A DNA stretch of 40,860 nt from an uncultured Ruficoccus sp. (GCA_965140785.1 OZ223485.1:1-40860); one strand, 5' to 3'; counted from the stretch's first letter, positions 1 through 40,860 are shown. Numbers and translations are program-made. Notes: generated from the sequence alone by a model not told the origin.

Positions 1-1418
<1,418 letters not shown>

Positions 1419-1847
1419 TCATGATGTCTTACCGGGCACCCCGGTTTGCCGCCGGGGCCATTCGAGGATGCGGCGGTAGAGCGCCCAATGGCGGTAGACG
1501 AGAGTCGCGAGCACAGCCCCGACGGCATCGGCCAGCAGATCCCAGCCGTCCATCGTGCGGTAGGGAGTCATGCCTTGGTGAAGTTCGTCGGAGGCCCCAA
1601 AGGCGACCGTCAACCCGATGGTCCAGAGTAGCCGGTAAGCATCCCGCATGCCGCCGGGAAAGGCGCGGTAAATGGCCGTGGCCAGCAGGCCGAAGACGAG
1701 TAGATGGATCAGCTTGTCCAGGTGCGGGATTTCGGGCGGACCGACAGCCGGGACGCCGCGCCCGGAGAGCAGCGTAATGCTCGTAGCGAGTCCGAGGGGC
1801 AGGGCCCAGCGGACAAGGGTTGACCAGTTGGGACGGCGCTCAGTCAC
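1419..1847 (-). CDS. VanZ-family membrane protein
   Basis: 142 aa, several hydrophobic helices, motifs DKLIHLLVFGLL and GASDELHQ..PYRT..DLLADAVGA typical of VanZ-like proteins; GTG start. Confidence 0.85.
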   Translation of the reverse strand: MTERRPNWSTLVRWALPLGLATSITLLSGRGVPAVGPPEIPHLDKLIHLLVFGLLATAIYRAFPGGMRDAYRLLWTIGLTVAFGASDELHQGMTPYRTMDGWDLLADAVGAVLATLVYRHWALYRRILEWPRRQTGVPGKTS

Positions 1848-1885
1848 GGGCAGTTCTTGGGAGCAGAGGCTGGCGCTTCGGCTTT

Positions 1886-3043
1886 TCAGGCTCCCGTCTC
1901 TTTCGACTGGGCCAGGGCGTTATTGAGCGCACGAGAGAGGCTTTCGATGAGAAAGGGCTTTTGGATGATTTCGGTCACGCCAAACTCCTTCAGTTTGGCC
2001 TCCGTGTCCGAGTCGTTAAAGGCCGTGACGAGAATGAATGGCAGGTCGGGACGGACAGAGAACAACTGCTCGGCCAGTTCGGGCCCGGACATTTCGGGCA
2101 TTTTCGAGTCCGAAAGGACGAGATCGAAGTACTGCGGGTGCCGTTTGACCATATCCAGCGCCTCGGAGCCGTTTTCGGCCACACTGACGCGGTAGCCGAG
2201 CGTGTGCAGGATATCCATACCCAGCCCGCGCATGATGGGCTCGTCGTCCACCAGCAGGATTGCTTTCTTTTCCTCCGGAAAGTCTTCCGCCGAGGGCATG
2301 GGGGCCTCGGGCTCGGGCGTTTCCTCGGAAAGGGGCAACTGGATGGAGAAGGTTGTACGTTTGTCGGGCTCGCTGGTGGCCTCAATCTCCCCGCCGCAGT
2401 CGTGGACGATTTTGTGAACGACGGCCAGGCCGAGGCCCGTGCCCATCCCGAGCTCCTTCGTGGTGAAGTACGGGTCGAAAATGCGCGGCAGGATGTCGGC
2501 AGGCATGCCGGGGCCGGTATCACTGACCTCCAGAAGCGCCTGCTGGCCCGACTCGTCCGTATTGAGACAGAGGGTGAGCGTGCCGCCCTTGTCGCCGAGC
2601 GACTGGAGGGCATTGTGGCAAAGGTTGGTGAGCAATTGCTGCATCTGGCTGGCATTGGCCAGGACGCAGACTGGCTCCTCGGGCAGGTTGACCTGAAGCG
2701 TGACGGAGGGGCTGATGAAGCCTTCCAGCAGCCGTTCGACATGGGCGATAGTCCCGCGCAGGTCGAGCACCTTGTGGGGGATGTTGTCGTGGCGGCTGTA
2801 GGCGGAAATCTGTTCGACCAGTTCGTGGGCGCTGCGGGCGGCAAGCATGACGTTGGCCATGGCCTTGCGGGCGAGCTTCTCGTTCTTGAACTCTCGCAGC
2901 GCCAGCTCGGTGTTACCCTGGACTCCGGTGAGAAGATTTTTCAGGTCGTGAGCGATACCGCGGGCGAGCTTACCCAGTATGAGCAACTTTTCGTCGGTAC
3001 AGGCCTCCGAGGGGTCTGGGTCCAGGCTGAAGTGCTCGCTCAT
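1886..3043 (-). CDS. Cytoplasmic hybrid histidine kinase (HisKA-HATPase-REC), no sensor domain
   Basis: H-box IAHDLKNLL, N-box NLCHNA, DTGPGM, FDPYFTTK, GTGLGL; C-terminal receiver LLVDDE..DLVLSDSKMPEMSG..ILVTA..QKPF. Confidence 0.92.
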   Translation of the reverse strand: MSEHFSLDPDPSEACTDEKLLILGKLARGIAHDLKNLLTGVQGNTELALREFKNEKLARKAMANVMLAARSAHELVEQISAYSRHDNIPHKVLDLRGTIAHVERLLEGFISPSVTLQVNLPEEPVCVLANASQMQQLLTNLCHNALQSLGDKGGTLTLCLNTDESGQQALLEVSDTGPGMPADILPRIFDPYFTTKELGMGTGLGLAVVHKIVHDCGGEIEATSEPDKRTTFSIQLPLSEETPEPEAPMPSAEDFPEEKKAILLVDDEPIMRGLGMDILHTLGYRVSVAENGSEALDMVKRHPQYFDLVLSDSKMPEMSGPELAEQLFSVRPDLPFILVTAFNDSDTEAKLKEFGVTEIIQKPFLIESLSRALNNALAQSKETGA

Positions 3044-3058
3044 AGGCAGAAGTGAAGC

Positions 3059-4054
3059 TTAGGCTATGCCGGGGTCGAGGCGTTTATCTCCGTCGAGGTA
3101 GTTTTTAACGTAGTCGGTGACGGCCTCGGCCAGCGGCCACTGCGGCCCGGCGTAGCCCGTGCTCTGGAGCTTGGCGGTGTCGGCCTGAGTGAAATACTGG
3201 TACTTGGGGCGCAGGCTTTCGGGCATGTCGATGAAGTCGATCTGCACGGGCATGTCCAGCGCTTCAAAGATCGGCGTGACGAGTGTCTTCCAGGTATTGG
3301 CCTGGCCGGAGCCGAGATTGTAGAGTCCGCTGGCGGCAGGCGTATCGGCCAGGTGAAGGGTCATCTCGATGGCGTCCTTGACGTAGAGGAAGTCGCGCAT
3401 CTGCTCGCCGTCTGCGTAGTCGGGGTGGTAGCTCTTGAAGAGGTTGACGCGGCCTGTGTCGCGAATCTGGGCGAAAGCCTTATGTACGACACTGCGCATA
3501 TCGCCCTTGTGGTCTTCGTTTGGGCCGAAGACATTAAAGTACTTCAGGCCGACGACTTGGTCGAGAAGGCCGTTACGCTGCGCGTAGAGGTCGAACAGGT
3601 GCTTGGAGTAGCCGTACATGTTCAGCGGGCGCAGGCGGGAAAGCTCGGGGTCCTTGTCGTCCATGCCCTGAGCGCCGTCGCCGTAGGTGGCCGCGCTGGA
3701 GGCGTAAACGAAGCGGCACTTGTTCGCCAGGGCCCATTGAGCAAGGACCTTGGTGTACTCGTAGTTATTGTGGATGAGGTAGCGGCAGTCTTTTTCCGTC
3801 GTGGCCGAGCAGGCTCCGAGGTGGAAAATCGCCCGGATATCGTTAAAATCCTCCAACTCGTCAATGAGGTCGTCGGCCTCCAGGTAGTCGGCGTAGCGCA
3901 GGGGGACGAGGTTCTTGAACTTGTCGTCCTCGCCGAGGAAGTCGCTCACAAGGATGTTGTCGAGGCCGCGCTGGTTGAGCGCCCAAATCAGGGCGCTTCC
4001 GATGAAGCCTGCTCCGCCGGTGACGAGGATGCGTCCTTTTTCCAAAACTGACAT
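3059..4054 (-). CDS. hldD: ADP-L-glycero-D-manno-heptose 6-epimerase
   Basis: ILVTGGAGFIGS, FHLGACSATTE, YASSAATYG, PLNMYGYSK (YxxxK), YFNVFGPNEDHKGDMRS, RDFLYVKD, KYQYFTQAD. Confidence 0.95.
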   Translation of the reverse strand: MSVLEKGRILVTGGAGFIGSALIWALNQRGLDNILVSDFLGEDDKFKNLVPLRYADYLEADDLIDELEDFNDIRAIFHLGACSATTEKDCRYLIHNNYEYTKVLAQWALANKCRFVYASSAATYGDGAQGMDDKDPELSRLRPLNMYGYSKHLFDLYAQRNGLLDQVVGLKYFNVFGPNEDHKGDMRSVVHKAFAQIRDTGRVNLFKSYHPDYADGEQMRDFLYVKDAIEMTLHLADTPAASGLYNLGSGQANTWKTLVTPIFEALDMPVQIDFIDMPESLRPKYQYFTQADTAKLQSTGYAGPQWPLAEAVTDYVKNYLDGDKRLDPGIA

Positions 4055-4061
4055 GATAACC

Positions 4062-4864
4062 TTAAAGCTGGGAGAGTTCGACCGAGCGCGTTTGGGCCGC
4101 CTGAAGGGCTTCGGTCACGATCGAGCGCAGATTGTTCCCCGCGAAAGATTCCAGCGCGGCCTGCGTGGTACCACCTGGAGAGGTGACGTGGTTGCGCAGC
4201 GTCTCTGGGTCCTCCGAGGAATTGTCCATCAGCAGGGCCGAGCCGAGCACGGTCTGCTTGGCCAGGAGAGCGGCGGTGGGGCGCTCAAGCCCGAGCTTCA
4301 CTCCGGCTTCTTCCAGGGCCTTGGTGAACTCGAAAATATAGGCCGGGCCGGAGCCACTGAGCGCGGTGACCGCGTCCAGTTGGGCCTCGGGCAATGCGAC
4401 GGTGAGCCCGAGCGCGCCGAGAATAGCCTCGACCGCCGTGGTGTCCGCTGCGGCCAGAGGCGAGCGTGAAGCATAGGCGGTGGCCCCTGCGCCGATCTGG
4501 CCGGGAGTGTTGGGCATGGCACGCACGAGGTTACGGCACTGCGGGAACTTCGCCCCGAGCCGCTCAAGCGTGGTGCCTGCGAGAATGGAAATAACGAGCT
4601 TGCTCGCGGTGAGTGCCGTCAGTGTGGCGTCCAGCGCGCTGAACTGCTGCGGCTTGCAGGCCAGGACCATGATGTCGGCCTCCGGCAAGAGCCCGGCCAG
4701 ATCGCGGGAGAATCCGATCCCGGTCTTTTCCGCCAGGGCGGGGCCGGTGTCATCGTCGCACAGGTGCAGGCGAGCTGCGCGGGCGGGTATACGTTCTGAC
4801 GGATAAGACCGCCGATGATGGCCGAGGCCATACGCCCGGCTCCGAGAAAAACCACTTTTGCCAT
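4062..4864 (-). CDS. proC: Pyrroline-5-carboxylate reductase (one apparent frameshift near 4759)
   Basis: N-part MAKVVFLGAGRMASAII in one frame; C-part LACKPQ..ISILAG..RAMPNTP..DAVTALSGSGPAY..VTSPGGTT in another. Restoring one base in TGT-G(G)C-GAC joins them. Confidence 0.93.
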
Positions 4865-4868
4865 GTGT

Positions 4869-6008
4869 TTAGCCGATTGTCTGTCCTGCCGGGGAAGCCG
4901 AAGCAATCGGGTAGCTGAGCACCGCGCAGGTGCCGCCGCCGTTGCGCTCATGCAGGTTCAAATCCCCCTGAAGGTTGCGAACGGCATGGCGGGCCATGGT
5001 GAGCCCGAGGCCGCGACCCACGGAGGTCTTAGTCGTGATGAAGGGTTCGAAAATGGTGTCGCGAATATCTTCGGGGATGCCCGCTCCGTCGTCGTTAGCC
5101 TTAATCAGGAGGCGCTGGCCTCCGTCTTTGGTATCAACGAGCTCGGTTTCGAGCCATACCTCGCGGTTTTCGTTGGGCTCGTTTTTCGGGTAGGACTCCC
5201 AGGCGTTGATGAGCAGCTTGCCGATGATGCTTTCGATGACCTCGGCATTGGTGGTCATCGTGAAATCTTCCGGAAGGTCGTTGGAAATAGTGACGACCGT
5301 CTCGACCTCGTACTCCTGCTTAAAGCGTGCGACGCTGCCCTCCAGCAAGTCCTGAAGGTTGAGCGGGGTGAGGGCGACGCGCTCGTTGGTGGCGATCGTG
5401 CTGAGCTGCCGGATGATGTTGACCATGCGGTTGATGGCCTGATCCATCAAGGTGACGCTGCGCTGAACCATGTCGGGGCTGTCGAAGCCGTTCTTGAGCA
5501 GGTCGAGGTAGCCGACGACGACGCCGAGGAGATTGTTCAGGTTGTGCGCAATCCCTTGAGTGATGGCGCCGATGGCTGCCGTCTTGCGGGAGTCGGCCAG
5601 GCGCATCTGCAGGTCCATGTTTTCGCGGAAAAACTCCTGCAGGCGCAACTGGGTTTTTACGCGGGCGAGGGTCTCGTCCAAGTCGATCGGCTTGGTAATG
5701 TAGTCCACGCCGCCGGCGCTGAGCCCCTCAAGCTTACCCTCTTTGGAGGACTTGGCGGTGATGAAAATAATCGGGATGGCCTTGGTGTCCTCGTTTTCCT
5801 TAAGGCGCTGGCACGCTTCAATGCCGTCCATCTCTGGCATCATGACATCCAGCAGGATCAGGTCGGGGGGGCTGGCCTTGACCGCGTCCAGACACTCCAG
5901 ACCGTTATAGGCGGTTTGGACGACATAGCCCTCGCGCTCAAGCTTGCGTTGCAGCAGCTTGATGTTAATGGGCTGGTCGTCGACAACGAGGATTTTAGCG
6001 GGCTTCAC
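4869..6008 (-). CDS. Hybrid response regulator/histidine kinase (REC-HisKA-HATPase)
   Basis: N-terminal receiver ILVVDD..PDLILLDVMMPEMDG..IIFITA..DYITKP; H-box IAHNLNNLL; INAWES, DDGAGIP, FEPFITTK, GRGLGL; GTG start. Confidence 0.92.
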   Translation of the reverse strand: MKPAKILVVDDQPINIKLLQRKLEREGYVVQTAYNGLECLDAVKASPPDLILLDVMMPEMDGIEACQRLKENEDTKAIPIIFITAKSSKEGKLEGLSAGGVDYITKPIDLDETLARVKTQLRLQEFFRENMDLQMRLADSRKTAAIGAITQGIAHNLNNLLGVVVGYLDLLKNGFDSPDMVQRSVTLMDQAINRMVNIIRQLSTIATNERVALTPLNLQDLLEGSVARFKQEYEVETVVTISNDLPEDFTMTTNAEVIESIIGKLLINAWESYPKNEPNENREVWLETELVDTKDGGQRLLIKANDDGAGIPEDIRDTIFEPFITTKTSVGRGLGLTMARHAVRNLQGDLNLHERNGGGTCAVLSYPIASASPAGQTIG

Positions 6009-6101
6009 AGCGCGATGGATAATTCGAGTTCGGCGCTATGATGAGCGCGTAGGGCCTGACAGCGCAAACCCATTTTTTACGTTTAATGAACGGGGCGGTC
6101 G

Positions 6102-6707
6102 CTATTCGGCGATCACCATGGTGCGGCTGAGGAAATCATGCCCGGCCCGGCGGTTACGGTTAAAGAAGGCGATCAGGTAGTTTGCCCACCACAGCATGGG
6201 GACAGGCAGCGGAAAGAGAAGAGTGAGGCTCTTGATGGCGCCGCGCAGGCCGGATTCGAGCAAATGCGGAGGCTGGCCGGTTTCGATCTTGATCGTGCGC
6301 AGGCCAAAAGTGCGCTTGCCCAGCGTGGTGCCCTTGAAAATGCCCTCGCTAAACCCGAAGTACACCCAGAAGGCCAGGATCATGCTTTGCCAGGCAAAGG
6401 CGAGCATTTCGACCATCGGGCTGTCTTCGGCCGGTTCGGGCACGGGCGGGGGCTGCTCTCCGTTGAGCTTGGCCTGCTCGGCGGCGGCGGCGTAGCCGTC
6501 GATGGCCTTGACGAAATCCCGCATGCCCTCGGCGTGATGCTGCGGCAGGAGGATCTTGATCAGCAGGAAGAGGGTGAAGAAGAACACCAGCAGCGAGTCC
6601 ATCAGAAAGGCCAAAAAACGCACGCCCATCCCGGCCTTGCGCGGATGCGGCTCAATCGGCGGGGTGGAGATACCCTTGGGCAGGGTTGGGGGTGTCGGCT
6701 CGGCCAT
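6102..6707 (-). CDS. RDD-family membrane protein
   Basis: RFLAFLMD, GTTLGKRTFGLR, RRAGHDFLSRTMVI are RDD-family signatures; hydrophobic helices. Confidence 0.88.
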   Translation of the reverse strand: MAEPTPPTLPKGISTPPIEPHPRKAGMGVRFLAFLMDSLLVFFFTLFLLIKILLPQHHAEGMRDFVKAIDGYAAAAEQAKLNGEQPPPVPEPAEDSPMVEMLAFAWQSMILAFWVYFGFSEGIFKGTTLGKRTFGLRTIKIETGQPPHLLESGLRGAIKSLTLLFPLPVPMLWWANYLIAFFNRNRRAGHDFLSRTMVIAE

Positions 6708-6756
6708 GTGTGTCGGTCAATGCGGGGTTTTCACCGCTCCGGGCGTAAGGACGGGC

Positions 6757-7627
6757 TTAGCTTTGGCTGAGCTTAAAGGCCTTGACGGTGTTGCTCATGA
6801 GCATGGCCACGGTCATGGGGCCGACGCCGCCGGGTACGGGCGTGATTTTGCTGCATTTGGGCGAGACGGCCTCGAAGTCCACATCGCCGACCAGGCGGTA
6901 GCCACGCTTGCGGGTGGCGTCCCTCGACGCGGTTGATGCCCACGTCGATGACGACTGCGCCCTCCTTGACCATGTCGGCGGTGACGAAGTTCCCCCGGCC
7001 AATGGCGGCGACGAGGATGTCGGCCTGCGAAGTGACCTCGGGGAGATTCTGCGTGCGTGAGTGGCACATGGTGACGGTGGCGTCGCCCATTTCGGCCTTC
7101 ATGCCCAGCAGAAGCGAGACGGGCTTGCCCACGATGAGGCTGCGTCCGAGTACGGCCACGTTCTTGCCCCTGGTCTCGACGCCGGAGCGCTTCAGCAGCT
7201 CGATAATGCCCGCCGGGGTGCAGGCCACAAACGCCGTCGGGTCCTCCTGGCAGAGCTTGCCGAGGTTCGCGGCGTTAAAGCCGTCCACGTCCTTGAGCGG
7301 GGAGACGCGGTTGAAGACCTCGCGTTCGTTCATGTGCGAGGGCAGGGGGGCCTGTACGAGGATGCCGTGGACGCCGGGGTCGGCGTTGAGCTCGTCGATA
7401 AGGGTCAAAAGTTCTTCCTGGGTGGTGGACTCGGGCAGCTCGCACAGGCGACTTTCGATTCCGACCTCGCCGGCCACGCGCTGCTTTTTGTTCACGTAGG
7501 AGACCGAGGCGGGGTCTTCGCCCACGCGGATGAAGGTCACACAAGGCTCGCCCAAGAGGGAGCCGACTTCAGTGGCCACATCGGCCAGCACTTGCTTCGA
7601 AATCGCGTTGCCGTCAATCAATTCCAT
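6757..7627 (-). CDS. folD: Bifunctional methylenetetrahydrofolate dehydrogenase/cyclohydrolase (apparent frameshift near 6922)
   Basis: [65 protein letters not shown], then in a shifted frame [27 protein letters not shown]. One extra G in GAGGGAC. Confidence 0.95.
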
Positions 7628-7826
7628 TCCCTGAAACAAAGCCCAGCGTCCGCGCTTGGCAATGCCGGATTTGCGCGATGCGGGTTACCCTCCCCGAGTC
7701 GGGCCTGCGCAGCCCGGACCTGCGGTGAAGTTTGTTTGAGTTGGCGTCAACCGCCGTTGCCCATTCTGCCATGTTGGCGGCAGAATCAGTGATGCGTGAG
7801 CATCGCGGGTGTTGGACGCTGTCCTG

Positions 7827-8876
7827 CTAGCGGGTCAGGCGGACGAATTTAGCCTTGATCACGATCGGGACGGTGCCGCCGATTTTTTCGGGGACGCCCT
7901 CAATGATGACCGGCTTGTCGAGATAGGCCTCGATCGGAGAGACCAGAAGTGCGTTTTCGATATCGACGTAGGCGATGCGCTTGCCGGAGGGGTCATTTAG
8001 CGCGTAGCTGTAGTCCGGCCCGAAAAAGTCGAAGTTGAAGCCCTTGACGCGGTTAAACGTGCCCTCGAACAGGCGGGGAACTTCCCGGCTGAGCATTTCG
8101 GTCTTGGTCGAGCTGGCAGCGACGGGTGCGTACCCGGGCGGCGGAGCAACGGGGCGGCGCGGGGTTACTGGCTGCTGAACAGACGGCGGCGCGGCGGGGG
8201 TGGCCGGAGCCTGGGCGGAAATCATGGAGGTGCCGGTTTTTGCTGCCGGGGCAGGCTTGGGGCGGGGCGTCGGAGCAGTTGCGGGAATTTCTTCCAGCTC
8301 TTCGACGGCGATGATTTCGCCGCCTTCCTGCGTGACAGGTATGGTGCTCACGGCCACGCCGGGCGCATTAGAGGCTGCTGCCGGGGTGTAGGCGATCCGC
8401 TGGGTGGCATAAGTCACCGTCGGGGCGGTGTTGGCAGCGGCCACGCTGGGCAGCGGCGGGAAAATCTCAGGGTTCTGGTAGTACACGTGGCCTTTGCCCT
8501 TAAAGGCAACGGTGGCCCAGTTACCGCTACGGTCGATGATCTCGGCGTTGTCGCCGACCTGGATGCGGGCGATGATGTGGCTGGAAAGGCTCTTGCGCAT
8601 GAACAATCGCGCTCCGGGGTTGAAAGTCCCGTCCTTGTTGGTTTCGGGGATCTCGACAAAGCCGATGTAGTGCCCCGGATAGGCAATGCGGTACCAGTCG
8701 TTGTTGACCTTCCCACCGATGACCGGGTGCTCCGGTGCGAGCGCTTCCACCTCGGAGAGGGGGACCGTCTTGAACACAACGCCGTTGGCCTCAGGCTCCA
8801 GGTAGAGGTTTACAGCGGGCTGGGCGCACAGACTGGCCGCGCCCAACAGGGATAAAATGGCGATAAGGCTACGCAT
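7827..8876 (-). CDS. Secreted hypothetical protein with possible SH3-like segments and Pro/Ala-rich linker
   Basis: Signal peptide MRSLIAILSLLGAASLCA; SH3b-like pattern LFMRKSLSSHIIARIQVGDNAEIIDRSGNWATV; PAPAAK/PATPAAPP low-complexity linker; beta-rich C-terminus. Confidence 0.7.
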   Translation of the reverse strand: MRSLIAILSLLGAASLCAQPAVNLYLEPEANGVVFKTVPLSEVEALAPEHPVIGGKVNNDWYRIAYPGHYIGFVEIPETNKDGTFNPGARLFMRKSLSSHIIARIQVGDNAEIIDRSGNWATVAFKGKGHVYYQNPEIFPPLPSVAAANTAPTVTYATQRIAYTPAAASNAPGVAVSTIPVTQEGGEIIAVEELEEIPATAPTPRPKPAPAAKTGTSMISAQAPATPAAPPSVQQPVTPRRPVAPPPGYAPVAASSTKTEMLSREVPRLFEGTFNRVKGFNFDFFGPDYSYALNDPSGKRIAYVDIENALLVSPIEAYLDKPVIIEGVPEKIGGTVPIVIKAKFVRLTR

Positions 8877-8930
8877 CGCTAGTGCCTAAACCTATCATGC
8901 AAACCGGTCTGAGGGTCAACTGGAAAAGGG

Positions 8931-9033
8931 GGATTGGGAAGTTTGAGCGTTGGTTCCTCGGAATAGTCACAGCCGTTATGGGTGCCATGGGGCTCCCCAT
9001 AACTTTCAAATGCTCAAACATTCAAACGCTTAA
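8931..9033. repeat. Degenerate 8-bp-periodic repeat arms in inverted orientation
   Basis: 9001-9033 AA-CTTTCAAA-TGCTCAAA-CATTCAAA-CGCTTAA; partial opposite arm GGAAGTTTGAGCGTTGG at about 8937-8953. Confidence 0.55.
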
Positions 9034-9042
9034 CCGGTTCCG

Positions 9043-9611
9043 TCAGGAACCGGGCTTGGAGGCGGGCAGCGCGGCCAGCTCGGCGGGGAGCTTGTCGGCC
9101 TCGTAGGTGGGGAAACTCAGTTGCAGCAGCGCGGTCAGCGGCACCTCAAAAGTGGTCTGGCCCTGGCTGCGGTCCACCAGCACGGCCACGCCGGTGCAGT
9201 TGCCGCCTTCGGCCTTGATGATGTCGAGGGCCTCGCGCACGCGGCCGCCGCGGGTGATGACGTCCTCGACCACGAGGATACGCTCGCCCGACTCGATCTT
9301 GAAGTTGCGGCGCAGAGCCAGCTTGTCGTCCACCTTTTCGACGAAAGAAACCGCTTGTCGGCCTGGCGGGCGACTTCCTGGCCGATGACGAGCCCACCCA
9401 TGGCCGGGGCGACCACGGTGTCGTAGCCGTCGGTGCCGACTTTTTCCAGCAGCAGCTCAGCCAGTCGGGTGACCTGCCGCATCCGCTCGCACACCCGTGC
9501 GCACTGGAAAAAAGTGCCCGCTGTGCAGCCCGCTGCGCAGCACAAAGTGCCCTTGAGCAGGGCGCCGGTTTCCTCGAAAATACTTAAAACTTCCTTCTGG
9601 GTATCGGACAT
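9043..9611 (-). CDS. pyrE: Orotate phosphoribosyltransferase (three apparent indels near 9551, 9510 and 9346)
   Basis: Pieces across frames: MSDTQKEVLSIFEETGALLKG / HFVLRSGLHSGHF / FQCARV..VVAPAMGGLVIGQEVARQ / FVEKVDDKLALRRNF..ILVVEDVITRGG (PRPP-binding motif)..VLVDRS..KPGS. Confidence 0.93.
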
Positions 9612-9817
9612 GGGGCTCAAGACAGACAAACCCGCGCCCGGCAGGCAATATTTTTACGGAGGGTGGATGCGCTCGCTGGCCTTGAGTGAGACCAAGCCGC
9701 CCCGGGGCAGGCTCCTGAGCTCCCCTCAAGGAATCGTTGCCCGCTCTAGATCTTAGCGCTCTCACCCCCCATGACCCGAAACCCTCTCCCGTCCCCGGGT
9801 AAGCCGCCTTTCTGGCG

Positions 9818-9837
9818 GCGTAGGGGCACCGCCCCTC
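9818..9837 (+). repeat. GTAG-type REP-like palindrome
   Basis: GCGTAGGGGCACCGCCCCTC; 18/20 identical to the reverse complement of 13669-13688. Confidence 0.5.
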
Positions 9838-9919
9838 ATGATCCCGTGCGGCCGCGCACCCTGCAAAAAGGGATTGCCGGAACGGCTGTGGTGCTTACAT
9901 AGTCCGCAACTTCTTTGGC

Positions 9920-12900
9920 ATGTATCTCCGCGAACTCGTTATTAACGGCTTTAAAAGCTTTGCCGACCGCACGCGGGTCCAGCTCGACAAGGGCGTGACC
10001 TGTATCGTGGGGCCCAACGGCTGTGGCAAGAGCAACATCGTGGATGCCATCCGCTGGGTGCTCGGCGAGCAGTCCGCCAAGGCCATGCGCGGCACGAAGA
10101 TGCTCGACGTGATCTTTCAGGGCACCGACCGGCGCAAGCCGTTGCCCTCCTGCGAGGTCTCGCTCGTGTTCTCCGATTGCGAGGCCGAGCTGGGGACGCG
10201 CTTCAATGAGGTTGAAATCACCCGCCGCGTGGACCGCGAGGGCGGCGGGGACTACTTCATCAACGGCAAGCGCTGCCGCTTGAAAGACATTCATAACCTC
10301 TTCATGGACACCGGAGTGGGGCGCGCCAGCTACTCCTTCATGATGCAGGGGCAGATCGACCAGATTCTTTCGACCAACCCGCAGGAGCGCCGCACGATCT
10401 TCGAGGAGGCCGCCGGGATCACCCGCTACAAGGCCCAGCGCAAGGAGGCCCTGAACAAGCTCGCCCTCGTTGACCAGAACCTTTCCCGCGTCACCGACGT
10501 GATCGAGGAGGTGGGCCGCCAGATCGGCTCCCTCAAGCGCCAGGCCAGCAAGGCCCTGCGCTACCAGCGCATCAAGCACCGCCTGACCCACCTCGACCTG
10601 GCCTACAACACCCACCAGTACGCCGTGCGCAAGGCCGCCGTGGCCGATGTGGAGAAAAAGGCCGAGCAGCTGCGCTCCGACGTCAGCCGCCTCTCCGCCC
10701 ACCTGGGCGAGGCCGAGTCTGGGCTGGAGGGCCAGCGGGCCGAGCGGGCCGAGCTTTTCAGCGCCCTTCAGGAGGCCCAGCAGGCCGTTTCCGACCTGCG
10801 CTCGGAGATGGAAAACGCCGCCAACCAGGCCGAGTTCGCCGAGGTGCGCATCGGGGACGTCTCCAAGCGCATTGAGGAGATCGAAGCCGAAGTCGGCGGC
10901 ATGGAAAAGCAGCGCGAGGATTTCGACGAGAAGGCCGTCGTGACCGAGCAGGACAAGCAGGCCGCGCTCAACCTCATGGGCACCTCCGACGAGGCCTTCC
11001 GCGAGCGCAACGAAGCCTTTCAGGGCCTCTGGCCCGCCTGCGCGACTCCGAGCAGAAGCTGGAGGACCTCAAGCGCGACCTCCTGGTCAAGGAAGGGGCG
11101 CTGACCCGTCTGCGTTCCCAGTGCACCACGCTGGAGGTCGATCTAAAAACCTTTCAGGTCAAGCACGGCGACCTCAGCGACGGCCTTTACCAGGCCCGTG
11201 AGCAGGGCGAGATGCTCACCGCCCGCCGTGACGAGACCGCGCGGGTGATGGAGGAGCGCGAACGCCAGGCCGAGGAGGCCGCCACCCAGGTCTCCGCGTC
11301 CCAGGCCGAGGTCCAGCGCCTGCGCGGCGAGTTCCGCGAGCTCCAGCAGGCGATCCAGGAAATGGACCGCACGGTGGCCCGCCAGAGCGCCCGCCTGACC
11401 ACGCTGGAGGATCTCCAGAAGCGCTTCGAGGGCTTCTCCGCCGGGGCCAAGGCCATCCTGCAGGGCAAGCTCGACGAGGTCGTTCCGCGCAATGAATTTC
11501 ACCCCCTGACCGCCCTGCTCGACATCGACGAGGGCTACGCCGCCGGAATCGAGGACCCTTCTGGGCGGCTCCGCCGACGCCGTTGTCCTGCACGATAAGT
11601 CCCGCGCCGCCGAGGTCCTGGCCGCGCTGGAGGAGCGCAAGCTCGGGCGCGTCTGCCTCCAGGTCGAGACCGCGGTCCCGGGCACCGCCAACGAGGGCTT
11701 GCCCCAGTGGCTCATCCCCGCGCACAACGTGGCCCGGGGGCGCGACGAGTCCGCCACGCAGTTGGTGGCGAACTTCCTCGAAGGCTGCTACCTGTGCGGA
11801 GAACCTGGGCGAGTTCCTGAATTTCTGGCGTGAGCGCCCGGACTTTGATTTCACCCTCGTGGCCACGCAGGCCGGGGAGTTGATCGACCGGCGCGGGCTG
11901 GTCTTCGGTGGCGGCCCGCGCAAGGGGCAGCAGGAGGAGAGCTTTATCCAGCGCGTGGCCCACATCAAGCGCCTGCGCACCCAGATCGCCGAGGACAACG
12001 AAAAGCTCACCCAGCTCAACGAGCGGGCCATGCAGCTTCAGTCCGACATGGACGCCGCCGACCAGGCGGTCGAGGACAACCGCAAGCGCGAGAACGAAAT
12101 CCGCCAGGAGCTCTCCAGCCTCAAGGCCGAGCTTCGCGCCGCCGAGCAGTCGCTTAACGAAAACGCCAGCGCTGTCAACCGCCAGCCAAGCAACTCGAAG
12201 AGCTGGAGGCCAACCGCGAGGACGCCGAGAAAAAGCTCAGGACGGCCGGGACAGCCTGGAAGGAGCCGAGTCCGCCTGAGCGAGCAGCGCGAGAAAATTT
12301 CCCAGACTGAGAGCGACCTCCAACACATGCGCACCGAGCGCGACGCCCACCAGGAGGGCCTGGCCGAGGTTCGCCTGGAGCTGGCCGAGAAGCGCCAGCG
12401 CCTGGAGTTGCTCGACCGCGGCCTGACCGAGGCCCGTTCCCAGGTGCGCCAACTGGAGGAGCGCCTGCTGCGCCCGCCGCCAGGAGGCCGACACCCTGCG
12501 CGGCCAAGTGGCCGAGCTGGAGGAAAATGCAAAAGTCCAGCGCGCCCGTGCCACCGAGATCGAGCGAACCCTCGCCGTCACTTCCGAACTCTTCAGAGCA
12601 AGCGCGAGGCGCTTAACACGGTGGAGGCCACTATCCGCGAGGCCGAGAATTCCCTCGGGGGCGAGCGCAGCGAATTGCGCGAAAAGGAGAGCGCTCTCAA
12701 CGCCTGTGAGGTCAAGATGGCCGAGGAGCGTTCGCAGACCAATTTCCTCGCCGACAAGGTCATGACCGAGTACGAGCGCGACATCCAGTACATTGACTGG
12801 AAGCAGGAACTCTGGGCCGCCGACGAGAAGTTCGAAACCCGCCTCAAGCTCGACGACATCGACGAGGACGAGGCCTCGTGGCCAAGTCCAAGGGCGAGCG

Positions 12901-13639
12901 TGGCGAGCCCACCGCCGAGGACTTCGCCGCCATGGACGAGACCGACTGGTCGAGCGTGGAGGACGAGATTCGCGACCTGCGCACCCGCATCCACTCGCTG
13001 GGCGCGGTCAACCTCGTCGCCATCGAGGAGTACGCCGAGCTCAAGGAGCGCTACGACTTCCTCAACTCCCAGAGCGAAGACCTGTGGAAGTCCAAGGAGG
13101 AACTGCTCAAGGCCATTGACGAGATCAACGAGACTTCCCAGAAGATGTTCTCGGATACCTTCGAGCAGATTCGCAAAAACTTTAAGTTCACGTTTGAGAA
13201 GCTCTTCGGCGGCGGCGTGGCCGACCTCTCGCTGATCGAGGCCGAGGACATCCTCGACTCCGGCATCGAGATCACCGCCCGCCCCCCCGGCACGAAGTTA
13301 AAGACCCTCTCGCTCCTCTCCGGGGGCCAGCGCACCATGACCGCGGTCGGGCTGCTCTTCGCCATTTACATGGTCAAGCCCAGCCCCTTCGCCGTGCTCG
13401 ACGAGCTGGACGCCCCGCTCGACGACGCCAACATCGGGCGCTTCGTGGACATCTTGAAGCAGTTCACGCGTTACTCGCAGTTCCTCGTCGTCACGCACAA
13501 CAAGCGCACCGTCTCTTCTGCCAACTCCATCTATGGCGTTACCATGCAGGAGCGCGGCGTCACCCGCCTCGTCTCCATGCGCTTCAACGCCGAGACCGAG
13601 GAAGCGATCGAGGTCGAGGAAGCCGGCGCCGGCATCTAG
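9920..13639 (+). CDS. smc: Chromosome segregation protein SMC (about nine apparent single-base indels between ~11025 and ~12875)
   Basis: N-head GFKSFAD, Walker A GPNGCGKSNIVDAIRWVLGEQS, Q-loop QGQID, FEEAAGITRY; long coiled coils; C-head LGAVNLVAIEEY, signature LSGGQR, Walker B/D-loop FAVLDELDAPLDDAN, VVTHNK, YGVTMQERGV. Confidence 0.96.
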
Positions 13640-13668
13640 CCAGGGCCGGGTTACACCCGGAGGGTAAG

Positions 13669-13688
13669 GAGGGGCTGCGCCCCTACGC
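13669..13688 (-). repeat. GTAG-type REP-like palindrome
   Basis: Minus strand reads GCGTAGGGGCGCAGCCCCTC, 30 bp after the smc stop; matches the copy at 9818. Confidence 0.5.
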
Positions 13689-13869
13689 GGCCACAAAGGC
13701 CGCTACCGGGGGTTAATTGGGCGAGCATAATCAGGCTCTGCCCCGTCGGCGCCAGAAAGGCGCCTGCCCCGGCGTTGCCGTCTGGGTGGACATGCTGGAT
13801 TCGCTGTTTGCTATTCAGGCGGAATAAAATTGCCGTTGGCTGCTCTCAACTCATTCCTGTAACGAAAAA

Positions 13870-14355
13870 ATGAATACGATTCACATCCGCCCCGCCCACC
13901 CCGAAGATGAGCCCGCGCTCTGGGAAATTTTCCATCGCGTGGTCGCCGGGGGCGACACTTACGTCTTTCCGCCGGACTCGGACCGGGAGCTGTTTCGGGC
14001 GCACTGGATGCACTACGCGCCGTTCGTGGCGGAGATCGCGGGGGAGATTGTCGGCACCTGCATCATCAAGCCCGTGCAGATGGGGCTCGGCTCACATATC
14101 GCCAACGGCTCGTACATGGTGCACCCCGATCACCACGGTCAGGGCATTGGGCGGGCGTTGGGCGAGTTCTCGCTCAAGCACAGCCGTGAGCAGGGTTATC
14201 GGGCGATCCAGTTCAATATCGTCGTCTCGACCAATGAGCCCGCCGTCGCCCTCTGGACAAAGCTCGGCTTCCGCGTCATCGGGCGCTGCCCCGGCGCTTT
14301 CCGGCATTCCCGTCTCGGCTACGTGGACACGCTCGTCATGTATCAAGAGCTGTGA
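13870..14355 (+). CDS. GNAT-family N-acetyltransferase
   Basis: IRPA.., HIANGSYMVHPDHHGQGIGRALG (acetyl-CoA motif A), QFNIVVSTNEPAVALWTKLGF, PGAFRH. Confidence 0.92.
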   Translation: MNTIHIRPAHPEDEPALWEIFHRVVAGGDTYVFPPDSDRELFRAHWMHYAPFVAEIAGEIVGTCIIKPVQMGLGSHIANGSYMVHPDHHGQGIGRALGEFSLKHSREQGYRAIQFNIVVSTNEPAVALWTKLGFRVIGRCPGAFRHSRLGYVDTLVMYQEL

Positions 14356-14566
14356 GCGGCAGGACAGAGTCCTACACCTGTGATCCTTCGGATTACTGAT
14401 GACTCTGCTATGGCGGAGCCATGAGCAACGGCGGTTGACGTCAAGGCAAGCGAACTACGGTCGCTTCACCGTCGAGGTATCAAACCTTGCAGGCAAATCG
14501 GGATCGGGGGTAAGCGTCTGCCATCCCGTCGCGCTATAAGTCTCTCGCCCCGCGCCCTTCCTGTCT

Positions 14567-14842
14567 CTAGAGCACTTTCGCTTTAATCTGTCGCACTCGG
14601 CTGAGCTGATTTTAAGTTCTGGCAAGGCTCTTTCAATGGACTTGGGCTGGAAGCCCTGGCCCCTTGAAAGGAACGCCGCCAAGCTTAAAATCAGCCAGTC
14701 CATTCGGATGGGGTCTGTCTTGCGGCTCGCGGCGTTGGCTGGGGGACTTACGGGCTTCCAGCCCGCTACGCTCCCAGCCGCCTGCCGAGCCTTCAAGACA
14801 GTTCCCCACTGAGTGCGACAGATTAAAGCGAAAGTGCTCTAG
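14567..14842. mobile_element. MITE-like element, 268 bp, with perfect 28-bp terminal inverted repeats between CTAG tetramers
   Basis: CTAG(14567-70)-AGCACTTTCGCTTTAATCTGTCGCACTC(14571-98) ... GAGTGCGACAGATTAAAGCGAAAGTGCT(14811-38)-CTAG(14839-42); no credible internal ORF; two long internal hairpins. Confidence 0.85.
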
Positions 14843-14909
14843 ACAGAAATGCGCATGCTGCGATGGTTCCTCACCTTCTCTCTCGGCAGCCTGCTCTTCG
14901 TGTTGCTGG

Positions 14910-14938
14910 CTGTGTTCATCCGTGAAATCCGTGGTTAA
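14910..14938. repeat. Solo arm of the 9-bp-periodic ...GTGGTTAA repeat family
   Basis: CTGTGTTCATCCGTGAAATCCGTGGTTAA aligns with CTGTGTTC-TCTGTGCCCTCTGTGGTTAA at 34088-34115. Confidence 0.6.
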
Positions 14939-14967
14939 TCAAGATTCCCGCCTCAAACCAACCGCCT

Positions 14968-16566
14968 CTACAGCCACGCCAGCAGGATAAAAATCCCCAC
15001 TCCGTAGGCGGCGAGGGTGAGGTAGTAGGGCATCCATTGTTTGTGGTCCAGGCCGGACTCTTTACCGAAGGAGACGACATTGCCCTCCAGGTGCCCGGAG
15101 GAGGGGCGGGCACCGGCCAGGCTGACGCCGGTGCCGACGAGCCAGGTGGCGGCCAGCCCGGTCACGTTCCACCACAGAAAGGACACATTCGTCGCGAAAA
15201 CCCACAGCGCGGCGTTGACGGCCAGCCCGGCGATGAGCCCGCTGATCGCGCCGGTGCTGTTGATTCGGCGGCAGAGCATGCCCATGGTGAAGATGCCCAG
15301 CAGCGGGCCGTTCATGAGCGAGGAGACCATGTTGATGGCGACGAGAATCGACTGGGCCAGATTTTCCACGAAGAAGGAAAAGCCCAAGCACAGCATGCCC
15401 CAGAACAGCGTGGTCAGCTTCGACCAGATGAGCATGGCCCGCGGCGAGAGTTCCTCCTGGCTGAACCGCTCGACGAAGTCCTGCATTGTCACCGCGCTCA
15501 TGGAGTTCAGCGTCGAGTCGAGCGAGGACATGGCGGCGGCGAACAGCCCCACCATGACCAGCCCTATCATCCCGTGGGGAAAGTGCAGGGTGACGAAGGC
15601 CGGCACGGCCAGGTCGTAGCGGGGGTTGCCGTCAGGCCCGATCAGTTGCGAGATAAACTCCGGGTGCAGCACAGCGTAGGCCCCGATCGCCACGCCCAGA
15701 AAGCAATAGCTGGCCACCAGCGGGAAGCGCAAGAGCCCGCCGATGAACAGGGCGAGGTTGGTCTCGCGGATGTTGCGGGTGGACAGGCTGCGCTGGGCCT
15801 GGGTCTGGTCGCAGCCGTAGTAAGCGAGGTAGAGAAAGAAGCCGCCGACGAACATCGGCCAGAAGGCAAAGGGATGCCCCTCGCTCAGCCCGAAGTCCCC
15901 GAGCTGGAGCGCGGCGGTACGGGCTTCAGGAAAATGCGTCCAGGTGGCGGCGAAGCCACCGTTCAGGTACACGGCCATGCCGAGGGCGGCCAGAATGGAG
16001 CCCCACAGGATGATGATCTGGATCACGTCCGAGACGATGACGGCTTTCATCCCGCCGAGCATGTCGTACACGGCGGTGACGACCCCCAGCACCACGGCTG
16101 CCAGCCACAGATTAATCCCCGTGGTCAGATGCACGACCAGCGCCGCTCCATAGACCGTCACCCCGGTGGCAAAGGCCCGCAGCAGCAGAAAGGTCGCGCT
16201 CACCAGCAGCCGGGTTTTTAAGGAGAAGCGTTTCTCCAGGTAGGCGTAGATCGAGACCAGCCCGAGGCTGCGCAGCTTGGGCATGAGAAAAGCCATCAGC
16301 CCGATCATGGCAAAGGGCACAGCCAGCTCGTTCTGGAGCCAGACCAGCCCGCCCCCGGCGACGAAGGCCACGGTCGCGGGCGCGCCCAGCAGGCTGTTGG
16401 TCGAGCACTGCGTGGCCATGGTGGACAGGGCGATGGGCAGCGGGCCGGTGTCGTTACCGCCCAGGTAGTAGTCCTTCTGGTTGCGCTGGCGCAGGGAGAG
16501 CCAGGCGCTCAGGCCGATCATCCCCACGAGGTACAGAACGATGATGGACCAATCAAGGGCGTTCAT
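14968..16566 (-). CDS. Sodium:solute symporter (SSS/SLC5) family transporter
   Basis: 532 aa, many TM helices; DYYLGG, LSTMATQCS, SIYAYLEKRF, GGMKAVIVSDVIQ, YYGCDQTQAQR, FAAAMSSLDSTLNS. Substrate not determinable. Confidence 0.94.
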   Translation of the reverse strand: MNALDWSIIVLYLVGMIGLSAWLSLRQRNQKDYYLGGNDTGPLPIALSTMATQCSTNSLLGAPATVAFVAGGGLVWLQNELAVPFAMIGLMAFLMPKLRSLGLVSIYAYLEKRFSLKTRLLVSATFLLLRAFATGVTVYGAALVVHLTTGINLWLAAVVLGVVTAVYDMLGGMKAVIVSDVIQIIILWGSILAALGMAVYLNGGFAATWTHFPEARTAALQLGDFGLSEGHPFAFWPMFVGGFFLYLAYYGCDQTQAQRSLSTRNIRETNLALFIGGLLRFPLVASYCFLGVAIGAYAVLHPEFISQLIGPDGNPRYDLAVPAFVTLHFPHGMIGLVMVGLFAAAMSSLDSTLNSMSAVTMQDFVERFSQEELSPRAMLIWSKLTTLFWGMLCLGFSFFVENLAQSILVAINMVSSLMNGPLLGIFTMGMLCRRINSTGAISGLIAGLAVNAALWVFATNVSFLWWNVTGLAATWLVGTGVSLAGARPSSGHLEGNVVSFGKESGLDHKQWMPYYLTLAAYGVGIFILLAWL

Positions 16567-16780
16567 GGGGCAGGGCTAGCAAAGCTTTTCCCCAATGGCG
16601 AAACAAACTTTTTGTCTCCGTCCATGATGGGCGAACGGAGCGAGAGGGGGGGAGGGGATTGATTAGGAGTTCTAACGGTCTTTAGTAGTATATAGAATTT
16701 TGCTCAATTGCTTTATTCATCCTTGTTACAGCGTAGCTGATGGCGGATACTGGCCTCAGCCTTTTCCCACTGTTGCTTGC

Positions 16781-17254
16781 ATGGATACCTCTTCGTTTTT
16801 TGCAGGATCGCTTCCCATGATTATTATGGCCGCCGCCTCTGTCGGCCTCTTTGCCATCATCCTGTTTTCCGATCCGGTCAACCACGACAAAAGCACCCTT
16901 GGTCGGCCTTGTCCGCCTGCGGGAAAGGGCTGCGAGGGACCGCAGGTTTCCTATTTGGAGGCTCCGAGGCTCCCTTCCCATCTGGGCTATTGGGGCATCC
17001 AGGCCGAGGCGGTGATGGAGTTCACGGTGGGAAAGACGGGCAAGGCTTCCCGGATCCGCATGGTGCGGACCACCCACATGGAAATCGTGCACTCGTGCAA
17101 GGAAGCGGTCCGCCGGGCGACATTCCTGCCCGCCCGCAATCGCCAGGGCGAGGCTGTGGAGTCCCGGATGATCCTGCCGATCTGTCCGGTTCCCCCCGCT
17201 TCGCTCCGGGATAAAAAGTCCCCGGCTCCCTCGCAACTCGCCAATGTCGGCTAA
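16781..17254 (+). CDS. Short TonB C-terminal-domain protein (energy transducer-like)
   Basis: One N-terminal TM (MIIMAAASVGLFAIILF), then GIQAEAVMEFTVGKTGKASRIRMV..AVRRATFLPAR..GEAVESRMILPI, the TonB_C pattern. Start uncertain (ORF open from 16700). Confidence 0.75.
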   Translation: MDTSSFFAGSLPMIIMAAASVGLFAIILFSDPVNHDKSTLGRPCPPAGKGCEGPQVSYLEAPRLPSHLGYWGIQAEAVMEFTVGKTGKASRIRMVRTTHMEIVHSCKEAVRRATFLPARNRQGEAVESRMILPICPVPPASLRDKKSPAPSQLANVG

Positions 17255-17266
17255 AGCGAAGGTGTT

Positions 17267-17433
17267 CTAGGCTGTGTCTTCAAATTATCTCAAGTCGCCC
17301 ACTCGGTCGGATTTTGGCCCGTATTTCATTTCCTCGGCTCGACAAATCTGGATTTGCCTCACCTCGAAAGCGAAAATACGTTCTCAAAACCAACCTTCGC
17401 GGACTCGTTCCGTAATTTGAAGACACATCCTAG
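17267..17433. mobile_element. MITE-like element, 167 bp including CTAG ends
   Basis: CTAGGCTGTGTCTTCAAATTA (17267-87) versus TAATTTGAAGACACATCCTAG (17413-33): 20/21 inverted match; internal palindrome centred on CAAATC-TG-GATTTG (17343-56). Confidence 0.8.
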
Positions 17434-17530
17434 TTCCCCTCCGGGCTGGAAGTGATGAATCCCGGCGGCAGTTTTTTTCTGCCTAGACAATTCGTGTTTG
17501 CCGGGCTATCTCTCGCTCTTTTTGCGAGCG

Positions 17531-18397
17531 ATGAAAATCTATATCAACGGCAAGTATTACGACCGGGACGAAGCGAAGATTTCGGTCTTCGATCATGGCT
17601 TCCTCTATGGGGACGGCATTTTCGAAGGCATCCGCGTATACGAGGACAACGTTTTCAAGCTCGACGAACACCTCAAGCGCCTCGAGTACTCGGCCAAGGC
17701 GATCATGCTGAACCTGCCCTGGACCCGCGCGGAAATCTCCGAGGCGGTTTGTGAAACCTGCCGCAAAAGCGGCGTGACCGACGGCTACATCCGCCTCATC
17801 GTCACCCGCGGGGCCGGTGCCCTGGGCCTCTCGCCCAAGACCTGCCGCGATCCGCAGTTGATCATCATCGCCGACCAGATCGAGCTCTACCCGCAGGAAA
17901 TTTACGAGAAGGGCCTCCGGGTCATCACCTCGGCCACGCGCCGGATGGGTCCGGCCGCGCTGCCGCCGATGATCAAGAGCCTGAACTATCTCAACAACAT
18001 CTTGGCTAAGATCGAGGCCGGCAACCTCGGCTTTGCCGAGGCCATCATGCTCAACAACGAGGGCTATGTGGCCGAGTGCACCGGAGACAACCTCTTCGTC
18101 CTGCAAGGCGGCAAGCTCTTCACCCCGCCGGTTTCGGCCGGCTCGCTGACCGGGATCACCCGCGGGACCGTGCTGGAAATCGCCGCCGAACTCGACGTGC
18201 CGGTGGTCGAGGCCATGCTCACCCGCTACGACCTGTGGGTGGCCGAGGAGATGTTCCTGACCGGCTCGGCCGCCGAGATCATCGGCGTGATCGAGGTCGA
18301 TCACCGCAAGATCGGCGACGGTACCCCCGGCCCGCTGACGGACAAGTTCCTCGCCGCCTTCCGCGCCCGCGCCTCCAAGGATGGCACGAAGCTGTAA
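17531..18397 (+). CDS. ilvE: Branched-chain amino acid aminotransferase (PLP fold type IV)
   Basis: ISVFDHGFLYGDGIFEGIRVY, HLKRL, YIRLIVTRG, IKSLNYLNNILAK (PLP lysine), VAECTGDNLF, LTGITR, EMFLTGSAAE. Confidence 0.95.
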   Translation: MKIYINGKYYDRDEAKISVFDHGFLYGDGIFEGIRVYEDNVFKLDEHLKRLEYSAKAIMLNLPWTRAEISEAVCETCRKSGVTDGYIRLIVTRGAGALGLSPKTCRDPQLIIIADQIELYPQEIYEKGLRVITSATRRMGPAALPPMIKSLNYLNNILAKIEAGNLGFAEAIMLNNEGYVAECTGDNLFVLQGGKLFTPPVSAGSLTGITRGTVLEIAAELDVPVVEAMLTRYDLWVAEEMFLTGSAAEIIGVIEVDHRKIGDGTPGPLTDKFLAAFRARASKDGTKL

Positions 18398-18420
18398 AAC
18401 TTCCCGGATACGTCTTTTTG

Positions 18421-18456
18421 ACTCCCCGGTGCCATAGCGGCTCGGGGAGTTTTTTT
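18421..18456 (+). terminator. Probable Rho-independent terminator after ilvE
   Basis: ACTCCCCG ... CGGGGAGT stem followed by a T run, 24 bp after the stop codon. Confidence 0.6.
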
Positions 18457-18533
18457 ATCATAGCAGGAAGGCAGCGGCACTTGTAACCCTCCGGGGGCTT
18501 GCCGGGCTGACATTTTGCGTTAAAACTGTGTCC

Positions 18534-19403
18534 ATGCGTGTCCCCTTTTATTGGTCCAAGGTTGAGTATTCCCGCACCTTCTCCTCCCCCGCAGCCCAGA
18601 TCAAATGCAGTTGCTGGGGCTGGTCGGATGTGAGTGAGGAGGAGGCCCGCGCTCATGCTCAGGAGCGCGCCCGGCGTGCCCAGTTGGGGCAGGGGAAAAA
18701 CCGCAGCTTGGGCTCCGACGACTATGACCTTTACCAGGAAAGACCGCTGCGTGAACCCGTGATGGAACGGTTGTATCAGCCGGAAGGCGAACAGTTTGCT
18801 GCGATTACGCGCAACCGCTACGGTTCTCTCGTCCTCAATACGGCTCGGGTAATGTTTGTTGATGTGGACCTGCCGAAAAAGAAGAGCGGCTTTTTGGCCT
18901 TTTTTTCACGCCAAAAGCGTGAGGCGGAGCGCTTGGCTCGGCATGAGAAGGTCATCACTCGCATTGTGGACTGGTCGCAATCTCACCCGGACCATGCCTT
19001 CCGCCTCTACCAGACGGCGGCTGGCTATCGCTTACTCTTTACGAGCCGCCTGTACGAACCGCTGAGCGAAGAGGTGGATCGGATTTTTCGGGGCCTGGGG
19101 GCGGATTCGCTTTACCGCCTGCTGACGAGTAAACAGGCGTGTTTTCGGGCGAGGATTTCGCCCAAGTACTGGCGTCTGCCGAATATGTTGCGGTACGCTC
19201 CACCGCATTTTGACCGGGACCTGTACCTGTCAGCTTCTCAAGAGTGGATCGATCGGTATGATCAGGATTGTGGCGGCTACCGGGTGTGCACCTTGACCGA
19301 GACATTCGGCCCGCCGCATGAGATGCTGCCTGAAGTGGCTGCTGTGGTAGCTCTGCACGACCAGCGCACGGGCTGTGAGCAGGAGAATGCCCAGTTGGCC
19401 TGA
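18534..19403 (+). CDS. Hypothetical protein with DxD motif (possible primase-like fold)
   Basis: 289-aa ORF (GTG at 18528 is an alternative start), less GC-biased codons than neighbours; motifs WGWSD, ITRNRYG, VMFVDVD, RLYQTAAGYRLL, ADSLY, CFRARISPK. Confidence 0.75.
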   Translation: MRVPFYWSKVEYSRTFSSPAAQIKCSCWGWSDVSEEEARAHAQERARRAQLGQGKNRSLGSDDYDLYQERPLREPVMERLYQPEGEQFAAITRNRYGSLVLNTARVMFVDVDLPKKKSGFLAFFSRQKREAERLARHEKVITRIVDWSQSHPDHAFRLYQTAAGYRLLFTSRLYEPLSEEVDRIFRGLGADSLYRLLTSKQACFRARISPKYWRLPNMLRYAPPHFDRDLYLSASQEWIDRYDQDCGGYRVCTLTETFGPPHEMLPEVAAVVALHDQRTGCEQENAQLA

Positions 19404-19413
19404 GCCAGCCGAA

Positions 19414-20118
19414 TTATTCCCCGTCGTTGCCGCGGCGTTCTTCCTCGCGGCAGTCGTTCATGACGCGCAGCCAGACCTCGCGCAGGTCGAAGAGCGTGCG
19501 GGTGGTCTCGGCCTGGAAGAGGCGGAGGATGCGCACGTTCTTGATCGTGAGCTTCTGCAGGAGAGCGAGGCTGTGGTTGATAGCCGAGAGGGAGTTCTTC
19601 AGGTGGCAGATGGTCAGGTTGAAGTCGCCCATATCTAGGGCGTTGATCGCCATGACCGCGTTGATCTCGCCCGCGTGCAGACTGGCCGAGAAGCGACCGA
19701 CCGCGACCGGGTTGAGCGAACGCTGGTTCTGCAACGTGAACATCTCCCAGCACTTGAACAGGTGCTGGTAAAGGCCGTGCGTGACGATGAAGACCGGGTG
19801 CTTGTGGATCGTGTACGGGTCCAGGTCGGTCTCCGGCTCGCGGCGCTGGCGCTCGGGTTCCTCGGCGCTATCGTTGGAGAAATCGCTGTCTTCGGCCATT
19901 TCGCCGGGGGACCATTCCTCGCTGTCCCAGCCCATGATGCGGGCGATGGTATCGAGATGATCGGGCTCGTGTTTGAGTTTGTGGTAGTGGTTGAGGAAGT
20001 CGGAAATTTCGCGTTCGTTTTCCCTCAGGTACCGCTGCCAGTCGTACTCATTCCAGGCCAATTCTTCATTCTGATCCCAATCTCCGTCTGAAAAGTTTTC
20101 GAAATCGAATCCGCTCAT
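19414..20118 (-). CDS. Hypothetical protein (acidic Trp-rich N-terminus, helical C-terminus)
   Basis: 234-aa ORF with host-like high-GC3 codons, AT-rich upstream region, stop convergent with the previous gene; no family recognised. Confidence 0.8.
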   Translation of the reverse strand: MSGFDFENFSDGDWDQNEELAWNEYDWQRYLRENEREISDFLNHYHKLKHEPDHLDTIARIMGWDSEEWSPGEMAEDSDFSNDSAEEPERQRREPETDLDPYTIHKHPVFIVTHGLYQHLFKCWEMFTLQNQRSLNPVAVGRFSASLHAGEINAVMAINALDMGDFNLTICHLKNSLSAINHSLALLQKLTIKNVRILRLFQAETTRTLFDLREVWLRVMNDCREEERRGNDGE

Positions 20119-20400
20119 ATGGCGTGCCTGGGTTGGCGGTTAATGCTTGAGGCTAATGTTTCCCAGCGTCTGGAAATTTTCAATCACCAATTACACTTAA
20201 GTTATATCGTGCTCTAGTCCAGCAGGTAAGAGGCCAATTTTTTCAAATTCCGGCTCGCCCCGCCGGGGGCATTTCTGTTTTTCTATCCTCCTGTCTATCA
20301 GAGCCAAGCCCCCGGCAGGATATTTCATCCCTGCGCCTGCGCCGGTTCCGGCGCCCTGTCGCACCGTCTATCCCGCCGCTTTACGAGGTGCCTCCTCCCT

Positions 20401-20443
20401 CGAACGCTCAAACTCCCAAACCTTCAAGCTCTCAAACTTCTAA
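20401..20443. repeat. Degenerate 8-bp tandem repeat
   Basis: CGCTCAAA-CTCCCAAA-CCTTCAAG-CTCTCAAA-CTTCTAA just upstream of the acylphosphatase ATG. Confidence 0.6.
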
Positions 20444-20453
20444 CCCGGTTTCT

Positions 20454-20735
20454 ATGTCCGAGTCCGTTTTTGCCGCCGATGTTCACTTTTCCGGTCATGT
20501 TCAGGGCGTGGGCTTCCGCTACTCGACGCTTCAGGTGGCCAAGGAGTTTGCCGTGACCGGCGAGGTCAAGAACTTGGCCGACGGCCGCGTCTATGTGCGG
20601 GCTGAGGGAGAGCGGGCCGAGGTGGAGGCCTTCATCGAGGAAGTGCGCCGCACCCTGCGCTCCTACATCCGCGAGGTGGAAGTGAAAACTGAAACTTGCA
20701 TTTCTCATACTCGCGGCTTTACTATCACTCGTTAA
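20454..20735 (+). CDS. acyP: Acylphosphatase
   Basis: SGHVQGVGFRY and VTGEVKNLADGRV signatures; 93 aa. Confidence 0.93.
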   Translation: MSESVFAADVHFSGHVQGVGFRYSTLQVAKEFAVTGEVKNLADGRVYVRAEGERAEVEAFIEEVRRTLRSYIREVEVKTETCISHTRGFTITR

Positions 20736-21592
20736 TGGAATCCCCCGCCATTCGTATCCATAGTCTCGTCAAGGACTTTCGCATCGGCCTGCGCGGCTGG
20801 AAGCTGCGGGCCGTGGACGATGTCACCCTCGACATTCACGACAACGAGGTCTTCGGCCTGCTCGGGCCCAACGGCTGCGGCAAGAGTACCACGATGAAGG
20901 TCGTGCTGGGCCTGCTGGAGCCGACCTCCGGCGGCTGCGAGATCTACGGCGTGCCCAGCGCACAGGTCAAATCCCGGCTCAACGTCGGCTTCCTGCCCGA
21001 GGCCCCGTACTTCTACCGTTACCTGACCGGACGCGAGCTTTTGAAATTTTACGCCAAGGTTTGCAGTGTCGAGTCGGGCAAAATCAAGTCCCGCATCACG
21101 GAGCTGCTTGAACTGGTCGGCCTGACCGAAGCGGCGGACCGGCGCGTGGGCACCTACTCGAAGGGGATGCTTCAGCGCATCGGCATCGCTCAGGCCATCG
21201 TCCACGATCCCAAGCTGATCATCCTGGACGAGCCCACCGCAGGCGTTGACCCGCTCGGCTCAGCCGCTATCGCGCAGCTCGTCCGTGAGCTCAGGGCCCA
21301 GGGCAAGACCATCCTGCTATGCTCGCATCTGTTGGCGCAGGTTGAGGGCGTGTGTGACCGTGTGGCCATTATGGACCGCGGCAAGGTCGTGCTGGAGGGC
21401 AAGGTGAACGACCTGCTGAGCAAGCACGACCAGCAATCCCTGCTGGTGGATAAATTCCCCGAGGCCGCCCGGGCCGATGTCGAGGCGGCGCTGGCCAAAC
21501 ACGGGGCCAAGCTGGTCGAGGTGGACACGCCCCGCATCAGCCTGGACGATCTTTTCCTCAAACACACCGGCAAAGGAAAGGGGGGTAAGTAA
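20735..21592 (+). CDS. ABC transporter ATP-binding protein
   Basis: Walker A GPNGCGKST, signature YSKGMLQR, Walker B LIILDEP, H-loop CSH; TAATG overlap with the acylphosphatase stop. Confidence 0.95.
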   Translation: MESPAIRIHSLVKDFRIGLRGWKLRAVDDVTLDIHDNEVFGLLGPNGCGKSTTMKVVLGLLEPTSGGCEIYGVPSAQVKSRLNVGFLPEAPYFYRYLTGRELLKFYAKVCSVESGKIKSRITELLELVGLTEAADRRVGTYSKGMLQRIGIAQAIVHDPKLIILDEPTAGVDPLGSAAIAQLVRELRAQGKTILLCSHLLAQVEGVCDRVAIMDRGKVVLEGKVNDLLSKHDQQSLLVDKFPEAARADVEAALAKHGAKLVEVDTPRISLDDLFLKHTGKGKGGK

Positions 21593-21597
21593 TCGTC

Positions 21598-22437
21598 ATG
21601 AGTGGTTCCTGTCACCGTATTTTCACCATTGGGCGCAACACCTTCTTGGACGCCGTCCGGCAGAAGTTTTTTAACGCCCTGGTCATTCTTTCCATCGCGC
21701 TGATCGTCAGCTCGCGTTTTTTCCGCCAGTTCGACTTCGGCAGCGGCGAGTTGAAGTTCATCGCGGATTTCGGCTTGGGGGCGATCCTGCTCTTTGGCTC
21801 GATCCTGGCCGTTGTCGCCACCGCGCAGCTCTTTTACGGCGAGATCGAGAACCGCACCGCCCTGACCATCCTGGCCAAGCCGGTACACCGCTGGGAGTTT
21901 CTCTCGGGGAAGTTCCTGGGCGTGTTCATGCTCTTGCTGGTCTTTACCGTGCTCATGGCGGGCATCCTCGGCGTCATGCTTTACTGGCGCGAGAGCGCGC
22001 TCATGGACCGGTACGGGGAGCAGTTCGAGGGGCACCGCATGGTCAGCTACCTGGGGCTGGCGGGCTTTGCGGCCTTGCAGTGGATCAAGCTCGGTGTGCT
22101 CTGTGCGATCACGCTGTTCATCTCCAGTTTCTCCAACACCAACCTCTACTCGGTGGTCGTGTCGTTCTTCGTCCTGATCATCTGCCAGCTTCAGTACATC
22201 GCCCGCGACAGCTGGGAAAACATCGGCAACCCGGTGCTCAAGGGCCTGGTCTGGGCGCTGAGCCTGCTGTTCCCGAATTTTCAGATGTTCAACGTCGGGG
22301 ACGTCATGCTCTTCCCGCACGAGGCGACCGAGTCGCTGGGGGTTGGCACGCCGTGGGCCATCGCCGGTTACGGTGTGGTGTACATTCTTGTTTTCATCGG
22401 GTTGGCGGTTTACGCCTTCCGTCGTCGCGAAATCTAA
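21598..22437 (+). CDS. ABC-2-type transporter permease
   Basis: About 6 TM helices; EIENRTALTILAKPVHRWEFLSGKFLG motif; ends FRRREI. Confidence 0.9.
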   Translation: MSGSCHRIFTIGRNTFLDAVRQKFFNALVILSIALIVSSRFFRQFDFGSGELKFIADFGLGAILLFGSILAVVATAQLFYGEIENRTALTILAKPVHRWEFLSGKFLGVFMLLLVFTVLMAGILGVMLYWRESALMDRYGEQFEGHRMVSYLGLAGFAALQWIKLGVLCAITLFISSFSNTNLYSVVVSFFVLIICQLQYIARDSWENIGNPVLKGLVWALSLLFPNFQMFNVGDVMLFPHEATESLGVGTPWAIAGYGVVYILVFIGLAVYAFRRREI

Positions 22438-22440
22438 GCC

Positions 22441-23382
22441 ATGGACCTCAAGCGCAATATCTGGGTGCGGCGTGCGCTGACCTGCGTGGTCTGTGTCTGC
22501 GTCCTGCTCATTGTCGGCCTGATTGTCTCGCCCTTGCAGCGTAGCGCCTGGGGCCAAGTCCGCTCGCTTCAGCCCGAGCTCAACCTGAAGAAGGTCGAGG
22601 GCGCACTGGGGCAGGGGCTGGTTGTCGGCCTGCTGGGCGGCTTCCGCACCATCATCGCGGACATGGTTTTCATCCGCGCCAATGTTTACTGGGAGAAAAA
22701 GGACCGCGAAAAAACCGAGGCCCTGATCAACCTGACCACCGCCATCGACCCGCGCCCCATGTTTTTCTGGCTCAATGGCTCGCGCATCATGGCCTACGAC
22801 ATCCCGATCTGGCGTATCCGCGAGGCTGGGGGTCTGGACGAGGTCCCCAAGAGCGTGCAGGACCAGATTTATAAGGAGCAGGCCGAGCGCGGCATCGACT
22901 TGATCGACAGTGCCGGTCAGTACCATCCGGGCGACTACCGCGTCCCGCTGGAAAAAGCCCAGATCTACAACAACAAGCTCAAGGACAAGGAAAAGGCCGC
23001 CGAGTACTTCCTCAAGGCCTACCACGCCGAGGACGGTCCCTACTACACGGCCCGTATCTATGCCGAGCTGCTGCGCCAGATGGATCGCCAGCAGGAGGCC
23101 TACGACTTTTACCGTGAGCTCTACCGGGATCTGCCTGACGACGATATGCGCGCGAACAAGCCCGTCATCCTGGAACGCATCCGCGAACTGGAGAAGGAGC
23201 TCAACACGCCCGCCGTCCAGCGCCTCCCTGCCCAGACCGGCGAACGCTACCTGCCCGGCTACATGGAGGAGCAATTGCCCATCGGCGTTTCCAAGCCCCT
23301 CGGCGACACCCAGATACCGCCCGGCGAAATTTATCCCGATCCGGGCATGTCCATGGACGGCCACGAGGGCCACAGCCACTGA
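22441..23382 (+). CDS. Membrane-anchored TPR-like hypothetical protein associated with the ABC pair
   Basis: N-terminal TM, LLGGFRTIIAD..W motif, helical repeats (KDKEKAAEYFLKA, YAELLRQMDRQQEAYDFY), His-rich tail GHEGHSH; starts 4 bp after the permease. Confidence 0.75.
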   Translation: MDLKRNIWVRRALTCVVCVCVLLIVGLIVSPLQRSAWGQVRSLQPELNLKKVEGALGQGLVVGLLGGFRTIIADMVFIRANVYWEKKDREKTEALINLTTAIDPRPMFFWLNGSRIMAYDIPIWRIREAGGLDEVPKSVQDQIYKEQAERGIDLIDSAGQYHPGDYRVPLEKAQIYNNKLKDKEKAAEYFLKAYHAEDGPYYTARIYAELLRQMDRQQEAYDFYRELYRDLPDDDMRANKPVILERIRELEKELNTPAVQRLPAQTGERYLPGYMEEQLPIGVSKPLGDTQIPPGEIYPDPGMSMDGHEGHSH

Positions 23383-23551
23383 GCCAGTGTCAACCTGCTT
23401 GGATAAAACAGGTAGGATTTAACAGGTAGGCCGGGAAGGCCGAAACGAAGAAAATACGCTCCTGTTCGACCCGGCTCATGCGGAATGGGCCGGATATTTC
23501 GTTGAATCTGTGCTATCCGTTTAAACCTTAAACGCCTAAGGCGGTGGTGGC

Positions 23552-24346
23552 TTACAGAATCCCCGGCATCTGCGGGAGCCAGAGGGCGATGGTGTGGTTG
23601 AGCGAGCCATCTTCCGTCATGGCGGCGAGGGCGTCGTCGACTTTCTGCTGGAGGCTGGTGTCGTCCTTGCGCATGGCCCAGCCGAGATATTCGATGGTCA
23701 GGTTCTGCGGGACGGCCACGATTTCGTCTCCGGCACGCTTGGAGGCGAGCCAGAGCACGACGGGCGAGTCATAGATAAAGAGGTCCACCTGGCCGCGCAC
23801 GAGCGCGTCCGTGGCTTCCTTGGGGGTGGAGTACTCGACCGGCTTGGCGCGGGGAAAGTGGTTGTCCACGAAGTGCGCGCCGGTGGTGTCGGTGATGACC
23901 CCGGCTTTGGCGCGGGTGCTGAGGATGTTCTTGATCGAGTTGTAGCGGACCTTGTCCTCGCTGCGGACCATGGCCATCTGGCCGTACTCCAGGTAAGGCT
24001 CGGAGAAGGTGACGACTTCCTCGCGCTCCTGCGTGATGGTCATACCCGACATGATGATGTCGATCCGTTTGTCCTTCAGGGCTGGGATCTGCTCGTCCCA
24101 GGGCAGTTCGACGAACTGCACCGGGCGGTTGAGCTGCTTGCCCAGCAGGCGGGCCAGGTCGATCTCAACCCCGTCGAGGTTCTCACCGGTCTTGAAGACC
24201 ATGGGCGGCGAGTCCGGCGTCACGCCCACCTTGAGCGGGGCCACGCGGAAGGGGCTCAGGTTGGGGCGGGACGTGTCCTGCCCGAAAAGGGGGAGCGCCA
24301 GAGTGAAGATCAGGAGGAAGCGGAGGAGGTGAGAGCGGATGTACAT
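23552..24346 (-). CDS. Polar amino-acid ABC transporter substrate-binding protein (family 3), orphan
   Basis: Signal peptide; LKVGVTPDSPPM, GVEIDLA, WDEQIPALKDKRIDIIMSGMTITQER..FSEPY. Confidence 0.92.
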   Translation of the reverse strand: MYIRSHLLRFLLIFTLALPLFGQDTSRPNLSPFRVAPLKVGVTPDSPPMVFKTGENLDGVEIDLARLLGKQLNRPVQFVELPWDEQIPALKDKRIDIIMSGMTITQEREEVVTFSEPYLEYGQMAMVRSEDKVRYNSIKNILSTRAKAGVITDTTGAHFVDNHFPRAKPVEYSTPKEATDALVRGQVDLFIYDSPVVLWLASKRAGDEIVAVPQNLTIEYLGWAMRKDDTSLQQKVDDALAAMTEDGSLNHTIALWLPQMPGIL

Positions 24347-24506
24347 GCGTGTTCCGAACTATCGCCACCAAGGCCGAAAAAGCCAGTCAAAAGCAGGGCC
24401 GGACGGGACATTTCGCCCCCCGGACGTGCTCCAGTGTCGCATTTTTCATCGTTCGAGCTCGTTTCCGCGCTTGAGAAGGCGAGCGTGCGCGACATTATTG
24501 GGCGGC

Positions 24507-25451
24507 ATGCGACTGCTCCCTTGGAAGATTTTCTCTCTCCTGCTCATCGGCCTCTTCCCGGCCCTTTCCCTGTTCGGACAGGACGGGGACCCGGCGGGCA
24601 AATACGCCTACAGCCCGGCTCCCGGGGCAGACTGGGACGAGTGGCACGATGTCAATGACGAGGCTTGGGACAGCTTTGCCAGTTTCGATATGGAGGAGTG
24701 GTTCGGGACCTGGGACGAGCAGTCCATCGCCCTGAAGTTCAGCTACGAGTCGCAGACGGTGATCTGGGGCTCTCAGGCCGCCCAGCAGTCCATCCAGCCT
24801 GAGCTGGTCTGGCTCGGCCCGCTGTTCGGCGGGGAGGGTTACACCTCGGTCAAGGGCATCATCCCGCTGGATTCACGCTTCTCGGAGCAGATGTTTATTT
24901 ATGGTGGTTGGAAGTACCACCTGACGCCGGACTTCGACGTGGATATCGGCGGTAATATCGTCCTGTCCACGAACCAGAATTACGGGCCCGGCGTGCCGAC
25001 GCCCTGGGGCTCCGGCTGGTCCGACCGCGGGACGGTTTATATCGGTCTCATCGCCGACTGCTTCCTGCATCCGGCTGTATACGCCGAGTACGACTTCATG
25101 CTCGATCAGAAGAACCTCATCTTCATCATCCAGCAGGACTGGGATCTGCATGAGGAGCTGGGTCTGCCCGAGGGCTTCGTGCTGGACTTCGAGTCGCGCT
25201 TCGGCTGGCTCTCGGCCAATGCCTGGCTGGGCAACGGACGCGCTCCCAACGGCCAGCAGTGGCGCAACGGCTACGTCTATTCCGAGAGCAAGCTCGACCT
25301 GATCTACAACATCACCGAGCAACTCTCCACCTATGTCGGCGTCCGCTACGCCTGGAACAACGACGGGACGGGCCCGACCGGGATCAATAACATCGATATG
25401 GGGCCGGACAGCATGGTCTGGTTCGGCGCGGGTATCGGTTACGAGTTTTAG
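24507..25451 (+). CDS. Probable outer-membrane beta-barrel protein of unknown function
   Basis: Signal peptide, amphipathic aromatic-rich beta strands, C-terminal BAM-type signal WFGAGIGYEF. Confidence 0.75.
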   Translation: MRLLPWKIFSLLLIGLFPALSLFGQDGDPAGKYAYSPAPGADWDEWHDVNDEAWDSFASFDMEEWFGTWDEQSIALKFSYESQTVIWGSQAAQQSIQPELVWLGPLFGGEGYTSVKGIIPLDSRFSEQMFIYGGWKYHLTPDFDVDIGGNIVLSTNQNYGPGVPTPWGSGWSDRGTVYIGLIADCFLHPAVYAEYDFMLDQKNLIFIIQQDWDLHEELGLPEGFVLDFESRFGWLSANAWLGNGRAPNGQQWRNGYVYSESKLDLIYNITEQLSTYVGVRYAWNNDGTGPTGINNIDMGPDSMVWFGAGIGYEF

Positions 25452-25507
25452 CCAACTGGCGGTGACAAAGGGTTGCCTCGGGCGATCTTCTGCGTTCACA
25501 GTATCTC

Positions 25508-25912
25508 ATGCGTCAAACCTTCCTCTTATCCGGTTTGTTATTTGCGCTGGCTTGGGTCACCGGCTGCGTTTCCGAGGACACCTTCCGCCACCCGCCGCCA
25601 GCGCCGCTGGCGGGCGAGTGGGTCAACGGAGACAATGGCAACGCCCTGCAGTTCCAGGTCAACAACCGCTTCTCCCTCGTTATTCCCGGCGAGAAGCCGC
25701 AGCACCTGACCGGCTGGGCCTACTACCCGCAGAGCAATCACGTCAGCCTCGAGTTCGACTCGCGCCTGGGGATGTGCCCGGGGACGACCGGCGTCTATCT
25801 GTACAAGCGCGATGGCGGCACTCTGACCCTGACGCTGGTGCAGGACGACTGCGAGGAACGGGTCAAAATGCTCGCCGGCAACTGGAAATCTGCCGACTCG
25901 GGCTGGTTCTAG
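25508..25912 (+). CDS. Small lipoprotein, hypothetical
   Basis: Lipobox-like LAWVTG-C; LAGEW motif of lipocalin-like beta-barrels; two further Cys that may form a disulfide. Confidence 0.72.
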   Translation: MRQTFLLSGLLFALAWVTGCVSEDTFRHPPPAPLAGEWVNGDNGNALQFQVNNRFSLVIPGEKPQHLTGWAYYPQSNHVSLEFDSRLGMCPGTTGVYLYKRDGGTLTLTLVQDDCEERVKMLAGNWKSADSGWF

Positions 25913-26029
25913 CGCGCCTGACATCCGCGGCCGTCGAAGCCTGATCGCAGCAAGGCTTGGCGGACGGGAAGGGATTTTTTGTCACTCTAGCGGTTGCGCC
26001 TGGGGCGGAATGGCCCTAACGTCCCCTGC

Positions 26030-29000
26030 ATGATGGCGGATAAACCCCGACGCAAATGGCCCAAACGCGTCGCTCTGACGTTGGTCGGGCTGGTCCTCTT
26101 TTATACGGTTTTCGGATTTTGGGGCGTGCCCTTGTTGATCCGCTATGTGGCCTTGCCCAACCTCAACGACTCCATCGCCGGTCATGGGGAGATCGAGGCC
26201 ATCTACTTCAACCCCTACACCTACAATCTCGAGATCGACGGGATGAAGGGCTATACGCCCGATGAACAGGAGGCAATCGGTCTGGCGCAACTGCGCATCG
26301 ACTTCGACTTCTTCTCCCTTTTCGGGGATAACTTGCGTTTCGGGGAGATCTACTTTGGGGAGCCGTCATTCAACCTCGTCATCGACAAGGACGGCAACGT
26401 CAACATCGAGAGTGCCCTCGCCTCCATTCAGGAGCAGGTGCAGGGTCAGATGGAGGAGCAGGCCAAGTCGAAGGAGCCCTTTGAAATTCCTGTTATCGAG
26501 GTGGAGCGGTTGCAGGTGGAAAACGCCTCTCTGAGTGCGCGGATGGAGAATCTGGAAGAGCCCTTCGAGCGCAATGTCCGCAACCTGTCCTTTGTCATGG
26601 AGGACATCCGCACCTCCCCGGACCGCAACAACCCCTACCACTTCACCTTTAATACGGTCGCCGGCGAGCAGGTTGACATCGACGGGACCATCAAGCTCGA
26701 TCCGCTCAGTTCGGATGGCTCCGTCCGCATCGACAAGATCAAGCTGCCCGACTTTTTCCGGCTCACCAACGATCAGCTCGGCTTCGCCATGGCCGGGGGG
26801 GAGATGAGCCTCTCGTTCGACTATGTCTTCCGACCCGTGCGCGAACCGCGGGAGCTGTATATCGAGAACGGTCACTTTCTGCTGGAGGGACTTGACCTGC
26901 GCCCCCGCGGCTCGGACGAACCCTTCCAGACGCTGGAGCGCTTCGAGATGAACGGTATTTCCGTGTACATTTTCCGCGGCGCGGTCTCCGTTGATCAGAT
27001 CGATGTCATCAACGGCACGCTCAAAGTCACCCGCGACAAGGCCGGGGTGCTCAGCCTCCTGCGCTACATCACCCCCGCCGAGCATCAGGCCGAGCTGGAG
27101 CAGCAGGTCGCTCAAGAGAAAAAAGCCGACCAGGAGGCCCACGAATTTGTCTTCGGCCTCATTGCTGACCAGCAGGACATCGGCCTGGCCTTCACCTCCG
27201 CCTGGAAGCAGCTCCAGGAAATGGTCGAGGTGACGTGGGACTTGAAAGTGGGCGAACTCAACGTCCAGAACCAGAACCTCGTCCTGACCGACGAGGTGCC
27301 GGCCCGTCCGGTCAAGGTTACCCTCGGCAACATTAACCTGAAGGTGACCGACATGGCCAACCAGAGCGAGACACCTTTCCCCTTCGATCTCTCGCTCGCC
27401 GTCAACGACTCCGGCCAGGTCACGGCTAAGGGCACCTTCACCTCGGTGCCGCCCGCAGTGGACTTTCAGTATGATGTTACCGGGATCGACCTGACCGCCT
27501 TCAGCCCGTATGTCGAGGCCTCCTCTCCGGCCCGGCTCAATAGCGCCGTCCTCGCCAACAAGGGCACACTCAAAGCCAGCTTCCCCGACCAGGCACTGCC
27601 GAGTGTGGAAGGGCGCTTTAATGTCTCGCTCTCCAACTTCGACGCCACGGTGGGCGCGCCTCTCTACAGCGCCGAGCAGCCCCTGCGCGTCAAGGCCGGG
27701 CGGATGGCCCAGAGCGGCCGCGTCAGCGCGACTTTCCCCGAGGACAAGGAGCCGGACATGACCTCCCTCGTCGATGTGACGGTGGATAATTTCTCCCTCG
27801 CCCGTGGCGACGCCGCCGAGCCGCCTCTGAGTTGGAACAAGCTCAGCGTCACCGGCATCGATAGCGCCACGGTGCCGCTCAAGGTCAAGGTCGATACCCT
27901 CACGCTCGACCAGCTCAAGGCCACCGTCGTACGCAGGGCCGACGGCGAGCTGAACCTGATGGAGCTGGCTCCGCAGACCCCCGAGACCCCGGCAGGTAAG
28001 GAAACCGCTGCGACCCAGCAGGCTGCTGCTGACGACACAGACGTGGCTGCTCAGGACGCCTCTGCATCTACCCCTACAGAGGCCCCCGCCGCTCCGGACG
28101 AGGCGCCCGCATTCGACCCGGCGGCTTTCGGGCTGAACCGCTTCGTGCTCAAGGGAGGGACGGTCAAGGTGACCGACGAGAGCGTGACACCGGCCGCTGA
28201 TTTTACCCTCAAGGACATGGACGTCACCGCCGGTCCATTCAGCCTCGTCCCCGGCTCCATGACCGATGTGGACACCACCCTGAAACTCGAAAACGGCGGC
28301 ACCGGTACCATCGCGGTCAAGGGCACCGCCTTACTGGAGGACCCGTTGACCCAGTCCAAGATGACCATCGCCCTCGACGGCGTGCCGATGGCGGGCTTCT
28401 CCGGTTATGCCGTGCAGGCGGTGGGATCGCCGCTGACCGGGGGCTCTTTCAGTGCCGATCTCGCCTACGATATCAAGGCCGACGACCTCAAGGGCGACAA
28501 CAAGCTCAAGATCACCAAGGTCCGCTTCGGCAAACGCGTTCCCGACTCCAAGGCACCGAAGCTTCCGCTCGATCTCGGCATCGCCGTGATGGAAAACCGC
28601 AGCGGCATCATCGACCTGAATGTGCCGATCCACGGCAGCCTGGACGACCCCAAGTTCACCCTCGACAATGTCATCCAGAATGCGCTGGGCAATATCTTCG
28701 AAAAGGTCGCCACCGCGCCCTTCGCCCTGCTGGGGGCAGCCTTTGGCTCGGGCAAGGAACCGCCACCCTCTCAGGTGGCCTTTGCCGCTGGCAGCGCCGA
28801 GCTGCCTGCCGCCGCGCAGGAGCCGCTCGCTCTGCTGGCTAAAGCGCTGGGCGACCGTCCGGCCCTCGCCCTCAAGCTCGTCCCTTCCGTCGATATGCAG
28901 AAGGACGTGGCCTATTTCCGTGAGCAGTTCGTGCTGGAGGACATTGATGAGCTGGTCGCCAAGGGCGAGGACGAGGAGGACGCGATCGAGGAGCTTTTCG

Positions 29001-29269
29001 ATAAAGCCTTTCCCGACGGCCTGCCGCCCAAGCAGGATGGCTCTCCGGTATCTCTTACGCCTGGCGTAATGAAGGCTAAGCTGATCGAAGTTGAGGACGT
29101 GCCCGATACCGCCCTGCGCGGGCTGGCCCACCAGCGGGCCGACGAAGTGAAGGAGTTCATGGTCTCGCAGCAGAAGCTCGACGCCGCCCGCATCACCGAG
29201 AATCCCCCCGAGGGCGGTTTCGCCAAGGACGGCTCCAAGGTTAGCTTCGAGCTCGGGGTGGCGAAGTAG
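26030..29269 (+). CDS. DUF748/AsmA-like envelope protein
   Basis: N-terminal anchor LFYTVFGFWGVP, IYFNPY, repeated beta-rich units (RDKAGVLSL, RRADGELNL), LPLDLGIAVMENRSGIIDLNVPIHGSLDDPKF, ATAPFALLG, OmpA-like tail LAHQRADEVK. Confidence 0.88.
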   Translation: MMADKPRRKWPKRVALTLVGLVLFYTVFGFWGVPLLIRYVALPNLNDSIAGHGEIEAIYFNPYTYNLEIDGMKGYTPDEQEAIGLAQLRIDFDFFSLFGDNLRFGEIYFGEPSFNLVIDKDGNVNIESALASIQEQVQGQMEEQAKSKEPFEIPVIEVERLQVENASLSARMENLEEPFERNVRNLSFVMEDIRTSPDRNNPYHFTFNTVAGEQVDIDGTIKLDPLSSDGSVRIDKIKLPDFFRLTNDQLGFAMAGGEMSLSFDYVFRPVREPRELYIENGHFLLEGLDLRPRGSDEPFQTLERFEMNGISVYIFRGAVSVDQIDVINGTLKVTRDKAGVLSLLRYITPAEHQAELEQQVAQEKKADQEAHEFVFGLIADQQDIGLAFTSAWKQLQEMVEVTWDLKVGELNVQNQNLVLTDEVPARPVKVTLGNINLKVTDMANQSETPFPFDLSLAVNDSGQVTAKGTFTSVPPAVDFQYDVTGIDLTAFSPYVEASSPARLNSAVLANKGTLKASFPDQALPSVEGRFNVSLSNFDATVGAPLYSAEQPLRVKAGRMAQSGRVSATFPEDKEPDMTSLVDVTVDNFSLARGDAAEPPLSWNKLSVTGIDSATVPLKVKVDTLTLDQLKATVVRRADGELNLMELAPQTPETPAGKETAATQQAAADDTDVAAQDASASTPTEAPAAPDEAPAFDPAAFGLNRFVLKGGTVKVTDESVTPAADFTLKDMDVTAGPFSLVPGSMTDVDTTLKLENGGTGTIAVKGTALLEDPLTQSKMTIALDGVPMAGFSGYAVQAVGSPLTGGSFSADLAYDIKADDLKGDNKLKITKVRFGKRVPDSKAPKLPLDLGIAVMENRSGIIDLNVPIHGSLDDPKFTLDNVIQNALGNIFEKVATAPFALLGAAFGSGKEPPPSQVAFAAGSAELPAAAQEPLALLAKALGDRPALALKLVPSVDMQKDVAYFREQFVLEDIDELVAKGEDEEDAIEELFDKAFPDGLPPKQDGSPVSLTPGVMKAKLIEVEDVPDTALRGLAHQRADEVKEFMVSQQKLDAARITENPPEGGFAKDGSKVSFELGVAK

Positions 29270-29353
29270 GCACTTGGGTTTATCTTGCTGTTGCCCTGAC
29301 TGGAGGACGCAAATTTTCTCGCTTTGGCCCGGACAATGGTGAGAAATGCGCGC

Positions 29354-30670
29354 ATGCCGGAACAGGGGGAGGTGGATAAAGCAGAGGGTGGAGATCCCGT
29401 ATCGAGCTTTTCAAAAAACCTCCGTTCGCTTCTGAGTTGGCGCTTCTGGGTGGCTGCGCTGGTGGCAGCTGTGGCCTGCGGGGCGCTCGGGGCGTTCTTT
29501 ACCCTGATCCTAAAGGGCGCCGAGCACTTGGCCTTCGGTTTTTCGACTGGGTCCTTCGCCGAAGCGATCACGAAGATCCCGGCTCACCACCGCTTTTTCA
29601 CCGTGTGCGTGGCCGGCCTGCTGGTGGCGCTCGCCTGGTACCTGCTGCGCCGGTTCGGCCCGCCTGTCCCCTCCGTGGGCCAGCTCTATCGCGGCAAGAA
29701 AATCCGCTACGGCTGGATGGCCGCCGACACTACGCTTCAGGTGCTCAATGTCGCCTTCGGTGGCTCTATCGGCCGTGAGGGGGCGCCGCGGCAGGCGGGC
29801 GCGCTCGCCGTGGCGGATGCCGCCTCTTTTCTTGGGTTGAGCGAAGCCCAGTGCCGGGTACTGACCGCCTGCGCCGCCGGAGCCGCGCTGGCCGCCCTCT
29901 ATAACGTGCCGGTCGGCGGAACGTTCTTCGCGCTCGAGGTCGTGATCGGCTTTGGCGCCCTGTGGGCGGCGAAAAGGACGGGCCTCTTGATCGTCGTTAT
30001 CGCGCTGGCGATTTCGTTGGCCGCAACCCTCATCGCCCGTGTCGTTGTCCCGGCCGGAGCGGCCTATGGGGTGCCGCCGCAGACGGAGGCGTTTAATCTG
30101 TTAGGGGTGGCCCTGCTGATTGGCCCGCTGGTCGGCGCGGCGGGGTATTTTTTCGGGCTGGCGGTGGAGCGGACGGCGGCACGCGCCCCGCAGGGGCGGC
30201 AAATCCTCTGGACGATGCCGGTATGCTACCTGCTGCTGGCCGCGCTGGCGGTGCCCTTTCCGCTCATTCTGGGCAACGGGCACGCGCTGGCGGAGAACCT
30301 GATCCACAACCAGGTACCGCTCATCATGGCCGCCCTGCTGATCTTCGCCAAGCCTGTGGCCACGCTGCTGACCGTCCGCGCCGGAGCCACCGGCGGGAAG
30401 CTCACGCCCTCCCTGTCCACGGGCGCTGTGATCGGAACGGTGATCGCGGCGGGGTGCTCGGCGCTTTTCCCCGTCCACGCCGGAATGGTGGCCGTGCTGG
30501 GGGCGTGCGCGTTTTTGGCCGGTGCCATGCGCGCGCCCATCACCGCGGGCGTACTCGTGATCGAGATGACCGGGGTCGGCCCTTCGGTGTGGCCCCTGGT
30601 GGCGTTGGCCGTGGCCGGATCAAAGGCCGCCGAGCTCGCCTTGTCGCACTGGAAAGGCAAACCGCGTTAA
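29354..30670 (+). CDS. ClC-family chloride/anion transport protein
   Basis: GGSIGREGAP, ACAAGAALAALYNVPVGG, ILGNG, GATGGKLTPSL, MRAPITA..IEMTG; start uncertain (29324-29354). Confidence 0.88.
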   Translation: MPEQGEVDKAEGGDPVSSFSKNLRSLLSWRFWVAALVAAVACGALGAFFTLILKGAEHLAFGFSTGSFAEAITKIPAHHRFFTVCVAGLLVALAWYLLRRFGPPVPSVGQLYRGKKIRYGWMAADTTLQVLNVAFGGSIGREGAPRQAGALAVADAASFLGLSEAQCRVLTACAAGAALAALYNVPVGGTFFALEVVIGFGALWAAKRTGLLIVVIALAISLAATLIARVVVPAGAAYGVPPQTEAFNLLGVALLIGPLVGAAGYFFGLAVERTAARAPQGRQILWTMPVCYLLLAALAVPFPLILGNGHALAENLIHNQVPLIMAALLIFAKPVATLLTVRAGATGGKLTPSLSTGAVIGTVIAAGCSALFPVHAGMVAVLGACAFLAGAMRAPITAGVLVIEMTGVGPSVWPLVALAVAGSKAAELALSHWKGKPR

Positions 30671-30712
30671 GGCCGTTTAAACAACGTCGTCGCTGATTGT
30701 GTTTTTATATCT

Positions 30713-30782
30713 ATCTACAGAATACACAGATGGGTACGGATATGCCTGAAACAATCTGTGCCCATCTGCGTAATCTGTGGAT
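30713..30782. repeat. Inverted pair of 9-bp-periodic arms with 12-bp spacer
   Basis: ATCTACAGAATACACAGATGGGTACGGAT (30713-41) versus ATCTGTGCCCATCTGCGTAATCTGTGGAT (30754-82): 24/29 inverted match. Confidence 0.75.
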
Positions 30783-30961
30783 GCAACATTTCTTAAGTTT
30801 TTCCTGCGGTGAGCTGGCGAACTCAAGTCTTGTCGGTGCGGGTTGGTTGCGTCGCAGCCGTGCTTGTTGTTGCGTAACGATGCACAAAAAAACGTGTAGT
30901 TGATTTACAACTACACGCTCTTATTGGGTGAAAACCGGTGCGCTGCCGGATGCCGAACGCT

Positions 30962-33622
30962 TTACTGGATCAGGCCTTTTAGGACCTCGTCCAGCTTATC
31001 GGGGTCCTTGCCGCCGCCCATGGCAAAGTCTGGCTTGCCGCCGCCTTTGCCACCGAGCTGGGCGGTTAGCTCTCGCACGATGTCGCCGGCCTTATGGCCT
31101 TTTTTGATCGCGGCGGGCGAGCAGGTGGCCAGCACCGTCACTTTGCCGCCGAAGTCTCCGCCGAGTGCGACCACGCCCTCGCCGAGTTTCTTCAAGAGGT
31201 CCACGGCGAGCCCGCGCATGTCGTTCGGGTTGGCTACCTTGACGGAAGCGGCGATCCACTTGAGGTCGTCTTTTTCCACCGCTTGCGAGAGCAGGTCTCC
31301 GCCCTGCTGGGCGGCTTGCTTCTGCTCCAGGTTGCGGAGTTTTTTCTCCAGGTCGGAGCGCTGGTCGAGCAGGGCCTGGAGGCGTTCCTCAAGTTCGTCC
31401 GGACGGCAGGAGAGCGTGCGCGAAAGATGGCTCAGCCGGTCGAAATTCCGCGCGGCCAGCTCGACCGCATTGGCGCCGGTGACGGCCTCGATGCGCCGGG
31501 TGCCTGCCGAGATGGCCGACTCCGAGACGATCTTGAACAGGCCCAGCTCGCCGGTGGCGCGCACATGGGTGCCGCCGCAAAGTTCCTTCGAGTAGCCGCC
31601 GATGTCCACCACGCGCACGATGGCCCCGTACTTCTCGCCGAAGACCGAGACGACGTCTTCGGGTTTGTCTTCGAGCGGAATTTCGTACCACTGCACGGTG
31701 TCGTTGGCGATGATCTTGGCGTTGATCATCTCTTCGATCTCGTGGAGTTGCTCCGGGCTCAGCGCCTCGAAGTGGCTGAAGTCAAACCGCAGGTGGCCGG
31801 GGGCGACGAGGGAGCCGGCCTGCCGGATGTGCGAGCCGAGCTGCTCGCGCAGTGCCCAGTCGAGCAGGTGCGTGGCCGAGTGATGCCGCTGTACCTGGCG
31901 GCGGCGCTCGGTGTCCACACTGAGCATAGCGCCCTGGCCGACGAGGGCCTGGTAGTCGCCCTTGGGCGCCTTGTGCAGGACATGTCCGGCGGTATCGGTG
32001 ATCGTATCCAGAATCTCGATACGCGTGTCACCGATTTCGGCGATGCCAGAGTCGCCGACCTGACCGCCCATTTCGGCATAGAAGGGTGTTTGCGCAAAAA
32101 TCAGGTAGCTGGCGTTCTCGTCTTCGAAGGTGCCGACCAGCGTGGTCTCCACGCCGGTGACCTCGCGGCAGTCGTAGCCGACGAACTGGGTGGAGTGGAT
32201 TTTCTCGCCCTCTTCGAAGACCGAGATGATGTCCTTCTTCTGCGCGGCGCGGGCGCGCTGGCGCTGCTTCTCCATCTCCGACTCGAAGCCCGCGCTATCG
32301 ACGGACAGGCCGCGCTCGCGCGCGATGATCTGCGTCAAATCAAGCGGGAAGCCGTAGGTGTCGTAGAGGATGAACGCCTGCTCGCCGGTGATGCCGGTGC
32401 CGTCGAGGGTGAACTTGTCAAAGAGCTGGAGGCCGCGGTCGAGCGTACGCTCAAAGGCCTGCTCCTCCTGCCGGATGACTTTTAAAATAACCTCGTGCTG
32501 CTCGGCCAGTTCGGGGAAGACGGGCGACATTTTTTTGACCAGCGGGCCGACCAGATTGGCGAAAAATCCCTTGGGCAGGTTGATGCGCTTGCCGAACATG
32601 ACGGCGCGGCGCAGGATGCGGCGTAGCACATAGTGGCGTCCTTCGTTGCCGGGCAGGATGCCGTCGGCGATGGAAAAGGACAGGGTGCGGATGTGGTCGG
32701 CCAGCACGCGGAAGATGACGTCGGTCATTTCCTGGCCGGAGAGGTCGTTGCGGTCCTCAGGGACGGTGGCGGTGTAGGTGCGCCCCGAAGCGTCCGAGAT
32801 GTGCCGGAATAAATCGCCGAAGAGATCGCTGTCGTAGTTGCTGGGGGACTTGGAAAAGTCCGTAAAACCCTCGGTGGTGGCGAAGATTCCGGCCACGCGC
32901 TCAAAGCCCATCCCGGTGTCCACGTGCTTGGCCGAGAGCGGCTTGAAGGAGCCGTCGGCCTCGGCGTTGAACTGCATGAAAACGAGGTTCCAGATCTCGA
33001 TGCAGTAGGGGCTGTCGGCGTTGACCAGTTCGCCGTTAGTGTCGCCGTTGGGGGTGAGGTCGATGTGGACCTCCGAGCAGGGGCCGCAGGGGCCGGTGTC
33101 GCCCATCATCCAGAAGTTGTCCTTTTTGCCGCCGGTGCGGATGTGCTTCTTCGGGTCGAGCCCGTCGGCCTCGAAGACGCTCTTCCAGATATCGTAGGCC
33201 TCCTGGTCGAACTCGGAGGGGTCGCCCTCGTCGGGGCGGTAAACGGTGGCGTAGAGCCGGTCCTTGGGCATGCCCCAGACGTAGGTCAGCAGCTCCCAGG
33301 CCCACTCGATGGCCTCGCGCTTGAAGTAGTCGCCGAACGACCAGTTCCCCAGCATCTCGAAGAAGGTGTGATGGTACGTGTCGAAGCCAACGTCTTCGAG
33401 GTCGTTGTGCTTGCCCCCGGCGCGGATGCACTTCTGCGTGTCGCAGGCGCGGGAGTAGGGGGCCTTCTGCTCGCCCAGAAAATACGGGACGAACTGGTTC
33501 ATCCCCGCATTGGTGAAGAGCAGGTTGGGCGAGCTCGGCATCAGCGGAGCCGAGGACACGACCGTGTGCTCCTTCGAGGCGAAGAAGTCCAGAAAGCTCT
33601 GACGAAGTTCAGCGGAGGTCAT
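30962..33622 (-). CDS. alaS: Alanine--tRNA ligase
   Basis: LLFTNAGMNQF, QKCIRAGGKHNDL, HHTFFEMLGNWSFGDYFK, GPCGPCSE, VDTGMGFER, DHIRT, LYDTYGFP, editing motifs HHSATHLL and ELCGGTH, GGKGGGKPDFAMGGG. Confidence 0.98.
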   Translation of the reverse strand: MTSAELRQSFLDFFASKEHTVVSSAPLMPSSPNLLFTNAGMNQFVPYFLGEQKAPYSRACDTQKCIRAGGKHNDLEDVGFDTYHHTFFEMLGNWSFGDYFKREAIEWAWELLTYVWGMPKDRLYATVYRPDEGDPSEFDQEAYDIWKSVFEADGLDPKKHIRTGGKKDNFWMMGDTGPCGPCSEVHIDLTPNGDTNGELVNADSPYCIEIWNLVFMQFNAEADGSFKPLSAKHVDTGMGFERVAGIFATTEGFTDFSKSPSNYDSDLFGDLFRHISDASGRTYTATVPEDRNDLSGQEMTDVIFRVLADHIRTLSFSIADGILPGNEGRHYVLRRILRRAVMFGKRINLPKGFFANLVGPLVKKMSPVFPELAEQHEVILKVIRQEEQAFERTLDRGLQLFDKFTLDGTGITGEQAFILYDTYGFPLDLTQIIARERGLSVDSAGFESEMEKQRQRARAAQKKDIISVFEEGEKIHSTQFVGYDCREVTGVETTLVGTFEDENASYLIFAQTPFYAEMGGQVGDSGIAEIGDTRIEILDTITDTAGHVLHKAPKGDYQALVGQGAMLSVDTERRRQVQRHHSATHLLDWALREQLGSHIRQAGSLVAPGHLRFDFSHFEALSPEQLHEIEEMINAKIIANDTVQWYEIPLEDKPEDVVSVFGEKYGAIVRVVDIGGYSKELCGGTHVRATGELGLFKIVSESAISAGTRRIEAVTGANAVELAARNFDRLSHLSRTLSCRPDELEERLQALLDQRSDLEKKLRNLEQKQAAQQGGDLLSQAVEKDDLKWIAASVKVANPNDMRGLAVDLLKKLGEGVVALGGDFGGKVTVLATCSPAAIKKGHKAGDIVRELTAQLGGKGGGKPDFAMGGGKDPDKLDEVLKGLIQ

Positions 33623-33639
33623 GGGAATGGGTGTTGGGA

Positions 33640-34115
33640 TTAACCACAGAGGGCACAGAGAACACAGAGAGGGGAAAAGAGGCTATTTTTGAGGAAACTT
33701 TAAGAAAAACCATGTTTCATCTGAAAACTTAAGTCCCAACTCTTTTCTTAAGCCGTCTCTGAGGGAATTTAATAGAGGAACAGATTGGGTGCCCCCTTTA
33801 TTGGCAATATCATGAGCAGCTTCTCGTGCTAATTTAACCTGATCGACGGAGCCAAAAACTTGTATGTCCGTAAGTGCTTGCTGAACATCATCCGCCAATC
33901 CAGGGACGAATCCAGATGCATTTGCATATCTTGCCAGGGTTCTGTACACGGTAATGAGATAATTTATTCGCTGCTCTCTTCTCTTGCTTTCTCGATCTCG
34001 CCAGGCAGCTAACTGATGCGAAGCAACCAAACTCAATATACCGAATACGGCAGAAATGATGATGGCGTAACCTTCGCTCATGGCTCTCTGTGTTCTCTGT
34101 GCCCTCTGTGGTTAA
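33640..34115. mobile_element. 476-bp cassette-like unit: perfect 32-bp inverted arms enclosing one low-GC gene
   Basis: TTAACCACAGAGGGCACAGAGAACACAGAGAG (33640-71) and its exact reverse complement (34084-34115). Mobility is inferred, not shown. Confidence 0.65.
33683..34081 (-). CDS. Low-GC hypothetical protein with N-terminal membrane anchor
   Basis: 132 aa, TM YAIIISAVFGILSLVA, charged segment RDRESKRREQR, helical C-part LNSLRDGLRKELGL; about 40-45% GC by eye; fills the space between the two arms. Confidence 0.8.
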   Translation of the reverse strand: MSEGYAIIISAVFGILSLVASHQLAAWRDRESKRREQRINYLITVYRTLARYANASGFVPGLADDVQQALTDIQVFGSVDQVKLAREAAHDIANKGGTQSVPLLNSLRDGLRKELGLKFSDETWFFLKFPQK

Positions 34116-34127
34116 AATGAAAGAAGT

Positions 34128-35228
34128 TTATAAACGTTCGACGATGGCGTCGGCCATGGCCTTGGTGCCAACGGGGGTCTTGCCGAAGGCGATGTCGCCG
34201 GTGCGGACGCCGTCCTCGACGGCCTTGCGGATGGCGGCGGAGAGGCGGTCGGCGATGGCGTCGAGGCCGAAGCTGTAGCGCAGCATCATGGCGGCGGAGA
34301 GGACCTGGGCGCAGGGGTTGGCCACGCCCTTGCCGGCGATGTCGGGTGCGGTGCCGCCGGCGGGCTCGTAGAGGCCGTAAGGCAGGCCGACGGAGTTGTT
34401 ACCGGTGCCGAGACTGGCGGAGGACATCATGCCGAGCGAGCCGCAGATGATGGCCATCTCGTCGCTGAGGATGTCGCCGAACATGTTTTCGGTGAAAATG
34501 ACGTCGAACTGGTTCGGGTCGCGCACGAGTTGCTGGGCGGCGTTGTCCACGTAGAGGTGGCTCAGCTCGAGGTCGGGGTGGTTCTTCTTAAAGTACTCGA
34601 CCACGGTCTTGCGCCACAAGACGGAGGTTTCGAGGACGTTGGCCTTGTCCACGGAGCAGACGCGTCCGCCGCGGGCCTTGGCGGTGACGGCGGCGACCTC
34701 GGCGATACGCTCGATTTCGCTGACCTTGTACACCATCGTGTCCACGGCCTGCACGTCGCCGTCGGGGAGGGTGGTCGTTTCCTTGGGCTGGCCGAAGTAA
34801 ATACCGCCGGTCAGCTCGCGGATGCAGACGATGTCGATCCCGTCGGGAATGCTGTCCGGGCGCAGCGGGGAGGCGTCCACCAGCTCCTTGAAGAGGAGGC
34901 CGGGGCGGATGTTGGCGAAAAGATTAAAAGCCTTGCGAATGGGCAGGAGGGCGGCGCGCTCGGGCTGCTCCTTCGGTGGGAGGTTTTCCCACTTGGGGCC
35001 ACCGACGGAGCCGAAGAGGATGGCGTCCGCGTTTCGGCAGACCTCCAGGGTGCTCTCGGGCAGGGCCGTGCCGTGATTATCGATGGCGATCCCGCCGACA
35101 TCGGCGTGGGTAAACTCCAGCGCGAGCCCCTCGGGTTTCGTGGCAGCCTCGAGCACGGCGAGGGTGGCGTCCATCACTTCGGGCCCGATGCCATCGCCGG
35201 GCAGTACCGCAAATTTCAGTGTCTTCAT
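34128..35228 (-). CDS. leuB: 3-isopropylmalate dehydrogenase
   Basis: AVLPGDGIGPEV, FGSVGGPKW, FANIRP, RELTGGIYFG, SVDKANVLE, YVDNAAQQL, NMFGDILSDE, YEPAGGTAPDIAGKGVANP. Start set at MKTLKF rather than the longer ORF-track start. Confidence 0.97.
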   Translation of the reverse strand: MKTLKFAVLPGDGIGPEVMDATLAVLEAATKPEGLALEFTHADVGGIAIDNHGTALPESTLEVCRNADAILFGSVGGPKWENLPPKEQPERAALLPIRKAFNLFANIRPGLLFKELVDASPLRPDSIPDGIDIVCIRELTGGIYFGQPKETTTLPDGDVQAVDTMVYKVSEIERIAEVAAVTAKARGGRVCSVDKANVLETSVLWRKTVVEYFKKNHPDLELSHLYVDNAAQQLVRDPNQFDVIFTENMFGDILSDEMAIICGSLGMMSSASLGTGNNSVGLPYGLYEPAGGTAPDIAGKGVANPCAQVLSAAMMLRYSFGLDAIADRLSAAIRKAVEDGVRTGDIAFGKTPVGTKAMADAIVERL

Positions 35229-35319
35229 GAGCAAAGCGGACCAGTAAAGCGAAGAGGAGGCCGCTTGAAAAGCGTTTTTCCTTTTCTCGGAGCGGTTACG
35301 GGCGTTAATTGAGACCCAT

Positions 35320-35949
35320 ATGCAAATCCGTTCCTTCGAACTGCCGCCCATCGGAACCAACGCCATCCTTTTTGACGACGGGACGCACGCCGTGCTCTTC
35401 GACGCGCCCGCCACCGCCTGGCAGACGATTTTGCCGATTCTGGAGGGGGAAAATCTCACGCTCGACGCGCTTATCCTGACCCACGGGCACTGGGACCACA
35501 TGATCGATACCGCGACCTTCCAAGGGGCGAAAATCCCCGTCTGGGCCCACGAGGGCGATCGCGAATGGATCGAGGACCCGATGCGCCAGGCCGCCTTTCT
35601 GCCGCCCGGCTACGAGATTCCGCCCGCCCGGATCGACCGTTTTCTCGCCGCCGGTGAGCAAGTCGAAATCCTCGGCCAGACCGCCGAAATCCGCCACGTG
35701 CCGGGCCATGCCCCCGGTAACATCGCCATCTACTTCCCCGAGGAGGAGTGCTGTGTGGTTGGGGACGCGATCTTCGCCGGCAGTGTGGGCCGTCCCGACC
35801 TGCCCGGTGGCGACTGGGCCACGCTTGAGCGCTCGATCCGCACCCAGCTCTTCTCCCTGCCGGACTCAACCGTCCTCTATCCCGGCCACGGCCCCATCAC
35901 CAGCGTCGGCCAGGAAAAGAAGACCAACCCCTATGTGAAGTCAGTTTGA
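35320..35949 (+). CDS. MBL-fold metallo-hydrolase (glyoxalase II/YcbL-like)
   Basis: LTHGHWDH, PGHAPG, GDAIFAGSVGRPDLPGG, YPGHGPITSVGQEKKTNPY. Confidence 0.93.
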   Translation: MQIRSFELPPIGTNAILFDDGTHAVLFDAPATAWQTILPILEGENLTLDALILTHGHWDHMIDTATFQGAKIPVWAHEGDREWIEDPMRQAAFLPPGYEIPPARIDRFLAAGEQVEILGQTAEIRHVPGHAPGNIAIYFPEEECCVVGDAIFAGSVGRPDLPGGDWATLERSIRTQLFSLPDSTVLYPGHGPITSVGQEKKTNPYVKSV

Positions 35950-35979
35950 GGATTTGAGAGTTTGAAGGTTTGAAAGTTG
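35944..35979. repeat. Degenerate 8-bp tandem repeat overlapping the MBL stop codon
   Basis: GTTTGAGG-ATTTGAGA-GTTTGAAG-GTTTGAAA-GTTG; reverse complement of the units at 9001 and 20401. Confidence 0.6.
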
Positions 35980-36063
35980 TGGGGGGGAGCCATGACGTCA
36001 CGAAAGAGTGACAAATAATTCTCTCGCCAGCGCCTCGGCTGGCTTCGTAAACCGGTAAGTTCC

Positions 36064-37170
36064 ATGACTACCGATCCGGCCCACACGACGTTTATGCGAC
36101 GCGCCCTTGCCCTGGCCCGTCGCGGCTGGGGTAAAACTCACCCGAACCCGCTGGTGGGGGCGCTGATCGTCGAGGAGGGTAAGATCGTGGCCGAGGGCTG
36201 GCACGAGCAGGCCGGGGAGGCCCACGCCGAGGTGGCGGCCATCCGCGCCCTCGGGCGCGACCCCAAGCCCGGCGCGACACTCTATGTGACGCTGGAGCCG
36301 TGCAGCACGGAGGGGCGCACGCCGCCCTGCACCGAGGCCATCCTGCGGGCCGGGATACTCAAGGTCGTGGTCGGCGCGACCGATCCCAACCCCGATCACG
36401 CGGGTCGCGGACTGGAGCTGTTGCGGGAGCGCGGAGTGGAGGTTGTTTCCGGCATCCTCGCGGCCGACTGCGAGGACTTGAACCTGATTTTTAACCACTG
36501 GATCGTGAACCAGCGCCCGCTGGTCGCGGCCAAGATCGCCTCCACCCTCGACGGCCACACCGCCACCCGCGAGGGCCACTCGAAGTGGATCACCGGCGAG
36601 GAGGCCCGGCGCGACGTCCACCGCTGGCGGCGCTACTTCCCCGCCATCGCCGTGGGCTCGAACACCCTGCGCACCGACAACCCCGCCCTGACCAGCCGCC
36701 TGGAGGAGACCTGGTGCCCGGTTCGCTTCATCTTCGACCGCACCCTGCGCACCGTGCGCGAGCCGCTGCCCCAGGTTTACGGAGACCAGTGGCGGGACCG
36801 CACCATTGTCGTGACCGATTCAGCGGACGCCCCCGGTCGCCTGAAAATGCTCGAAAAGCAGGGCGTCGAGATCTGGCAGATGCGCGCGGCCCGTTTTTTC
36901 GACACTTTTCTGGAAAGATGCACCCAGGCGGGAATCACCGGCGTGTACGTCGAGGGCGGTTCCAGCCTGCTCGGTCTCCTGCTGGAGGAGCACCGGATCG
37001 ATTACCTTTTCGCCTACCGCGCGCCGGTCTTCCTGGCCGACCCGGAGGCCCTGCCCGCCCTGCGTGGGCTTGTTTCTACGACGCTCGATGCTGCCCCCCG
37101 CCTGAAAAACCTACGTCACGCCCTTTATGGGGACGACCAACTCATGCGCGGTCACATCATCTATCCATAA
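36064..37170 (+). CDS. ribD: Bifunctional riboflavin deaminase/reductase
   Basis: THPNPLVGA, HAE, YVTLEPCS..GRTPPC, KIASTLDG, SKWITG, DNPALTSR, VYVEGG. Confidence 0.96.
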   Translation: MTTDPAHTTFMRRALALARRGWGKTHPNPLVGALIVEEGKIVAEGWHEQAGEAHAEVAAIRALGRDPKPGATLYVTLEPCSTEGRTPPCTEAILRAGILKVVVGATDPNPDHAGRGLELLRERGVEVVSGILAADCEDLNLIFNHWIVNQRPLVAAKIASTLDGHTATREGHSKWITGEEARRDVHRWRRYFPAIAVGSNTLRTDNPALTSRLEETWCPVRFIFDRTLRTVREPLPQVYGDQWRDRTIVVTDSADAPGRLKMLEKQGVEIWQMRAARFFDTFLERCTQAGITGVYVEGGSSLLGLLLEEHRIDYLFAYRAPVFLADPEALPALRGLVSTTLDAAPRLKNLRHALYGDDQLMRGHIIYP

Positions 37171-37784
37171 TGTCAAAGAAGCCAACGATCTATATTGCCA
37201 CCGGCAACGCCCACAAAGTCGATGAAATCGCTACCATGCTGGCCGATGCCCAGGTGGCGGTTCAAGTGGAGTCGGCTGCTCCCCTGGGCGGCATGCCCGC
37301 CGTGGAGGAAACCGGCAAGACCTTTGTCGCCAACGCCCGGCTGAAGGCCGCCGCCCTCGCCCCCCAGTTGCCGGAGGGCGACTGGGTGCTGGCCGACGAC
37401 AGCGGCCTCGTGGTGGACATTCTCGGGGGCGCTCCGGGTGTCCGCTCCGCTCGCTATGCCGGCGTCGGGGCCTCGGAGAACGAGAACAACGACCGCCTGA
37501 TGGACGAGCTGGCTATGGTGCCGCGTAACCGCCGCACCGCTCGCTTCATCTGCTGCTTCGTGCTGCGCAACAGCGAGGGCGAGGAACACGTTTTCAACGG
37601 CGAGTGCGCGGGCCGGATCGTTATCCGTCCGCGCGGGCGCAGCGGCTTCGGCTACGATCCGCTTTTCGCCCCCGACGGCTACGACCAGACGCTGGCCGAG
37701 CTGGGTCCGGAGGTGAAAAATCGCCTCAGCCACCGCTCCAAGGCCGTCCAGGAGCTGGTCAATTGGCTCCAGGCGCGCGCGTAG
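37170..37784 (+). CDS. rdgB: Non-canonical purine NTP pyrophosphatase (RdgB/HAM1)
   Basis: ATGNAHK, EETGKTFVANARLKA, LADDSGL, GAPGVRSARYAG, GFGYDPLF, KNRLSHR; TAATG overlap with the ribD stop. Confidence 0.95.
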   Translation: MSKKPTIYIATGNAHKVDEIATMLADAQVAVQVESAAPLGGMPAVEETGKTFVANARLKAAALAPQLPEGDWVLADDSGLVVDILGGAPGVRSARYAGVGASENENNDRLMDELAMVPRNRRTARFICCFVLRNSEGEEHVFNGECAGRIVIRPRGRSGFGYDPLFAPDGYDQTLAELGPEVKNRLSHRSKAVQELVNWLQARA

Positions 37785-37807
37785 CCGGGGCCAGGGCGTG
37801 TTTTTTT

Positions 37808-37943
37808 CTGGGCTTATGCAGCCCAGACCCGCAGCAGACAAAGTCTGCACTTTCGATGCTCGCAGCATCGTGTCGGCGACTGCGTGAACCAGCTTCACTG
37901 CTTCACGCAGTCGCCGAGCGAAAGCATCAAAACTGGGTCGCCA
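37808..37943. repeat. Multi-hairpin structured element, copy 1
   Basis: Four successive hairpins including a perfect 16-bp stem (37873-88/37902-17); homologous to the reverse complement of 39672-39808. Confidence 0.7.
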
Positions 37944-38098
37944 CCTTTTTAGCCTATCGGTTGCCGGGATCACGGCCTTGCTGGCGCCGATGAGGCGGAG
38001 CCCCATTAAGATGTGGAGCATCCAGGGTGCAGGGCATACCCTGCCGCACATTTGGGTTGAGGTTTGGGGGGCGGGGTGGTTTCTTTGTCCCCTTTGCC

Positions 38099-39641
38099 AT
38101 GAAGACTTTTACGCTCACCACCGCGATTGACTACGCCAACGGCTCGCCCCACATCGGCCACGCCTACGAGAAGGTTTTATCCGATGTGATCTGCCGCCAC
38201 CGCCGTCTGCAAGGGGACGAGGTGTACTTCCTCACCGGCCTGGACGAGCACGGCCAGAAAGTCCAGCAGAGCGCCCGCAAGCAGGGGATCGAGCCGCAGG
38301 AGTTTTGTGACCGGGTGGCCGGGGAGTTTCAGCGGCTGTGCGCGGAGCTGCTCATTTCGAACAACGACTTTATCCGCACCACCGAGCCGCGCCACAAAGA
38401 CGTGGTCCGCGGCATCCTCCAGCATCTCTTCGACAAGGGCGAGATCTACCAGGCCGAGTACAGCGGCTTTTACAGTGCCCGGCAGGAGCAGTTCCTCCAG
38501 GAGAAGGATAAGGTCAACGGCCAGTGGCCGGACATTTTCGGCGAGGTGATCGAGATCACGGAGAAAAATTACTTCTTCAAGCTGAGCCAATACCAGGACT
38601 GGTTGATCGACTTTTTGAAAACGCAGGAGGACTTCATCTTCCCGCGCTTCCGGCAGAAACAGGTGCTGGAGTTTCTCAAGGAGCCGCTCAACGACCTGTG
38701 CATTTCCCGCCCCAAGGAGCGCCTGGAGTGGGGCATTCCGCTGCCCTTCGACGAGGATTACGTGACCTACGTGTGGTTCGACGCGCTGACGAACTACATC
38801 AGCGCCCCCGGCTACGGCGACGGTACCGGGGACTTCGAGAAGCGCTGGCCGGCGGACTTCCACGTCATCGGCAAGGACATCCTCGTGCCCCCGCACGCCG
38901 TTTACTGGCCGATCATGCTCCAGGCCGCGGGCATTGAGCTGCCGCGCCACCTGCTCGTGCATGGCTGGTGGAATCTCTCCGGCCAGAAGATGTCCAAGAG
39001 CGCGGGCAACATCGTCAACCCCTTCGAGCTGGCGGAGAAATTCGGCCCCGACTCGCTGCGGTACTTCTTTATCCGCGAGATGACGGTCGGGCAGGACAGT
39101 GATTTTACGACCGAGCAGTTTTTAACCCGCTACACCGACGACCTCGGCAACGACCTGGGTAATCTCCTCTCGCGCCTGCTCAACATGGGCGGCCGCTACT
39201 GCGAGGGCGGGGCCATCCCCGCCGCCACCGTGGACGAGGAGCCCGAACAGGAGCTGCGCAAGCTCTGGAACGAGACCCACCCGGAGGTGCAGGAGCGCTT
39301 CGAGCAATTCCAGTTCCACAACGGCCTCGACAAGACCTTCGCCTTCATCCGCGCCATCAACCGCTACGCCGAGATTCGCGCCCCCTGGAAGCTGGCCAAG
39401 TCCGACGACCCGGCCGACAAGGCCAAGCTGGAGACCTCGCTCGCCACCATGGCCGAGGGCCTGCGTCTGGCCTGCGTGCTGCTCACCCCCCGTCATGCCC
39501 GGCGTGGCCGAGAAAACACTCGGCCTGCTCGGTACCGAGGCCATCACCGCCTACGCGGGTAACCTCGACTGGGACTACCGCCTCGAAGGCAAAACCCTCG
39601 GCGAGAAGACCATCCTCTTCCCCCGCCCGCAGAGCGAGTAG
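38099..39641 (+). CDS. metG: Methionine--tRNA ligase, short form (apparent frameshift near 39490)
   Basis: TTAIDYANGSPHIGHAY, FLTGLDEHGQK, FIRTT, DLCISR..WGIP, YVWFDAL, IGKDI, HGWW, KMSKS, NDLGNL. Removing one C from the C run at 39487-39491 gives PVMPGVAEKTL..ILFPRPQSE-stop. Confidence 0.96.
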
Positions 39642-39671
39642 GGGGGCTATTGGCTTTGTCATATTTTTATG

Positions 39672-39808
39672 GGACGCTCGATTTTGATGCTTCCGCGCTG
39701 TGATTGGGCAAGCCAGCGGCAGTTGGTTTGCCCAATCACAGGTACGATGCGCAGCATCGAAAGTGCAGGCTATGCCTGCCGCAGGGTATGGGGGCGCGGA
39801 GCCCCCAT
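39672..39808. repeat. Multi-hairpin structured element, copy 2 (inverted relative to copy 1)
   Basis: Perfect 14-bp stem CTGTGATTGGGCAA/TTGCCCAATCACAG (39698-711/39728-741) plus three smaller hairpins; shares CTGCACTTTCGATGCT and AAGCATCAAAA with copy 1. Confidence 0.7.
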
Positions 39809-39821
39809 TATAAATGCATAG

Positions 39822-40860
39822 ATGGAAATCGTCCCCTCAGAGCGTTTCCCGAATCGCGACCCGCAGGGCCTGCTGGGCTTCCTCGGGTACTGTCGCGAGG
39901 TGGCCGTGAAAAAGGGCCGCCCGCAGCTGGCCAGTATTTCGCTCGCGGTCAAGCACATCGACCCGCTCGCCGTGCTGGAGTCGATCTACGAGCCGGGCGA
40001 GCTGCACGTCTATTTGGAGCAGCCGCAGGCGGACGAGGCTGTGGCCGGGGCCGAGGCCATCCTGAGCGCCAACTTCGCCGGGGCGGACCGCTTCGCGCGG
40101 ACGCGGGACTGGCTCGCGCAGGTCTGGGACAACACCATCGCCATCGGCGACCTCGACCGCGCTCACAGCGGGCCGCGTGCCTTCGCGGCCTTCACCTTTG
40201 CGCAAGAAAGCGGCAGCGACACGACGGCCTTTGCGCCCGCCACAATTTTTATTCCGCGCTGGCAGGTGGCATGCCGTCAGGGGGTGTCCACCGCCGTGGC
40301 CAACGTGCCCGTCGCCGCCGATGCGCCTATCGAGGCGCTGGCGCAGAAGGTCTTGGGCGCTCACGCCAAGTTCTCCGTTTTCGACTACACGGACCTTCCG
40401 GCGGAGGAGGCCGCGCCCCCGGCTGTATTCAAAAAGCATGACGTCGGCGGCGGGGAGTGGTTCACGGAGGCGGTGGAGAAGGCGCTGGCCGACATCCGCG
40501 CCGGTCGCTACCGCAAGATCGTGCTCGCCCGCGCCGTGGACCTGGAGGCGGGCCGCGATTTTAACCCGCTGGAGACGCTCAACGCCCTGCGCGAGGCCTA
40601 CCCGTCGTGCTTTTCCTTTTCCTTCTCGACGGGCGCAGCCGCAGCTTCATCGGGGCCACGCCCGAGCGGCTGGCTCAGGTGGTACGGGGACGGCTCGTGA
40701 CCGCCGCGCTCGCCGGCTCGGCTCCGCGCGGCCTTCGCGCCCGCGAGGACGCCCACATCGGCGCCGAGCTGCTGGCCAACGACAAGGACCTGCGCGAGCA
40801 CCGTCACGTGGCCGACGCGATCGAGCGCCGCCTGCGCGCACTCGGGCTGGACCCGGTCAG
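39822..40860 (+). CDS. Isochorismate synthase (MST chorismate-binding family, MenF-like); apparent frameshift near 40632; 3' end off window
   Basis: AFAAFTF, IFIPRWQV, KIVLARAV, YPSCFSFSF; after the shift FIGATPERL..ALAGSAPRG..LLANDKDLREHRHVADAI. Confidence 0.88.

What the first reader, a model, noticed from the sequence alone, without database searches (positions are those of the whole stretch)
33640..34115. Orphan low-GC gene packaged between perfect 9-bp-periodic inverted arms: candidate mini gene-cassette system
Seen: a 132-aa gene of foreign composition sits between co-oriented leuB and alaS, bounded by a perfect 32-bp inverted repeat built of three CACAGAG units at 9-bp spacing and ending in TTAA at both outer edges. 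The ATG is only 2 bp from the upstream arm, whose purine-rich end (AGAGAG) could act as the ribosome-binding site. The stop is 11 bp from the other arm. There is no promoter space, transposase or integrase. Inference: the arms are recombination or mobilisation sites for single-gene cargo expressed from the host operon, resembling integron cassettes in logic but with no attC-like sequence. From memory (unverified), similar periodic arms often flank GxxExxY and four-helix-bundle genes in other bacteria, and I know of no established mechanism for them.
Basis: partly seen in the sequence, partly recalled or inferred. Interest (0 to 1): 0.8.

Follow-up and report, generated by a model that had tools for sequence, protein, structure and literature searches.

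The report
Hairpin-armed gene slot between leuB and alaS
A small membrane-protein gene sits inside a perfect 32-base hairpin between two housekeeping genes; close relatives have the same hairpin empty, and the same kind of arms hold other small genes elsewhere, so the arms mark slots whose contents change by an unknown mechanism.

Summary
A perfect 32-nt inverted repeat (33640-33671 / 34084-34115, three CACAGAG units 9 nt apart, TTAA outer ends) encloses a 132-aa low-GC ORF between co-oriented leuB and alaS.

The arms belong to a dispersed hairpin family: 9-56 arms per genome in the five genomes of this genus, 0 in controls. A generalised form occurs in 21 of 41 genomes of the order.

At the same leuB-alaS site, G001 has arms plus the gene. 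G003 and G004 have the arms with a loop of only about 22-24 nt. Four further orthologous sites differ between congeners: different cargo, different arms or no element.

The same arm type brackets GxxExxY (PDDEXK_3) nuclease-fold genes. Of 40 sampled PF13366 genes, 31 have such flanking arms, against 0 of 40 controls.

The cargo is not an orphan. Its unnamed family has 1415 representatives and is under purifying selection (dN/dS about 0.11).

Best reading: a passenger-carrying member of the GxxExxY-type hairpin cassette class. This scan has met that class in other genomes, and I found no paper that describes it. Movement and mechanism are not shown.

The parts
33640..34115 (-). Whole element, 476 bp: 5' arm, 132-aa gene, 3' arm (coding orientation is the minus strand).
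   Evidence: As RNA the two ends pair into a 32-bp stem that closes the whole insert: MFE -164.8 kcal/mol, z -5.42.
34084..34115 (.). leuB-side arm (5' arm of the cassette): TTAACC plus three CACAGAG units at 9-nt spacing. It ends 2 nt before the cargo ATG.
   Evidence: It belongs to a family with 20 arms in G000 at <=3 mismatches and 0 in the reversed control.
33640..33671 (.). alaS-side arm (3' arm), the perfect reverse complement of the other arm. It begins 11 nt after the cargo stop codon.
33683..34081 (-). Cargo gene, 132 aa. It has an N-terminal hydrophobic helix, the conserved motif HQLAAWRDRxxKRREQR, then a helical domain. The family is unnamed.
   Evidence: ORF. (homologues). (AF2 pLDDT 80.6; helices 3-54, 62-76, 79-95, 101-114). 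(dN/dS about 0.11 against G001).
34128..35228 (-). leuB (3-isopropylmalate dehydrogenase), upstream gene. Its stop codon is 12 nt before the 5' arm.
30962..33622 (-). alaS (alanyl-tRNA synthetase), downstream gene. Its ATG is 17 nt after the 3' arm.

Best explanation
The element is a passenger-carrying member of a class of palindromic DNA cassettes. Their two arms are TTAACC followed by about three periodic 8-11-nt units of the type C-R-C-R-R-A-K. The usual occupant of these cassettes is a small GxxExxY (Pfam PDDEXK_3, PD-(D/E)XK nuclease-fold) gene.

Shown:
- The arms are one copy of a dispersed hairpin family.
- The hairpin at the leuB-alaS junction is shared by the four congeners assembled there. 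Its loop is about 22-24 nt in two of them and the 412-nt gene in the other two, so the loop content changed while the arms stayed.
- Other slots with these arms hold GxxExxY genes, small membrane or lipoprotein genes, nested hairpins or nothing, and they differ between congeners.
- The two arms of one element resemble each other more than arms of other elements.
- The cargo is a real gene under purifying selection.

Inferred:
- The arms are the cis-acting ends that define a slot, and loop content is swapped at the DNA level. The likeliest route is recombination or gene conversion that uses the arms, or the flanking housekeeping genes after uptake of a relative's DNA, as homology.
- The GxxExxY nuclease may act in trans on such hairpins, rather as RAYT acts on REPINs or a homing endonuclease acts on an empty site.
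- The cargo is transcribed by read-through from leuB, since it is co-oriented and has no promoter-like site.
- In the transcript the 32-bp stem should be a substrate for RNase III, as in ORF-bearing 23S rRNA intervening sequences.

The cargo is most likely a small membrane-anchored accessory protein. Its function is unknown.
For: 1. Arm family. In G000 there are 27 matches at <=3 mismatches and 0 in the control. In the genus: G000 20, G001 9, G002 56, G003 43, G004 15, with 0 in every control. The generalised arm occurs in 21 of 41 genomes of the order, controls 0.
2. Orthologous site. G001 has arms plus a gene 74% identical in protein. G003 and G004 have arms with inner lengths of 24 and 22 nt. 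The arms are identical between G000 and G003 although the adjacent spacers differ.
3. Other pairs in congeners. I read 28 plus/minus pairs. Twenty were fetched, 3 were already held and 5 short ones were not fetched. Seven hold a gene (L004, L043, L044, L045, L046, L047, L049) and one is ambiguous (L048). Interiors have GC 0.39-0.51 against 0.61-0.65 in the flanks.
4. Slot comparisons with G000:
   - The L046 site is unoccupied in G000, where the flanking genes overlap.
   - The L049 site holds an empty hairpin of another arm subtype.
   - The L044 site holds a different 122-aa lipoprotein-like ORF with one arm kept.
   - The L043/L047 GxxExxY site holds two other ORFs, with the 3' arm and its TAAACCC junction kept.
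5. GxxExxY link:
   - PF13366 genes lie inside CACAGAG arm pairs in G004 (C8) and G002 (C119).
   - A broken one lies in G000 C39.
   - 31 of 40 sampled PF13366 genes from 26 genomes have flanking arms with >=18 matched bases, against 0 of 40 with shuffled flanks.
   - All 21 arm-positive genomes have PF13366. So do 6 of the 20 arm-negative genomes, and 14 genomes have neither.
6. Arm covariation. Within-element identity is 24.5 of 26 against 22.9 between elements; 0 of 10000 permutations reach the observed value.
7. The junction is a recurrent site. G024 has a GxxExxY cassette there, G016 has an empty hairpin, and G027 and G017 have only 4-5 nt between the two genes.
8. Cargo under selection: dN 0.158, dS 1.44.
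9. RNA stem. The IVS precedent has a 28-bp stem, an ORF in the loop and RNase III cutting (PMC4990558, passages read).
Against: - No movement was seen. The public runs are contigs that break at the arms. The one 'joint' across the cargo carries 27 other letters and is another hairpin copy, not an excision product.
- The leuB-alaS pattern needs only one gain or loss. G000, G001 and G003 are about equidistant, so a single old insertion followed by vertical descent fits.
- Arm number does not follow an intact cognate nuclease gene. G000 has 20 CACAGAG arms, but its only GxxExxY gene with arms of CACAGAG-like units (C39) is broken. The two PF13366 genes found in G001 have CGCAAAG-type arms (L081, L088).
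- 9 of 40 sampled PF13366 genes fell below my arm threshold.
Most genomes lacking both are small.
- In the 28 metagenome loci fetched, relatives of the cargo lack periodic arms, so the gene is not tied to the arms.
- Arms of 26-32 nt are short for RecA-type homology.
- The catalytic activity of GxxExxY proteins is unknown. I found no experimental paper.
Confidence: 0.55

Rival explanations
1. RNA-level module only. The hairpin is kept because, in the leuB-alaS transcript, its long stem is an RNase III processing or stability site, like the intervening sequences of 23S rRNA or REP stem-loops in operons. The gene in the loop is an old chance insertion, and no DNA-level cassette mechanism exists.
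For: - A perfect 32-bp stem closes the insert in the predicted RNA (z -5.42).
- The arms are conserved between species more than the adjacent spacers.
- The two arms co-vary.
- The size and layout match the Coxiella IVS, which has a 28-bp stem, an ORF in the loop, is 428-444 nt long and is cut by RNase III (PMC4990558).
- The elements sit inside operons just after stop codons.
Against: - It does not explain why different genes, other arm subtypes or no element occupy orthologous slots in congeners.
- It does not explain nested hairpins inside loops.
- It does not explain why the arms so regularly bracket one nuclease-fold gene family.
- Covariation of the arms is also expected from DNA-level conversion.
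- No RNA data were available.
Confidence: 0.2
2. An ordinary REP/MITE-like palindrome that acts as a fragile or recombinogenic spot. Hairpins or cruciforms stall replication or break, and foreign low-GC DNA is occasionally captured there by illegitimate recombination. No dedicated enzyme is involved and the arms have no function as cassette ends.
For: - Most copies are gene-less.
- Several loaded slots keep only one recognisable arm or have two unlike arms: G000 C43:59869, C47:108315 and C48:397900-398420.
- The cargo family occurs without arms elsewhere.
- REP sequences are known insertion targets for IS elements (title and abstract of PMC8450116, seen in the listing).
Against: - In the intact cases the gene fills the loop almost exactly: 2 nt and 11 nt here, and the ATG abuts the arm in L043 and L047.
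- 31 of 40 PF13366 genes have well-matched arms at a near-constant inner length of about 380-430 nt. Random capture would not produce this regularity.
Confidence: 0.2
3. A terminal-inverted-repeat transposon (MITE with a passenger gene), moved in trans by a DDE or Y1 transposase encoded elsewhere, with TTAA or TA as the target duplication.
For: - Perfect terminal inverted repeats end in TTAA at both edges.
- The family is dispersed.
- The L046 site in G000 is a clean unoccupied site.
Against: - No DDE_3 match was found in G000. The piggyBac model also gave none, but it rang in no control genome, so that result says nothing.
- The two Y1_Tnp genes are flanked by a different inverted repeat, not by periodic arms.
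- The bases before AACC vary between the two ends of single elements, for example TCAACC against TAAACC in L043 and AAAACC against TTTAACC in L045. A TTAA duplication is therefore not consistent, and because TTAA is a palindrome it cannot be told apart from the repeat itself.
- Presence or absence at leuB-alaS concerns the loop, not the whole element.
Confidence: 0.07

Closest known systems
ORF-bearing intervening sequences (IVS) of 23S rRNA, e.g. the Coxiella burnetii helix-45 IVS with the S23p ORF (PMC4990558; abstract and passages read)
   Same: An insert of about 430-480 nt is bordered by terminal inverted repeats that form a stem of about 28-32 bp. One small ORF fills the loop. A purine-rich stretch lies just upstream of the start, inside or next to the stem. 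The origin is unexplained and was long suspected to be a mobile element.
   Different: This element lies between two protein-coding genes, not in rRNA. The ORF is not of the S23p/IVP family. The arms are built of periodic units and belong to a dispersed family with gene-less copies. RNase III cutting has not been tested here.
REPIN/RAYT systems (PMC3116915, PMC3337134; titles and abstracts seen in the listing; the rest is my own knowledge)
   Same: Dispersed hairpin-forming repeat pairs number tens per genome and lie between genes. A gene that is itself flanked by the same repeats is the suspected mobilising enzyme.
   Different: The flanked gene here has a PD-(D/E)XK fold (PF13366), not an HUH Y1 transposase. 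It occurs in several copies per genome, each with its own arm variant. The Y1 genes of G000 carry other repeats. The arms are periodic arrays and can enclose passenger genes.
Integron gene cassettes (attC plus IntI) - own knowledge, no paper read
   Same: These are single promoter-less genes bounded by hairpin-forming DNA and expressed from outside, with cargo that varies between relatives.
   Different: An integron cassette has one attC at its 3' end, whereas this element has two identical inverted arms. There is no integrase, attI or array; the neighbours are alaS and leuB. The slots are scattered singly through operons.
Paired tandem hepta-/octanucleotide repeat 'global regulator binding sites' annotated in Geobacter metallireducens (PMC2700814; passages and supplement legends read; the supplementary figures themselves were not opened)
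   Same: These are pairs of sites on opposite strands, each made of 4-5 tandem 7-8-nt repeats, at variable distance and present in dozens of copies.
   Different: They were read as regulator sites. No link to enclosed genes or to GxxExxY is stated in the passages I saw. The unit sequences differ, and I did not test whether they are the same class.
GxxExxY-type hairpin cassettes noted earlier by this scan in other genomes (AI notes, not publications)
   Same: The architecture is the same: periodic inverted arms, a PF13366 gene in full-length copies, and gene-less hairpins as the majority.
   Different: Here the loop holds a non-nuclease passenger gene. Orthologous slots in five congeners could be compared, and they show both empty/loaded states and exchange of cargo.

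Membership tests
GxxExxY-type periodic-hairpin cassette (working name; no published definition found) | Two inverted arms, each TTAACC-like plus about three periodic 8-11-nt units of type CRCRRAK | tested here: met
   The arm matches the generalised pattern AACC(CRCRRAK NN)x3, which gives 36 hits in G000 and 0 in the control.
GxxExxY-type periodic-hairpin cassette (working name; no published definition found) | The same arm family brackets PF13366 genes in the same lineage | tested here: met
   G004:C8:104921-105268 and G002:C119:107430-107777 lie inside CCACAGAG..CACAGAG..CACAGAG pairs. Order-wide, 31 of 40 sampled genes have arms.
GxxExxY-type periodic-hairpin cassette (working name; no published definition found) | The loop holds a PF13366 (PDDEXK_3) gene | tested here: not met
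   No Pfam or NCBIfam hit at E<=1. The model is all-helical with an N-terminal hydrophobic helix. The element is therefore filed as a passenger-carrying derivative, not a canonical member.
GxxExxY-type periodic-hairpin cassette (working name; no published definition found) | Gene-less hairpin copies of the same arms dispersed in the genome | tested here: met
23S rRNA intervening sequence (IVS) | Inserted in a 23S rRNA helix and removed from the rRNA | tested here: not met
   It lies between the leuB stop and the alaS start.
23S rRNA intervening sequence (IVS) | Terminal inverted repeats forming a long stem around an ORF of the S23p/IVP family (PF05635) | tested here: inconclusive
   The stem is present. 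The ORF is not PF05635. Two PF05635 genes elsewhere in G000 do have periodic arms of their own.
23S rRNA intervening sequence (IVS) | Excision by RNase III | not testable with these tools
   No RNA run holds the stretch.
Integron gene cassette | A single attC at the 3' end, with an intI integrase, attI and a cassette array nearby | tested here: not met
   Two identical inverted arms flank the gene, and the neighbours are alaS and leuB. No integrase search of the genome was run.
REPIN/RAYT | A Y1 (HUH) RAYT gene flanked by the same repeats | tested here: not met
   The two PF01797 genes of G000 (C10:480126-481055, C43:224705-225634) are flanked by a GGGGTCA...CAATAAT inverted repeat, not by periodic arms.
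MITE / TIR transposon | Terminal inverted repeats, a target-site duplication, and a cognate transposase with the same ends | tested here: inconclusive
   TIRs are present. A duplication cannot be told apart from the palindromic TTAA and is not consistent in other copies. No DDE_3 was found. The piggyBac search was uninformative.

The most novel reading that the evidence does not exclude
The periodic arms and the GxxExxY (PD-(D/E)XK) genes form an undescribed kind of mobile system. A small nuclease recognises hairpins or cruciforms built of its own 8-11-nt repeat units and cuts them. Repair then copies or exchanges whatever lies between matching arms. The dispersed hairpins would then act as a genome-wide set of single-gene slots: an integrase-free, scattered counterpart of an integron. 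Through these slots small envelope-protein genes, such as this one and the lipoprotein and membrane ORFs in other slots, are gained, lost and swapped inside housekeeping operons.
Probability: 0.3. Interest if true: 0.9.

Novelty: new variant of a known kind. Interest (0 to 1): 0.7.

Why it matters
GxxExxY (PF13366/TIGR04256) and the '23S rRNA intervening-sequence protein' family are among the commonest bacterial proteins of unknown function. The full-text searches I could run found almost nothing on them: GxxExxY occurs in 3 papers, none about repeats.

This locus shows that their periodic hairpin arms are more than wrapping for those two families. The same arms hold unrelated small genes, and they sit as empty hairpins at the same chromosomal site in sister species.

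That gives a concrete natural test bed of five congeners, with at least five slots in different states. It can be used to ask how a gene enters or leaves a hairpin loop without a recognisable recombinase. It can also be used to ask whether a long perfect stem inside a housekeeping operon (leuB-alaS) is processed like an rRNA intervening sequence.

If a nuclease-driven exchange is confirmed, it would be a new route of gene flux into the cores of operons.

Tried and rejected
- **Public reads.** No RNA holder is listed. All four runs laid are Logan contigs, whose unitigs stop at the arms. In X1 these are 33300-33669, 33642-34113 and 34086-34500. The joint 33672>34086 in X1 has 27 other letters between its two sides, so I read it as another hairpin copy (I did not match those letters to a particular copy), not as an excision. 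Run X2 holds cargo pieces identical to the window next to diverged flank pieces, which I could not interpret. None of this is evidence on excision or expression.
- **Cargo function.** No hit in Pfam, NCBIfam, PADLOC or PHROGs. Foldseek against the PDB gave nothing at E<=0.001. The nearest ESM Atlas clusters are unnamed hypothetical proteins. Twenty-five neighbour ORFs at 13 metagenome loci show no recurring partner.
- **Other cargo ORFs.** Those in L044, L045, L046, L048 and L049 have no Pfam hit.
- **Remnants of the cargo in the empty loops.** Comparing the G003 and G004 loops with the cargo ends by eye gave only A/T-rich similarities, which I do not trust.
- **dS as a clock.** The cargo dS of 1.44 against 0.32-0.46 in the flanks could mean separate acquisitions. 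It could equally reflect the very different codon composition (GC3 0.37-0.48 against 0.87). I left this undecided.
- **G002 at leuB-alaS.** Its contigs end inside alaS and leuB, so the state of the site is unknown. No cargo homologue was found in that 95%-complete assembly.
- **RAYT, DDE_3 and piggyBac candidates.**
- **Literature.** Searches found no paper that links periodic inverted arms with PF13366 or with exchangeable cargo. Subscription journals and unopened supplements may hold one.
- **Search syntax.** Two paper searches failed on term syntax and were re-sent in corrected form.

Full report
**1. What is there**

The window carries a perfect 32-nt inverted repeat at 33640-33671 and 34084-34115, with 412 nt between the arms. 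Each arm reads TTAACC followed by three CACAGAG units at 9-nt spacing. The three-unit pattern is not expected by chance: 0 matches in 100 shuffles.

Between the arms lies one ORF, 33683-34081 on the minus strand, of 132 aa. Its ATG is 2 nt from the leuB-side arm and its stop codon is 11 nt from the alaS-side arm.

leuB (34128-35228, likely start) and alaS (30962-33622) are on the same strand. They lie 12 nt and 17 nt from the arms.

The insert has GC of about 0.42-0.47, against 0.59-0.73 around it. Its GC3 is 0.37, against 0.87 in alaS. No sigma-70-like promoter site was found in 33300-34500.

**2. The arms are a repeat family**

- In the window's genome (G000, 4.36 Mb, 50 contigs) the three-unit pattern has 27 matches at up to 3 mismatches and none when read backwards.
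- With the CC prefix, the five genomes of the genus have 20, 9, 56, 43 and 15 arms (G000, G001, G002, G003, G004). The control count is 0 everywhere.
- In G000 most arms stand as close inverted pairs forming hairpins of 70-130 bp with no ORF. Unit variants are CACAGAG, CACGGAT and CACAGAT.
- A generalised pattern, AACC(CRCRRAK NN)x3 at up to 1 mismatch, occurs in 21 of 41 genomes sampled from the order. Controls are again 0.
- Over 26 pairs, the two arms of one element are more alike than arms of different elements: 24.5 against 22.9 of 26 positions, and 0 of 10000 permutations reach that value. The fetched pairs in that set were chosen for wide spacing.

**3. The same site in relatives**

| Genome | State at leuB-alaS | Source |
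|---|---|---|
| G000 | Arms plus gene; 416 nt between the 26-nt arm cores | |
| G001 | Arms (3 mismatches between them) plus gene, 74% identical in protein; 413 nt between cores | |
| G003 | Arms only; 24 nt between cores | |
| G004 | Arms only; 22 nt between cores | |
| G002 | Not assembled across the site; no homologue of the gene found | |

The arms of G000 and G003 are identical, although the short spacers beside them differ. By leuB and alaS, G000, G001 and G003 are about equidistant (dS 0.32-0.46) and G004 is the outlier. The hairpin is therefore older than the genus, and the loop content changed at least once while the arms stayed.

Further out in the order, leuB and alaS are separated by 4-5 nt in G027 and G017. 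G016 has an empty hairpin of a related arm type at the junction. G024 has a GxxExxY gene between periodic arms there. The junction is thus a recurrent or very old site for this class of element.

**4. What else the arms enclose**

From the table I read 28 plus/minus pairs in the four congeners. Twenty were fetched, 3 were already held and 5 with loops of 7-76 nt were not fetched.

Seven of the 28 enclose a gene:
- the 132-aa gene in G001;
- two GxxExxY genes (L043 in G004, L047 in G002);
- ORFs of 101, 123, 77 and 66 aa (L044, L045, L046, L049), three of them strongly hydrophobic.

One pair (L048) is ambiguous. Interiors have GC 0.39-0.51, against 0.61-0.65 outside. None of the small ORFs has a Pfam hit.

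Several loops hold nested hairpins of other periodic families (L052, L055, L057, L059, L061). The 123-aa ORF of L045 has inner arms of its own.

Mapping the flanks of these loci back to G000 gives four more slot comparisons:
- The L046 site has no element in G000; there the two flanking genes overlap.
- The L049 site holds an empty hairpin with another arm subtype.
- The L044 site holds a different 122-aa lipoprotein-like ORF (GC 0.41) with one arm kept.
- The GxxExxY site of L043/L047 holds two unrelated ORFs (GC 0.41), with the 3' arm and its TAAACCC junction kept.

Within G000, arms also border a lipoprotein-like gene of about 148 aa at C48:397900-398420.

**5. The nuclease-fold gene**

G000 has six PF13366 matches, which make up five genes (one broken), and two PF05635 genes. 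Each gene is flanked by its own periodic inverted arms. For the broken C39 gene my inverted-repeat search returned none, and I read the arms from the printed flanks.

Across the 41 genomes, PF13366 is present in 27. All 21 arm-positive genomes have it, 6 arm-negative ones have it too, and 14 have neither. The genomes lacking both are mostly small, and relatives are not independent, so this is only suggestive.

I sampled 40 of the roughly 125 listed PF13366 matches, from 26 genomes and none from G000. They were taken from the top of the list and spread over genomes. Of these, 31 have flanking inverted arms with at least 18 matched bases. By eye nearly all of these arms are made of periodic 8-11-nt units, and the inner length is about 380-430 nt. 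With shuffled flanks the count was 0 of 40, and the best control reached 16 matched bases.

In L043 and L047 the ATG abuts the 5' arm, and the reading frame runs through the 3' arm to the TAA of the terminal GGTTTAA.

The Y1 transposase genes of G000 carry a different inverted repeat. No DDE_3 gene was found.

**6. The cargo**

It has no Pfam, NCBIfam, PADLOC or PHROGs hit. It is nevertheless not an orphan:
- 6 relatives were found in the word-indexed search.
- A profile of these finds 1415 representatives at E<=1e-3 and 972 at E<=1e-10, mostly 130-150 aa.

The alignment keeps an N-terminal hydrophobic stretch and the motif HQLAAWRDRxxKRREQR. The AlphaFold model (pLDDT 80.6) is a long helix followed by three helices. 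It has no significant PDB match.

Against G001 the gene shows dN 0.158 and dS 1.44, so it is under purifying selection.

Relatives in 28 metagenome loci are single genes among unrelated neighbours. They lack periodic arms, although several are also low in GC.

**7. How it most likely works**

Shown:
- a dispersed hairpin family;
- a slot at leuB-alaS whose loop is empty or loaded in sister species;
- other slots with different cargo;
- a strong association of such arms with PF13366 genes;
- co-variation of the two arms of an element;
- a selected cargo gene.

Inferred:
- The arms are the cis-acting ends of a cassette class.
- Loop content is exchanged at the DNA level. The GxxExxY nuclease is the candidate trans-acting enzyme, and recombination through the arms or through the flanking housekeeping genes is the candidate route.
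- The cargo is expressed by read-through from leuB.
- The 32-bp RNA stem (MFE -164.8 kcal/mol, z -5.42) is cut by RNase III, as in ORF-bearing 23S rRNA intervening sequences (PMC4990558).

I put 0.55 on the class assignment with DNA-level exchange, and about 0.3 on the nuclease-driven version.

Against it:
- No movement was observed.
- One gain or loss suffices for this site.
- Arm number does not track an intact cognate nuclease gene.
- The arms are short for homologous recombination.

**8. Comparison and novelty**

The layout is closest to rRNA intervening sequences, and the population structure is closest to REPIN/RAYT. Defining features of both, and of integron cassettes and TIR transposons, were tested and not met (see the membership table).

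Paired tandem hepta- and octanucleotide repeat sites were annotated in Geobacter metallireducens as regulator sites (PMC2700814). This is the nearest published description of such arms that I found. No paper in the searchable library links them to PF13366 or to exchangeable cargo.

This scan has already noted GxxExxY-type and four-helix-bundle-type hairpin cassettes in other genomes. New here are a non-nuclease passenger gene and side-by-side empty, loaded and swapped slots in one genus.

Noticed in passing
L043 (G004:C8:104883-105320) and L047 (G002:C119:107392-107832): The GxxExxY reading frames start at an ATG that directly abuts the last CACAGAG unit. They run through the whole 3' arm and stop at the TAA of the terminal GGTTTAA, so the arm encodes a ...PSVHSV.SVV tail.
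   Followed up: partly
L052, L055, L057, L059, L061; L045; G000 C18:97140-97490: Loops of CACAGAG hairpins contain complete hairpins of other periodic families (GCGAAG, CGCAAAG and CACGGAT units). This suggests that hairpin loops are themselves insertion sites.
   Followed up: partly
L050, L053, L054 (G003) and L060 (G002): A sub-family has arms that continue inward as CGCTGnCGCT...AGCGnCAGCG. They enclose 169-172 nt of variable, ORF-less sequence. It may be related to the 240-bp repeat of note e1-5236218.
   Followed up: no
G000 C10:480126-481055 and C43:224705-225634: Two nearly identical 309-codon frames with a Y1_Tnp (PF01797) match are each flanked by an inverted repeat GAAGGGGTCA..CAATAAT / ATTATTGA..TGACCCCTTC. 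This is a separate, RAYT- or IS200-like element.
   Followed up: partly
G000 C42:39659-39675 versus L046 (G004:C24): Where G004 has a 77-aa cassette, the two flanking genes of G000 overlap (ATGTCAGCTGA). In G004 the downstream gene uses a different start codon after the insert.
   Followed up: partly
L015 (metagenome contig), 1751-2365: A relative of the cargo gene is flanked on both sides by REP-like hairpins built on GGCTGGCGCAGA. This is a different, non-periodic repeat.
   Followed up: no
window 33300-34500, run X2: A second run of the same organism label holds contig pieces identical to the cargo (33866-34116) alongside flank pieces with 2-3% differences. This could be two strains in one sample.
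   Followed up: no
G000 C48:397900-398420: A lipoprotein-like gene of about 148 aa (low GC) lies just after an aminotransferase stop codon. It sits between two unlike arms: a short CACAGAG-type arm on the left and a CGCAAAG-type arm on the right.
   Followed up: partly
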